A DNA stretch of 64,000 nt from Octopus vulgaris (lineage: Eukaryota), in NCBI GenBank assembly GCA_951406725.2, contig OX597828.1:28582001-28646000 (forward strand). The letters are read 5' to 3'. How positions within the stretch are numbered: position 1 is the stretch's first letter; every line of letters begins with the position of its first letter. A model generated the notes under the pieces. The model was not told the DNA's origin. It did not search any database and saw only the letters and a program-made list of their open reading frames with translations. This document shows, one piece after another, positions 1 through 64,000 of this stretch. The translations under genes and the position numbers were made by a program.

Positions 1-1
1 T

Positions 2-1666
2 GCCAGGGATAGCGCACGTTTGCGCTTCCCCGACACGTTTGTCCACGACCCGCGCCAACCTTTTTGCTAGCACCTTGGCCAGAATCTTTAACTCTGTGTT
101 CAACAGAGTTATGGGCCTGAAGTTCCCTATCTCGTCCCCCTTGTTCGGGTCCTTCCTGATCAACGTCACCGCCCCCCGGCTCGCAGACTTGGGAATTCTC
201 CCATTCTGCTGCCAGTTGGCGTAGACGCTAGCCAGCAGGTGCCCGAACAAGTCTGGCATACTTTTATAAAATTCATAGGGCAGACCATCGAGACCCGGCG
301 ACTTCTCCCCGCGGCACTTGCCCAACACCTCGATTACTTCCTCGGCTGTGATTGGCCCTTCACAGCACTCAGCCTCTTGTGTCGAGAGGCGCGGGCCACC
401 AGACAGGAAGTCCCTAAGGGCTTCAACATGATCCAGCGTCCCGCACCTCCCGAACAACTCGGCGAAGTGCTTGTGAAGTGCCTCACACATCTCATCCCGC
501 TTCTTGATCGTGCATCCGTTTTCATCAACAAGAGACCCAATTGTGGCATCGTTGCCACGCTGTGTTTCTATCGTACGGGCCCATCCGGCAACATTAATTC
601 CCTCACGGCCCAATGCTCGTACTTTAGCCCGAACTCTACATCCCTTATGTTTGGTTTTGAGGTGACGGTCTAATGCCGTTCTCGCCGCTAAAATGTGAGA
701 TGCAGAGCCCAACCTCAACGCCTCCTCTAAGTTCTTAACTAGTTGCCCTTCTATTCTAGCCCTAACTAGTCTTAGTTGTTTACTAAATCTAATGGACTCG
801 AATCGAATGGCTCTTTTGAGGGCGAACCACCACCGGTTATTAACCACGGCTCCGGTTAACGCCCTCTGCACTAACTCCTTAATCCGGCTACGGTATGCCT
901 CGCGAGTCAAAATAGACTTGTTCAGCTTCCAGTAGCCGGTTCCTATCTTAAGTGTGCTATCTATGTCCAGTCTACACGTGACCATTCTATGGTCAGTATA
1001 GGGCACCTGGACGAGCTGTGGACAACTAAAACTAGACTTATCTCTAGTTCTTATCACTATCCTGTCTAGATAAGACTTGAACCTTCCGTCGCCACTCATC
1101 CAGGTCCACTCTGGGACGTTCGGATGGTCAAGTCTGTAACGATCTGCCAGCTGAAACCGCTTAAGCAGATCCACGAGACGTGAGTTCACTTTCCTATAGA
1201 TCGAGCCAACGCTATCGATGTGTACGTCAACGATAGCATTAAAGTCCCCTAATATCACTAAAGTCTTCGACGTCACGAGAAAGCCCTCTAGGCGCCGATA
1301 AAAATCAGTTTGGAAACCTCTAGCACAAGGTGCATAGAGTCCGGTCAACCTGAAGGCCTTACTGCTGTATGTCACATCAAGGACGACCAGCCCATCTTCT
1401 GGGTCTACATAGACTGTACTTGTCTGCAGAGCCAAGTCTTTACGGATCAGTACCACTACACCCCCTCGCCCTCCGGTCTGGCCAGGAGACATGATTTTCT
1501 CGTAGCCATTCAGGAGAGGCGAGAAGGTTTGTAGGCTGTCCAGCTTGGTCTCTGTAGCAACCATCACATGTATATCATGTGATCTGAGGTCGTCGAGGAA
1601 ACAAGCCTGCTTCCACTTCGAACTCAGACCACACACATTTAAACAACCAAGGTTAAGAGAAGCCAT
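2..1666 (-). CDS. LINE ORF2 (APE endonuclease plus N-terminal RT), partial, apparently open to the window edge; absent from the ORF track, consistent with no in-window stop
   Basis: Manual translation from ATG 1666: MASLNLGCLNVCGL..VATETKL..GLYAP..ILGDFN..SYLDR..YTDH..GTGYWKLNKSIL..KSPGLDGLPYEFY..NFRPITLLNTELKILAKVLAKRL..EAQTCAIPG. These are APE catalytic motifs and L1/Tx1-type RT motifs in one frame. Confidence 0.93.
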   Translation of the reverse strand, partial: MASLNLGCLNVCGLSSKWKQACFLDDLRSHDIHVMVATETKLDSLQTFSPLLNGYEKIMSPGQTGGRGGVVVLIRKDLALQTSTVYVDPEDGLVVLDVTYSSKAFRLTGLYAPCARGFQTDFYRRLEGFLVTSKTLVILGDFNAIVDVHIDSVGSIYRKVNSRLVDLLKRFQLADRYRLDHPNVPEWTWMSGDGRFKSYLDRIVIRTRDKSSFSCPQLVQVPYTDHRMVTCRLDIDSTLKIGTGYWKLNKSILTREAYRSRIKELVQRALTGAVVNNRWWFALKRAIRFESIRFSKQLRLVRARIEGQLVKNLEEALRLGSASHILAARTALDRHLKTKHKGCRVRAKVRALGREGINVAGWARTIETQRGNDATIGSLVDENGCTIKKRDEMCEALHKHFAELFGRCGTLDHVEALRDFLSGGPRLSTQEAECCEGPITAEEVIEVLGKCRGEKSPGLDGLPYEFYKSMPDLFGHLLASVYANWQQNGRIPKSASRGAVTLIRKDPNKGDEIGNFRPITLLNTELKILAKVLAKRLARVVDKRVGEAQTCAIPG

Positions 1667-1683
1667 TACAAAAAGTAAAAGTT

Positions 1684-3120
1684 CTACTTACATTTCATTG
1701 GAAAGGTTGGGGCCGACCTCACCACACATTTGTGGACCCCTTCTTTCTCCTCCTTCTTCGGATAGTCCGGCAAGTTCGCCATATGCCGGATGGCGTTTGG
1801 TTGTCTGTCTTTTAATTGTTTGAACGTTGTTTCCGCAATCCACGCACATCTCTCGTTTCGATCTTTGTATTTGTTGTACAGTCTTGCTGACTGATGCGGA
1901 ACCACAATATCGTTTATGTATTTGTTTTGTGTGTCGAATTCAATTAATATGAGTTCATTTTTTTTGTCTTCTTTTTCTGGGCCAGCTGAGCGGGATTTTT
2001 TTTTTCGTGTCTGTGGTGTGTCTTTGTTTTTATTATTTTTTGTAGGGGATGTGGACGGGGATGATGCACGAATTCTTTTACGAACTGTTGTAAATCCCCC
2101 CTCTGATACCTCCATGGTATCGTCTGGGGTAGCAATAGTTTGTTCAGTAGGCGCCGCAGTTTTTAAGGGGGTGGGAGGTTTTAATAGTGTAGGGGTATGT
2201 GAGTGTGAGGGCTGGGTTTTTTCTTCAGTTTGTTTTGGGGTTGGCACCGTAACAGCAGGAGTGGGATTTTTTGTTTTTGTAGGGGTAGGTGAGTTTGCAA
2301 GGGTAGGGATTTTTTTATTATCTGAGGGGCCTGGTGTCTGCGGTTTCTTTTGCTTGTCTGGACAGTCTACACGAATGTGGCCCTTTTTGCCGCAGGCGTA
2401 ACAGGTGGGTTTTCGGCCTTCGACCTGTACCCCGAGGGCCACGTTCTCGCCCACGAGCACCCTCTCAAGAAGGAGCTGCAGGTCCTCCGGTGTTCCTTGA
2501 ATTATTATATTAATGTCTCGCCCAAGCCAATATAGAGGGGCAGAGCATGTTACTTGTAGTATTTTAATTTTGTCCGTCCTTTTATATAACAGGGCGGCCA
2601 CTACCTCTACCGGATCTGCTTCCGGCGGGGCTTCTGCAATCCTGACCCGGGACGTCCTGCGTCCCCTATAGCTTGGGAAAAGTACCACCTCCTTGGTTTT
2701 TAGGGGGTTCACAGAATGCCCGCGGGCCACCTCTTCCCCCGAGAAGCGGACATCCACAGTGCCATATGCCCGTCCCCTGGCGACGTACACAATGTCCTTC
2801 CAAATCGGGGACAGGCATTTCTCGATGGTGTTTTTTTCAAAGTGTTTGAACCTTCTGCTTTGTGGACAGAAGGTTTTAAACACTACGGTCCGCTTCTCGG
2901 TCTCCACGATACTGGCGGAGGGTGATATTTTAACATCACCACCCTCCTCTTTCATTCTTTTAAATAGCTCGACGAGCTGATTGACATTGATGTCAATGTT
3001 CTCGGTAGCCACTGCGGCTACCGCAGAAAATTTTTTACTACAGTTAACATTGCTCTCCTCAAGAGCACTATTTTCGTGAATAATCTCAACAGACGTTATT
3101 CTGTTGAAATTAGACAACAC
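1684..3120 (-). CDS. LINE ORF1 (gag-like nucleic-acid chaperone with CX2CX4HX4C knuckle and P/T/K-rich tail); start codon uncertain
   Basis: 478-aa ORF with CYACGKKGHIRVDC, directly upstream of ORF2; opens with GTG and the first ATG is about 56 codons in. Confidence 0.88.
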   Translation of the reverse strand: MLSNFNRITSVEIIHENSALEESNVNCSKKFSAVAAVATENIDINVNQLVELFKRMKEEGGDVKISPSASIVETEKRTVVFKTFCPQSRRFKHFEKNTIEKCLSPIWKDIVYVARGRAYGTVDVRFSGEEVARGHSVNPLKTKEVVLFPSYRGRRTSRVRIAEAPPEADPVEVVAALLYKRTDKIKILQVTCSAPLYWLGRDINIIIQGTPEDLQLLLERVLVGENVALGVQVEGRKPTCYACGKKGHIRVDCPDKQKKPQTPGPSDNKKIPTLANSPTPTKTKNPTPAVTVPTPKQTEEKTQPSHSHTPTLLKPPTPLKTAAPTEQTIATPDDTMEVSEGGFTTVRKRIRASSPSTSPTKNNKNKDTPQTRKKKSRSAGPEKEDKKNELILIEFDTQNKYINDIVVPHQSARLYNKYKDRNERCAWIAETTFKQLKDRQPNAIRHMANLPDYPKKEEKEGVHKCVVRSAPTFPMKCK

Positions 3121-3499
3121 AAAAATTACGAATATTGGTTTCCCACAAAACTGGGAAACCTATAGAAAGTTTTTCTTCCAAAGCAGTTCAATAAGTGGTA
3201 AAAAGCAGTTCAAAAAATTTCAATTCCCACCCTCATTCGGGGGGAGGGGCACGAAAATAGTCTGGCAAGACTATATATAGTCACGTAGATAAAAAAAGCC
3301 ACAATGGCTAACAGTTCAACAGTAACAAATTATCCAATTATTCCCCGGTAAAACCGGAGAACAAGACAGTTCAACAACGTTCAGTAGTAAAATTCAACAA
3401 TTAACAACACAGCAAAACTCTTACCGGGAAGAAAACGCGTCCAAACCGTAGTAAGGTAAGCAAAGTCACTCTTCAGTCAGTGAGGTTATCAAGCTACTT

Positions 3500-4970
3500 T
3501 ATTTCAATTATTTTGCCATAAAGGGGACACTACAAAACATGTGGAGACATATAACAATTAAGAATATGTAAAAATAAAATGATACTGTGAGTGACATGAA
3601 AATGAACGTGAGAAAATAAATTAAGTTTATGATAACATGCATGGTATCTGAAAATGAAATATGACGAGTGTGCTACTCACCCCACTCTGAGCAACACCAC
3701 TCGCTGCCTTTGAGTCTGAATTCTTCTCTAATCTCTGGTCTAGTCCTTCTTTTTCCACTCTCACTATCGCTTAAAGACAACATTCTTTCGCAACCTTTTT
3801 CACCGGGGGAGGGGTTTTCTAAATTCTGTGGTGTCTGCTCTTTTTTCTTTTTCTTTTTTTCTTGTGGGGAAAGGGAGTGGGTGGGTCTGGTGTCTGTATG
3901 GGGCGGGTGGGTCTGAGTGGTCTTGGGTGGGATGGAGTTGGACTGGGGTACCATTTCACACTCAGTGTTCTTTCTTTTCTTCCTCTTCTTACTTCTGCTC
4001 TCTGCTACTATCCATTCTTCCTCCTTTCGTCCGTCTTTGTCTTCGTCCTCTTTTTTCTTCTTTGTCTCCGCAACTGGTTCATCTATTTTTTCCTCTATCT
4101 TTTTCTTCTGTAGGGGACAGTGTGCTATAATGTGGCCTTTTTGGCCACATTTAAAGCACCGCGGGGTTCTGCCTTCTACCCATACTCTCAATACTATTTC
4201 TCCCATTGTCACCGTTTCCGCCAAATTTTCCAGCTCCTTCGCCTCCGCTTGTATGATCATTTCCAGTAATTTTCCTTTGTAGCTTCCTTCCTCTGTCTCT
4301 GTGGCTTGGAGGACAGTCACCTCCTCACTTCCAACGAGGACGGCTGCCGCAACCCAAGCCACTTTTATGTCAGGTGGAATTCCTTCTACCCTCACCTTAG
4401 AATTCTTTCTGCCAAGATAGGAGGGTAGAAGTACTAGTTCCTCAGTTTTTACAGTTGTACTTGCCAGCCTCTTTGCCTCCTCTTCTGTTTTAAACTGGAC
4501 AACCACCGTCCCATATCCGCTTCCTTTTGCTATATATGTTACTTCCTTCGAAAGCCCCTTGAGAGCTTTTTCTACTTTTTCCATCTTCATCTGCTCCACC
4601 CTCCTACTCTCCACTGAGTGCACCTTGTAGGTAATTGTCTTCTTTTCCATATTTGCCATAACCGTTTTCGGGGGTAATAACTTCACGTCACTTCCCACCT
4701 TCTGTGTCATCTTATACAGCTCCTTCAGTTCAGTTAGGTCTACTTCCTTTTTCTTTACCTCTGCCACGTCAGCAAAACTTTTTATTTTTTCCAAATGCTG
4801 GTCCATTCTGTTCACCGCCTTAACGAGCTCCTCCTCTGATGTGGACAGTTCGTACTCGCTAAGGTCCGAATACATTATTTTCCACTCGCCAACAAACCGC
4901 TGGCGAGCAGCTCAAAGGATTCTGTCCGCCTAGTCAAAACTCAACACAGTAAACAACTCGACGCATGCGC
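3500..4970 (-). mobile_element. ORF1-only non-autonomous retroelement (HAL1/half-L1-like), 1471 bp
   Basis: About 95-nt leader, single ORF1, AT-rich 3'UTR ending in AATAAA; flanked by GTTATCAAGCTACTT (3485-3499) and GTTAGCAAGCTACTT (4971-4985); no endonuclease or RT. Confidence 0.8.
3673..4875 (-). CDS. ORF1-like gag protein with CCHC zinc knuckle, homologous to 1684..3120
   Basis: 400-aa ATG-initiated ORF with CFKCGQKGHIIAHC. Aligns by eye with the neighbouring ORF1 (YIAKGSGYGTVVVQF/YVARGRAYGTVDVRF; LVLLPSYLGRKNSKVRV/VVLFPSYRGRRTSRVRI; VEGRTPRC/VEGRKPTC). Confidence 0.88.
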   Translation of the reverse strand: MYSDLSEYELSTSEEELVKAVNRMDQHLEKIKSFADVAEVKKKEVDLTELKELYKMTQKVGSDVKLLPPKTVMANMEKKTITYKVHSVESRRVEQMKMEKVEKALKGLSKEVTYIAKGSGYGTVVVQFKTEEEAKRLASTTVKTEELVLLPSYLGRKNSKVRVEGIPPDIKVAWVAAAVLVGSEEVTVLQATETEEGSYKGKLLEMIIQAEAKELENLAETVTMGEIVLRVWVEGRTPRCFKCGQKGHIIAHCPLQKKKIEEKIDEPVAETKKKKEDEDKDGRKEEEWIVAESRSKKRKKRKNTECEMVPQSNSIPPKTTQTHPPHTDTRPTHSLSPQEKKKKKKEQTPQNLENPSPGEKGCERMLSLSDSESGKRRTRPEIREEFRLKGSEWCCSEWGE

Positions 4971-4999
4971 GTTAGCAAGCTACTTACCACACAGCCACT

Positions 5000-5002
<3 letters not shown>
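4971..5002 (-). mobile_element. 5' fragment of tRNA-derived SINE family A, interrupted by the retroelement pair
   Basis: Minus strand AGGAGTGGCTGTGTGGTAAGTAGCTTGCTAAC is identical to the head of the intact copy at 24344; preceded by (TA)n as at 34573. Confidence 0.85.
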
Positions 5003-5048
<46 letters not shown>

Positions 5049-5489
5049 GTGTGTGTGTGTGTGTAACATAGACACACACAGATACACACACACTCAGATA
5101 CATGCAGACACACGCACACACCAACGTTACAAGTTTCTGATGCTTGATTGGGTCGAAGAACGCATCAATCACTTTCTCTCTCTTCACTCTTTCTTTGCAA
5201 ATATATGTAAAGCTGCTGACACTAAACTTCTTCCGCTTCCAACAAGTCTCGCTTCACCTTATCAGAAGCAAACAACACCGAAAGACAGATGTAAAAGGGT
5301 CAGTGGCCCCCAACTTCAAATGGATTGGCCTCGCTTCGTACCGTAGTAAAGATATCTTCTAGATCCTTCTCATCGCCTCTCGTTCCTAATCTAGTGCAGA
5401 TCCTTTCTTTGTCTTGCTTTAACCTCTTCTGATGCTTATTGCCTCGCACTCATCTGTTAAAGCTGTGTGTTGTATCAGAATCAAACAGT

Positions 5490-5634
5490 CATGGCTACGT
5501 GGTTAAGAAGTTCGCTCTGCAACCAGCTGGTTTCCGGTTCGGGTTCACACCCAATGCGTGGCCTCATGTGCAAATTGCCTTCTGCTATAGTGCTGGGCCG
5601 ACCAATGCCTTGTGAGTGAATTTGGTAGACAGGA

Positions 5635-5640
<6 letters not shown>
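5490..5640 (+). mobile_element. SINE family A, diverged head
   Basis: A-box/B-box-like head and GGCCGACCAATGCCTTGTGAGTGAATTTGGTAGAC body. Confidence 0.7.
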
Positions 5641-5688
<48 letters not shown>

Positions 5689-5848
5689 CACCATTTGTGT
5701 ACAGCGAGAAATTTTCTCCATCACAAAACTCAATGTACAGCTTGTTTACGAGTTCGAACGTACCACTGACATATTCGAACAGGTAATAACACCACTCACT
5801 CACACACACACTCTCTCTCTCTCTCACACGCATACACACACACACATA

Positions 5849-7069
5849 TGGTGTAGTGAATAAGCTCTCGTCTAAATAACGTGTAAAGGAAAATAACAAT
5901 GTCGTCTCATTTTAACTTATATATTTACCAAAATTACATGAAAATGTCTTGAAATACTAAAGAGTAAATTGATTCAATAAAATCACCATTGGCTTCAACC
6001 ACGACCTCCAGACAACATCGGAGTCTTCTGCAACTCTTCTGGGCGGTCTCCTATTTTAAGTTGGTGAATGCTGCCATAATCCTAGCCTTCACTTCATCTT
6101 CGGTAAGTAGTTTGCTTACGTACCACATGGTTCCGGGTTCAGTCCCACTGCGTGGCACCTTGGGCAAGTGTCTTCTACTATAGCCTCGGGCCGACCAAAG
6201 CCTTGTGAGTGGATTTGGTCGACGGAAACTGAAAGAAGCCCGTCGTATATATGTATATATGTATGTGTGTGTGTGTATGTTTGTCTGTGTTTGTCCCACC
6301 AACATCGCTTGACAACCGATGGTGGTGTTTTTACGTCCCAGTAACTTAGCGGTTCAGCCAAAGAGACCGATAGAATAAGTACTAGGCTTACAAAGAATAA
6401 GTCCTGGGGTCGATTTGCTCGACTAAAGGCGGTGCTCCAGCATGGCCGCAGTCAAATGACTGAAACACGTAAAAGAGTAGGAGTTTTGTTGGTCTCTCAC
6501 TCAACTGCGCCCCACACATATTAATCAAGGGGCTTGCAGTCTGGGGAGTTAGGTGGCCAGATGTTAGGGTTGATGTGGTCGCAGAAATTGTCTGACAGCC
6601 ATGACTAGGTTCTGCTTGTGTGGCATAGTGCAGAGTCCTGTTGCCAGACATAGCAGTCACCCTCTTGACCCAAGGCAGCACTACCTCCTCCGGGCACTTG
6701 ATGTAGGCCACCGTGTTGAACCTAAGGCCATGTGGGAAGATGAATGGAGGCATAACGTCGCCATCACTAGTGATCACTCCAAACACCATGATGTTGACTG
6801 GATGTTTGATTTTCATCACTCTCGATCCATGTCTTCCGATTGACACCCAAACACTCTGAAATGTCCGTATTGGAGCTTCCAGCGCGAATGCCAAGCAGAA
6901 TTGCATGTCGTTTCCAAATATCTGACAGAGTGAATTGCATCTTGGTGTTGTTTTACTCACAGACAGTGCCCAACTGATCCTACTATACTGTGTAGTCAAC
7001 AAAATCAAAAACAATGCGCATGAGCAAAATTAAAAATATAAGATGGCGATAATTTACCTATCGCACCCT
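5849..7069 (-). pseudogene. Decayed, internally deleted Tc1/mariner (maT/DD37D-like) transposon split by a SINE
   Basis: KHPVNIMVFGVITSDG..YVWQQDSA..WPPNSPDCKPLD*YVWG (6480-6820) and C-terminal DEVKARIMAAF..LEVVVEANG (5985-6100); stops and frameshifts; 36 residues between the 2nd and 3rd Asp in this copy; diverged TIR-like ends. Confidence 0.85.
6101..6479 (+). mobile_element. SINE family A, 5'-truncated, inserted in the mariner
   Basis: Near-identical to 24344-24720; ends in a TAAAAGAG-type tail. Confidence 0.9.
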
Positions 7070-7072
7070 CTC

Positions 7073-7135
<63 letters not shown>

Positions 7136-7140
7136 AATGT

Positions 7141-7443
7141 GGAGGCGCAATAGCCCAGTGGTTAGGGCAGCGAACTCGCGGTCGTAGGATCGCGGTTTCG
7201 ATTCCCAGACCGGGCGTTGTGAGTGTTTATTGAGCGAAAACATCTAAACCTCCACGAGGCTCCGGCAGAGGATGGTGGCGATCCCTGCTGTACTCTTTTG
7301 CCATAACTTTCTTTCACTCTTTCTTCTGTTGGCCTGCTCGCTTAGCCAAGCGGGGTGGCGACATTTAAAGGCTAAAACAATGCGAAGCGCATTGTGACCA
7401 GCGACGTGTAGCAACTTCTGATAGCCTGGTCGGACACGGTGAT
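7141..7443 (+). mobile_element. tRNA(Arg)-like-headed SINE (family C)
   Basis: A box TAGCCCAGTGG, B box GGTTTCGATTCCC, TCG in the anticodon-like position, about 300-bp body. Confidence 0.7.
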
Positions 7444-7455
7444 ATATATATATAA

Positions 7456-7960
7456 CTAGCAGTATCGCCCGGCGTTGCTCGGGTTTGTAAGGGAAATAAC
7501 TATATAAGCATTTTTAGAGAGTTACTTCCCTTATAAATTCGGGCTTTCTTAGCCATTTTTGTTTTGGTGTCTTCAAGCCATGAAGTCGTTGTTCTAAAAG
7601 AACGCTGGTCTCCTTCACAACGCATTACGACGTTGATTTCTTTACACTCCCTTCCCCACAGCTTCACGAGGGAGGGAAGGGGGAGAAGCAAACAGGTGCA
7701 GCTGTGAGCGTGGACGCCAACTCCGCCGCCATCGACACACGATGCATTTTATGCATTAAAATGGAATAAAAAATGATGTTAAATTATTTTTAAAATCGTA
7801 GACTCATCGTTGACGCGCGCTAATAGTCAGACGGGCTCGATATGAATCACAACTATAAGATACCCGAATTTCGTTAAACTGCACCGCAAAATGTGGGAGG
7901 AGTTAGGAATCTAAATCGAAGGGGACAGACACTCACACAACTAGAGTTTTATATATATAT
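7456..7960 (-). mobile_element. Non-autonomous Helitron
   Basis: 3' hairpin CCCGAGCAACGCCGGG followed by CTAG|T; shares both ends with 47695-48078. Confidence 0.8.
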
Positions 7961-8335
7961 AATATGATTGCATCCGTTTCGAAATTTTTCATCCTGTATT
8001 AGTATCAATTTCAATATTCTCAATTATCTACGTACATTTAACATCAATTTGAATATTCAACATTATATAATATAATTGTGGATTCACAAAGATTTGGATA
8101 ATAAAGAAAAACTGACTAGTCGGATCTTATATATCAGAGCATCATAGGTGCATTCAGGAATCGCCCTTATTACACAAAATCCACTTTTTTATACGCAATA
8201 TATGGAAGGTAAAAATTGGAAATCGATACAATAATTCGATTTTGAAAGGAAACCATTATTTAAAAACAGTAAAATACTTCGTTTTGGGGTTTGGTTTCCA
8301 AGATTCTTTATGCGAGTTCGTGTGTTGAAGCATTT

Positions 8336-8657
8336 TCTGTTGTGTCTGGGGAGAGTCATTTTCTTTTTGTTCCTAAAATTTTCGTTGCGTCTTGCAAGCT
8401 TTTCAATAGTCTTGACTCTGTCCGTTACTCACACTGCGTTCCTTTTTGTTTGTTTGTGCGCATGTATGTGGGTCAGTGTGTGTGTGTGTGTGTGCCCATG
8501 CATGCGTGGGCACACACACACAAAACTATTGAAAAGATTGCAAGACGCAACGAAAATTTTAGGAAAATAAAAATAAGAAATAAGTGGAAATTTTACCGGT
8601 GAGTGTGTTAAAGTATAAGGCACAAAAAAGAGAATGACTCTCCCCAGACACAACAGA
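8336..8657. mobile_element. Fold-back/MITE-like element with nested inverted repeats
   Basis: Outer IR 8336-8370/8621-8657 and inner IR 8370-8410/8525-8565. Confidence 0.75.
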
Positions 8658-9444
8658 GCAAAATAATACTTTTAACCTTTTAAACATGTACCTTTACCGT
8701 CAGCGCGGAAAGAAATTCCAGACATTTTACTATGCAAAACAAACATCTACCCCTTATTTACTCACAATGCAATGGCTGGATAGAAGATACCTGTCCAAGA
8801 TGCCACGCAGTGGGGATGAACTCGAAACCACGTCGTTGCAAAGTGGGGATTCTTGACCACACAGCTATGCCTGCGCTTATTGCATGTCCATCGTAGCGAA
8901 ATATTTCCCAAAGGCCAACACTTATTCTCTGGCTCTCCACGTCTAATTTCTTGGCTGTATATCCCAAGCAAAAGAAGCATTTGGAGAAATCTATGGGGCT
9001 GGCGTGTGTGCCTGGAAGCTGAATTTCACGGAGAATGCCGGGACTTGAAGGGGATCGTTAGTTGCTAGGCAACAATCTTCGGGCGAACTCGGAAAAGGGT
9101 GATACACACACACACACACACACACGCGCGCATGTGCATATATATATATATATATAACCATACTGACAGTAAGAATAGGCGATAGATGAGCGTGTGGCGG
9201 GAGATTTGATGCTGATAGTGTTTGCTAATGGCGGTAAAAGGAGAAGGAGGGAGAAATAAGGAAGGGGGAAACGCTGGAAGGAGAGGAGGAGGATGCTTAT
9301 CTTGTCTTTTCTATGGCGAAATCCTTTCGCTTCCTACTTCGTGCGTTGCTTAGTTCTAGGGTGAATGGAATAAGAATCAGATGAATTGACTGAGTGATAA
9401 GATTAATAACCTGATTATACAAGCATATATATATATATATACGT

Positions 9445-9668
9445 ATTTCTTTATTACCCACAAGAGGCTAAACACAGATGGGACAAACATGGACAGACAT
9501 AGGTATTAAGTCGATTACATCGACCCCAGTGCGTAACTGGTACTTAATTTATCGACCCCGAAAGGATGAAAGGCAAAGTCGACCTCGGCGGAATTTGAAC
9601 TCACAACGTATCGCAGACGAAATACCGCTAAGCATTTCGCCCGGCGTTGCTAACGTTTCTGCCAGCTC
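9445..9668 (-). mobile_element. SINE family B (tRNA-like head plus conserved GCCTTTCATCCTTTCGGGGTCGATAAA core)
   Basis: Near-identical to 45228-45458 and 58923-59155. Confidence 0.9.
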
Positions 9669-9887
9669 ATACGACCGCACGTAGGTACGTACACACGTAT
9701 GTATGTCATTGTTCAGTTTTATTTCAAGAAAGAGCCGGTTTCTAACCTAGATCTAAGGTTCCTTCATTGGAATTTCAACATCAGCAACAGGGTATGTATG
9801 TATGTATGTATGTATGTATGTATGTATGTATGTATGTATGTATGTATGTATGTATGTACGAATGTATGTCTTGTTTGTTTGTTTATA

Positions 9888-10146
9888 TAAACCCAATCTG
9901 TTTCTTAAACGAGGGACATATTCATACGGCACAGAATGTTTTTACCTCAATAGACGGCATTGATTGGTTGAAATTGCAGAAATTGAAGAAAAATAACAAC
10001 AAATATCTTACAAACTATAGAATTTTCTCTATATAGCCAAAAGAAAAAGATGTTTTATAAACACATTCTACCAGTATACGAAGTTTAAAAGTGTTTAGTT
10101 ACGTGGAAATTATTTTAAAAAACTGCCGTTCAAACCGAAAAGATCC
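9888..10146 (-). mobile_element. Partial copy of the GGATC-TIR MITE
   Basis: Reverse complement of the left about 260 bp of 25669-26077. Confidence 0.85.
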
Positions 10147-10400
10147 AGAGGATCTCACAGACAAAACTTCCTGTATGGTAATGAAAATGTTAGAAACTAA
10201 GATGCCTTTTGATATTTTAAATCGATATTGCTTTACCTTCTTATACGTAATTCTTTCTTGAATCTATACAGATATATTTCAATGAAAATAATGGGTCATA
10301 TACTAATATTAACTAATTTGTATCTTGTAATGAGAGAGAGAGAGAGACAGACAGAGAGACAGAATTGATGGCATTTCTTATTAAGAAGGATGTGCATAAC

Positions 10401-10436
<36 letters not shown>

Positions 10437-10962
10437 GTTTGTAACATAACTTCCAAACCGGAAGTCGGAAGTCATGTTACAAAAACAGATTTGACAAAAA
10501 TAATTACAGCGATTGTTACTTAAAATATTCCTCATTTCATTTTCTCTCATGGAGTTTGCCGTCAATATGATCGCTTCCATATTTTTAAGACTATGAACTC
10601 TGCTACATCTTTGTTAAGTATTTCTTGTTATTATAAACTGCTATCATTTTCTATTAATTTTAAGTATTCATCATGAACTGATTTGTTATTTTTCGTTGTA
10701 TTTTTATCACTCAAATAAATTTGCTATTCTGTGTGCATATAATCATTCTTGTTAAAACACTAGACTCCGTACTGTTGTTTTCATAAGAATTTCAACATGT
10801 CTTCTCTTTTGATCAATCCAAATGATAATGAAATCAAGGTGATTAATTCGTTTCCTAATCATTATTTTTTTTATCATCTTTCGTCAAAAGTTCTTAATAG
10901 ATTTGAATTTACTTACTTTGCGTGATGGTGTACCTATTATTATTATTATTATTATTATTATT

Positions 10963-11514
10963 GAGTGAGAGAGCAGTTCATGCCATCAAAGTGACACTGG
11001 GGTAAAATATACGAAGCCCAATATCGATATCCATCACGATACCCGTCTGATAAAGGTACACCAGGCACATGCATCACAACCACATGTGCGCGACATGGTG
11101 ATCTCATATCAAGATAAACAGCACATGACCTTGCAGGTGGGGCCCAGTTAGAATTTTCTTCAGGTTGAGTAGCCCATCCCGCTCAAACGGTCCCTGAATA
11201 AGGGTTGTTTAAGGATGTTGAAAGAACCACCCATGTTTCCAGAGCTGAACTATTCAAACCCCAAAGAATCCCTCTCAACACATGGCTATGATGCTCCCCC
11301 ACTACTTCTGCTCGTGATCAGAGATGCACATGTCGTCAGCCACTAAGGGACATGCTCAACTGGTTAAGGTCAAACAACTGACAAGCAAATCTGTGGTATT
11401 GAGCAGAATATTTGCTGTAGCCCATCTTTTATACCAAGACAAAACAATGTACATGATAACACTTCCAATCAGTTAAGATCAGAAGCCATGAGAGCCACTG
11501 CCTGGTACTGCATC
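10963..11514 (-). mobile_element. About 550-bp non-coding interspersed repeat embedded in (ATT)n
   Basis: Reverse-complement homologue of 41997-42552; ATT tracts on both sides. Confidence 0.85.
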
Positions 11515-11543
11515 TATTATTATTATTATTATTATTACTATTA

Positions 11544-11588
<45 letters not shown>

Positions 11589-11698
11589 TTTGCCTTTCAT
11601 CTTTCGGAGTTGATAGATTCAGTACCAGTGATACACTGGTGTCGATGTATCACTGTCCCCTGCCACAAATGTCAGGCCTTGTGTCTATAGTAGAAAGG

Positions 11699-11755
<57 letters not shown>

Positions 11756-11760
<5 letters not shown>

Positions 11761-12037
11761 AACCCTTCACTTCCAATGGAGTATAGGCCATCGACCCTGG
11801 GCTGTCTTTTCTATCTTCTCTCCAGTCTGACCTCCTGCTTCTTCAACACTGCCTCAGTAGCCCTCTTCGTAAGTTTCCTTGAGGGGAGGCCTTCCGCTCC
11901 CAGGTCTTGTTGGGTTTGAATTGTTATCGATGATTTTGTTTTTCTTATACAATCCAATCTGACCTGTCCAGCTTGCACTCCTCTGATATAGCTCTCAAGG
12001 GTCATTGAGACATGTAAGCCACTACACTACAATAAGG
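11756..12037 (-). mobile_element. Short RTE-derived bipartite element (RTE-type 5' end joined to RTE-type 3' end)
   Basis: Minus strand GTGGCTTACATGTCTCAATGACCCTTGAGAGCTAT at the 5' end and GATGGCCTATACTCCATTGGAAGTGAAGGGTTT at the 3' end; related to 57570-57894. Confidence 0.6.
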
Positions 12038-12060
12038 ACTGGATTTTGTTGTAGATGGTG

Positions 12061-12460
12061 GGATGTTTTCGGTTTGAACGGCAGTTTTTAAAAATAACTT
12101 CCACGTAACTAAACACTTTTAAACGTCGTATACTGGTAGAATATGTTTATAAAACATCTTTTTCTCTTGGCTTTATTGAGAAAATTCTATAGTTTGTAAG
12201 ATATTTGTTGTTTTTTTCTTCAATTTCTGCAATTTCAACCAATCAATTACGTCTATTGAGGTAAAAAAAAACATTCCGTGCCGTATGACTATGTCCCTCG
12301 TTTAAGAAACAGATTGGGTTTATTTACATTTCTGAAGAAAAAAGATACCCTTCCCCCACCCCTAACCCTACCCCTAACTAACCCTAATCCTAAAACAGAT
12401 TGAAATGCGATAGATCGATATTAGGGTCATAATTATGGGTGACAATTTCATATGACACCG
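12061..12460 (+). mobile_element. GGATC-TIR MITE, right TIR missing
   Basis: Colinear with 25669-26077, including the internal CCCTAA repeats. Confidence 0.85.
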
Positions 12461-12894
12461 TTTGTTTACATTCCCATAACTTACCGGTTCGGTAAAAGAC
12501 ACCGATAGCCTAAGTGCCAGACTTACATGTAAGTATTGAGTTCGATCAGTTCCTTCAAGGCTCACTTGATGAGGAGCCATTTCTCGTGCCTGTTCTAGGT
12601 GGTTGCCTGAACCGGAAAGAAATAGCAGCCAAATGTCATTCAAACTTCTTAAAATACTACACGTCAAAATGTGTATTAAGCATGGGTATTATTTTTCAAG
12701 AAGCGGGGCACATGGGACATGACTCGTCATCGGGCGGACCGCATTATTAAAAAAGAAAATAGACGAACAGAATAAGTACCAGATAGAAAAAGTAAGTCCT
12801 GGGGTCAATTTGTAAGACTAAACCCTTCAAGACGGTGCCCCAGCATGACCAAACAGCCATTCAAAAACTCATGCGGGCCGCAGGTTGCCCATGA

Positions 12895-12941
<47 letters not shown>

Positions 12942-12944
<3 letters not shown>

Positions 12945-13158
12945 TAATCCAAACATGAAAACACAAAGAGAAAACACAACAACGCGAGGACGTGGAACAA
13001 ATATAGTATTATTGGAGGCTCAGGAAGGAAGGGAAGAAGGAGGGTTTTTACGTTTCGAGCAGAGCTCTTCGTCAGAAACATAGGAAAAGAAAATATCCAG
13101 AGAAGGGAAGACGGAGGAAAAAAATCGCCAACGGTACACACGCGGTCACATTTTGAAT
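12942..13158 (-). mobile_element. Penelope-like element terminal (pLTR) fragment with minimal hammerhead motif
   Basis: Minus strand CTGACGA-A-GAGC tct GCTC-GAAACGTA at 13049-13075; homologous to 39053-39258; abuts (TA)n. Confidence 0.7.
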
Positions 13159-13419
13159 GGGACATGACCCGTCATCAGGTGGACCGCATTATATATATAT
13201 ATATATATATATATATTAGTCTACAGTCCACTTTTACTGAAAAGAGACAGGATGGTCCTAGCTGGAATCTTTTTGATCGTAATAGGACTTGTTTGATCAG
13301 GGCCACGTGGAGGTTAAACGACGTTATCAAATAAATAACACTAACAACGGCCAGAAACGAAGATTATGCAGTTTGGTGAAATAAAGAACAATTACTGTCT
13401 CTGTCGTTCTCTCCCTCTT

Positions 13420-13616
<197 letters not shown>

Positions 13617-14227
13617 AGCAATCTGAAGCCATTCATCATTTTTAAGACATGTGAGAGGATAGTGATGGTGATAATGGCCAGTAATGGCTAGTAGCTGTGG
13701 CAGTGATGGTGGCTGCAGTCTAAGGCGGCGGCGGCGGAGGTGGTGGTGGTGGTGGTGGTGGTAGTAATTATGATAGTGGTTTCGTAGCAGATATGATGGT
13801 GTTTTGCTGGAGGTGATGGTTAATATTACGGCAATAATACGCTAATGATGATGGCGATGGCCATTGTGGTTGTGTTTGTTACAGCGATAGTATAGTGGTA
13901 GTGGTGGTGATGGTGATAGTAGTAGTAGTAGGAGAGAGAGAAAGAGAGAGAGAGTATTATGGTGGTCTTAGTGGCATTCTGTCTACTGATTGGTGGGTTT
14001 CTAGTTCAAAACTACGTATCTTCCATTGCATTACTCTTTATCTAAAGCGGCTATCACAAGGAGAATGTCCTGGCAAAACACACGCATACACAGATGTACA
14101 CAGGCAAAGATTCACATACACGCACACACATCTGTAACCATATAGAAAACATATACAGACACAAAAAGATCCATGCACACACACCCACACCCACAAATGT
14201 ATCTACATGGAAAACACACACACACAC

Positions 14228-14286
<59 letters not shown>

Positions 14287-14387
14287 CAGACATATATCTA
14301 TGCATAAATGTATATATATATATAAACTCAGACATATACCTATGCATATATATATATATATATATATATCCGTACATATTTATGTTG

Positions 14388-14427
<40 letters not shown>

Positions 14428-15695
14428 GTGTGTATCCATATATGTATCCAAGCTCAGACATACACACAAAGTATACACATACACAAACACATATCTACAC
14501 ACACACACACACACACATCCATATACTCCATCATTAAGTTTTGATAGTCAACACCGACTATTTTAACAGCGATGAAGATAAACATCAAATGATGTACTAT
14601 TATTGATTTTTGTATTTTTCTGCTGGGCACGTAGCCAACACATTGTGAAGTGGAAGAGGACGGGAGAAATTATAGCTGATTCATTTAAGTATCGCAGAGT
14701 ATGACTGGTAGTTATTATAATGCTCCTGTCTTATCATATTACCCGTGGATAACCACATGGAATCTCCCTGGGAATATAGGCATAATATATTTTGGTAAAT
14801 ATATGGGTTCAGTCTCACAGCGTGACACTTTGGGCAAGCGTCATCTACAATATAACCACCGGTCGACCAAAGCCTTGTGAGTGGATTGACGGGTTACATG
14901 ACGTACTGATGAAAGAGCAATAACACTTGAAATTTGCATATACATCCATTCCCTAGATTTTCTATCTTCGATCTAATTGTTTAGAAACGTCGTAATACTA
15001 AGATGTGGAAAGTAGATTGACTCTTTCATTTCGGTAACAACGAAGAGAGACTGGCTTTTCATGATGTAATTGAGTTACTTAGCTATAAAAAAAAGAAAAG
15101 CGGGTCTGAAACAGCATTAAACCTCTTTGTGTTCTTATTTTATATAAGCCCCATTCCTGGAACCTTCTCTGTGTTGGATCTAGAACATACAGTGGATCGT
15201 GAAACTGCATACCGGCGTGCATTGGTATATAATTTCATGTATATCTATACGCATATTTATATTCGTGTGTGCAGGTACATGTATGTGTAAGTGTATCGAT
15301 ATATCCGAGTATGCATGGGCACATACGGGTATGTTTATATAGGGTAGATACACGGATATGCTAATCTCGAGCATGACTTGGTGTCCTTAATTTTCAAATA
15401 TCTTGATTCGAATGAATCCTACAAATAAATATATATATGGATGTGTAAGTATATAAATGTGTGTGTGTGTGTCTTTCTGTTTGTCCTCCACCCCACTCCG
15501 CTTACATCTGGTGTTGGTTTGCTTACGTCCCTTTAGCGGTTCGTAAAATGACGCCGATAGACAAAGTACCAGGTTAAAAAAAAATTATAAATACTGGAAT
15601 CGATTCGTTCGACTAAACTTCTTTAAAGCGGTGCCCCAGCATGGCCGCAGTCAAATGACTAAAACAAAAAATAAAAGAAAGACAACACATACGAA

Positions 15696-16080
15696 GCGCA
15701 GGCGAGACTGTGTGGTGAGAAGTTTGCTTCCCAACCACATGGTTTCAGGTTCAGTCCCACCGTGTGGTACACTGGGCAAGTGTCTTCCGTTATATCCTCG
15801 GGCTGACCAAAGCCTTGTGAGTGGATTTGGTAGGCGGAAACTGAAAGAAGCATGTCATATATACATATGTGTGTTTGTCCGCCACCACCGCTTGACGACC
15901 GGGGATAGCGTGTTTACGTCTCCGTAACCATAGCGGTTCGGCTAAAAAAGACTGATAAAATAAGTACCAGGCTTAAGAGACATATGTACTGGGGTCATTG
16001 TGTTCGACTTAGATTCTTTAGTCCAGTGCCCCAGCATGGTCGCAGTCCAATGACTGAAACAAGCAAAAAAAATAAAAGCA
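15696..16080 (+). mobile_element. SINE family A, older full-length copy
   Basis: Head plus GTGCCCCAGCATGG(C/T)CGCAGTC tail module. Confidence 0.8.
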
Positions 16081-16199
16081 AGATAAACCATATCAACTGA
16101 TACAAAAAACGTCTTTAAATATGGAGGCTATTTTTGTTGATATGGGTTTGAAAGAAATCTTAATAGTGAGTCTGAAGGGCTCGTAATAATCCTTTTTGT

Positions 16200-16615
16200 T
16201 AAAGACACAAGGCCTGATATTTTGGGGGAAATTGGGTTATTCGATGATATAGACCCCAGCGTTTAACTGGTGCCTATTTTGCCGACCCTTGAAAGACGAA
16301 AGGTTAAGTCGACCTCGGCGGAATTTGAACTCAGAACGTGAAGACGGATAAATGCTTCTAAGCATTTTTACCCAATGTGTTAACGATTTTGCCCGCTCGT
16401 CGCCTTGAACGATGGCTTAAAATTTTGTCACAAGGTCAGAAAGTTTCGAGAAGGGGGTTAAGTCGATTACATCGACTCTAGTGTTCAACTGGTTATTATT
16501 TTTATCGACCCCCGAAAATCAACCTCGGCGGAATTTGAGCTTAGAACGTGGAGACAGACGAAATACCATGAAGCATTTTTAACTGACGCGTTCACGATTT
16601 TGCCAGTTTGCCATC
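16200..16615 (-). mobile_element. Two tandem diverged SINE family B copies
   Basis: ACCTCGGCGGAATTTGA core present twice. Confidence 0.75.
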
Positions 16616-18045
16616 TGAAATGCTCTTAGTAGTGAGAAACTAACCAAGAAAGAATATGCAAAACTTTATAAGCAACCCAGCAATTTACAAAAGTGAGCAA
16701 AAGAGTTCTCTCTCTCTCTCTATCAGCAAGAATGTATTTTGGCTTTTTGTAATAACATAAGCTTATAAGATAGTCCATTGTTTGGCTTAACTCATATTCC
16801 CCTTTCTTTTTGTATAATTTCTGATCGCCAGTGCAGGGTGGAATGCTCAATCCAAAACATTTATGGTTCAAATTTGTACAACGAATCCACCATCAGTAAA
16901 CTATTTTCATGGGAAAACAATCGTTATCATGCCGGACGAAATGCTTACCCCAGCATTTCGTCCGTCTTTACGTTCTGAATTCAAATTCCGCCAAGGTTGA
17001 CTTTGCCTTTCATCCTTTTGGAGTCGATGAAATAAGTACCAGTGATACACTGGTGGTTGATGTAATCCCCCAAAGTTTCAGTCACTGGACAGCGGCCATA
17101 CTGAAGGGTTTCAATCAAACAAAACGACCTATTTTTTAAAATTTAAAGCCTGGTACTAATCCTAAGTATGGCAAAAGGTCAGCAACTTGAGGGTTTGTCG
17201 ATTACATCGACCCAAGTACTCGACTGGTACATAGTTTATCAACATTGAAAGGATGAGTGTAAAGTCGATCTCGTCGGCAGTTGTACTTGGAGCGAAAAGC
17301 AGGAAGAAATGCCGCTGAGCATTTTCTCAGGCGTTCTAAGGATTCTACCAGTTCGCCGACTTCGGCATTTGGAATATTAGCAGGTTTTTATATAATCATC
17401 TCTCAATGGGAAAATACAGCCAATCAAACCTTGCGTTTAGATTGAAGATAAGTGGTTGGCATTAGCGACGAGATTTTCGGGAAGATACCGGATGTCGATG
17501 CGGAGGAATGGACTGACAGTTCGGAAAGAGTTTCACTCAGTAGTCTTGAGACAACTTGTAGATATTTTTGGTGGCGATGGTACCGAGGATGAAACAATCG
17601 CCTTTTAAGGATAAAATATACAGGAATGAAGTACCGGCTGCAGCTCCTCTCCGAAATGAGTGCAGAGCGACGAAAGGCATTTTGTATGCACCCGTGCAAG
17701 GCAACCCTTGGTGAGGATCCCTTACCGATTTTCTTTAGCAAGGAAGGGCAACAGGCAAGTCGCTTCTGTACGATAGCTATAGTGACTGAGATTGTAAAGT
17801 GGACAATATTGAAAGGACTTAGACCTTAACAAGCAAGATGAGGACAAATATCGTCAAATGTAAATAATGTACATAATTCCTCATCTCTTAAATATAGAAG
17901 AGTATTGTACTGTATGTTTTTTTTTATTATTTTAATAATTTGTATGTATTTATTTTATGATAAATGCAAAACTACACCGCGGAGGAATCGTCGTAAGCTT
18001 AAATAATAAACCGCGATAGGAGAACCGCGATATGGCGAGGGATTA

Positions 18046-18150
<105 letters not shown>

Positions 18151-18767
18151 GGAGATAGAATGTGATGGGAAGAGAGAGAGGGAGGTGAAGATGAAGAGTA
18201 GAAAAGAAAGAAATTCCTGTTGCTGTTTCGCTTTTCAAACATGCAATGATTTTTGGTCATTTAATCTGTTCCAGGTTTTTTTATGTTTCAATATTGTCAA
18301 CAGGTGTAAAAGCAGAATCGTTACGGCGCCGAGCAAAATATTTAGCGGCATTTCGTCCGTTTTTTTATGATCTGAGGGTCAAATTCCGCCTTTCATCTTT
18401 TCCGAGTCGATAAAATAAGTATCACCTTGAGCACTGGAGGCGGTGGTGGTGGTGGTGGTGGTGATGGTTCGATTTAATCGACTTATGGCCTCCCGCGAAT
18501 TTGCTGGCCTGGTGCCAAAATTCGAAAGCAAAACCGTCAATGGATGCACGAACAGTTAATCATATGAAACTATGCAACATGCTGATAGATAGACCCACCA
18601 GTGACATGGACGTGTGCATGTGTAGATACAGGCGTATACACAAAAATGCATAGACGAATATATGTACATACAGAAAAAGCTATGGTCCCTACACATGTAT
18701 ACACACACGCACACACACGCATATACATACATACATACATACATACATACATACATACATACATACA

Positions 18768-18803
<36 letters not shown>

Positions 18804-19563
18804 TCTTAGTTCTAAACTTAATTTCTTTCATGTAAATCATTTAAGTTTACCTAACGTGTGTGCGTATAAATATATATATACATATATAAATATACGTACG
18901 TATATAGATATACTGTAGTTTTAAACTTAATTTGTTGATTAAGTATACTTTATAAATGTACACATATACACACGCATATATATAATGTATGCATGTATGT
19001 ATTAAAATTGTCATAGATACGCACAAAGATATTTTCAGATGGTGTTGGAATATCTTTTACACTGGCGAAGCTGGGGAGTTGTGTGTGTGTGTGAGATGTA
19101 TTTTGATGTTAATTCTACTTCACCAATTCCTTTTCTTACCAGACGTTTCTTGAAGTGGAGAATGTAACCGCAGGGTAATGGAATTTCTCAGGGTACCAAA
19201 TTCACAAAATGCTTTTGAAATATTGGTAATGTGCCAAGTCAATAGCGGGTGAGAAAGTCAGGATAGAGATGGGTTGGGTTGTTCCGCCATCTTCTTTTAC
19301 TTGGGCGGGAAACTATGAGTTTACCCCCGCAGGTCATATCTACATATGCATGTATCTACCACGTTAGAATGTATCTACGTAAGTATATATCTCCGTATGT
19401 ATGTGTGTCTATGTTAAAATGTATTTACGTAAGTGTATAATATACATATATATGCATACATGCATGTATATCTGTATATATATATATATATATACATGTA
19501 CGTATGCTTATAACTTCGTATGTATATGCTAATACATGTATGGATGTATATTACAATATTATG

Positions 19564-19650
<87 letters not shown>

Positions 19651-19651
<1 letters not shown>

Positions 19652-19709
19652 GATATAAATCTCAATGCGTGTATATATATATATATATATATAATATAAA
19701 TCTCAATGC

Positions 19710-19757
<48 letters not shown>

Positions 19758-19775
19758 GCTTTGAGATTTATATCA
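19651..19775. repeat. Inverted repeat enclosing (TA)n tracts
   Basis: TGATATAAATCTCAATGCGTGTATA at 19651 and its reverse complement (1 mismatch) ending at 19775; extra direct copy at about 19694. Confidence 0.85.
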
Positions 19776-20174
19776 ACCACGCATACGCTCGCATACACAC
19801 ATGCCAAAACGACACACACATACACACACAGAAACATTAAATTAATACACATGCATACATCATACATAACGAACCGCCACTACTCATTGTCTTCCATACT
19901 TCACCTAAGACAATCATAAGCCACCACTTAAATTCAAATACATTATAACAGCCATACAATTTTTTTACACTTTTCCGACAAGACTCTCTTCAACTTTTAT
20001 TTTATTATTTTTTTCCCTTCCCGCTTTTTACAAAGCATCTTTCTTTCGTATACAACTTGTTAACATTATTGACATTGGTTTCTTTCTTCTTCGTCTTCAT
20101 CTTCATCTCATTGCATTCATTGTATATGAAGATGTGACCAAAACAATAACAAACCAAAGTATAACAACTACAAT

Positions 20175-20210
<36 letters not shown>

Positions 20211-20729
20211 AACTACGATAAACAGAGTGAACGAGAAAAAAGTCCATAACTACTTTCTAATGGATAACTGTTCGATAAAGGATTATTCAAATGAAGATCG
20301 ATAAACAAACATACCGCCGTCTTAGTCGTTGTCATCATCATCATGATGGTTGTCATTTTTATCACCACCACTCCCATCAACATCGCATAATTGTCATCGC
20401 TTCATCATCATCATCATCATAATTTTTATCACCAGCACCACCACCACCATCCCCGTCACAATCATGCGATTCTTTCTAATTTCGACACAAGGACAACAAT
20501 TTGAGGGGAGGGACAAGCCGATTACTACATCGACATTCCCCCCTCCCCCTCCCCACCCCCCAATATTTAATTAGAACTTTATTTTATCGACACCGAAAAG
20601 ATGAAAGGGAAAGTTGACTTCGGCGGGATTTGATCTCAAAAAGTAAGGAGCTGGAAGAAATACCGCTAAACATTTAGTTCGATGCTTTAACGATTCTGCC
20701 AGTTCACTATCACATAACTGCCATCATCG

Positions 20730-20763
<34 letters not shown>

Positions 20764-20999
20764 CATATTCCTCTTCCTCATCATCATAAATAACAATAAT
20801 TGTCATCATCACTTCTTCCATCACCATTATCATCACCACCACCACCACCACAAACATCACTTTTTGTGATCGCATCATCATCATCATCATCATGTTTGTC
20901 ACTCTCTCCCCGCCATCATCATCATCATCATCTTTGTCGTGGTGGTTGCCATCTTTCGTACCCTGCCTCCTCTATTCTTTCATCGCTCTTTTATCGTCA

Positions 21000-21718
21000 C
21001 AAGAGATGAAAGAAGGCTGAATTCGATGCGAGAATTGCAGGGTTGCTGATGTAGCAATGCATCAGCATTACTCTCAGCTCCAGCTGAGAATAGAGGTTGG
21101 TAAAAAAAAGCCAAACTTGCTATCTTCGAATCGGTTTTCGTGTCTATCCTCACTCATGGTGATGTATTAGGTTGTCCCAAAAGTTCGTAAACACTTGCGA
21201 AAATTGAATTTTTACTCGTCAAGTACTAACAAAAACAACAAAAATTATTCCTCAAAATAAAGACCATTATTTTCCAAGACTTTCTACGAACTTTTGGGAC
21301 AACCTTATATTTTGGTTAATAACCGACAAGTACGATCGCGAACACAAGTGGCCTAAATCGGATTCCTCCGATGGATTTCCGGAGTAACGTTATTCGAGAG
21401 CTTGCGTAGCTCGGAAATCAGGGAGTCTCACCAGGTCGAGCCGGAATTACCTCGCGTTGAGAAGTCACAGGTTCGGGATATGTGATTAGAATGTGGCAGG
21501 AAAGAATCGCAAGATGGATTCTTCAAGCCGAGCAAACCGGCAAGAATCCTAGGAATAGACCAAGAAAGAAATGGTTGAATAATATCTATGGCCTCAGTTG
21601 GTCGCGCCTGGCAAACTATCCGAGAAGTCTAATGACGGTTGCCTCTGATAGGACTCTATGGAGAAGGTACTTGAGAACTCTCCCAGAAATAGTGGACGGA
21701 GAAGATGGGTGAATGGAT
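21000..21718 (+). pseudogene. RTE-clade (Expander-like) LINE 3' fragment
   Basis: AKLAIFESVFVSILTHG..GFLRWISGVTL..LRSSEIRE..VIRMWQERIARWIL..TGKNPRNRPRKKW; ends in a GATGG-like tail. Confidence 0.8.
21167..21307. mobile_element. 141-bp Tc1/mariner-type MITE inserted in the RTE fragment
   Basis: TIR AGGTTGTCCCAAAAGTTCGTA/TACGAACTTTTGGGACAACCT with TA on both flanks. Confidence 0.9.
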
Positions 21719-22059
21719 CCAAATTTTTCTCATTATAAAACTTGTCCATACACTGTACTCCTTAGGGCTCATTACGGTACGTCGGTGAGTGCAACATGTT
21801 CCTGAGTTAGACAGAGACATCGTATAACTAGTGAGATAGATAAGTAGCTAGTGCCATCCATGTTATAGCAATATTCGGCCAACGGTGACCAATGGTTACA
21901 CGAGAACAGAAATGGTTACAGTATCATCATCATCGTCGGTGGCGTTATCTTCGCTGTACTTCGCACTACTTTTTAAAAATTAATCCTCCAATAATTAACA
22001 TCATTATTATTACCATTAGCACTTTCTCCTCACTGTTTAAACGTCTCTCTCTCTCTCTT

Positions 22060-22125
<66 letters not shown>

Positions 22126-22159
22126 TCTCACACACACAAAAATTGTGTGATGTTGAAGA

Positions 22160-22266
22160 TTAGGCGCAGATGACGGAAAATCGACCGGTTTGGAAAGAGG
22201 TGATCAACAATAGTTTTAAAGCATTTGAAATGCTGAGAATCGAACGCTCCGTCTTGAAACGAGCAC

Positions 22267-22313
<47 letters not shown>

Positions 22314-22400
22314 TGTGTGTGCTTGAAAATATCTTTAACACCTGCGGTAGGCTCTGTTTGTGCGAACACCGGACTTGCTAGTCATATGAGATCACAGGAT
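22160..22400 (+). pseudogene. RTE (BovB-like) C-terminal fragment
   Basis: NRPVWKEVINNSFKAFEMLRIERSVLKRAL and GLASHMRS zinc-finger-like end, separated by (GT)n. Confidence 0.6.
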
Positions 22401-22584
22401 AGCATTTAATAATTGAAGAGATGGCCTTCTTCTATGAAGAACTGGCAATCACCATATCCACCCACGCACTCACATAAAAACAAATGCAAAATTACAATAA
22501 AGCTCGAAGAGGCGTCTGAGTTAACTTTATTAGGTTGACACTCAGGGTAGGAGTGAAGTGACACAGAGTGAAAGTCTAATGTTC

Positions 22585-22655
<71 letters not shown>

Positions 22656-22658
<3 letters not shown>

Positions 22659-22870
22659 TGAAAGAGGTACAGTGAACCTGTCGTGAGGGGCGGAACATCT
22701 AACGTTTCGGATTCAATCCCTCGTCAGGGGGCAGAGAAAAAGAGAAAGCAAAGTCAAACAAAGCCTACATCCTCTCAACTTGAAAAGCCGGTTGCAACCG
22801 ACATTTTTTCTATATTTTTTCAAGTCAATATTTGTTTTAATCTGCCGCCGCAGATTATAGCCTGATTACT
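22656..22870 (-). mobile_element. PLE terminal fragment with hammerhead-like core
   Basis: CTGACGA-G-GGATT g AATCC-GAAACGTT at 22701-22727 (minus); abuts (TA)n. Confidence 0.55.
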
Positions 22871-22881
22871 GTACACACACG

Positions 22882-22940
<59 letters not shown>

Positions 22941-23184
22941 GCACACGCACACAGACATTTATGTGTGTGTATATAGAATTGTCATCGTCATTTTAATGTT
23001 AACTTTCTTATATCTGCATGGGTTCGACGGGGTTTATTGAAGCAGGTTTTCTACGACCGGATGTCCTTCCTGTTGCCAACCATCACCTATTTTCAATAAA
23101 ATAATATTTTCATACCGAGACGTGTCTACGCACAATACTGGAAATGAATGACAGCGACACTCTTTTACAACTATTAAATAATGT

Positions 23185-23266
<82 letters not shown>

Positions 23267-23296
23267 AAGAGAGACACTCACACACGTGAAGGTCAA

Positions 23297-23633
23297 GGCG
23301 CATGGCTCAGTGGTTACAGCATCGAGCTTACAATCACGAGATAGTGAGTTCGATTCCCGGACTGGGCTGTTCTTGAGCAATACACTTTATTTCACGTTGC
23401 TCCAGTTCACTCAGCAGTAGAAATGAATTGTGACGACACTAGTGCCAAGCCGCATCGGCCCCTTTGCCTTTCCCTTGGATAACATTGGTGGTGTGGAGAG
23501 GGGAGGCTGGTATGCATGGGCAGCTGTTACTCTTCCATGTACAACTTTGCCCAGACTTGTGATTCAGAGGAGGGGGACTTTCTAGGTGCAATCCCATGGT
23601 CATTTATGATCGAAGTGGGGTCTTTAACCTTTA
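23297..23633 (+). mobile_element. tRNA-derived SINE (family D)
   Basis: A box TGGCTCAGTGG, B box GAGTTCGATTCCC; central GTTGCTCCAGTTCACTCAGCAG; related heads at about 58335 and 58770. Confidence 0.7.
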
Positions 23634-24132
23634 TATACGATGAGCTTCTTTCAGTTTTCGTTTATCCCAGGGCTTTAGTCGGCATGTGGAATGTAATAGA
23701 GACGTTTGCTCAAAATATCACGCAGTGAGACTGAATGAGAAAACTTATGCTGAAGGAGTAACCTCCTTAACAACACATCCGACGGAAAAAATACATGCGC
23801 GATTCGAACACTGTGCCTATTGTAAATCGTGCAACTGTTCTAACCACTACACCAAAACGACATCACAACTCTTGATCGCATAAATTATGTAACTACAGAA
23901 AAATGTCGGGTGAAATTCTGCAAAACTTTTGTCCGATGCTCTAACAATTCTGTCAGGTCGACATCCTAATAATAATGATAGCTATTTTCCAATTATTTGT
24001 AATTTTTGAGGGGAGGGGAAAGTCGATTACATAGACCTCAGTATTTGACTGGTATCTGTTTTATCGCGGAATTTGAACTGAAGACGCAAAGACAGGCGAA
24101 ATTCAACTAATGATTCTGCCAGCTCTTTGCCT

Positions 24133-24182
<50 letters not shown>

Positions 24183-24343
24183 CTTTCTTCTATAAGTACA
24201 AGGCTTGAAATTTTGGGTGAGAAAGGTTGACGATTACATCGACCCCAGTGCGCCACTGGTACTTATTTTATCGACTCCGGAAGTATATAAAGCAAAGTCG
24301 ACTTCAGTAGAATTTGAATTTGGAAGATAAAAAAACAAGAAAG

Positions 24344-24720
24344 GGCGCAGGAGTGGCTGTGTGGTAAGTAGCTTGCTAACCAACCTCATGGTTTCGGGTT
24401 CAGTCCCACTGCGTGGCATCTTGGGCAAGTATCTTCTGCTATAGACCCGGGCCGACCAATGCCTTGTGAGTGGATTTGGTAGACGGAAACTGAAAGAAGC
24501 CTGTCGTATATATGTATATATATATGTGTGTGTGTCTGTGTTTGTCCCCCTAGCATTGCTTGACAACCGATGCTGGTGTGTTTACGTCCCGGTCACTTAG
24601 CGGTTCTGCAAAAGAGACCGATAAAATAAGTACTGGGCTTACAAAGAATAAGCTCGACTAAAGGCGGTGTTCCAGCATGGCCGCAGTCAAATGACTGAAA
24701 CAAGTAAAAGAGTAAGAGTA
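24344..24720 (+). mobile_element. SINE family A, full length
   Basis: GGCGCAGGAGTGGCTGTGTGGTAAGTAGCTTGCTAACCAACC..GGTTCAGTCCC head, internal TA/TG linker, TAAAAGAG tail. Confidence 0.92.
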
Positions 24721-25668
24721 ACTGAAATTACTCACCGTCGAAGCCGACGAAGATCCATCATAGTGAGCAAAACAAAATCAGCTGGACTTCCGGAGACGAA
24801 CGTTACCCTGATAAACAAGTTAACGTGATGACTTTGCAAATATTTTTAGCCATAGTGAAACCATGATCGGGTAACTTCACAAGCCTGAAATGAAAAATAG
24901 CAACAACGATACTAGATATTTTCAGAATATTCCTTACTCTTTAAAACAAGAAATATTTTTATCTTGAAAATTTATTTCTTTATTTCTGTATTTATTTATT
25001 TATTTATTTATTTCGTTGTGTTGCTTTCCTCTATCTTTCACTTCTTTTCATCTGCTAAGTTATTAATTTCCTTTCAGCGTAAGATCTTTACTGAAAACCC
25101 CCATTTAACAAAAAAAAAAAGAAAAATTCCTCTTTTTTTTTTCTTCTTTTACGTTCACTGTCCTTTCATACGATCAAAAATACCAAATATGCATCGTGGA
25201 AAAAAGAATGCGTTGAGTGAGTTCCTGCTATTGTACCTGAAGGCAGTCGGTTCAAACAGAAGATAGTCGTCGCTCATTGCCATACAAGAAACGCTTTCAT
25301 ATTTGTGCCAGACGACATCTTAAGTATAAATTAACAAATGCTTTTATGTCTATTTTAATATTTTAATATGATTCTGCTTATCCATGACTTTTTTTTTTAA
25401 AAGAAACTCACTGAGTAACCACACGGTTTCAGGTTCAGTACGTTCTGCAAGTGCCTCCCTTGGTCGCCCAATGCTTTGGGAGTGAATTTCGTTGATAGAA
25501 ACTGTATGGAAGCCCGGCGCTTGTAAGAATAAAGTTTCTAAAATAGAGAATCGAGAAATTTGAAGGATTGCTTTGGTCCAATGATAGAACGCCTGTCGTT
25601 TGATGACAGATATGTGGGTTCGTGTCTCTCAAACAGCCTTCGACTTTTTCAATCTAAAAGGAGTTGTC

Positions 25669-26077
25669 GGATCTTTTCGGTTTGAACGGCAGTTTTTTTT
25701 AAATAATTTCCACGTAACTAAACATTTTTAAACTTCGTATACTGGTAGAATGTGTTTATAAAACATCTTTTTCTCTTGGCTTTATTGAGAAAATTCTATA
25801 GTTTGTAAGATATATTTTGCTTTTTTCTTCAATTTCTGCAATTTCAATGACGTCTATTGAGGTGAAAACATTCTGTGCCGTATGAATATATCCCTCGTTT
25901 AAGAAACAGATTGGGTTTATTTACATTTCTGAAGAAAAAAAGATACCCTTCCCCCACCCCTAACCTTAACCCTAAAACAGATTGAAATGCAATAGATCGA
26001 TACTAGGGTCATAATTATGGGTGACAATTTCATATGACACCGCTAGAAAAAAACTGCCGTTCTAACCGAAAAGATCC
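25669..26077 (+). mobile_element. Complete 409-bp MITE with about 30-bp TIR starting GG and 8-bp TSD (Merlin-like)
   Basis: TIR GGATCTTTTCGGTTTGAACGGCAGTTTTTT; TSD GAGTTGTC (25661)/GAGTCGTC (26078). Confidence 0.9.
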
Positions 26078-26931
26078 GAGTCGTCAACCTAATCGATAGT
26101 TAAAAGGTATTATTTTATACCTTTTTGTGTTCCTCTTAAAAAGAAATGTGTGTGAGTGTGTGTCCTTTCTCACTGCTTGATAACCTACGCTGGTTTGTTT
26201 AGATCCCGTAACTTAATAGTTCGGGAAAAAGACAACGCTAAAATAAGTTCCAAGCTTAAAAAAAAAAAAGTACTGAAGCTCATTTGTTCAACCAAAAAAA
26301 AAAAAAAATCTTTCAACGTGATATTCCAGCATGGCCGCACTCCAGTGATTGAGACAAATAAAAAATAAATGAGATTAAAGAAAAATCAAACGTCCGAATC
26401 TATTTAATTTTGATACTGGTTTCGACAACAACATGGCAGCCTTCCTTGTTTACTGCACATGCTTTCTCTCACTTTCTCCTCCTCTTTCTCTCTCTCTCTC
26501 TCACACACACAAACAAACACATTGTTGAAGTTTCCTGGGATTCTCAAAATACTCCATGTTGTGCTGTTATGAAGAATTTCTTTTTGGATCTGACCGAAAT
26601 TGTCTTGGGTCGGATTGGAGCTTTCAAGTACAAATACTATTATATTTACAGCAAAGTCAGAAATAGATCATCTCTGGTGACTGAACAAAAGAGGCCAGTT
26701 TCTTTCCGAACCAAATTCGAAATAAACTCATTTATACATATTCCAGTTTGGAACAACAACAGCAACAACAACACCCAGAATTTCTACTATCGACCCTAGT
26801 ACTTGGCTGGTACTTATTCTATCGCTCCGTTATGCCGAACCGCTAAGTTATGGAGACGTATACGCACCAGCACCGGTTGTCAAGCAGTGGTGGGAGACAA
26901 AAACACACGCACACAAACACCCCACACACAC

Positions 26932-27555
26932 ATCTATATATATAAAACTGAGAATGTGTGTCTGTCTGTCTGTGTGAATCCCTAAAACCTGAGAACTACA
27001 CAACCAATTTCATTCAAATTTTACACATGCCTTACTTAGGGTCCATGTAGTGTCATGGGCAAAGAAATTTCTAACTTCTTGCCTAGGGCGAGCCCACAGC
27101 AATATCATATCTTCTCCACTATTTCAGTATTACGTGTTAAAAGTGAAACAAAAACATCTCTATTGTAATGTCAGATACTTTCACTTTAATACTGAAACTA
27201 TTAAAGGTATCAATATATAGTATAAAGTCTCGCAAGTCACAGAATAGAATGGTATAATTACGGTACATAATATTTCTTTATATACACATTATGTTGCTAC
27301 AAATGTACGATTTGGTTCACTCATGGCAACCACGAAGAGCTTCTAAATAACCAAACAAATTGCACATAAATTAACGCTTTGTAGAGAGCACAGCATGAAA
27401 AAAAATCTAATTAGGAATAATTATCCAATACTGTAAGTATTGAAAAAGTGATCAAGTCAAAAATGCGACGAGACTTTTCAAGCTAATATCTATTATACGC
27501 ACAGACAGTTGTGTGTGTGTGTGTGTGTGTGTCTGTATACACGCACATACGTATG
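26932..27555 (+). mobile_element. Probable Helitron 5' portion
   Basis: A|TCTATATATATAAAA start followed by (GTCT)n as in the other Helitrons; 3' CTAG end not found. Confidence 0.5.
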
Positions 27556-27560
27556 TTTAA

Positions 27561-27929
27561 CTAGCAGTATCGCCCGGCGTTGCTCGGGTTTGTAAGGGAA
27601 ATAACTATAAAGCATTTTTAGAGAGTTATAGCCAAAAAATGGAAAAAAAAATGGTAAATTTTTTTTTAGTTAAAAAGGTCGAGTTGCGTCCCCTAGACAG
27701 TCTGTGGTTTGTGTTTCTGATTCTCGACCCCATGTCGAATTTATCGATTTTTTTCAGAACTGGGGGAACTTTTCAAAATTTTCGCTGCGTTAGTTTTGAA
27801 TTATGACATTGGGCTATGTGTATGTCAAGTTTCATCAGAATCGGTTGAAAGCCGTGGTCAGGGTGAGGGTACAACCTAACAGACACACAGAAACACACAC
27901 AGAAAAACTGCCGTTTATATATAGAGAGA
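27561..27929 (-). mobile_element. Non-autonomous Helitron
   Basis: 5' A|TC at 27929; 3' hairpin plus CTAG|T at 27561, identical to the 7456 and 48078 ends. Confidence 0.85.
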
Positions 27930-29021
27930 TAATTGTGGCAGACACGGGAGATAACTCCAGGTATGTTTTGGCCTCGGTAGATCGCTTAAGTGAAGCACTA
28001 AATGAAATAGTGATGGGAAGATCGCTAATTATAAGTATAATGCTGTATACAATACAGGCGTGAAGTGTTCTGGTGAATTTGGATCCTCTTTTCTGTTTTA
28101 TGAATGACGTCATTCTCGATGATATTGTTATAGGTTTATGCGTATTATCTCTCACCGTTTCACAACCGTTTTGGTTTGTTTCGTCCTCGTGAACTAGCGA
28201 ATCGGCAATCAGTGACATTTTCCCGAGTGACATTCTTTTTATTACAAGCACAGAGCCTGAAAGCATGGATAAAGGGGACAGTCGATGAAATCCATTCCAG
28301 TACTCAACTGAAACGGTTTTCATCGACTCCAAAAGGAGGAAAGGCAAAGTCGATCTCAGCGGAATTTGAACTCAGAACGCAAAGACGGACGAAATGCTGC
28401 CGAGCGTTATTATTGTCCGGTACGCTAACGATTCTGCCAGCTTGACGCTATCGCTGCAGAAGAATGTTTCGAAGAAGAAAAGGTGTTGGCAATACTAAAG
28501 ACAGTAACAATGCTAATTTCTTTCCCACAACCTCAAAATTCGTTTAGAGCAAGGCTTTTTTTCTCTATAAATACATCTTTTACACACACATACAATGTGT
28601 AGGCATGTTTGTATTGTTATAGAGAATACATTATCTGATATGATCTATTATAGGTTCTGCAAATTGTTTTGTACAATTCTTGCCAAATTTACACTACCGG
28701 ATAATATAAAGCGGATATGGACAAATAACTCTAGCAATGTATCATATAGAAGCTCTCTGAGCTATATAAAAGTCAAACGAATATAGCAAACAAGGTTACG
28801 ATTGAATCGAAGTTGAAAGGGACCTAACTAGGTCGAAATTGTATTCCTTCAGTTCTCAGTCCGTATGTTCTCGGTTTAGGGTTATAATTCCATTGTAAAG
28901 CGGACATAACGTTCTCATGATCTATAGAACGAATTCATCTGATCTATGGTGTGTTACTAAATTTTTATTATTAAATTTCCATTGTAAGTAAATGTGCTAG
29001 CGTGTATTTGTTTGGATACGG

Positions 29022-29065
<44 letters not shown>

Positions 29066-29261
29066 AAAAAAAATCCTTTTGTTTTTGCTACTGGTCCGCT
29101 GCCACGATGAGACACCATCTTGAAGGATTTAGTCGATCAAATTAAGCCCTGTACTTATTCAGTTGGTCATATTTTGCCAAAATGCTTGATAACACTGGTT
29201 GTTAACCAGTGCGAGACAAACACACACACACACACACACCACACACGCACGCACACACACA

Positions 29262-29700
29262 AGGCAATGAACACGAGAAGATAGAAGACACCACCAACAC
29301 GGGAAGGACAAGTTTTAGCAGATGTTGCTTTAGCTAATCGCTAAAGAGAAGAGAAAAAGCTTGACATTTCGGACGTCAGTCCTTCACCAGGAAAATAAAA
29401 GAAATAGAAAATATGGTAAGAATGAAAGCAAAAGGGTTAAGGACCAAATAGAAACGTAAGGTGGCGTATAGAAATGGGTGAGGAGGAGGTGTATGTGGAA
29501 TGGTATTGTATGTGAGAGGAAGGCATTGGGGGAAATATGGGAGGCGTGATGGGGAGTTAAAAAGGAAGGTAAGGAGAATGTGATGTATAGTGTAAAACAT
29601 TGGTTGAAAACTGTATAAATAGTGGGTAAAAAAATGGTAAAGTGAAATACTGGTGAAAAGTGTGGAGGTTAAGTAAGAGGGGAAATATCAGAAGCTCGTC
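29262..29700 (-). mobile_element. Probable PLE fragment with decayed hammerhead-like core
   Basis: CTGGTGA-A-GGAC tgac GTCC-GAAATGTC at 29363-29390 (minus). Confidence 0.45.
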
Positions 29701-31540
29701 GTGTGTGTGTTTGTTTATTTTTTGTTTCCCACCATCGCTTAACAACCGGTGTTGGTGTGTTTACGTCTCTGTAACTTAGAGATTCGGGAAAAGCGACCGA
29801 CAGAATAATTGCCAGGCTTTACAAAAATAAGTACTGAGGTGAATCCCCTCGACTAAAAATTATTTTTCAAGGCAGTGCCCCTGTATGGCTGCAGTCTAAT
29901 GACTGAAACACGTAAAAAATTTTTTTTAATTATAAATTTATACTTATAAACATATCTTAGAATATGTGTATGCGTTTATCTTTCAAATATTGTTTTACTC
30001 ACTATGTATCCATTTTATTTTTCAATCGCATTATTCAAAATGTGCAAAATCTTTTAATAAATTTCATCTCTGTCAACGTAGAACTTTTTCTCATAAAACT
30101 ATATCATTGGTCTCTCCTTCTGCGACTCCAACCTAATCCAGTTCTGTAACCACATTAAACGTGGTTTAGTTCATTGAACAGGACTAGTCTCCACTACATT
30201 TTCAGCTAACAGAAAATTGGTTGGAATCTAAAACGTGGAACAGAAACGCACCAATGCAACTAATAAGCAGTAAAGTTTCTTTACTTCTGTATTATTTTTG
30301 TCTTAGATGCACTTAAACCACCTTAAGATTGGTGCCGTCGGAAACAACTTTCCTGGCAAAACGTGTTCAAATTTGAGAAGAGAAAGTAAAGCTTAGATTT
30401 CACATTTAAGCCATCATATCTCTATTATTTTAGAACAGCAATTATTACAGTTAAGCTTTCTCAACGATGTGAACGAAAATAATCTAATATTGAAAACTGT
30501 CACAAGATTGATGCGGTAGAAATCAACTTGCTAAAGAAAAAGTGGTGAAATTTGAATGACCACCGGGTAACTAATCTGTAGTATAAGTAAGTAAACGAAA
30601 GAGTGAGGGTTTGTATTGGCAATTACAGATTTTATCAAAACTTTTACCGGGTTCGTATTTTCTACAATGGAGATTACGATTTTGACACCAAAATAGCTTT
30701 TCAAACACATCGTTCTCATCACAGTAAGGTATATTGCAAGGGTTATATATGTAATATACACTTATCCGTTAAAGCCGACAAGATATTAAATAAAGTGTCA
30801 AATATGTAAATTAGGAGCCCCAGATCTCCTGAAGTTGCTGGATTTGTAAAGTAAGAGAAGAAAAAGCAATCAAAATATAATAATCAATACTTATTTTACT
30901 GTAAGTATTGAAAAAGTGATCAAGTCAAAAATGCGACAAAACTTTTCAACCTAATATCTATTATACGCACAGACAATTGTCTGTGTGTGTGTCTGTGTCT
31001 GTATACACGCACATATGTATGACATATGTATGTATATTGCATAAGTATTAATGGCAATGTTTGAAAAAAATTTTCATATTGATCTTATCCAATTAATTAT
31101 GAATCAATTAATCACAATAATAGAAAGCGCTTTAATTACTTTACTTTGGTTAAGCTAAGATCAATCACTTTTTATTGTGCAGTACCATTATTTCCTATAT
31201 TTCTACTTGTACCATTATCCTCAAAATTCCAACTTTGACTGTCATCATTTCGGGTCGATGAAGTAAAGTAGCAATCAATCAGTGGCATCGATTTTAATCT
31301 ATGTCTCTCTTAACTTCGAAATTTACGGTTTTGTGCCTTTCTTTAAAAATTATTAACAGATCGATGGATTTGCTGGATCTTTAAGTGTCAAACAAAATAC
31401 CTTTTATTTAATTTGTTTAAGCTTTGTACGTTCTGAGAGTCTAGGTGGGCACGGAAAGCTTTTCTGGATTTAGTCGACAACACGATGTCTTGAAGAAGAA
31501 AAAGAGAAAAAAGAACCAAGGCCAGCAACAACAAACCTAC

Positions 31541-31762
31541 TTCTTTACTACCCACAAGGGGCTAAACACAGAGGGGACAAACAAGGACAGATAAACGGAT
31601 TAAGTCGATTACATCGACCCCAGTCCGTAACTGGTACTTATTTAATCGACCCCGTAAGGATGAAAGGCAAAGTCGACCTCGGCGGAATTTGAACTCAGAA
31701 CGTAACGGCAGACGAAATACGGCTACGCATTTCGCCCGGTGTGCTAACGTTTCTGCCAGCTC
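31541..31762 (-). mobile_element. SINE family B with about 20-bp TSD
   Basis: GCCAGCAACAACAAA(C/G)CTAC at 31521-31540 and 31763-31782. Confidence 0.9.
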
Positions 31763-32709
31763 GCCAGCAACAACAAAGCTACACTTGGTATTTCCCTACA
31801 TGTCAAGGAAATCACTCGGGATTGCTCAACCTGGTGGCAAAAGAAAGGGGAAGGGTGTATGTGTGTGCTTGCATGTGTGCGTGTGTATGCATGCGTGTGT
31901 GCATGCATGTGTATGCATGTATGTACAGGCATTCCCATATTACGTGGTCGTAACGCTAAATTAATTTTTCAATTAATTTTCATGTTATAAAATGATAATG
32001 CGTTCCGACAGATTATTTCGATAGAAAAACAAGCAACGCGACCACTTTTATACACGAAAATAATTTCTAAACAGACACAGACAATATGTATACATATAAA
32101 ACATTTCAAGAGAAATGTGTTGGGTAATAAATTAATAGGATCGTAGCAGGGTACGTTTTTACCGTCGGGTTTTACATATCGGCTGTTGTGTGAAGGATTG
32201 TGAGAGTGGAATGAGAGCCTGTCTTATGCTTAATCGCTAATAATATTTACTGGAGGGACATAGAGCTTACCAAAATTCTTTGATGTTTATAGTGCAGTGT
32301 AGAAACTGAACTCATTGGGAACTCTTCTTGTAATTTTAACAGGTTCGTACAAGTTCTGAATGGACTATTAGTCTCCAGCCGAACGCCTGCCGCGCATTGC
32401 GATACAAAGAAACCGAAGTCGAAGTCGTGTTCCAGTGGCAGTCTCGGCCCGACCAAACCGGTCCTCAAAGCCAACCCTTCTTTTGAATGTAAGGATCACG
32501 TCTGCTGAAAGCAAATTCCTATTTGAAGCTATTTACAAGGGTTTGTACGCCTTGTAAATCAGCTGCGGACGGTGAGTACAGACCGACTTGAGAGCTGCGA
32601 ACACAGATTTACCAGGGCCGACAAGAGCGCAACGGACGCAGCAGCCCCATCCTATTGGACATTACCAGGGATGAAGAATGATTCATCAGCTTCGGCAGAA
32701 TACTGGAAG

Positions 32710-33862
32710 ACTAGCCTGAACAAACTTGGAGAAGCCTGAACTTCCCAGGATGAACCTGGACGAGTCTGAATGAAGTCGGACCAAGTGGAAAGAGCCTAGA
32801 AAAACTGGAGGATCCTAGACGAAGGTAGATCGAACCTTGAACAATCTACTGGATGATGCTGAGCGACAATGGAAAAGTTTGGGTAAGCTTGAGCGAGCTT
32901 AGATGTCCCTGGATTGCCTGGACGATACGTGACTGAATGGATGGGCAAGAACGAACTTGGACTAGCCCGGATTACTCTGGACGTGGAAGAGCTTGGGTGA
33001 TCCAGGGAACTCTCTGGATGAATCTGATAAATCCAGGTCAATATGCACTGATCCAGCCAGAGTTCGGATGAACTTGGACAAAACTGGATGAAGTTGGCGG
33101 AGATTTTGACGAAATTAAACGAGCCTAGAAGATCCTGGACGTGCATAGAAGTTGGAGGAAGTTCGACGAGCCTGGACAATTGCGTACCTACCAGTCAAGA
33201 CAAGGTCGCATGATTCTGGACAAATGAGGAAGAGCCTCGAAAAGCCAATACAATGCTAGATGGGTTTGGACGACAGAGCTGAGTCGCACGGAGACGAGCT
33301 TGGCCGAGCGAGGCCGTGTTCGCACGTGCTCGACGAAACCGAAAAACGCCGGACAAGTTTGAACAACCTAGACGAACCTGGAAAAGCCTGGACGAACCTG
33401 GCTAAACCTAATCGAGGTGGACGCGTGCGGACGCGCCTGAAGGAACATGGACGAGTTCAGAGTAGCCTGACCAAGACTGAATCAAATGAGTTTGGACGAG
33501 TCTGCACGAGTACGGATGAGCCTCAACGAGCCTCGACATAACTGGAGGAATCTAGTCGAAACCGGATATTTTTGGATGTGTCTGGCGGAGTTTCGGCGTT
33601 TCGAGACGAGCATAGCCAAGTTCAGGAGAACCGGATGAATCTGGAGAAATTCGGGTGTAGACGAGCTTGAATGACCCCGGGAAAGCCTGGGCGAGGCTGG
33701 ATGTCCCTGAACGAGCCTGTAAAAACTTGATGAGAATGGATACACCTCGGCAAGGACACACCTCGATGAGTTTGGACGAGCTCGGATGAACCTGGAGGAA
33801 CCTCGACGAAACTGGACGCGTCTGAATATAACTGGACGACTGGATGAACGGTGACTAGCCTA
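32710..33862 (+). repeat. Highly diverged decamer array, consensus approximately (CCTGGACGAR)n
   Basis: 10-bp phase visible, e.g. cctcgatgag tttggacgag ctcggatgaa cctggaggaa cctcgacgaa actggacgcg (33761-33820). Confidence 0.85.
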
Positions 33863-34147
33863 GAGGGGCTCAGGCATGCGTATGTGTGTGTGTGTGCGTG
33901 CGTGTGTGTGTGTGTGTGCGTGTGTTTGCGCGTGTTTATCCTCTACCACCGCTTGACAACCGTTGTCGGTGTGTTTACGTCTCAGTAACTTAGCGGTTCG
34001 GCAAAAGAGAACGATGGAATAGGTATCAAGCTTAAAGAAAGTAAAAATATAAATACTGGGATTGATTCGTTCGACTAAAATTTTTCAATGTGGTGCCCCA
34101 GCATGGCCGCAGTCTAATGACTGAAACAAGTAAAATAAATAATAAAA

Positions 34148-34224
<77 letters not shown>

Positions 34225-34249
34225 CTATATGCATGTATATCTATTTATC

Positions 34250-34281
<32 letters not shown>

Positions 34282-34572
34282 TAATTACTACAGCATATAG
34301 ACCAAGATAAACGGTCTTTTGGAAGCTTTCTCTCTTTTCCTTTTTGCTCCATTTTTAGACGATTCAGTTAAAATTGAGTGAAAGTGACATGGATATTTGA
34401 TAGAATCTGTTAGAATTATCATAACCGTTTTACCGTTTCCAATTCCTATCAGTCGTTCAATCGATAATGCTGATTCTTATTTTCTCTCTTACACTGCACA
34501 CATTAACACCTAATACCGCTTCATTGAAGGCTATAACAAAAGCTACAGAGAAGGTCAGTTCATATATATATA

Positions 34573-34985
34573 GGCGCAGGAGTGGCTGTGTGATAAGTAG
34601 CTTGCTAACCAACCACATGGTTCCGGGTTCAGTCCCACTGCGTGGAATCTTGGGCAAGTGTCTTCTGCTATAGCCCCGGGCCGACCAATGCCTTGTGAGT
34701 GGATTTGGTAGACGGAAAGTGAAAGAAGCCTGTCGTATATGTATATATATATATATGTATGTGTGTTTGTTTGTGTGTCTGTGTTTGTCCCCCTAGCATT
34801 GCTGTGACAACCGATGCTGGTGTGTTTATGTTCTTGTTACTTAGCGGTTCGGCAAGAGAGACCAATAGAATAAGTACTGGGCTTACAAAAAAGAATAAGT
34901 CCCGGGGTCGAGTTGCTCGATTAAAGGCGGTGCTCCAGCATGGCCGCAGTCAAATGACTGAAACAAGTAAAAGAGTAAAAGAGTA
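34573..34985 (+). mobile_element. SINE family A, full length
   Basis: Matches 24344-24720. Confidence 0.92.
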
Positions 34986-34989
34986 TATA

Positions 34990-35037
<48 letters not shown>

Positions 35038-36629
35038 AGAGAGAGAGGAGTGATGGACATTGACACATTTTCTTGAATCTGGAATCTAATGCAATTCCTA
35101 TCAAATATGTTTTCTTCTGCACACATTTTCGGAGCCATTGCGTCATTACCAATATGCTTTCCTTGTCAATAATTTATTCCACCGAATTAAATTTAAAGAA
35201 ATATTTTTCCCTTACCAAAAACAAAAAAAAAAGCGAGGGTTCATTTCTAGAGGATCATTCAATCAGCTAGAAACAACAGCTACCCCCGGCTCCTCAAATC
35301 ACATCTTGATTTTTTTTAATAGTTAAGTCACGTTAGATAATGCGATTCAAGAAAGGGAGAGGGGGATGGGAGGGAGAGAAGGAGAGGAAGCAAAAGAGCA
35401 AATGAAGAAGATCTCTCCGTGAGGTGTCACTCGACTAGCTAGAAACCACCTAAATCCCCCTCAAATCACATCCTACCCCCTTAAAATGTGTAACCGCGTT
35501 GCCCGATGGTTAAAAAATGGATGGGTGTGTTTGACAACATCCCAAATTCCAGAGGCTTAGTTTTGGTAACCGTTTGTCCTTAGTCTTAAAAATCACGCAC
35601 ATACGCCCATCGTATTTAGAGTCGATGGAGCACATACTGCCTCAGATTGATTAGGATTTCTTCCAACTTCTTGGGACTTCCTCTCTTTTCCTGAAAAGCA
35701 GAGGTCACTTTCTTCTTTGTCCTTTCTCTGGTAAAAATGAACTGTCTTCCGATAGCACTCTTCCATGTTTTCCCCCCACTCCTAGAGACGGTCTTTGTTC
35801 CATGATTTCTTGTGGTTTATAACGTCAACCAATCTGCTGTTACCCTTATCATTAATACAACTAACGTTACTTTTATCATTTAAAAAAAAATGGATTTACC
35901 AAAGTTACTGTGTCAGCTTGTTCGGCTATTTTCTTCCTTTAAGTCCGGTTGTATTCTATCAGTTCCTTTTACCGAACCGCTGGTTTTGGTGACGTGAAGG
36001 AACTAGCATTGGTAGTCAAGCGGTGGCGTGGAACATGCAAACACATAAGCACATATAAAGACACACACGCAAACGTGCACATACTTATATATACGACGGA
36101 ATTCCGCACACTTTCCCCTCTACCAAAATCACTCACAAGGCTTTGATCAGTCCGGGGCTGTAGTCGAAGACACTCGTCAATGGTACCGCACAGCGGGACT
36201 GAACTGCAAGCTACGTAGTTGCAAAGTGAGCTTCTTAACCTCACGGCCATCCGCGCACCAATGAGCCTTGCCTGATGTTTACTCGCCGATTTTTCCCCCT
36301 CTTAAATCTGATTTCGTGGTTCTGTATATGTTGACAGTATTTGTGTGTAAGCCTGCTCTTCCCTACTGCTGCAGCCTCAGTGGAAGCCATGTTTACAAAC
36401 AGAAAGTTTGTTTCAAAATATAGTCTTTCCTGTCCCAACGAGGAAAGCACAAGAAAAAAAAACAAGCAAAAATATAATAAGTAAATAAAACAAGACTCTC
36501 AACTCTCTGTGTAAAGGGCACACACACACACACACACACACAGAACCAATTTAGAAAGTAATCAGATAATTTTTCAAAAACTCACGAGCTCATAAAAACA
36601 TGTCTGCCGCTGGTAACTCTAAGACATAG

Positions 36630-36693
36630 CAATAATAATAATAATAACAATAATAATAATAATAATAATAATAACAATAATAATAATAATAAC

Positions 36694-36725
<32 letters not shown>

Positions 36726-36751
36726 TAATAATAACAATAATAATAATAATG

Positions 36752-36790
<39 letters not shown>

Positions 36791-36800
36791 GTAATAATAA
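36630..36800. repeat. (AAT)n microsatellite
   Basis: Direct inspection. Confidence 0.95.
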
Positions 36801-37065
36801 CGATGATGTTGAGGATGATACAGATTTCCTTTTATTAACAGTGATTTCTTTAATAAAAATAAAAACAACAATAATAATACAACTGAACAAATGTGTCTTT
36901 CCTATCGAAACCAAGTAGAATATATTGCAATAACGTGTGGAAGAGAAAATGGTCGGTGGCACATATTATCTATGTTGCATTTTCTCACTGTCTTCTACTC
37001 TGACAGACGTGTCTGGTTGGAAGAAACACTTATTAAAGACTAAACAAACAAGTGTACTGTATCCT

Positions 37066-37066
<1 letters not shown>

Positions 37067-37140
<74 letters not shown>

Positions 37141-37352
37141 AGAAGAAGAAAAAGAAGAAGAAGAAGAAGAAGAAGAAGAAGAAGAAGAAGAAGAAGACGA
37201 AGAAGAAGAAGAAGAAGAAGAAGAAGAAGAAGAAGAAGAAGAAAAAGAAGAAGAAGAAGAAGAGGAGGAGAAGAAGAAGAAGAAGAGGAGAAAGAAGAAG
37301 AAGAAGAAGAAGAAGAAGAAGAAGAAGAAGAAGAAGAAGAAGAAGAAGGAGA
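37067..37352. repeat. (AG)n followed by (AAG)n homopurine tract
   Basis: About 285 bp almost purely purine on the + strand. Confidence 0.95.
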
Positions 37353-39052
37353 GGAAACTGTTTGACCGATATGAAATGCTAAAACCAACGAACGTGAAAA
37401 TAACGGTAAAAATATTTTGCGTGCTGAAATATCTTCGCAAATAATGAAATAAGTTCTTGGAAACCTGCCACTTGCTCTATTCTTGTAATATTCAACTTGG
37501 GATTTCGAACTGTAGAGTTAGTACAATATAGTAATAAGGAAGAGAAACAAAGAATGAAAGAAAGAAGAGGAGGAAAAGAAAGAGAAAATTTAAAAAAAAA
37601 AAAAAAAGCTGAAGTAATAGAGAGCGAGGTTTGGGATATGTTCGTTTAGAATAACAAGGATGTCAGGTTAACCCAAATAAAATATAAACATGTGACCACG
37701 CACACATATGTATGTGTATATAATATGTACATACATGTATACATATCAGGCAGGTGCCGTTAGTAATTACTCAGGGTAGTCAGTTGGTGACCTTTATTTA
37801 GTAAAACACACACAAAAAAATAATAAGCGAAACACAGACGTGCGACCGAGTTGATGGCAGATTTACTTCTGCTTTTATAACACGTAAAGAAAACGGTGTT
37901 GTAGGAGTGTACACAGCAATATTACGCGTTGCTTGAATACTCAGATTGGAAAGTAGGGGCGAAGTATGCCAACCTAATCTACCAAAAAAAAAATGAAACA
38001 TTTTGCATTTCATGCATAGTAATCAGAGTAACCTTCATAATTTTATTGAATTAGGTACATATTTTGCCATGAGAGGAAAATGCTGCTATCGATCTATTTT
38101 ATTCAAAGTAGGCAGTGCCTACCTTGCCTGCTCAGGCTGCACATCCCTGATACATACATATACTGTAACACAGAGGCTAAGTAAGGCGAAGCTTCGAAGT
38201 CACTATCAATACTATTCTTGCAAATGAATAATGAATTTGCATTCTACAGAGAAAGTATTAAGTAATCCGTCAGTTTAATGTGAAATCGTCTTTTATTGTT
38301 ATTCAACAAAAAGACAGAAAAAAATGATATACTGAAACACGTGCGATTATACATATATTCATATACACACATGCGTACGTGTCTGCGTGCGTACATGTGT
38401 GTGTGTGTGTGTGTGTGCGTGTGTGTGTGTGTGCGTGCGTGCACGCGCTTCATTTCCGTTTCGTGCTGTATTGGACGTCAGCCCATTTTTGGAGGGTCCC
38501 AGTATCCGTATTAGTTTTTCCCACGAGGAAAGTTTCCTAGTCTTCTCACTTGACACCCCTTCTCCATTTTCATGGTAACATCGCAGAGTGAGAGAAAGAG
38601 AGTGAGAGAGACTGGCTGACAGACGATGCAAGGCAGAGCTGAGCTCCCGAGCGTAGAAACCTAGAACAAACATCACAAGGCATTTTGATAGTCTAACGAC
38701 TCTACCAATTCGTGTGTGTGTCTTTGTCATTGTGCTTGTTTGCCCCACTCGCCTGCAACACCGCGTAACAACCGGTATTGGTTTGTTTGCGTCCCTACAG
38801 CTTAACAGTTCGTCAAAAGACAAAATTAGACTACGTACCGTTCTCTGCAAATAATTTCTTTGCAGAGAACGGTTATCGTTTAGAGAAACTGAAGATGTGT
38901 CTAGTTCACACGAGATATGAAACCAAGGTTTTTTTTTCTAAACTGTTTACTTTACACATACAAAAATTAACAGGTCTATATTTATAGGGTATGCTTTACT
39001 CCTGATTTATGATCCTATAACGAAGATTATATATATATATATATGTATATAT

Positions 39053-39258
39053 AGTTAATCCAAACTAGAAAGCACAAAAAAAAAAACAACAACGCGAGGA
39101 CGTGGAACAATTATAGTATTATTGGACGCTCAGGAAAGAAGGAGGGTTTAACGTTTCGAGCGGAGCTCTTCGTCGGAAACATAGGAGAAGGAAAGATCCA
39201 GAGAAGGGAAGACAGAGGAAAAAAAATCGCCAACAGTACACGCGCGGTCACAGTTTGA
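39053..39258 (-). mobile_element. PLE terminal fragment, sister of 12942-13158
   Basis: GTTT-CCGACGA-A-GAGC tcc GCTC-GAAACGTT-AAAC at 39146-39180; (TA)n on both sides. Confidence 0.7.
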
Positions 39259-40120
39259 ATATATATATATATTTTGAATATATATTTTGAATATATATAA
39301 TATTTGCCTATTCCTTCTCTCTCAAATTATTTAATACTTTTTGTATATCGACTTTCCTAACTTTCTTGTCCTTACATTTACTCCTCTACCTGTTCAAGTT
39401 TAAACCTCTTGAGCATAACGAAGTATATTCTCTACGGAGAATACCTCCCCCCCTCTCTCTCTATATATATGCATAAGTGTGTGTGTGTGTGTGTGTGTGT
39501 GTGTAGGACAGAGAAACGGATAGAGGGATGGATGGATGGATAAATAAATGTATTTGACTGCGGCCATGCTGCGGGATATCAAATTGGTGGGTTTAGTCGA
39601 ACAGATTACCACCAGTACTTGTTTTTTTTTTGTTGAAAGTCTGGTACATATTATATCGGTGTCTTTTGCCGAACCACTACTTCGCAGATGTACACGAGCC
39701 AACGCTGGTTGCCAGGCGATGGCGGAGGAACATACACAAACAAAGAAACACACATGCATACAACTATGTGCACCGACTTCCATACAGTTTCTGTCTATCA
39801 GATTCATTCACAAGGAATTGGTCGTTCCAGAGCTACAGATGCCGCACAGTGAGATTGAACAAGAAATCACGTGCTGGCAAAGTGAGCTCCTTAATCACAC
39901 AGCCATGCCCAGACAGAAGAGTCATTTTTAACCATCCAAAAACAACATTTTATTTATTTCTGGTGGTGTCAAAATTTTCGTCGCACCACTGCGACCTGGT
40001 CATTGACGCACTTCCAATGCACCTCAAATCACTTACCAAACAAGTACAACTCCGAAACTATTCATTGTACCATTGTTTTTTGAGAGAGATTTAGCCATTA
40101 TGTTTATCAATCACATAGAC

Positions 40121-40278
40121 CAGGCATGGGCAGTTTATTTTCGTGAAGCAGGCTGCATGAAACATGCATCATCATGAGGTGGGTCGCACTAAAAAAAAAA
40201 AATTTTTTTAATTCAAGGTAATTTTTCGTTACGTGTGCCATTCCGAATATCTTGCAGGCCGCAGTTTGCTCATGACTG
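40121..40278. mobile_element. Small hAT-like MITE
   Basis: Ends CAGGCATGGGCAG / TTGCTCATGACTG; related pieces at 12690-12897 and 13160-13190. Confidence 0.55.
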
Positions 40279-40344
40279 ACAGACATTTACAATTCAATAT
40301 TGTGAGTTAAAGAAGCATTATGCAATAATTATATAATGGTTGCA

Positions 40345-40800
40345 AGCGCAGGTTGTGTGGTTGTGTGGTTGATAAGTTTGCTTTCCAGTCACATGGTTTC
40401 AGGTTCAGTCGCGGTGGCATCTTGGGCAAATGTCTTCTTTTATGGCTCCGGGTCAACCAAAAGATATGTGAGTCGATTTCGTAGATGGAAACTAAAAGAA
40501 ATCCCTCGTATACACACATATTTGTGTATTTATGCACGCGTATAAATATGCGTAGATGTGTGCATGTTCTTGCATCTCCTTGTCCTGACACCATATTCTA
40601 GTTTTAAATGAACGTCACCGTGTCGTTCATTTCGAATATTCTCTGAAAACATGTCTAGCCATGGGGAAATATTACCTAATCTGAAAGCAGGTGAAGCTTG
40701 GCAACAAGAAAGACCGTAGAAAATTTGCCTCAGTAAGCTTCGTCCGACCCATGCATTCATAGAAAAGCGAACGTGAAAATGATGATGATGAAGATGATAG
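40345..40800 (+). mobile_element. SINE family A head with alternative tail ending in (GAT)n
   Basis: Same head; tail CCGACCCATGC..GAAAAG..CGT..AAA(ATG)n shared with 55622-56035 and 60640-60800. Confidence 0.7.
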
Positions 40801-41935
40801 TTCTACTGCTTAAAACTGTAATCTGTACTTCCTCATGGTACCTAGTTACAGTGAAACGCTATGAGTCAGCAAGAAAATATACAGCGACCAACACCGGAAT
40901 ATGAAACGCCGTTCGATCGATTCATTGGCAGCAGACGTTATTGTTTTGGCCAGCAATGACCTGTTTTGTCATTAATGAAGTTCTTTACATTAAAAAAATA
41001 TATATATAATAAATATAAAAACCAGAAAAAAAAAATGAAGAACTAACGAAAGATTCCAGTGTTAAGCAGACATTTAAAATAATATTTATAGAATTTGAAC
41101 ATATTTCTTCAGATTTGATAGTATCAAGGGACGGGTAGGATGACAAGTGAATGTGTGACCACAATTTTTAATATCTTCTGAAACCCAACTACCGCCACCA
41201 TCTTTCTCTGTCTCCCTCCTTCTCTCACTGTCACATTTGTACGCTTTTATCTTCCTCATCCCAAACTCTCTCTCTCTCTCTCTCTTTGCCTCATCTCTCT
41301 TTCTCCATACCCTCTCTCTCTCTCTCTCTCTCTCTCGCTCGTGTAATTTTGTGCGTGGATGTTGTTTAATAGAATAAATAATCAAATATTCAGTTTTAAG
41401 AACTGGAAGATGTTCGAAATGAAGAAATACAGCGTGGGGTGGGGGAAATAACAAAAATAATAAAAACAAAATAAAAGGAAAAAAAAACACACATTAATTT
41501 GCTATGTTCTAAAAGTGGAAAGGGTAAGAATTATTTTGGAGCCTTTAAAGAAAATATTCTTCAGACATCTCCCAGTACAGTTCGATAAGCGTCTCGTCAA
41601 CGTCACGTGTAAGAACCTCCCCCCTCCAACCTCTAGTCTGTTGTATGTGGAGACTTGGAGATATTGAAATGGAAGCGAGGGCAGTGAGTTAACAGGAATG
41701 GTACATGTAGCCTCGTTTGTCAATGATTCATTTATCACTGATCCGAACCCAGGATAACACTGTACACTCAATTGTGAACCATTTTACATTTATCACGGAT
41801 TGATCTGTTATAACACGGGACGGCGATCAATCGGGAATTTTGCTTGGTCCGCAAACGCGCTCCCTAGCGACTATCCACAATGCTCAGTTACCCAGAATGC
41901 ACTGACTCTACCAGCCTGCCGCTTTGATGATGATG

Positions 41936-41996
<61 letters not shown>

Positions 41997-41998
<2 letters not shown>

Positions 41999-42552
41999 GC
42001 CCTGATACAGTACCAGGCAGTGGCTCTCGTGGCTTCTGATCTTAAATGATTGGAAGTGTTATCATGTACATTGTTTTGTCTTGGTATAAAAGATGGGCTA
42101 CAACAAATATTCTGCTCAATACCACAGATTTGCTTGTCAGTTGTTTTACCTTAACCAGTTGAGCATGTCCCTTAGTGGCTGACGATATGTGCATCTCTGA
42201 TCACGAGCAGAAGTAGTGGGAGAGCATCATAGCCATGTGTTGAGAGGGATTCTTTGGGATTTGAATAATTCACCTCTGGAAACATGGGTGTTTCGTTCAT
42301 CATCCTTAAACAACCCTTATTCAGGGACCTTTCAAGCGGGATGAGTTACTTGATCAGAAGAAAATTCTAACTGGGCCCCACCTGCAAGGTCATGCGCTGT
42401 TTCTCTTGATATGAGATCACATTGTCGCGCACATATGGTTGTGATGCATGTGCCTAATGTACCCTTATAAGACGGGTAGTCACGATGGGTATACTGGGCT
42501 TCGTATATTTTACCGCAGTGTCACTTTGATGGCATGCACTGCTCTCTCACTC
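41997..42552 (+). mobile_element. About 550-bp non-coding repeat embedded in (AAT)n
   Basis: Homologue of 10963-11514. Confidence 0.85.
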
Positions 42553-43626
42553 AATAATAATAATAATCCTTTCCACTGGAAGCACAAGGCCTCAAATTTG
42601 GTGGGATTAATAATAATAATGGTTTCAAATTTTGGCACAAGGCCAATCGTTTCGGGGAAGAGGTAATTTGATTACATCAACCCTAGTGTTCAACTGGGAC
42701 TTACTTTATCTACTCCGAAAGCATGAAAAGCAAAGTCGAACTCAGCGGAATTTGCACTCAGAATGTGGTGCCCTGGTCTGAAGGGGTTAGCATAGGAAAG
42801 GATTCCTAGTTATCTGCTGAACTTGTGTCGATCGCTGCGTTATATTGACGACTTGCGCGAATTTAAGCCGGACGACGGAAAGAGAGGCTTAGAAAAACAA
42901 CCATTTGGAAAAGAAGTTTCCAACAAGGGCGCCGCGGATTCACTCTAGGGTGTCGTAAACAGTAATTAGGGGTGTTAGGGGTAATTACGATGTGTGCTTG
43001 ACGATCAGCGTTGGTTTGTTTACATCCTTGTAACTTAGCAGTTTGACATAGGGACTAGCAGAATAGATACTAGGCTTAAAAAATAAGTACTAGCTTCGAT
43101 TTGTTCGTGGAAAGCCTTCAGAGCATTGCCCCAGCAAGGCCGCAGTTCAATGACTGAAACAAGTAAAAGATAAAAGACAAAGAATTTCTTTCTTTCGTAT
43201 AGACAAGGAATATCTATATTCTGAGGGTGTTGTAACATTCATGCCTCTTCCAAGAGTATCAACGACATAAGCAGTAATGATCAGCGACATTTTAATTAAT
43301 CCGTATTATCGCCTGCCATCAGAAATTCACGTAAATTCTCTTTTCATGAATTAATTCATCGACTTAACTCTGGAGTTTTTGTTTTCTTTCTTTCTTTCAT
43401 CTTTTTTTTCTTTTAAGTTGCTGTCTGCGAATGCGGAGATACGGATATTTACTGAATACAAAACTTTGAATAAAAAATGAGAAGCGATATGGGGTGGTGG
43501 GAAAATTAAAAAAAAAATAAACGATTAAGAAATAAGGACGACGGCTATTTTCTGTGGTACCCTGGTCTGAATGGGTTAACAGAGGAAAGAATTTCGAGTT
43601 ATTTACCCGATATGTGTGCATTGCTG

Positions 43627-44071
43627 GGATCTTTTTGGTTTGAACGGCAGTTTTTAACATAATTTCTAGGTAACTAAAAAATTTTAAACTTCGTATACTG
43701 GTAGAATGTGTTTATAAAACATCTTTTTCTCTTGGCTTTATTGAGAAAATTCTATAGTTTGTAAGTTATTTGTTGTTTTGTTTCTTTAATTTCTGCAATT
43801 TCAACGAATCAATGACGTCCATTGAGGTAAAAAAAACATTCTGTGCCGTATGAATATGTCCCCCGTTTAAGAAACAGATTGGGTTTATTTACATTTGTGA
43901 AGAAAAAAAGATACCCTTCCCCCCACTCCTAACCCTAACCCTAACCAACCCTAACTAACCCTAACCCTAAAACAGATTGAAATGCAATAGATCGATACTA
44001 GGGTCATAATTATGGGTGACAATTTCATATGACATCGCTAGAAAAAACTGCCGTTCAAACCGAAAAAATCC
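43627..44071 (+). mobile_element. Complete GGATC-TIR MITE
   Basis: TSD CATTGCTG (43619)/CATTGCAG (44072); internal CCCTAA repeats. Confidence 0.9.
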
Positions 44072-44721
44072 CATTGCAGCGCTATGTCGATGACTTGTGT
44101 GAATTTAAGCCGAAAGATAGAAAGACAGGTTCAGGAAGATAACCGTTTGGAAAAGAAGTTTCCAACAAGGGCGCCATGACGACACGCTCTAGGATGTTGA
44201 AGATTGTAATTGGATGTATTTAAGGGTTGTTAGGGTAGTTTTAGACTTAAATGAAGCAAAAAAAACCTGTATTTTATGAACGAATGCTGAGTGAGCGATG
44301 AGTGAGTGTTGAGTGAGAGAGCGTTGAATGAGAATTGAGCGAGTGAATGAGGGAAGGTGAGTGAGAGAGGGAGCGAGTGAGGGAAGGAAGGAGGGAACGA
44401 GAGATGGGGAAAGGAGCATGTGGGGGATGGCGGAGGAGTGTGTGAGCAAGGAATGCGGAAGAGGAGAGAGCAGGGACGGAGCGAAAGATGGGAGAGGGAG
44501 TGAGCGAAGGAGAGAGGTAGAGAGAGAAGAGAGAGAGAGAGAATGTTGATAGAAATAGGAGATTTTCATCGGGAGTTTATATTTTCCATATTATAAAAAA
44601 AGGGTGTCGTGTACCTTAAGCATAAAGGATGTAGGGTAACGAGGTCACAGAAATGCAGAAACGTTGGCAATCACTGGTTTAGGGCAACATGTTTGGACAA
44701 AGAACAAAGTTTGCTTTTCTA

Positions 44722-44778
<57 letters not shown>

Positions 44779-45227
44779 CGTCTACTTTCAATTCTGTTTT
44801 CATTTCTTGCCGAGCGTCTTCCTGATACCTAGGGCAGAGAAACTCCCTGTATACATTGGTAGGCCATTAAGATAAACACAGCAGATTGCTCATTTACAAA
44901 GTCATGTGATAGAGAAAAAGGAGGAAGAGAGACAGAAAAAAGAGAAAATAATTACGTAAACAAATAAAGGGGAAGAAAAGAAAGAAAATAAATTTCACAG
45001 CCTCAATGTTCTTCTCAGTACGTGTGACCTACTAGTCAAGACTATGATTATTATTATTATTATTATTATTATTATTGTTATTATTACTACTACTGAGGTG
45101 GTGGGCTGGCAGAATCAGTATCACGCCGGACAAAATGCTTTGCAGCATTTCGTCCGTGACTACGTTCTGAGTTCAAATGCCGTTGAGATCGACTTTGCCT
45201 TCTTTCGGGGTTGGTAAAATAACTACC

Positions 45228-45458
45228 TATTTCTTTATTACCCACGAGGGGCTAAACACAGAGGGGACAAACAAGGACAGACATAGGTATTAAGTCGATT
45301 ACATCGACTCCAGTGCGTAACTGGTACTTAATTTATCGACCCCGAAAGGATGAAAGGCAAAGTCGACCTCGGCGGAATTTGAACTCACAACGTAACGGCA
45401 GACGAAATACCGCTAAGCATTTCGCCCGGCGTGCTAACGTTTCTGCCAGCTCGCCGCC
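45228..45458 (-). mobile_element. Young SINE family B nested in an older opposite-strand family B copy (45095-45555)
   Basis: TSD TGGTAAAATAA(C/A)TACC at 45212-45227 and 45459-45474. Confidence 0.92.
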
Positions 45459-46509
45459 TGGTAAAATAAATACCAGTTGATCACTAGGGATCGATGTAAT
45501 CAATTTACAACACTCCTTCCTCTGAAATTGCTGGCCTTGTGCCAAAATTTGAAACTATTATTGTTATTATTATTATTATTTCCAGTCAACGAGTGAAGTC
45601 ATCTGAACCGACACCAAGTACTCGAATCGAATTATGACGATGCATAATGACCTTCCCCCCACCCACCCCCACACGCACGCGCACGTACACGATAAAGAAA
45701 AAATTTAAAAAAAAAACATTAAAAAAAAAACAAAAACGTTCATAACTTTATTATTTTGGTTGATGCCTCAAATTAGAATTTTGCGAACGAGGGAAATGAA
45801 ATTAACTTTTTGAAGCACGGAAATAACTATGTATAAAATTCAGAAACAACATGGTCATGGAATATTATTAAGTTTTAAAACGTCATTAGAGAGAAATGTT
45901 AACTATATAACTCCATAGCGCCGTCTATGGTTAAACTTGGACTCTAGCGAAAAATGTAAATCTATATAAAATATCGATAGAGATAGCCGAGATAAGCCGG
46001 GCGTATAGTTAATTATTGAGTCTGGCTAAAATTGCCTCCCCTTTCTTTTCGTGCCAATTACTAAGCGCTCTTGTATACATTATGACCTGCAAAGATGAAT
46101 TGTATGATTACAATAATTCAACATCAAAAGACGACTATTAAAGTTTTTAATGTTTTAATAACGCCATTAGGCGGACATTCCGACAGCAGACCTTAGGTTA
46201 ACTGCTTCCTTTGCAATCCATTAGGTTAAGGACAAGCAACATCAAGACTGCAGGCTAAATTAACTTAAGATTTTGCTAATTTACTAATTGTCTGACTCTT
46301 TCTTCAAAAGGTAAAAGGTGAAACGTCTGCACAGCACACGTCATAAACCTCGAGAGACTATAAGCATACTCAACACGGATCTTATATAGAAATATATATA
46401 TATATATACATGTGTGTGTGTGTGTGCGTGTGTGGATATGTAAATATATGTGTATGTACATACATAATCAAAAACACACATACATATATGTAAATGTGTA
46501 TATGCATGC

Positions 46510-46540
<31 letters not shown>

Positions 46541-47694
46541 AGTGGTTGTGTGTGAGTGTGCGTTTATATATACATATACGCACATGCACACACATATATA
46601 CATATATATACATGTGTGTATGTACGTATATATGTGTATATACACACATATGCATACGACTTTTCATATAGCAATCCACCCACAAAAGCATGCGCTCGAC
46701 CATCCATACGTGTGTGTTTATATCTATATATTTGCATTACGCATGCTCACACAAACACACGTACACGCACACATGCACACACACATAGAAGAGAAAAGAA
46801 ATGTTTGCGTGTGTGTGTTGTATAAAAACAGAAATAGGTTTTACCATATCTTGTTTTATGCTCTGTTTTATCAAAACCTTGTTTCCTCTTATTTTCGCAC
46901 GAGTTCCCTCTAGTTTATATTTGAAATAGTAAAGGTCTCGATCTTATCACCAGGATGGAAAATTTTGGTGTATTCTGTTGCTTTATTATAGTTGGCCGAG
47001 CCAATGTGATTGGTGCAGACATTACTGCCAGATTAAAAATGTTTGGTTGTAGTATTTAATATTTATTGTCGTTTGTGACTGGTGTATAACATCCTTCAGC
47101 CAACTGTAATATTCTTCTCTATTGGACGTATAGATCCCATCAATAATTGTTTATTTTGTGGAGAATTTAGTAGAGTATAGAGGTGTTGTCTACAAATGTT
47201 TTTCAGTTTTCTCTTGCGTGGTCTAATGTTTTACAGTTGTTCCGTGTTGCATATGCATTGTGGGCTGGCGGCAAAGTGCTATACATCTAAGATTCAGTGA
47301 CTGAAGAAGCTAAATCAAGCCAAAACGTCGGTGTCTGACGATCCGCTGACATAATTCTTAGCAAGTTGTATTTTCAGCACTCAAATCTCTTAAGAAAAGT
47401 TTCTCTGGGAGAAAATATTACATCAAGTGCTATTCTATATTTGTACGTAGATTTATAAATGATATACACATCGTTATTTTAATCTAACGCTGTTTCAAGC
47501 GCGTAGTTTGATATAACTTAAACTTGTCCAGCTTTTGCACATATCAGCGAATGCTTTATTTCTCGAGTCCTATACTGAAATGAAAATTCCAAATCATCTC
47601 AGAATAACCAGTGGTGATTATTCAATGAAGAGGCAAACCTCAAACCGAAACGCCGGTGACGTCATTCAGTGTGAGCAGTGTTTTTATATGCATA

Positions 47695-48078
47695 TCTTTA
47701 TATATAAAAGTAAGGTTGTGTATCTGTCTCCTACGATTTAGATTCCTAACTACTCCCACATTTTGCGGTGCAGTTTAACCAAAACCGGGTATCTTATAGT
47801 CGTGATTCATATCGAGCCCGTCCGGGTATTAGCGCGCGTCTACAATGAGTCTACGATTTTAAAAATAATTTACCATCATTTTTTCCCATTTTAATGCATT
47901 TTTTCGCTATTATATAAGGGAAGTAACTCTCTAAAAATGTTTACGATGAGTCAACGATTAAAAAAAAAATTACCATCATTTTTTTCCATTTTAATGCATT
48001 TTTTGGCTATAACTCTCTAAAAATGCTTATATAGTTATTTCCCTTACAAACCCGAGCAACGCCGGGCGATACTGCTAG
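47695..48078 (+). mobile_element. Complete non-autonomous Helitron (384 bp)
   Basis: A|TC start, subterminal hairpin CCCGAGCAACGCCGGG, CTAG|T end, no TSD. Confidence 0.88.
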
Positions 48079-50247
48079 TATGATATACACGTTATTTTAA
48101 TTTAATGCTGTTTCAAGTAAGTATATTTTGATAGGTATACGTGTTGAAAAATATCATGTGCTTATAAACAGGCAAGCATACAGGCAGGTAGAGATAGATA
48201 GAAATTGCCAATATTGTCACCTTCGTTTGCGTCACACACACACACACGCCTCCCCGCACCTCATTCACCTTTCATTTGTTTCAGTCTTTGAATGGCGGCT
48301 GCTATCTGGGCATCAGCTTGTGTGGCTTAGTCCAACAAATCGACTCCAGGACCTATTTTAAAGCCTCGAACTTATTCTATTGGTTTCTTTTTCGCAAACC
48401 GCTAAGTTACAGAGACGTAAAGTACGAGGGATGTACAACATCGGTTGTCATACGGTGGTGGTGGCCAAACAGAAACACAAATATACACACAAACACACAC
48501 ATACTTACATACATACATACATACATACACATACATATACATACATACATACATTCATACAAATAAGCGTACGTACATACATGGAGTTACTCTATCCAGA
48601 TTACAAGTTCAGGCTTATACCTGTAATTATTGGGTTCCTGGGATATGTAACAAACTGCCTAAATACCAATCTTGAGAAATTACGCTTCTCAAAACCAGAA
48701 AGGAGAAAGCTAATTTGAAAACTATAGATCCAATCCGTCATTGGAACTGTAAAAATCTGTAAAACTTTCCAGAAGTTTAGCATCTAAATATATATGAGCA
48801 TGTCTAGATATGCAACCATATGCATGAGAATACATACAGAAAACATACAAATCAGCACATACATACATACATACATACATACATACATACATACATACAT
48901 ACATACATACATACATACATACATACATACATACATACTTTCAATTTTCATCTAATAAATTCACTCACAGGACTTTGGTCAGTCTGGGTCTATAATAGAA
49001 GACACTAGCCCAAGGTGCCATGCAGTGGGACTGAACCCGGAGCCATGTGGTTGGGAAGCAAGCTTCTTACCACAGCCACATATGCATGCATATATGTGTG
49101 TGTATGATTTTATGTGTGTATATGTGTGTGTTTGTGTGTGTATGTGTATATATATGAGTATATATATATATATATATTGAAATTTTGTGTTTGATGTAGC
49201 TCAATAGTATAAACATTGAAACTGCCACATACTTAATTTATGTGTGTTGCTAAACGCTTGTCGCTGCGGTATCTCATCTCAGGACATGAAGTTAGTTTTT
49301 AAAGACGTAAAGTTATTTTTTAAAAAAAAGACAGCACAGTATATCTCAAAGCTAGGCGAAACGAAACCACTTCGGAAGTGATCGGGAATAACATATATCG
49401 ACAATTACTAGTATTTTCTGCGCATCAATGCCATATAATTCACCTCACTTTCGAAACGAATTTGAATCGCCAGCCAAAAGTACATGCAGATAGCATAAAA
49501 TCTATCTGCTGATGTGAAAAAAGCGCCGCACAAGTACAACAAAATTCTAATTTTGTGTTAGAAGCAGATCAATAAAGTAAACGTAATGTAATCATTACCA
49601 ATATGACATACTCAATGTATGTGTGTTGTGAAAGGCTTATAGCTGTGGTGTGACGTTCATTGTTTTTTTAAAACTCCAAACGTCTTTACAAGGGCTTCTT
49701 TTTATACAAAATACCACAGCCACAAACGTTTAACAGCACACATTAAGTAGGTGCTATTATACATATGTAGGCTGAGACAAATTTCCTCTCCTTCCGATAT
49801 ATACTGTATTTGAACACAGTACGTCCATACGAGAGATTATTTCCGGACGAATATCGCAGTAAATGTTTGCCTATCTCTCTGCATTTACGCTATTTACGAA
49901 ACATAAAATTGTGTGTGTGCGCGCGCGCGCGTGTGTATGTGTGTGTAATTTATCGTAAAACTTTTACGGATAGCGCCAACGCGTTAAGGCAATGATGAGT
50001 ATTGCTGTTGTAAGACGGCAAGCTGGCAGAATCGTTAGCACACTGGGCAAAATGCTGAGCGTCATTTCGTCCATTGTTACGTTCTGAGTTCAAATTCCGC
50101 CGGGATCGACTTTGCCTTTCATCCTTTCGGGGGTCGATAAAATAAGTACCAGTTGAACACTGGGCTCGATGTAATCCACTTACTTCCGCCTCTGGGAGAA
50201 AGTATCAAACTCGGCAATTAGTATTGCTGTCATGTTATATATTGCGT

Positions 50248-50288
<41 letters not shown>

Positions 50289-50442
50289 TGTGTGAGAGAG
50301 AGAGGGAGTGAGAGAGAGAGAGAAGAAAGAGAGCAGACAGAGGAAGGGAGACAACTGTAAAGCGACGTGGCTCGAGGCTCCAGTGTTTCGTTCATTGCTC
50401 TTATATCTGCCTTTCTTTATTCTTCCTTCCTCTCTCTCTGTC

Positions 50443-50522
<80 letters not shown>

Positions 50523-51364
50523 CAAACCATATACAAAGATATATATATATATGCATCATATACATAATTAAGTGAACGTGTACATAAATACACAAAAGCT
50601 CACACATACAAGAACACACACACACATACACACCCAGACATTAACGCACTCACACATATAATTAAATAAGAAATAACTATCATTATTTGTCGTCTCCCGC
50701 CCCCTTCCTACCTCGCAAACTATATTTGTTTTTTTTTCTTCTTTTTCTTCTTCTTTTTCGAATGTTGAGTTCTCTCCTATCATTAAGTAGTTAACCTTCT
50801 TCTTTTTAACCGTCGTTGCTATCACAGACACCTTTCGCCATCCAACGACGTCCTACACCATCAACCTTACCACCCTCTACGACCCTCACCGCCACCATTG
50901 ACGACCTCACCTTCATCTACCACCATCACTTACAACCCCCGCCCAGACGACACGACTCGCCACCGCCACCACCATCACCACTACCGGGGGTCATTGTCAA
51001 TCTTCGCCTTCACGATGGCCGGGTGTCGAAGGTGAGAGACTTCCTCTACGTAATCACCCGATCTGCTAGAAATAGCAGCCAGACAATCTTAAATTACAAC
51101 TTGAAGGCACCAAAGCAGATACTTAACCGGAGATAATCTTTTATCTATTGCTCGTTTCCAATCATTGGACTGCGGCCATGTTGGGGCACCTCACTGAGGA
51201 GTTTAGCCGAATAAGCCGACCCTGGTAATTAATTTTTAGGTCTAGCACTTATTCTTTCGGTCTCCGTTTGCCAAACCGGTAAGTTACGGGGACGTAAACA
51301 ATCCAACACCGCTCGTCAAGTGGTGGGAGGGGACAGATACAAGCACAAGCCACACACTGTGTAT

Positions 51365-51712
51365 TAAGCAGCTTGCTTACCAACCACATGGTCCTGGGTT
51401 CAGTCCCACTGCGTGGCACATTATGCAAGTGTCTTCTACAACAGTGGATTTGGTAGACGGAAACTGAAAGAAGCCTGTCCTATATATATATATATGTATA
51501 TATATACATATATATTTCCGTTTGCTTGTGTGTCCGTGTTTGTCTCCACCACCACACAATCGCTTGATAACCGGTGTTGGTGTGTTTACGTTCCCGTAAG
51601 TTAGCGGTTCGACAAAAGAAATCAATAGAATAAGTACTAGGCTGGGATGGATTTGTTCGACTAAGGCGGTGATCCAGCATGGCTGCAGTCAAATGACTGA
51701 AACAACTAAAAT
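51365..51712 (+). mobile_element. SINE family A with internal deletion
   Basis: Head and tail modules present. Confidence 0.8.
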
Positions 51713-51718
51713 AATATA

Positions 51719-51770
<52 letters not shown>

Positions 51771-51949
51771 AGCAAAATCGAACGCTTATGATTACACAAG
51801 GTGTGTGTGTGTTGTTAGGTCGCGAGTTGGCTGCGTTTTAGCCGTAAGCAAACATATTCTCAATTCGCCTAGTGTTGAAAACACCTGAAAGTAAGTCTTT
51901 AGACGCATTGAGAATATACTCTCTTATAGCTAAAACGCAGCCGACCCAC

Positions 51950-52016
<67 letters not shown>

Positions 52017-52077
52017 ACACACACATATATCTTGTGTATGTGTTCGATTTTGTTTATATATTTTGAGGTACAACTAA

Positions 52078-52129
<52 letters not shown>

Positions 52130-52478
52130 AACGACGGGCTTCTTTCAGTTTCCGTTTACCAAATCCACTAACAAAGCTTTGGTCGGCTCGAGGCTATTGT
52201 AGAAGACACTTGCCCAGGGTGTCACGCAGTCAGACTGGACCCGGAACCATGTGGTTGGTAAACAAGCTACTTACCACACACCCACTCCTGCGTCTATATA
52301 TATATATATATTCCTTCGTTTCAGTCATTTGACTGCAGCTATGCTGGAACACCGCCTTTAGTCGAGCAAATCGACCCCAGGACTTATTCTACCGGTCTCT
52401 TTTGTCGAACCACCAAGTTACGGGAACGTAAGCACATCAGCATTGGTTGAGAGGACAAACACAGATACACAAACATAC

Positions 52479-52530
<52 letters not shown>

Positions 52531-52933
52531 ATATTAAGAGGAATGACCACAAACTGATTCATATCAATTTCTACCCTCATTATTTAATTTATACATATAT
52601 AAACCCAAAGTATTGGTCGATTCGATGTTATAGTATAAGACCCTTGTTCACGGTGCCGCACAGTAAGGCTGAAACCGAAATTCCGTGGATGCAAATCGAG
52701 TTTCCTAACTACATTTATACCTGCGCCTATAATGTTTATATTTCAAATAAAGGCGGAATGGCCTCGACTGGAGTACTTTTTATAACGAGTAGTGCTCAAT
52801 TAGGTCTGACCCTCGAGTTAAACTCTTAACAATCACCCACCCTAATGATACCTGCTTATTCTACACTTCTCTTCCATCGATCCACACTCTTACACACAGA
52901 TTCATACACATTTCTCATCACATAACACTGTCA

Positions 52934-52988
<55 letters not shown>

Positions 52989-54759
52989 TGAGGAGCAGTA
53001 TACACGCGATTACACATTGCCATCTTATCAGTGACACACATATCAACCCAGTTTATATTAAAAGCGCAAAAAAACAAAATAAAATTCTAACCCTCTTCAA
53101 ATTAATACACACACACACACACACAGAGTACACATAAGCACACACACACGCACACACACACACACACACACCTTCTTTCAATATATTAACATCGTCTCAA
53201 AAGACTAAACACCCATATACACATGCAAGCATCAATTCTCATATACATACACACAAACGCATACATGGATATTCATACATACACGCTCACACTCACGCAC
53301 ACAAAAGCATGTGTGTTTATGTTCGTATACACACATACTTACAAGTGTGTTATTCATATACACACACACATACGCACAATGTGAAGACCGTATAAAAATA
53401 AATATTACAATAACAAATAGTAAAACAACTAACGAATACAACAAACAAAAGCTACACACGTAAAACAAGATCACATACAAAAACAAAAAAAGAAAAGAAA
53501 GGAAAAAAATACTTGTTTCTGTCCGGACACGGTGCCACGAAAATGAGAAGATGAAAAGACAAGACAGTGGTTTTCTGCCTCTACTAAATTTTTTTTCTCC
53601 ACCAACACTTACCCACTCACCCATCGAATTAAAAAAAAAACAAAAAAAAAAAACTACACCAACTTCGCCACATACGGTATGTATATTTTAAAAAAGTAAA
53701 TAAAAAATAGAACAACAACAACGATAACAACAATAAAGACAGAACAGCCTTATGGTGACTAATTTACACATAAGGCATGTTATTTTTTTTTTTCAATGAT
53801 AGTGTTGTATGCAAATTTATAAGAGAGAAAAAGGAAGACGACTGACCTTAAATAAAAAATAAAAAATAATAATAAAACTAACGTAACACGTAAGATGAGA
53901 AAAACACACCGCCAGAAACACACACACAGCGTAAGCATAAATAGAAGGACAGAGAAGCATTCACACGCCTAGATACATATACAAGTACATGCTTAATACA
54001 AACAGGCACACACTTAAATACACATAGAGGCACACGCATAAATACCCATAGACACAAAGCCAGACGCATAAATACACACACGCGCGCAGATATACAGAAA
54101 GGCACGCGTTTAAAGACACAGAGGAACACGTATAAACAAACACATGCATGCACAGACACACATGAATAGGTACACACATACACAGCGGCGCTCGTATAAA
54201 TACACACACACACACACAGACGCGCGCATACATAAAGGCACACGCATAAATACACACGCATACACAGGCACACGCACAGAGGCAGACGCATAAAAACACA
54301 CACATATGCAACCCTCATTAATACAGGCACATATGTGTACATGTACTCCCATACAGTCACGATAGAAAACGAAAGTGAAAGTAAAAAATGATAAAATATG
54401 AGGAAGACAAAGTTAACAGCAAACAAGGGAAACAATTAAACGAAACAACGACGTCTCTAGTGATGATTGCTACTTAATTTGATCAACTCTCTCGTTCTTC
54501 CTTTTTTCGCTTTATTTTCTCCCCTCTTTCATCTTTTATACATTTCGCTTCTGTCTTTCTTTTCTGTTTTCATCTTTCTTTTTTCGCATCTTCATTATTC
54601 TTTCTTTCGTCTTCCAATTTGTTTTCGTCTATTTTTCTTCTTTGATATCGTCTTCTGTTTGTATTTTTTTTTTTTTTTTTGTGTGTGTTTTACCTACATC
54701 GGCCGTTCGTTGTCTTTTACTTTCTTTCTTCATCGCCATCTTCACCACAACTACCACGA

Positions 54760-55200
54760 CGACGATGACCCCCACCCCATCATTACTACCACTAACATTA
54801 CTAGCACCACTACCACTACCAGCAGCAATCCTCCCACCGTCACCAATACCATCACAACTGCCACCATAATCGAAACCTCCAGCGTCACAATCAAAACCAT
54901 CACTTGTGCCTCCCCTACACCCCACGCCATCACCACAACTACTACCACGGTCATCACCACTACCGCCGCTACTAGCAGCAACCTCGCCATCAACACCACC
55001 ACCATAAATAAAAATCCCCCACCACCTCTGTCGCTTCAACCTCACAAATATCACCTCGACCACCACCACCACACCTCTCAACGTCCAACGTAATCCTCAC
55101 CTCTGCTACCATCACCACCATCAGCAACCCTATCACCCCCCACTATCACCACAATTACTACCATCATCATCAACAAGACCCCTCCATCACCACCCCTTCC
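54760..55200. repeat. Degenerate (ACC/ACT/ATC)n low-complexity tract
   Basis: Direct inspection. Confidence 0.8.
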
Positions 55201-55621
55201 ACTTACCGACTCAGTCGTATTCTCGCTTTTTTTCCCACCCCACCCCCTCGCTAGGTTTTCTCCATGTCAAGGCCAGAATGCACATTGATCATTGATCTGC
55301 TCGATTATTGTTGACCTTGGGCTAAACAACAACTGTGAGTCAATGGCTGAGACTTTATGTAGTCACATGACACGACCTTCCAGAAATAACAGCCAAACTT
55401 CCTTCAAATCATACTTTACTTTCTTAAGCCCTTCGTTCCCTATTGGTTGGTGTATAGGCCATCCGATGACGCTTCTCCGCTGTTTTCACCCTGGGCCGTC
55501 TTTTCCTCTCCCAGTTTGTTTTTGAATGGTCATCGACGCTTCTGTAACTTTGCTTTCGTTTCTATGCAAGGATGTTGGCCTTACGCAAACCCATTTGACC
55601 ACTGGGAAGAAATGGTCCATA

Positions 55622-56035
55622 GGCGCAGGCGTAGCTGTGTGGTAAGAATTTGGCTTCCCAACCACATGGTTCCAGGTTCGATCCTACTGCGTGGCACCTT
55701 GGGCAAGTGTCTTTTACTATAGCTTCGGGCCGGCCAAAGCCTTGTGAGTAAATTTTCTAGACGGAAACTGAAAGAAGCCTGTCATTTATGTGTGCATGTG
55801 TGTTACTGTCTCCTTGCCTTGACATTTTATGGTAGCTGTAAGCAAGTGTCACCGTCATGTGAGGGGTATCCTTCGTTTCCAGTCTTCCGTAAAAACGTTT
55901 GGCTATGGCAGAATATGACTTTACTTGGAAGACAGGTGTCAGTTGGCGACAGAGAGGGCATCCGACTGTAGAAAATCTGTCTTAACATATCCGTCCGACC
56001 CATGCGAGTATGGAAAAGTGGACATTAAAACGTTG
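55622..56035 (+). mobile_element. SINE family A head with alternative tail
   Basis: As 40345-40800. Confidence 0.75.
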
Positions 56036-57569
56036 CTATAGAAGATGATTTCAGAAATTTTCTTTCTAGTAATTTACCATATTCCTTTTATGGTTTAGTA
56101 AGAGGTGAAACGGTTTATAAAAATCTCTCAAATCTTTATAGTTTATCCGTCGCTGTTGACAATTATCTCTTGTCAGGACACTTCGCCTCAATTTAACACT
56201 TATCGATTCAAATTTAAGGTTATATACACAAGAAATTAGCGCCATATCCAGGGGGAATATGTTATCCACTTAACACTTTAGACACTGAGTTTCAGCACGC
56301 AATACAATCCCCAGCAACTGAAAATAGCAGCCAAATCTTCCTTTATTCATATCATTTGATGTCCACTTTTCCATGAGCCAGACGGAATTTGTTGAGTCAG
56401 ATTTTCTAAGGTCGAATTTCGTTCCTGTTGTCAATCCTTACTTGTTTCCCCATGGACAAGCATATTTTCTCGGAAGACTGGAAAAGAACTCTTTATGACG
56501 ATGACACCCATTTACAACCACAAAGTCAACACATAAGTATACACACACATACATATATGCATACATATATACGAGGGACTTCTTTTCAGTTTCCGCCCAC
56601 CAAATCTACTTCCAAGGCGTTGGTCGACCCGGGACTATAACAGAAGACACTTGCCCCAGCTACCGTACAATGGAACTGAACTCGAGACCTCCTGGCTGGA
56701 AAGCAAGCTTCTTAAACCACTCAGTCACGTCTGCGCCTGAGACTATTAAAAATCCAAAAAAAAACAAAAAAAACAATGGAAACACTGTACGAGGAATATC
56801 TAAATTTGTATCTGTAAAAAAGGTGGGATGGCCACAGTTGGAACTCCTTTGATCATTGTTGGTCAGCCCATTTAAAGCCGACCGGCTCTTCAGCAACAAC
56901 GAATCTGTCATTCCCTGAAAGGAGCAATTAATGCGTCTTTCAGTAACTTATCCAAGATATTTATATTTTAATCTTCTCACTCTTCTTTCTTTTTCAAGCA
57001 TTCGTTAATTCTGCTTAATTAGCTTCTTATTCTCTTAATCCTGTATTCTCTCTTGGTTTCTTAAATATTCTGTTTTCAATCTTTCTTTATATTCCGTTTT
57101 ACCTCCTCCATTCCTCTATGAGTCATTTTTCTTATTTATCCTTTATTTCATTCTTTCATTCTTATTTACCAATCTCCAGTTTTCATTCTCTCAATCCCAC
57201 TCCTATTCTCCAAACTCTACCTCCCACTACTCCTCCATCTCGCCGACCGTTTTCGCTTCTTCCATTCTTTCACTGCCATCTATCCGATCATCTTCCAAAT
57301 TCTTTCACCATTTTTCTTCCATCGCTTCACTTCATGTTCCTAAGATGTTAATTCTCATCATACTCTACCATCTTTTATTCCTTTACAATTTTCCCATCAT
57401 TCCAATGTCCCATCAACTTTCCATTTCCTCATTTAACCATTCTCTTCATTATTAATCTATTTACCCCCCCTTCTCTTCACCCCCATCACCGCTCTTTTAT
57501 TCTCACTCCAATCATTCAGCTTTCCTTCGCCTCCTCAAACTGATCTGTTCTGATATCATACGCTGCATT

Positions 57570-57894
57570 CACTACCACATGGTGCAGCTCTTGTGACGTG
57601 GTGGCTTGTATGCCCCAATGACCCTGAAAGATATGTCAGCAGAGCGCAACCTCTTGGCAGGGACTCCCGTGTTGGACAGATCAAAGGATTGAGGTCACAA
57701 TAATAGGGACCACCGCTTCCCAGAAGTAAAAATGGGTTTCCAGAGAGCCAATACCTCTACATTGGAAAATCAAAGCTACAGAATCTTCGATGACAACTCA
57801 AGAAGAAGACCAAGGAGAGAAAAAGACAGCCTAGATTTGAGAACAGAGATCGTTAATGGACAATGCTCCTTAGGGAGCGAAAAGCTTAACTAAG
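57570..57894 (+). mobile_element. 325-bp RTE-derived bipartite non-autonomous retroelement
   Basis: Perfect 11-bp TSD TACGCTGCATT (57559, 57895); RTE-like 5'UTR and 3' end with TAAG-type tail; no ORF. Confidence 0.7.
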
Positions 57895-58922
57895 TACGCT
57901 GCATTGATATTAATCTGTCATTTTACTGACTGCTGGATTTACTAACGTTGTAGATAAGACCAAAGAAACGCCCTCCAAGTAATAAACAACTCAGCCACCG
58001 AACCAGCCATCTCCCTGTATCTTATATTTTCTTTTGTGGTGGCTACAGTGATTCCTGTTCCTTTAAATTAGAACACAGTGTATAAGCCACACGAAATTGA
58101 GCAACGTCTACACCGAAACTGGCTCATCGCGGCCCCTGTCTTTATTGCTCCCATTATCACTGATTCAACAGCATCAACGCCTGATCCAAATGCATTCTTT
58201 GGCAGAGATCGATCTCTCACACTTCTGAAAACAAAACCACTCTTGGACGCAATCCGATGAATGGTTTGCAGGGAATCACACTGACGTCTGCTATGCAATT
58301 TGGAATTGTGGGAAAGTAAGGCAGTCTAATGGTGAAGGCGCGTGGCATAGTGGTTAGGCAGTTGGACTGACGATCATAATGTGGGTTTTGGTTCCCGAAC
58401 AAGGCAGTGCGTTGTGTTCTTGGGCAAAGTACTTCATGCTGATCCTATCAAGTTAGTTGAAAATGCAGTGTTCCCCCTATACTATCCATACCCACCAATT
58501 TGCAAACGAAAGATATCAATGATCTTCGAGAGTTGCAGTACACTGGATTGGAACAGATGAAAGGGAAGGCCGTGGACGTCTCTTAGACATAGCAAGGCAG
58601 TTGAATATAATCAAAAATTATCGAAAGAATTTTCTGAATGTCCCAATCGCAGCATTTCATGTACCTTAAAGTAATCCTTTTAAGCACGTTTGCCATGCGT
58701 ATAGTTTTGTACGGACCATACATGATACATAAACCAAACTGTGATATTTTTTTTTAATGTAAAGCGTGGGTGCATGGCCGAGTGGTTAAGGCGTTGCTCT
58801 CACGATCATGAGGTCGTGGTTTCAATTTCTGGGGCCTGTGGTGCGTTGTGTTCTTGAGCAAAACATTCCATCTTATTTTGCTCTCTGATCACTTCGACAC
58901 CTGACGCGTGGTATACCGTGCA

Positions 58923-59155
58923 AAGGCGGCGAGCTAGCAGAAGCGTTAGCACACCGGGCGAAATGCTTTGCGGTACTTCGTCTGCCGTTACGTTGTGAGT
59001 TCAAATTCCGCCGAGGTCGACTTTGCCTTTCATCCTTTCGGGGTCGATAAATTAAGAACCAGTTACGCACTGGGGTCGATGTAATCGACATAATACCTAT
59101 GTCTGTCCTTGTTTGTCCCCTCTATGTTTGGCCCCTTGTGGGTAATAAAGAAATA
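58923..59155 (+). mobile_element. SINE family B, full length, nested in a family D-like SINE
   Basis: Perfect 13-bp TSD GGTATACCGTGCA (58910, 59156). Confidence 0.93.
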
Positions 59156-59848
59156 GGTATACCGTGCATCTGCTCAGGAAACGTCGATTTGATGGAGGAT
59201 GTAACACACACCACGGACATTTGATCTCTATAAACAAATCGTTTGTGCAGGTTGTTGAGCAAGAAATTACAGAACCGTCTTTCTTGGACCACGAAGCGCT
59301 ACCATAATTTTTGTGTAAGAGTGAGAGACAAAACAAAAAGAGATCCCCCCCCGCCACATGTTTAATGATTATGCAGCTTTTTTGCCTATCATCACCGAAT
59401 TGTGATATTCATATTAAGACTGGTACAGACTAAACTCGTGTGTCTCCCCACACACTTTACAGAAGAGGCAAACATCCATTGTCGGAGTGAATTTAGGTTT
59501 ATAAATACTGAAGACATTCACCAGATGGATTTTTCAATGAATAATTTTATTTAAGTGACGACAGTTAAGTTATTCAATTGCTTTCGGTTTAAATAACAAA
59601 CACTTGATTAAAACACTTCGTTAAGAATTATTGCCTCTGTCGGCATGAAACTTAATTATAGATAAGTTACTTTTAACTACAACTTGCGCAGGCGCACATA
59701 CGCAGCTCTTCATCATTTAACTGTAAAAGTAAGTGACTCCAGACTTTTGAGTTACTTATTTAGCTTTATAGCTAAAGAATAAAGACATGTATGTTCTACT
59801 TTGCATATTGTGTGCTTTTTCTCTTGCCTGCATCGCCAGACACACACA

Positions 59849-59932
<84 letters not shown>

Positions 59933-60207
59933 TACACAGAAACACACACACAGAAGCGTGGCTGTATGGTTAAGCTTACTTCTCAACAATATACGTAGTT
60001 TCCGGTTCAGTTCCGTTTTACTATAGGCCCCGACCTACCAAAACCTTGTGAATAGATTTTGTAGACGGACACTGAAACAAGAAAGAAAGAATGTGTGTGT
60101 GTGTGTATGTGTTGTTCGTATGTATGCGCGCGAATGTGTGTGTGTGTGTATATGTTTGTCTCTGTCTCTCTTTTTTGACATCGCGTCATAGTTGTAAAGG
60201 AGCGTCT

Positions 60208-60409
60208 CTCTTTACTCTTTTACTCTTTTACTTGTTTCAGTCATTTGACTGTGGCCATGCTGGAGCACCGCCTTTAGTCTAGCGAATCGACCCCAGGACT
60301 TATTCTTTGTAAGCCTAGTACTTATTCTATCGGTTTCTTTTGCCGAACCGCTAAGTTACGGGGACGTAAACACACCAGCATCGGTTGTCAAGCGATGTTG
60401 GGGGGACAA

Positions 60410-60444
<35 letters not shown>

Positions 60445-60631
60445 CATGATGATGATGATACATATATACGACGGGCTTCTTTCAGTTTCCGTCTACCAAA
60501 TCCACTCACAAGGCTTTAGTCGGCCCGAGGCTATAGTACAAAACACTTACCCAAGGTGCCACGCAGTGGAACTGAACCCGGAACCATGTGGTTGGTAAGC
60601 AAGCTACTTACCACACAGCCACTCCTACGCC
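60208..60631 (-). mobile_element. SINE family A, full length
   Basis: Reverse complement of 24344-24720. Confidence 0.92.
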
Positions 60632-60959
60632 TATGCGTCTCTGTTATTTGTTTCCATTTTTCTGTGAAAACATGTCTAAGGAGAAATAGCTTGATTGAAA
60701 ACAGGTGAGGGTTGGCGACAGGAAGGGAAACCGGCCTTAGAAAATTTACCTCAATAAAATTCCTCCTGACCCATACAAGTTCGGAAAAGTGGACGTTAAA
60801 CGATTATAATTATTATTATCATTATTGATGAAGAATATGAAGATGATGCCATTGTTGAGTTACAAAATGACAAATCAAAGTTTGTACGAAATACAGTTAC
60901 AATGCAATATGAAACTTTCTATACTGTGAAAGGTATTGCTGTGTTTTTCCATCACATTA

Positions 60960-61200
60960 TCCATCCATCCATCCATCTTATCCACCCACTATATCTAGGA
61001 GGGTCGCGGAGGTAGAATCCTCAGGTCGCTCCTTCATAGGGCCATATCAAAAGTAACCATTCTTACACATTCTTGCTAGATCCCATACAAGTTCGGTCCG
61101 AGACTCTATGGGTATTTATCTAACCTGTGTGGCTAATAAAGAAGCATATCTAACCACCTCGCTCTAAGTCTACCCCTTGGTCTCCTGTCATTTGGCCCGG
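60960..61200 (-). pseudogene. Decayed RTE (Expander-like) 3' end
   Basis: (GGAT)n tail and AAGGGGTAGACTTAGAGCGAGGTGGTTAGAT (RGR.RARWLD). Confidence 0.5.
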
Positions 61201-61679
61201 CTTGAAGAATCCGTCTTGCGATCCATTTTTGCTGACGCAGGAATCCAAATTTAGACCCAAACTGCATAAACAAATGGAAGCGAAGCAGTTTGAAGAGTTA
61301 CGGCGACTTTTTGTCAAATTTCGAACCAAATATGGCAGAACCTGCTACGGGTCGCCAGCAACAGAGATCACATCAATAAACAACTCCTGCTATCTAGAAT
61401 ATTCTTATTTTAATCTTATTATTAAACAGTGTGCCTACAAAGAAACTACACTCGCACTCTTTTGTATTTAATGTTAACTGAACAAAAACTGGGATAAATG
61501 TTATACACGAGACAAAGCTAAAACTAAGAAAGGAAAAGAAATTCTGGCAAGATATTAGGGTAAATTTGGGGTGCAATTTATACACGAGTAAATTCAGTGT
61601 TTTTTTTTTTGTCCTCTTTGATGAGCTAACGTCGAAGTAGTGTGGTTTGTACAAATTGTTTACATCTATCTATAACAGA

Positions 61680-62100
61680 AATTTTTAGATATATTCTGTG
61701 GAATTCTGCTATGTCGATGTGAGTGAATTTGTACTTTTTGTTCATGCAGTTGTTGAATCAATCGGTTATAGAAGAACCGTTGTTTCATTGTGTTAGCCTT
61801 GTTGCCTGTCAAATTCTGGAGTTAATATCTTCTATGAGATTTATTTACAATGCCTAATCATACTTTACTGAGTTAAGCAGTATACGTTCATGATCTGTTA
61901 AAAACATTGCCTTGTGGTCTTCCAGGGTGATGTATGGTTTCCACTTTGCCAAACATTCTGTTCTATCTTCTAACTGTAAACTTGTGGCTAATTCCGGCAC
62001 ACCCTTTGTCAATAGCGTTATGTACTTTGGATTATGCTTCATGACACGTTTTTTTTGCTAGGAGGAATTTTGGTGGATACTTTTGTCCGTGATACATACA
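61680..62100 (-). pseudogene. Penelope-like (Neptune/Naiad-type) reverse transcriptase fragment
   Basis: LQLEDRTECLAKWKPYITLEDHKAMF..LLNSVK..RLTQ*NNGSSITD*F..KFTHIDIAEFH, resembling the ITLKDHK/RLINPAK/QWRNT/FDIVEFYPS motifs of this PLE group. Confidence 0.7.
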
Positions 62101-62281
62101 AGTACGTTGTGTTTCGATTACAAGCATAAAAATTAGTGTTTGTATTGTAAGCTGTGCGTATAATATTTAACACGCAATTTTTTTTTTACGTTGATGTTAT
62201 ACTTCACATTTTCCCTAGATGGAATTGCGAACTCTGCAGCCGACTGTTTCTTGCATGTGTACACGTGCACGCATGGGTTTG

Positions 62282-62363
<82 letters not shown>

Positions 62364-62981
62364 CATCCATCCATCCATCCATCCATCCTATCTATCTATC
62401 TGCCTATCTATCTATCTATCTATCTATCTTATATATCTATCTATCTATCTATTACCCATCCTTTATTATTTTCCCCTCTTTCTTGATTGTCCTGAAATCT
62501 CTCTCTCTCTCTCTCTCTTTCCCCCTCTTTGCTTTTCTTCCTCTCGTTCCCTCTTTCCCCAAAAAACAAAAATACTTTTCTTCTCTTCTAAACAAAGCAA
62601 AAACAAACACCCAAAAAAGCCATCCGATTCATTTAAATGAACAACGAAAACTTCTGTTTTCTCCCATTTTGATTTTGTCTTGACGAGTTCGATAAAAGAA
62701 CGCAAGCGCTAATAAAGAATTATCCAAAATTTTGCCTGCCTCCTTTTTTATCTCTCTCTATATCAAATCGTTAGTCTGACAAAATATATTCCGTTTCGCC
62801 TGTGGCTCATTGGGAAGAATATAATTTGTTGGACTGACGATTATTGATGAAGTATTAGTATTTATTCTCAGACTTACCATATGGTACCTAATTCAACGTT
62901 GCTGGACATAGATTATAATTTATGTCCGGCTACTTAACATAGAGTCAAAAATTAATTATTTTTGAACTTCTCACCCCATTG

Positions 62982-63039
<58 letters not shown>

Positions 63040-63095
63040 CGGAGATGTACTCGCATAGCAAGTAATTTGATCTGAGATCGTGTGCTGAAACGAAA

Positions 63096-63355
63096 ACAAT
63101 TGCAGCGTGGGAGGTGTTTATAAGCCATTTAAGAAACACACAAAAGCCGTTCGATTCACTCCAACATTTAAGTTTAATTTGTCAAAATATTTTCGTCGCT
63201 AAAATCCGCGACCTGTTCAGGACTTTGTCAGTGAACAGGTCGCGGATTTTAGCGACGAAAATATTTTGACAAATTAAACTTAAATGTTGGAGTGAATCGA
63301 ACGGCTTTTGTGTGTTTCTTAAATGGCTTATAAACACCTCCCACGCTGCAATTGT
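63096..63355. repeat. Perfect inverted repeat with 124-bp arms and 12-nt spacer
   Basis: 63096-63219 is the exact reverse complement of 63232-63355. Confidence 0.97.
63224..63273 (+). ncRNA. Putative minimal type I hammerhead ribozyme with G3-C8 core
   Basis: TTTGTCA-GTGAACA-G-GTCGC ggatttta GCGAC-GAA-AATATT-T-TGACAAA: 7-bp stem I, 5-bp stem II, palindromic stem III. Confidence 0.6.
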
Positions 63356-63572
63356 ATATATATATACAAGATAAGAAAATGGAGAAATACATCTAACTCA
63401 AATTAGTAATTTGTGGTAAATCATTTTACTTTTGCCCATATAATACAGTAAATGAATTGATTGCATCGCAATCATTAACATTTATGTATTAACTTTGTTG
63501 GGTACTTCACTAGCAGTATATTGGATATATGTTATCCCATGGAGGGTTGCATTTACAACCCCTATCTAAATT

Positions 63573-63622
<50 letters not shown>

Positions 63623-63623
<1 letters not shown>

Positions 63624-63829
63624 CGGGAAGCTTTATGAAAATAGACAAAAGACGAAGGCAGGTGGAAAACAAACAAACAATTGTATTAGTATGGCGCTCA
63701 GGAAATATAAATAAAACAAGTCTTTAACGTTTCGAGCCTACGCTCTTCAACAGAAAGATACACAGAGAGAAAAAAAACACAGAAAGAAGGAGAGAAATGC
63801 GTGCAGTAACTAACGAATCAACATGGCGA
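63623..63829 (-). mobile_element. PLE terminal fragment with hammerhead-like motif
   Basis: TCTTT-CTGTTGA-A-GAGC gtag GCTC-GAAACGTT-AAAGA at 63721-63758; (TA)n on both sides. Confidence 0.65.
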
Positions 63830-64000
63830 ATATATATATATATATATATATCTTTACGATAGTTCAGTGCTCACAGATTGCTCACTTGGTATTTGTCGTT
63901 GATTCTTGTTGACCATTACATAACTGACCACTACTAGCATGGAGGAGGTCGTGTGGTCAATTTTTTTTATATTTTTGTAATTCGAAGGAATTGTATTTAA

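Follow-up and report, generated by a model that had tools for sequence, protein, structure and literature searches.

Organization of the locus

The window analyzed in this study is a stretch of 64,000 nt from the Octopus vulgaris genome (GCA_951406725.2 OX597828.1:28582001-28646000). The following features were located in it:

4986..5002, minus strand: 5' part of a SINE head (SINE nt 6-22), containing an A-box-like motif
4971..4985, minus strand: 15-nt target duplication, copy 1, exact
3500..4970, minus strand: ORF1-only element of family A, 1,471 bp, terminating in the common 18-nt tail without poly(A)
3673..4875, minus strand: family A ORF1, 400 amino acids from ATG, open
3485..3499, minus strand: 15-mer, copy 2, a 14/15 match with a private substitution at 3489
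1..3484, minus strand: LINE, the 5' 3,484 bp of 5,449 bp in total, extending left past the window
1684..3096, minus strand: LINE ORF1, with a zinc knuckle (PF00098, E 1.8e-5)
1..1666, minus strand: LINE ORF2, APE endonuclease (PF03372, E 8e-13) and start of the reverse transcriptase (RT)
24344..24422, plus strand: empty SINE head, target intact
34573..34902, plus strand: empty SINE copy, the reference for SINE numbering
60551..60631, minus strand: empty SINE head, TTAC variant

Read on the minus strand, positions 1-5002 hold a SINE head, the 15-mer, an ORF1-only element, the 15-mer again and a LINE, in the order given in a preliminary description of this sequence. The initial 5 nt of the SINE head at 5002-4986 are replaced by a (TA)n tract, and the A at 3489 is a change private to the window copy of the 15-mer. 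The family A ORF1 contains an RRM-like region and a zinc knuckle, both below the Pfam cut-off. The 3' end of the window LINE lies left of the window at G000:C15:28580036 (L031:8036), and beyond it stand a third 15-mer and the rest of the SINE, where the preliminary description had predicted them. This LINE copy is defective; its ORF2 has one stop and one frameshift, both outside the window, and its ORF1 starts at 3096 with ACG, where 26 of 37 other copies have ATG (the remaining 11 were unmatched by the motif).

Eight matches to the 15-mer with at most two mismatches occur in the window against 0.14 expected, a number reached by none of 100 shuffles. Intact SINEs carry the 15-mer uninterrupted, as described before, exactly at 24366 and 34595 and with one substitution at 60595. 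The same description had placed the two insertions 1 nt apart, but this offset disappears on closer reading, since the C at 3484 is base 1 of the LINE (30 of 30 copies); both 3' ends abut the same target base.

The target SINE

The SINE head is tRNA-like, with A and B boxes, and the insertion cut lies directly after its A-box-like motif. When aligned to tRNAs of the same genome, three SINE heads outscored 200, 199 and 200 of 200 shuffles, with a weak profile score, while neither ARAGORN on the window nor Rfam on one SINE head returned a match. The parent tRNA was not among 30 tRNA loci of this genome (with Arg, Ala, Thr, Cys, Lys, Glu and Ser calls), and none of the flanks read showed an insertion into a genuine tRNA gene. 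The SINE body presumably resembles the CORE superfamily. Octopus SINEs have already been described under the names OR1/OR2/OK (named in PMC4758252 and PMC4824008).

Site specificity and independence of the insertions

Throughout the genome, the elements are almost confined to a single position within the head of this abundant tRNA-like SINE. A query without target bases found 105 exact 31-nt LINE tails, 101 of which continued with AAAGTAG, the start of the target; of the other four, three were read, namely two that use the target with a single altered base (L106, L107) and one that is off target (L361). Among the best 30 LINE 3' ends, the SINE remainder followed in 27 cases, another element in two and a non-SINE repeat in one, this repeat opening with the same 9 nt as the target. 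Among the best 30 LINE 5' ends, the window copy included, the 15-mer stood directly before the LINE in all 30, following a SINE head in 25 and the tail of a partner element in five. With 61,686 exact empty 29-nt sites in 5.6e9 strand positions, the chance of such a placement is about 1e-5 per insertion. Older LINE copies, at 79-85% DNA identity, occupy the same 3' site in 7/7 cases with the 3' end present (14 fetched). In addition, the junction of the family A tail with the SINE remainder occurs in contigs from three public runs, which carry three other organism codes; these contigs were found via loose ends at 3490.

The copies thus share a target and have unrelated outer flanks, the SINE remainder does follow the LINE 3' end, and the 15-mer at 3485-3499 varies by locus, which excludes it as an invariant internal part of a single element; on all three points the outcome is the one that the preliminary description had expected of targeting. 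Site-specific insertion of the LINE into the SINE can be regarded as practically certain.

Several observations bear on whether these insertions are independent. Pairwise divergence was 6.7% in the SINE remainder (120 nt) versus 1.2% in the last 240 nt of the LINE, making the SINE flanks 5.6 times as diverse as the LINE across those complete copies (30 of 37) in which the remainder could be read; empty SINEs diverge by 11.5% (28 copies). Both SINE variants are occupied by the LINE, the 300 nt upstream of 25 SINE heads have no BLAST match in common, and in one array (L131) a private 15-mer variant recurs at four junctions. Taken together, these results point to separate insertions into pre-existing SINEs. 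The LINE family is young and recently active, and its insertions are independent.

Junction structure and the 5' leader

None of the 3' junctions seen has poly(A), and all of these are fixed to the base. An AATAAA signal at the LINE 3' end is completed by target bases. An exact 3' junction free of poly(A) is also compatible with priming by read-through RNA.

At the 5' end, the duplicate ends in CTAAC in 36 of 37 full-length copies. When the 3' duplicate differs from TAAC, the 5' one nevertheless reads TAAC, in 8/8 cases and in 7/7 further copies, giving 15/15 informative full-length copies, while one full-length copy (L092) has the opposite 5'/3' pattern. An extra T is present at the seam, after position 9 or 10, in 14 of 37 copies. 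Three truncated copies that cannot carry the leader (L073, L356 and L359) have the target's own variant on either side, over 16 nt. Six other truncated copies (L066, L142, L158, L362, L363, L366) show a duplication of 0-6 nt or a small target loss, so the outcome in truncated copies ranges from target loss up to a 16-nt duplication. In one set of 10 truncated copies, a SINE head lies directly 5' in only five; four lack it and one is off target.

It is the element and not the target that supplies the final 5-6 nt of the 5' duplicate, a contribution that the preliminary description missed. The apparent 15-nt duplication would accordingly be a composite that rebuilds a usable site. Older family A copies are found in SINE heads with other bases in the 15-mer, indicating that the leader has followed the SINE.

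ORF1-only partner families and arrays

Family A shares the site: among its best 30 5' matches, 26 are at the site and the other four lack the first 20-85 nt, and 12/12 of its young tails lie there (10 exact, two with variant bases). The dN/dS of its ORF1 was 0.12-0.55, below 1 in 29 of 29 comparisons, and this ORF is under purifying selection. There are several such ORF1-only families, which the preliminary description missed. Family B is about 2 kb long, and its ORF1 is 28-30% identical to other ORF1s; the identity of partner ORF1s to the LINE ORF1 is 28-36%. As to a possible origin of these families as deletion derivatives of the partner LINE, the tail is shared but ORF1 identity is only 28-36%, which would fit old, separate lineages. 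Families A and B are both multi-copy, bounded by target duplications and limited to ORF1 in their coding capacity. In one public run, guessed to be RNA, contigs extend over the ORF1-only element, an observation given no weight as evidence.

A generalized form of the tail plus target occurred 1,085 times, compared to once for the control. The first 20 listed junctions outside the exact LINE tail were followed by the 15-mer in 20/20 cases, 18 of them in a SINE and two in an element; within 2.6 kb, 12 had a family-B-like ORF1, two an ORF2 and six neither. One of these six is a 105-nt remnant.

Head-to-tail arrays, which had been anticipated from the window, occur elsewhere in the genome. The longest contain up to eight units between one head and one remainder, and one array consists of a head, seven family B units (98.7-99.9% alike), a LINE and a remainder; judging by its sequence, repeated insertion and local tandem duplication both fit this seven-unit run. 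Mixed stacks of different elements also occur at the site.

Proteins and relatives

The LINE ORF2 carries an APE endonuclease and an RT; its best match among solved structures is human L1 ORF2p, and its APE motifs align with the L1 endonuclease. A natural copy of ORF2 with an open frame encodes 1,133 amino acids and a C-terminal CCHC motif, while none of 37 LINE copies has both ORFs open. The Tx1-type domain set is present, with a zinc knuckle in ORF1 and with APE, RT and C-terminal CCHC in ORF2 (a set also found in the L1 clade), as is sequence-specific insertion into a multicopy repeat (101/105). The LINE probably belongs to the Tx1 clade.

Among named proteins, the closest comes from Argonauta hians (64% identity over the RT region), a match suggestive of an octopod host, and the next protein relatives, at about 50% identity, are present in ENA without names or context. 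In addition, ties of the relatives to U2 snRNA genes, which the preliminary description missed, were found. Among 80 metagenome loci (U2 BLAST on all 80, Rfam on 11), six relatives are inserted in U2 snRNA genes, from U2 nt 36 onward; in one of the six, both ends are present, with a 16-nt duplication. The 49 loci scanned for tRNA genes contained none. In this genome, a sister family with an ORF2 64-66% identical to that of the SINE-targeter occupies the U2 transcription start; a 60-kb U2 array contains one 3' fragment and three full copies of it, two of which are in tandem, with a duplication of about 20 nt. A third shared flank, a promoter-like repeat, was found in the sister family represented by L272 and L277. 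U2 internal sites were occupied in none of 30 sampled (of 90) in this genome.

An RT tree was built from 58 rows, selected from 187 usable ones and 12 stretches from this genome; it contains no named Tx1 or Keno proteins, and some rows are broken copies in which the stretch used may span frameshifts. In this tree the SINE-targeters form one clade (100/99) and group with sisters from the same genome, including the U2-start family (100/97). This group is in turn sister to the U2-inserted clade (97/91), with which a quick tree agrees; the U2-inserted clade is thus a sister and not a parent, and the SINE-targeter RT is not nested in it. Between the U2 internal 16-mer and the SINE site, 12/16 positions agree with one gap, a score reached at 7 of 6,000 random window positions and equaled at one other of 628 SINE positions, so that the resemblance is suggestive only. 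The sites of the nearest sister families bear no close resemblance to the U2 internal site.

Between the SINE-targeter and its sister families, endonuclease identity is 59-66%, with differences in the loop that precedes the YLDR motif. This variable loop aligns with the loop swapped in the L1 chimeras LTX and LR1. The LINE's APE endonuclease likely recognizes the SINE site.

The balance of probability tips slightly toward a scenario in which one octopod lineage of U2-associated Tx1-like LINEs radiated by target switching within one genome, to the U2 start, a third promoter-like repeat and the SINE head, and in which the SINE branch now sustains a guild of ORF1-only families. These families would be old, under selection and more numerous than the branch itself; they would stack in arrays and repeatedly adapt their RNA leader to whichever SINE variant prevails.

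Mechanism and alternative explanations

There are several potential explanations for the position of these elements. The best of them, which we consider quite probable, is that the LINE's APE endonuclease nicks the SINE sequence and its RT copies any RNA with the shared tail; the near-exclusive use of one SINE position would likely follow from the endonuclease reading the sequence. A first nick at GGT/AAG or GGTA/AG would provide the primer for target-primed reverse transcription, and the second cut would fall no more than about 16 nt farther downstream. The full-length RNA would start 5-6 nt inside the duplicated target, so that the end of the cDNA, at times extended by one untemplated base, could anneal to the target overhang, rebuilding the site and allowing further elements to stack. 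The ORF1-only elements would use their own ORF1 and a borrowed ORF2, and the lineage may have descended from U2-associated ancestors before switching targets.

A rather unlikely alternative is that the site is set mainly by RNA-DNA pairing, with read-through transcripts priming wherever a loose nick by a moderately specific endonuclease exposes a matching strand. The lack of poly(A) at every 3' junction seen, the completion of AATAAA by target bases, the use of target-like RNA already at the 5' end and the drift of target bases with SINE variants in older copies would all be consistent with such pairing. However, the 3' copies show the local SINE variant instead of the element's, fixed targets differ between sister families whose endonuclease loops also differ, and PMC4494074 credits Tx1 target choice mainly to the endonuclease. 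RNA pairing and endonuclease recognition can also act jointly.

It is considerably less probable that the elements are really aimed at the tRNA gene from which the SINE descends, or at some other host RNA gene, and take the SINE as by-catch, even though the SINE head is tRNA-like and relatives target U2 genes. The long 3' flanks read were SINE body, another element or (twice) non-SINE off-target sequence, none was recognized as a tRNA gene (with a tRNA sample of 30 loci of a few types), and the 5' leader tracks SINE variants from older to younger copies. Finally, a single composite mobile unit of SINE head, LINE and SINE remainder, moving without targeting, would place the same SINE pieces around almost every copy as observed, but is ruled out by SINE halves 5.6 times more diverse than the LINE, arrays of up to eight units with a single head and a single remainder, and off-target copies without SINE, in addition to 5'-truncated LINEs within whole SINE heads and unrelated families at the same site.

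Comparison with known systems

Reported Tx1 targets include Tx1D, U2, microsatellites, Mariner, Harbinger and LTR elements (PMC4494074), and target-specific groups, including those in 'other TEs', are reviewed in PMC4640811 and PMC8869645. For an octopus genome, 13 recently active L1-Tx1 families have been reported (PMC13282606), in a text whose accessible part does not contain the word 'target', and L1-Tx1 elements are mentioned only as abundant in the accessible part of PMC8967140. Known targets of site-specific LINEs comprise rDNA, snRNA genes, microsatellites and DNA or LTR transposons, while neither a SINE-targeting Tx1 element nor a SINE as single-base target was found described in the searchable literature; Repbase was outside this search, and the families may already be catalogued there. 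The SINE is a new target class for a known kind of element, the site-specific Tx1-like LINE. The resulting parasite system has three tiers, with the SINE as landing pad, the LINE as enzyme source and the ORF1-only elements as riders, and it explains long repeat arrays that annotation otherwise splits. Sister families with other targets are a natural test case for target switching by APE endonucleases; if the target-switching scenario given above is correct, three fixed targets among enzymes that are 59-66% identical would make a convenient series in which to look for the determinants of APE specificity. How targets are changed bears on RNA-based tools for site-specific gene insertion.

The U2-inserted APE elements (L164, L167, L170, L171, L173, L175) are the sister clade of the SINE-targeters, and their U2 site is assumed here to equal that of Keno. 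The RT identity of the SINE-targeter to these elements is only about 40%, and they end in A runs, whereas its 3' junction has no poly(A). Keno itself is an APE-type element that inserts in U2 (PMC4640811). Keno, a member of the Tx1 clade with U2 snRNA genes as its target, and the SINE-targeter have in common the non-LTR type, a fixed site and a duplication of about 16 nt. In contrast to Keno, the SINE-targeter uses a SINE head, of which at least 61,686 copies stand empty, and it has ORF1-only partners. Membership in Keno is ruled out, as the LINE lies in a SINE, 0/30 sampled U2 internal sites are occupied and its RT is sister and not nested.

In the R2 and R1 elements of rDNA, the 5' junction is formed by homology; as proposed here for the LINE, their RNA includes target bases from upstream and so restores the site, and tandem copies occur. 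These elements belong to another clade with another target, and sequence comparison yields weak RT matches.

Tx1L in Tx1D and the crocodilian Tx1-Mar in Mariner-N4_AMi likewise target another, non-autonomous transposon, and Tx1-Mar clusters with Keno and has a non-autonomous partner, SINEU (PMC4494074). Their targets are DNA transposons or LTR elements, whereas here the target is a SINE, and a family was called specific in that study above 20% of flanks, compared to 96% at one base here. Unlike that of Tx1-Mar, the partners here are protein-coding ORF1-only elements. The LINE works like Keno and Tx1-Mar, yet is distinct from Keno.

The ORF1-only partners in turn recall HAL1 (half-L1), which is likewise non-autonomous, encodes ORF1 only and has had repeated origins (PMC5753468). 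While HAL1 derives from mammalian L1, families A and B are Tx1-like, site-specific and linked to the LINE by a short shared tail, and their ORF1s are only 28-36% identical to that of their partner LINE.

Arrays and a derivative at the SINE target

In the Octopus vulgaris genome (G000; C numbers denote its contigs and L numbers fetched stretches), one SINE holds an array of seven 2.0-kb ORF1-only units together with a LINE (L328-L330, G000:C1:223688500-223716500), and a second site lies on the opposite strand, approximately 6.5 kb past the SINE head. At G000:C9:2664549-2675460, three LINE tails were observed at a spacing of 5.4 kb, and this spacing suggests three full-length copies arranged head to tail. 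A 105-nt element in L342 (G000:C1:39260960-39263790), composed of the 5' end of a partner family and the shared tail, occupies the target with the SINE head on one side and the remainder on the other, and is a SINE-sized derivative.

Other repeats in and near the window

A profile of own-genome tRNAs was used to score tRNA-like stretches in the window, of which the following are probably the heads of another SINE family:

7147-7207, tRNA-like stretch (E 7.5e-7)
23299-23359, tRNA-like stretch (E 3.7e-8)
58772-58827, tRNA-like stretch (E 0.001)

Directly left of the SINE remainder that ends the window LINE locus is a long tandem repeat (L031:1100-7600), in which short GC-rich units are interspersed with a larger repeated unit.

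Sister LINE families

One sister family was observed in L272 (G000:C32:529200-535800), L277 and L274. L272 and L277 have a 3' flank in common, and L274 has a different flank; the L272 5' flank contains CCAAT- and TATA-like motifs and terminates in a 13-14 nt copy of the L272/L277 3' flank. U2 array spacers match portions of these flanks.

Another sister family, with 64-66% ORF2 identity to the SINE-targeting LINE, occupies the transcription start of U2 snRNA genes; G000:C3:20776000-20835999 (L322-L327) contains three full copies (two in tandem) and one fragment. The target duplication spans approximately 20 nt, among them U2 nt 1-14; RNA of this family would presumably be driven by the U2 promoter. 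Its site differs from the internal U2 site, from U2 nt 36, of the U2-inserted metagenome relatives.

What the first reader, a model, noticed from the sequence alone, without database searches (positions are those of the whole stretch)
3500..4970. Intact ORF1-only (half-L1-like) element whose ORF1 is deeply diverged from its neighbour's
Seen: a 400-aa uninterrupted ATG ORF with a CCHC knuckle, a short AT-rich 3'UTR whose AATAAA overlaps the junction, no poly(A), no ORF2 remnant, and its own TSD-like flanks. Protein similarity to the adjacent ORF1 is clear but low (roughly a third identical by eye), with no obvious nucleotide identity. Known: HAL1 elements are L1-derived non-autonomous retroposons that keep ORF1 only. 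Inference: this is a long-independent lineage that supplies its own RNP chaperone and borrows a site-specific ORF2 in trans. The alternative is a three-ORF LINE with duplicated gag.
Basis: partly seen in the sequence, partly recalled or inferred. Interest (0 to 1): 0.8.

Follow-up and report, generated by a model that had tools for sequence, protein, structure and literature searches.

The report
ORF1-only retroelement targeting an octopus SINE
A 1.5-kb element that carries only a predicted RNA-binding gene sits head-to-tail with a full LINE retrotransposon at one exact spot inside a common octopus-type SINE, and it likely borrows that LINE family's site-specific copying enzyme, so it would be a parasite of a parasite of a parasite.

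Summary
Observation confirmed: 3500-4970 (minus strand) holds a 95-nt leader, an intact 400-aa ORF1 (predicted two RRMs, then a CCHC knuckle), a 173-nt AT-rich tail, no poly(A) and no ORF2 trace. It is flanked by a 15-nt duplication (14/15). ORF1 is 38% identical to the neighbouring LINE's ORF1. Contigs from public runs show this target is used repeatedly: tail ends join the SINE body, the LINE's 5' part joins the SINE head without the element, and the element's 5' end also follows another tail. Other elements share its last ~25 nt. Depth suggests some 30-50 copies, with diverged subfamilies. Best reading (0.72): an ORF1-only non-autonomous family mobilised in trans by a SINE-targeting L1/Tx1-group LINE, forming tandem arrays. 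Not shown: a contig spanning a solo copy, selection on ORF1, transcription, the Tx1 clade, long independence. It works like HAL1 and HeT-A but is not a HAL1. I found no SINE-targeting LINE with such a partner in the papers searched; Repbase was not available.

The parts
4986..5001 (-). 5' head of a tRNA-type SINE (holds the A-box-like motif); the SINE's first ~5 bases are replaced by a (TA)n run
   Evidence: 4971-5002 matches the SINE copy at 24344 over 32 of 32 nt; box positions
4971..4985 (-). 5' copy of the 15-nt target-site duplication = SINE positions 23-37, between A box (11-21) and B box (54-63)
3500..4970 (-). unit A: ORF1-only element, 1471 nt
   Evidence: bounded by the two duplication copies; its 5' end recurs next to the target in contigs of 3 runs
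4876..4970 (-). 95-nt 5' leader of unit A; shares a weak motif with the LINE 5'UTR
   Evidence: local score reached by 19 of 1000 shuffles
3673..4875 (-). ORF1a, 400 aa, intact: helical N-terminus, two predicted RRMs, CCHC knuckle, charged low-complexity tail
4177..4638 (-). predicted tandem RRM-like domains (aa 80-153 and 157-233)
   Evidence: AlphaFold2 secondary structure, mean pLDDT 51; the Foldseek rows shown are almost all tandem-RRM proteins, best E 7e-5; Pfam RRM_3 E 0.006
4114..4161 (-). CCHC zinc knuckle (aa 239-254)
3500..3672 (-). 173-nt AT-rich 3'UTR without poly(A)
3500..3524 (-). terminal ~25-nt tail shared with at least one other element; likely ORF2 recognition signal
   Evidence: loose ends behind 3524 in 13, 18 and 15 contigs; similar tail on an internally deleted LINE copy (table 5c)
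3485..3499 (-). second copy of the target duplication (one mismatch), between unit A and the LINE
3097..3484 (-). 5'UTR of the neighbouring LINE
   Evidence: consensus-depth contigs run up to the duplication (table 8)
1684..3096 (-). ORF1b of the LINE (RRM/CCHC type). Most copies have an in-frame ATG at 3096; this copy reads ACG there, first ATG at 2955
   Evidence: (site 3095)
2..1666 (-). ORF2 of the LINE: APE endonuclease and start of reverse transcriptase, L1 group; runs off the window

Best explanation
Unit A is a 1.47-kb multi-copy element with one intact ORF1 gene and no ORF2, inserted with a 15-nt duplication into the head of a tRNA-type SINE next to a full LINE, and it is likely copied in trans by the ORF2 of that SINE-targeting LINE family. 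Mechanism. (1) Shown: element and LINE use the same SINE site, positions 23-37, in the SINE's orientation. (2) Inferred: A is transcribed from its short leader or by read-through and translates ORF1a, a predicted RRM-RRM-CCHC protein that would package its own RNA. (3) Inferred: ORF2 binds the shared terminal ~25 nt, which in several elements holds a small TGCC-TTYAT-GGCA hairpin. (4) Inferred from the duplication: the endonuclease nicks the antisense strand at a T/A step just after the A box and primes reverse transcription there; the second nick 15 nt away makes the duplication. (5) Inferred: each insertion leaves head plus target intact at its 5' junction, so later insertions stack upstream as head-to-tail arrays; here A probably arrived after the LINE. 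The insertion separates A box from B box and would silence that SINE copy; the very abundant SINE acts as a safe haven.
For: Target is a SINE head: 32 of 32 nt match; the 6 other places in the window with the 15-mer (<=2 mismatches) all continue into SINE body. (91, 92 and 63 contigs laid in runs X4, X3, X10): tail plus target joins SINE body in 16, 12 and 10 contigs; tail plus target joins A's own 5' end in 3, 1 and 3 contigs, so A also stands downstream of a tail; a different upstream sequence shares the last ~25 nt in 13, 18 and 15 contigs. LINE 5' end contigs come in two forms with 2 and 3 differences (depth 900/1419 in X4, 255/546 in X3), as expected if copies carry the two SINE target variants seen in the window (my reading, letters not shown). 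The depth-546 contig in X3 stops matching at the last base of the duplication with 6 letters unaligned. LINE 5' region joins the SINE head without A (joint 3358 to 4974) in 4 of 4 runs. Depth in A's ORF is about 33-53 times single-locus depth, in its 3'UTR 16-52 times, so there is no clear excess of ORF1a copies that run on into something else (rough). Multi-copy A variants 7-8% diverged exist (table 8: 17 of 252 letters at depth 400 in X4, 15 of 192 at depth 211 in X2). Endonuclease aligns to L1 EN with catalytic motifs in place.
Against: No listed contig spans A-specific sequence through the target into SINE body; the tail-to-body contigs could all belong to the other elements with the same tail. 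A and the LINE 5' part have similar depth (33-53 against 45-78 times), which a compound unit would also give. The 3358 joint has only 19-20 letters on its short side and single-locus depth. The LINE's own 3' end is outside the window, so tail sharing with this LINE rests on one contig of a deleted copy. This copy of A lacks the full hairpin (0 matches), although other A copies seem to carry it (loose ends before 3517). No dN/dS and no RNA evidence. Tables were cut: 18 of 56 loose-end rows and 24 of 246 pieces shown. The tool warns that contig depth is no copy number.
Confidence: 0.72

Rival explanations
1. Three-ORF compound LINE: A plus the LINE move as one transcript with two ORF1 genes; the internal 15-mer is a fixed relic of an old tandem insertion, and copies without A are 5' truncations.
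For: Similar depth of A and LINE 5' part; same orientation; joints of the LINE 5'UTR to the SINE head could be truncations.
Against: High-depth LINE 5' ends appear to carry the SINE's own two target variants, not this copy's variant; one stops matching exactly at the duplication's end; A's 5' end also follows a tail. A ends in the same tail as other elements, which is a terminal signal, not a spacer. Truncation would not stop repeatedly at the exact relic site.
Confidence: 0.1
2. A is a recent internal-deletion product of a sister autonomous family (not the neighbour) and rides passively; its ORF1 is intact only because it is young and is not needed.
For: Four database proteins are closer to ORF1a than ORF1b is (53-82% against 37%), so sister families exist. 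ORF1a is shorter at the C-terminus than ORF1b. The neighbour's frames are also open despite mostly non-synonymous private changes, so an open frame alone does not show selection. Deleted LINE copies exist.
Against: No sign of an abundant parent at >=85% identity (depth flat from ORF into 3'UTR in 3 of 4 runs); multi-copy subfamilies 7-8% apart; relatives at 73-82% share the same N-terminus or low-complexity tail.
Confidence: 0.13
3. Copies of A multiplied by DNA-level duplication or by hitchhiking inside a SINE transcript, not by their own targeted retrotransposition.
For: A lies inside a SINE in the same orientation; repeat-rich region.
Against: The insertion separates A and B boxes by 1.5 kb or more; varied junction partners; only 1 of 18 SINE-like hits in the window is cut at this site.
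Confidence: 0.05

Closest known systems
HAL1 (half-L1) of mammals (PMC5753468, PMC5786205; passages read)
   Same: Non-autonomous, ORF1 only, L1-group origin, depends on another element's ORF2.
   Different: ORF1 here is RRM+CCHC (type I), not Transposase_22; no poly(A); fixed insertion site in a SINE; mollusc host.
HeT-A and other ORF1-only telomeric elements of Drosophila (PMC13534243, PMC5786205; passages read)
   Same: ORF1-only element that shares a special target with an autonomous partner and forms head-to-tail arrays; ORF1 distant from the partner's.
   Different: Jockey clade and chromosome ends there; L1/Tx1 group, internal SINE target and 15-nt duplications here; no known host benefit.
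Tx1-Mar and SINEU-3 of crocodilians; Xenopus Tx1; Keno, Kibi, Koshi (PMC4494074; passages and section 15 read)
   Same: Tx1-type LINE that targets another mobile element, with a non-autonomous partner using the same site, 15-nt duplication and tandem copies that sandwich a duplication.
   Different: Targets listed there are DNA transposons, LTR elements, U2, U5, 5S, satellites and microsatellites, not a SINE head; the partner is a non-coding SINE, here it encodes ORF1.
Ag-Sponge (CR1-derived, ORF1 only; named in PMC5786205)
   Same: ORF1-present non-autonomous LINE in an invertebrate.
   Different: CR1 clade; no shared sequence target stated in the passage read.

Membership tests
HAL1 | encodes ORF1 only | tested here: met
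HAL1 | derived from mammalian-type L1 (coiled coil, single RRM, CTD; Transposase_22) | tested here: not met
   no Transposase_22 hit; zf-CCHC and RRM; two RRMs predicted; ORF1 types from PMC5203782
HAL1 | 3' poly(A) tail (recalled; the primary HAL1 paper was not held) | tested here: not met
   sequence
HAL1 | amplified as a unit with target-site duplications | tested here: inconclusive
   one 14/15 duplication; multi-copy depth and recurring 5' junction; no solo copy seen end to end
Tx1 clade (partner LINE) | RT phylogeny groups with Tx1 | not testable with these tools
   RT mostly outside the window; no named Tx1 references; best solved relative is human L1 ORF2
Tx1 clade (partner LINE) | APE endonuclease plus RT of L1 group | tested here: met
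   full-length homologues carry Exo_endo_phos, RVT_1 and PF13966
Tx1 clade (partner LINE) | RRM/CCHC-type ORF1 | tested here: met
   PMC5203782 links this type to Tx1 in non-mammalian animals
Tx1 clade (partner LINE) | sequence-specific insertion | tested here: met
   repeated junctions at one SINE site; share of all copies at this site not measured
HeT-A-like ORF1-only elements | Jockey clade, telomeric insertion | tested here: not met
   internal SINE site with duplication; L1-group neighbour
tRNA-derived SINE (target) | A and B boxes, short, dispersed, high copy | tested here: met
   18 hits in 64 kb; box-like motifs (patterns recalled). Source tRNA and SINE family name not identified; ARAGORN found no tRNA

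The most novel reading that the evidence does not exclude
Octopuses carry a three-tier system not yet described: a Tx1-type LINE lineage whose endonuclease has specialised on the promoter head of the host's dominant SINE, and an old, protein-coding ORF1-only family that keeps its own selected ORF1, shares the LINE's 3' signal and stacks with it in HeT-A/TART-like arrays. It would be an independent, non-telomeric case linking strict targeting to loss of ORF2.
Probability: 0.4. Interest if true: 0.68.

Novelty: new variant of a known kind. Interest (0 to 1): 0.52.

Why it matters
ORF1-only LINE derivatives are known from three clades (L1, Jockey, CR1; PMC5786205), and why they keep ORF1 is open. 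In Drosophila ORF2 loss is common in telomere-targeted elements but reportedly not in untargeted Jockey elements (PMC13534243). A targeted, array-forming pair in an unrelated clade and host gives an independent test of that link. A LINE that cuts a SINE between its promoter boxes would add a target class to those listed for Tx1 (PMC4494074), would inactivate each SINE copy it hits, and offers a compact APE-type system with a defined 15-nt site and a ~25-nt RNA signal for trans-mobilisation assays.

Tried and rejected
No whole genome is held for this window, so copies could not be counted directly. Rfam gave only microsatellite noise below gathering scores; ARAGORN 0 genes: no snRNA or tRNA gene target. 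Metagenome scans for ORF1a and for the tail-target junction found nothing. dN/dS could not be computed: only 40 of 532 variant sites were shown, 4 of them in ORF1a. Homology between the C-termini of ORF1a, ORF1b and P0003 was not above shuffles, so an 'ORF1a lost a shared C-terminal domain' reading is unsupported. A coiled-coil period in aa 14-41 is only suggestive (73 of 2000 shuffles). The endonuclease hairpin did not separate L1 from Tx1. ESM Atlas gave unnamed zf-CCHC/RRM clusters at 0.90-0.92 and ZCCHC3-like at 0.88, a lead only. The bacterial promoter scan is irrelevant here. No complex prediction was sent. A splice-donor-like motif at the end of ORF1a was noted, not tested. Not in print: searches listed no report of this family or of a SINE-head-targeting Tx1; Repbase/Dfam, the primary HAL1 paper and the O. 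vulgaris repeat library (80 L1-Tx1 families) could not be seen and may hold it.

Full report
Anatomy. On the minus strand the window reads: (TA)n, 16 nt of SINE head (5001-4986), a 15-mer (4985-4971), unit A (4970-3500), the 15-mer again with one mismatch (3499-3485), and a LINE that runs off the window (5'UTR, ORF1b to 1684, ORF2 from 1666). Unit A has a 95-nt leader, a 400-aa ORF and a 173-nt, 72% AT 3'UTR with no poly(A). tblastn with 7 ORF2 sequences found no remnant. A 14/15 repeat this close has a chance of about 2.5e-4. The host is probably an octopus: the only named homologues are from Octopus sinensis and O. bimaculoides; this is an inference.

The protein. ORF1a has a CCHC knuckle just under the Pfam cut-off and a weak RRM hit. 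A low-confidence model (mean pLDDT 51, 6 sequences) shows two beta-alpha-beta-beta-alpha-beta units at aa 80-153 and 157-233; Foldseek gave 34 matches at E<=0.001, and the rows shown are almost all tandem-RRM proteins, with low TM-scores (0.2-0.4). RRM plus CCHC is type I ORF1, linked to Tx1 in non-mammalian animals (PMC5203782, passages). ORF1a is 38-39% identical to ORF1b over 201-232 aa and closer to four database proteins (82, 73, 56, 53% over 158, 102, 122, 144 aligned residues). So A did not come from its neighbour, but the time since it lost ORF2 is unknown. The neighbour's ORF2 has an L1-group endonuclease and the start of RT; L1 versus Tx1 clade could not be tested.

The target. The 32 nt at 4971-5002 match a SINE copy at 24344 exactly. 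The first 137 nt of that copy give 18 hits in the window; the 15-mer occurs at 6 other places with up to 2 mismatches, and all 6 continue into SINE body. The 15-mer is SINE positions 23-37, between A-box-like (11-21) and B-box-like (54-63) motifs (patterns recalled). The window's SINEs show two variants of the site, ending CTAAC or CTTAC.

Other copies. With no genome held I laid contigs of public runs. (X1-X4, 1-5001): scaled by single-locus depth, A's ORF is at 33-53 times, its 3'UTR at 16-52, the LINE's 5' part at 45-78 and ORF2 at 127-375 (single sites picked from the 40 of 532 rows shown; the tool warns that depth is no copy number). Multi-copy A variants differ by 7-8%. A joint from LINE position 3358 to the SINE head appears in 4 of 4 runs at single-locus depth with 19-20 letters on the short side; 15 of 160 joints were shown. 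One X4 contig joins the LINE's 5' part to a tail that resembles A's. (3415-3590; 91, 92, 63 and 0 contigs laid in X4, X3, X10, X11; 18 of 56 loose-end rows shown): tail plus target continues into SINE body in 16, 12, 10 contigs and into A's own 5' end in 3, 1, 3; a different sequence shares the last ~25 nt in 13, 18, 15; other A copies carry about 13 more letters that complete a TGCC-TTTAT-GGCA hairpin (3 contigs each in X4 and X10), which this copy lacks. LINE 5' end contigs differ from the window by 2 or 3 letters, matching one family difference plus the two SINE variants (inferred). In X3 the depth-546 contig stops matching at 3499. No listed contig bridges the A-LINE junction or a solo A with 31 letters on each side; contigs break at the shared target.

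Mechanism. Shown: shared site, duplication, multiple copies, mixed junction partners, shared tail. Inferred: ORF2 of the LINE family binds the tail (as stringent L2-type zebrafish LINEs bind 3' stem-loops, PMC4176376, passages; analogy only), nicks the antisense strand at a T/A step after the A box and primes reverse transcription; the 5' junction keeps head plus target, so later copies stack upstream. A therefore probably came after the LINE at this locus; the third duplication copy is outside the window. ORF1a would package A's RNA; neither expression nor selection was tested. The neighbour copy has ACG where most copies have an in-frame ATG, and 22 of 26 listed majority differences in its ORFs are non-synonymous when scored one at a time, so it is a decaying copy and not a proven donor.

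Rivals. Compound three-ORF LINE (0.10): fits the similar depths, but not the SINE-variant junctions or the tail-to-A order. Young passive deletion product of a sister family (0.13): sister families exist, but no abundant close parent is evident and subfamilies have diverged. DNA-level or SINE-borne amplification (0.05).

Comparison. ORF1-present non-autonomous LINEs are known: HAL1 (L1), HeT-A (Jockey), Ag-Sponge (CR1) (PMC5786205, PMC5753468, passages). This element works like them but fails HAL1 membership on ORF1 type and poly(A). Tx1 families that target other mobile elements, with a non-autonomous partner and tandem copies around a 15-nt duplication, are known from crocodilians (PMC4494074, passages and section 15); a SINE head is not among the targets listed there. 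The O. vulgaris repeat paper (PMC13282606: first third of the text, term search, supplement search) counts 13 recently active L1-Tx1 families but has no mention of ORF1, HAL1 or targets. PMC9115989, PMC4758252 and PMC3706591 (passages) added nothing on this family. Ten paper searches listed no description; Repbase could not be checked. Earlier scan notes show ORF1-only elements in at least 6 other genomes (unchecked), so the kind is not rare; none was like this sequence.

Verdict. Real; new variant of a known kind; interest 0.52. The added value lies in the SINE target and the shared-site partnership, not in the ORF1-only layout alone.

Noticed in passing
window 3094-3096 (-): The neighbouring LINE copy reads ACG where most copies in 4 of 4 runs have an in-frame ATG; the family's ORF1b is about 45 aa longer than the 423-aa ORF listed and its N-terminus aligns with ORF1a's.
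   Followed up: yes
window 3500-3524, contigs: At least one more element with an unrelated upstream sequence ends in the same ~25-nt tail at the same target; it may be the autonomous LINE's 3' end or a third family.
   Followed up: partly
window 2939 and 3506, table 5c (X4): One contig joins the LINE's 5' part to a tail plus target: an internally deleted, probably non-coding derivative.
   Followed up: no
window 3516-3517: Other copies of A carry about 13 more letters here that complete a small hairpin; this copy lacks them, possibly a deletion between short direct repeats.
   Followed up: partly
window 3675-3682 (-): ORF1a ends on a splice-donor-like motif; in tandem arrays it could splice into downstream sequence.
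   Followed up: no
window 3458-3470 (-): Near the LINE's 5' end lies a short stretch that resembles the SINE target again, perhaps a relic of an older junction.
   Followed up: no
window 5538-60631: 17 further hits to the tRNA-type SINE in 64 kb, 71-100% identical, several incomplete; family name not identified.
   Followed up: partly
window 6388-6906 (-): A 172-aa frame whose sequence looks like a decayed Tc1/mariner transposase fragment (recalled resemblance, not tested).
   Followed up: no

Follow-up and report, generated by a model that had tools for sequence, protein, structure and literature searches.

A miniature head-to-head Penelope-like insertion in Octopus vulgaris, likely built from two cDNAs, with a conserved G3-C8 hammerhead fold

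The palindrome at 63,038-63,355 of the window (the whole 64,000-nt stretch of Octopus vulgaris DNA that was analysed, positions 28,582,001 to 28,646,000 of contig OX597828.1) is probably one miniature head-to-head insertion of a Penelope-like element (PLE), likely assembled from two cDNAs and containing a conserved G3-C8 hammerhead fold that is predicted to cleave. The architecture of such insertions is already known, the core variant appears to be new, and the insertions provide useful mechanistic evidence.

Table 1. Features of the palindrome and its flanks. Element positions (+) are counted from the A of the AG at which most short copies begin (+1).
Feature	Position in window	Strand	Basis or remark
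(TA)n target microsatellite, left flank	62984..63037	no strand	Sequence; TA runs flank 24 of 41 short-plus-long pairs, on one side or both
58-nt tail, element +148 to +205 (ORF codons 12-30)	63038..63095	-	Distal start site B lies at its outer end
Inverted arm, element +24 to +147	63096..63219	-	Hammerhead without the stem I 5' strand and G3; predicted non-folding
Direct arm, element +12 to +147	63220..63355	+	Contains the 12-nt spacer (63220-63231) and stops at start site A, the proximal one
Minimal type I hammerhead motif	63224..63273	+	Fold and comparison; numbering by comparison with PMC4209133
Hammerhead stem I	63224-63230/63267-63273	+	7 bp
Hammerhead core GTGAACA, with G3 and C8	63231-63237	+	
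Hammerhead extra G	63238	+	
Hammerhead stem II	63239-63243/63252-63256	+	5 bp
Hammerhead GAAA	63257-63260	+	
Hammerhead palindromic stem III, AATATT	63260-63265	+	
Hammerhead U17	63266	+	Predicted cut between 63266 and 63267
First 11 codons of the element ORF	63323..63355	+	ATG (+115) shares the reading frame of the RT ORF; the sister family has a homologous N-terminus
(TA)n target, right flank	63356..63366	no strand	Any target duplication is masked by the repeat

The two 124-nt arms (63096-63219 and 63232-63355) are 100% complementary across a 12-nt spacer and are bounded on both sides by (TA)n runs, exactly as an initial sequence-only reading had described. In addition, 63038-63095 is element sequence, forming an inverted tail. 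This 58-nt tail is confined to the inverted arm and is not found on the direct arm; its end at site B is the common end of most long arms, and at three loci (L139, L141 and L147) the segment runs in frame into the reverse transcriptase (RT) ORF. The left part of the palindrome consists of element +24 to +205 in inverted orientation, and the spacer (+12 to +23) belongs to the right arm. The direct arm is an exact match to arms at L031, L032, L092 and L104, and the left and right parts are each identical to L031 and L032. Neither microhomology nor filler was seen at the junction. The palindrome is a complete miniature head-to-head insertion and not, as had been supposed, the terminus of a larger one. 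With both arms matching other copies letter for letter, it appears to be a very recent Penelope-like insertion, in line with the earlier proposal. The accompanying statement that a transcript would be perfect dsRNA is true by construction, an RNA from either strand giving a 124-bp duplex (computed at -234 kcal/mol). The same duplex would lock the ribozyme, and the ribozyme of this copy is likely silent because it would be sequestered there.

Elsewhere in the window, a pair of related ORFs (491 and 412 aa) carrying a CCHC zinc knuckle was observed at 1684-3159 and 3673-4911 (-), and we take these to resemble LINE ORF1 proteins. A fragment at 6388-7029 (-) presumably resembles a Tc1/mariner transposase, and the right flank of the palindrome (63372-63560) is itself a very high-copy repeat, as judged by depth.

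Sequence comparison assigns the stretch to a young and abundant PLE with an RT, a C-terminal GIY-YIG domain and a Nematis-like linker. The 133-nt right arm returned 957 candidates in the 2.8-Gb genome, and among the 50 matches listed 43 were full-length and identical; exact matches genome-wide numbered 6,239 for a pattern of the hammerhead core and 10,593 for a start-codon pattern. An RT/GIY-YIG ORF sits between the same arms at L031, L032, L087 and L104. Its continuation was traced by walking upstream (a tail-pattern search gave mainly flank DNA), and it extends over about 1,000 aa or more and contains YVDD and YIGETSR. Pfam and PDB sequence searches with the element ORF itself found nothing; its nearest annotated homologues carry RVT_1 and GIY-YIG (E values of 4e-9 to 3e-5). 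Along the element, the hammerhead (+16 to +65, predicted cut +58/59) is followed by the ATG (+115), end A (+147) and end B (+205). In keeping with EN+ PLEs, a single ORF combines the RT with the C-terminal GIY-YIG endonuclease, the pLTR includes the ORF start, an inverted 5' copy is present with a tail at one end, and insertion is accompanied by a target-site duplication in AT-rich or (TA)n targets. The EN+ PLE insertions with inverted pLTRs described for A. vaga Pen2a (PMC3846280) and by Craig et al. 2021 (PMC8557442) likewise have an inverted 5'-truncated copy with a tail at one end, a pLTR and tail covering the first ORF codons, a target duplication and AT-rich or (TA)n targets. The octopus family differs from the insertions in those accounts in its tail length (58 nt versus 30-40) and in forming thousands of miniature units of about 300 bp. 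Compared by eye with the rows of Figure S2 of PMC8557442, the octopus protein shares with the Nematis PLEs a C-terminal GIY-YIG, a GETxR motif and a short CX2-5CxxC linker before GIY-YIG, and by this comparison the linker resembles the Nematis rows rather than Neptune.

Four RT fragments of the family were also observed at G000:C23:13059096-13104288, spaced about 12.5, 12.5 and 20 kb, which suggests a large tandem array. A 73%-identical stretch of this RT, either exonised or mis-annotated, lies within an octopus protein model annotated as a dynein regulatory complex subunit 6-like isoform.

As the sequence-only reading had proposed, the spacer and right arm together form a type I hammerhead, in which stem I (7 bp) and stem II (5 bp) fold and GTGAACA, the extra G, GAAA and AATATT are all present; a second fold bore out that G3 and the 5' strand of stem I are missing from the inverted copy. 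The fold of 63222-63276 has a z of -3.6, with 2 of 200 shuffles as good. Its core reads GUGAACA and not the literal CUGANGA, and a Watson-Crick 3-8 pair, U4 G5 A6 A9, GAAA, U16.1 and H17 are in place. An Rfam scan of 60000-64000 (E<=10) gave no hammerhead match, RF00163 included, and returned only hairpin miRNA models below their cut-offs. Far from being a rare core variant, as first described, G3-C8 is by these counts the consensus of a family with thousands of copies, occurring in 94 of the first 100 of the 6,239 core matches; loop II varies within the family while the stems hold. The G3-C8 hammerhead is predicted to self-cleave, and U17 together with a 2-bp stem III would predict slow cutting. 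Cofolding of two RNA copies of the motif gave no dimeric fold, the AAUAUU duplex alone being worth -0.2 kcal/mol.

In metazoan PLEs, hammerheads of the minimal type I (Cervera and de la Pena 2014, PMC4209133) also lie in the pLTR upstream of the ATG and have an extra nucleotide between 9 and 10.1, G10.1-C11.1 and a palindromic stem III, with U17 being common. In Figure S3 of that paper, C3-G8 occurs throughout, except for U3-A8 in two S. mansoni sequences and U3/G8 in one from S. kowalevskii; unlike in octopus, G3-C8 is absent from that figure. Natural U3-A8 hammerheads have been published (PMC3088659, PMC4209133), and G3-C8 is known from the sources consulted only as an engineered variant (PMC11167929, PMC3884650). 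No natural G3-C8 was found in that figure (PMC4209133) or in the largely open-access literature searched. The natural G3-C8 core is apparently undescribed, and its novelty is provisional. Variants of PLE hammerheads have reportedly been studied by Lunse et al. in 2017.

A minority of copies carries G3-G8: a pattern allowing C or G at position 3 with G8 gave 242 matches, the first 100 of which were all G3-G8. These copies (L186-L205) fall mostly into older loop classes and are predicted to be non-cutting, yet they have multiplied. A role of G3-G8 as the evolutionary intermediate was not supported, the oldest loop class containing about 75 of 100 G3-C8, 6 of 100 G8 and no C3-G8. Given this amplified minority and the C at position 9 in a sister family, catalysis may be weakly selected. 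Another abundant repeat (L317-L335) was seen to contain a hammerhead with the canonical CUGANGA core and AATAAA after it; in some copies stem II has a long insert.

The sister family has 54% protein identity to the first, a 1,312-aa ORF and 3,803 pattern matches. Its hammerhead, at the same element position, has C3-G8 in 98 of 100 matches and C at position 9 in 94 of 100, and the C3-G8 bears out the earlier suggestion that G3-C8 is a compensatory pair; A9 was observed in 3 of 100. In an alignment of four family and three sister rows, chosen by hand, 94.8% of the 77 cells were paired, against 21-46% in slid controls, and 4 of 11 pairs had changed on both sides, one each in stem I, stem II, stem III and the 3-8 pair. 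This stem covariation represents two families and one lineage split, with only 3 bp of stem I in register; these two were the only families recovered when a third from the clade was sought. U4 G5 A6, G10.1-C11.1, GAAA and U16.1 are invariant between the families. As compensated changes were found in all three stems and the 3-8 pair is swapped, it was therefore concluded that the fold is conserved, with three helices around the core as in type I hammerheads and covariation between two families only. The sister ORF shares 98% identity with a protein named Octopus vulgaris, and many uninterrupted ORFs of about 1,310 aa were seen in this family (e.g. L296:1942-5877, at G000:C15:42.99 Mb). The N-terminal half of the sister ORF contains an Asn-rich insert, as noted for rotifer Penelopes (PMC3846280).

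A survey of 120 loci on contig C1 (0.2-44 Mb), chosen by core and start-codon patterns, yielded 164 arm matches and 54 head-to-head pairs, seven of which were excluded, being duplicates of a single insertion within a larger repeat. Of the 47 pairs kept, 41 combine one A-ended arm with one B-ended arm that is 58 nt longer and bears the tail; one pair was B+B and five had an irregular end. Unpaired arms numbered 56 (37 B, 16 A and three other), and kilobase insertions obey the same A+B end rule. The flanks of pairs are non-paralogous at the junction. At unique non-TA sites an 11-15-nt target duplication was found in 15 of 17 A+B pairs, compared with 10 of 272 mismatched-flank controls, and each head-to-head pair was therefore taken to be a single event. 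Opposite-strand joints of the family are present in contigs of independent runs; at the locus of the palindrome itself (28645038-28645355 of the contig), the contigs of three public runs end within (TA)n and show neither the junction nor an empty allele. One old palindrome was observed to have multiplied as a passenger of a larger repeat on C1 (L176, L179, L230, L231, L233, L234, L239 and L256).

Junction positions in the pairs range from -19 to +109; they are concentrated at the 5' terminus of the RNA (+1), and the cut site is avoided. In 30 of the 41 pairs, and in 24 of the 33 anchored on the start codon, whose selection needs no intact ribozyme, an arm extends to +5 or beyond. The tail-less A arm extends further 5' in 29 of the 41 pairs (22 of the 33 start-codon-anchored pairs) and the tail-bearing arm in 12. 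None of 82 arms was placed at +56 to +61, around the predicted cut; the junction of L136 lies within the 7-nt stem I identity and is readable as +59. Because the arms run through the cut site, the template was taken to be uncleaved RNA, and the hinge likely lies near the ribozyme because 15 nt separate the latter from the 5' terminus of the RNA. Of the 71 distinct arms that lack the upstream genomic sequence, 38 terminate at the AG, 25 of them with a preceding G that replaces a T or C of the element and occurs also in solo copies inside (TA)n. We infer that this extra G ahead of the +1 AG is a copied cap. Alternatively, it could be the end of a short exon, the upstream sequence looking like a branch point and acceptor, a motif that ends at +2 of the element. 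Some PLEs have a spliceosomal intron in the pLTR. No GAG/GT donor with a convincing consensus was found in the 985 nt upstream of the element, and no spliced joint was listed among family sequences in contigs of independent runs. Contigs of presumed RNA runs hold family sequence, and their A>G sites include subfamily variants common to another run. At L141:1146-1169, a conserved branch point, pyrimidine tract and AG were observed to end exactly at the inferred RNA start; from its sequence, this motif could serve read-through transcripts as a splice acceptor.

When both loops were readable, 3 of 38 pairs (all loci) joined the 8-nt and 9-nt loop II subfamilies and 2 of 38 joined G8 and C8, the G8 loci having been chosen for having G8; a fourth mixed-loop pair (L183) was seen by alignment. 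Mixed pairs therefore need two templates or later conversion, and discordant pairs could also stem from ectopic conversion. The other 35 of the 38 pairs share a loop class, and L164, L259 and L263 share rare variants in both arms, a pattern compatible with double copying of a single RNA, with a single source locus, or with later conversion between arms.

In the proposed mechanism, the GIY-YIG domain would cut both strands of an AT-rich target about 12 nt apart. Each 3' end would prime reverse transcription on element RNA, one at site A (+147) and the other at site B (+205), and both cDNAs would run toward the capped RNA 5' end (+1), their ends then being joined bluntly, via microhomology, or with filler. 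The two cDNAs are likely separate copies of the first ~200 nt of the element RNA. If both were made on one RNA, the A-primed cDNA running ahead would explain its longer reach; alternatively, two RNAs could have served as templates. Long insertions would use the same start sites in the downstream pLTR. This model agrees with how PAc, a Poseidon element of Anolis, behaves in vitro (Frangieh et al. 2024, PMC11167929) but disagrees with the self-priming put forward in PMC3846280. As reported for PAc, two internal RT start sites bracket a tail inside the ORF start, both strands are cut and extended with uncleaved RNA as the template, and a dimer is predicted (PMC11167929). PAc belongs to a different clade, however, and its C3G/G8C is an engineered rescue, whereas the octopus G3-C8 is natural and the octopus sites are 58 nt apart. 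A broader joint claim, which we put forward tentatively as possible but short of probable, is that an octopus Penelope has disseminated thousands of copies of a G3-C8 hammerhead that is natural and active, and that the palindromes represent dimeric integration, with two RNAs, two fixed start sites and one double-strand cut. The two RNAs would then sometimes come from different source loci, and the hammerhead would be invisible to CUGANGA and UUGANAA descriptors.

It was also considered that the cDNA (or antisense RNA, PMC3846280) folds at a small hairpin near the ribozyme and copies itself, fold-back priming having earlier been thought to be hinted at by a hinge at the ribozyme. This would account for the identical arms and the weak 3-bp hairpin in the spacer of this copy, for the concordance of most pairs (some with shared rare variants), for the pairs in which the tail-bearing arm lies further 5' (12 of 41), and for the inverted filler in some junctions (L169, L185 and L219). 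In this palindrome, however, as in 29 of the 41 pairs, the spacer belongs to the arm without a tail, whose cDNA could not have served as template for the 58 nt of the tail. Furthermore, some palindromes join different subfamilies, the extra G stands at the sense 5' end, and the junctions spread over 130 nt, clustering at +1 and away from the cut site. Such fold-back is considered improbable, and the octopus evidence favours two cDNAs over the self-priming proposed in PMC3846280. That the palindrome is an artefact of assembly or chimeric reads, or the product of two separate insertions into a single (TA)n site, would be in keeping with a junction that is unbridged in public-run contigs and with (TA)n flanks, which break short contigs. 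This explanation is very hard to credit, given that the ends are asymmetric and element-defined, that 41 of 47 pairs obey one rule, that target duplications are shared, and that opposite-strand joints occur in contigs of independent runs.

Insertion by two cDNAs could equally proceed with a hammerhead that is dead or non-cutting, retained for example as a protein-binding or translation element, and with a drifting core. The amplified G3-G8 copies, the A9-to-C change in the sister family and the uncleaved templates are consistent with this, as are the reports that HHR mutants of PAc still transpose in vitro and that no RNA ends occur at the cut site (PMC11167929). The 3-8 pairing nevertheless survives a double change, the core residues named above are invariant, and C3G/G8C partly rescues cleavage in a PLE hammerhead in the same report (PMC11167929), and we regard a dead hammerhead as rather unlikely. 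A conserved fold that is predicted to cleave, within a single insertion, remains the preferred reading.

With G-C added to C-G and U-A, the natural 3-8 pairings would now be complete, and surveys that look for the usual ribozyme core would overlook entire families. Numbering in the thousands, the miniature palindromes provide countable predictions on how Penelope inverted repeats and tails form (the A+B rule, the ~12-nt stagger, mixed arms and the cap-like G), and they argue against the published self-priming idea. Dimeric integration, if true, would account for how Penelope elements generally come to have inverted repeats and tails. For the octopus, an animal with heavy RNA editing, the miniature palindromes may be a source of long dsRNA.
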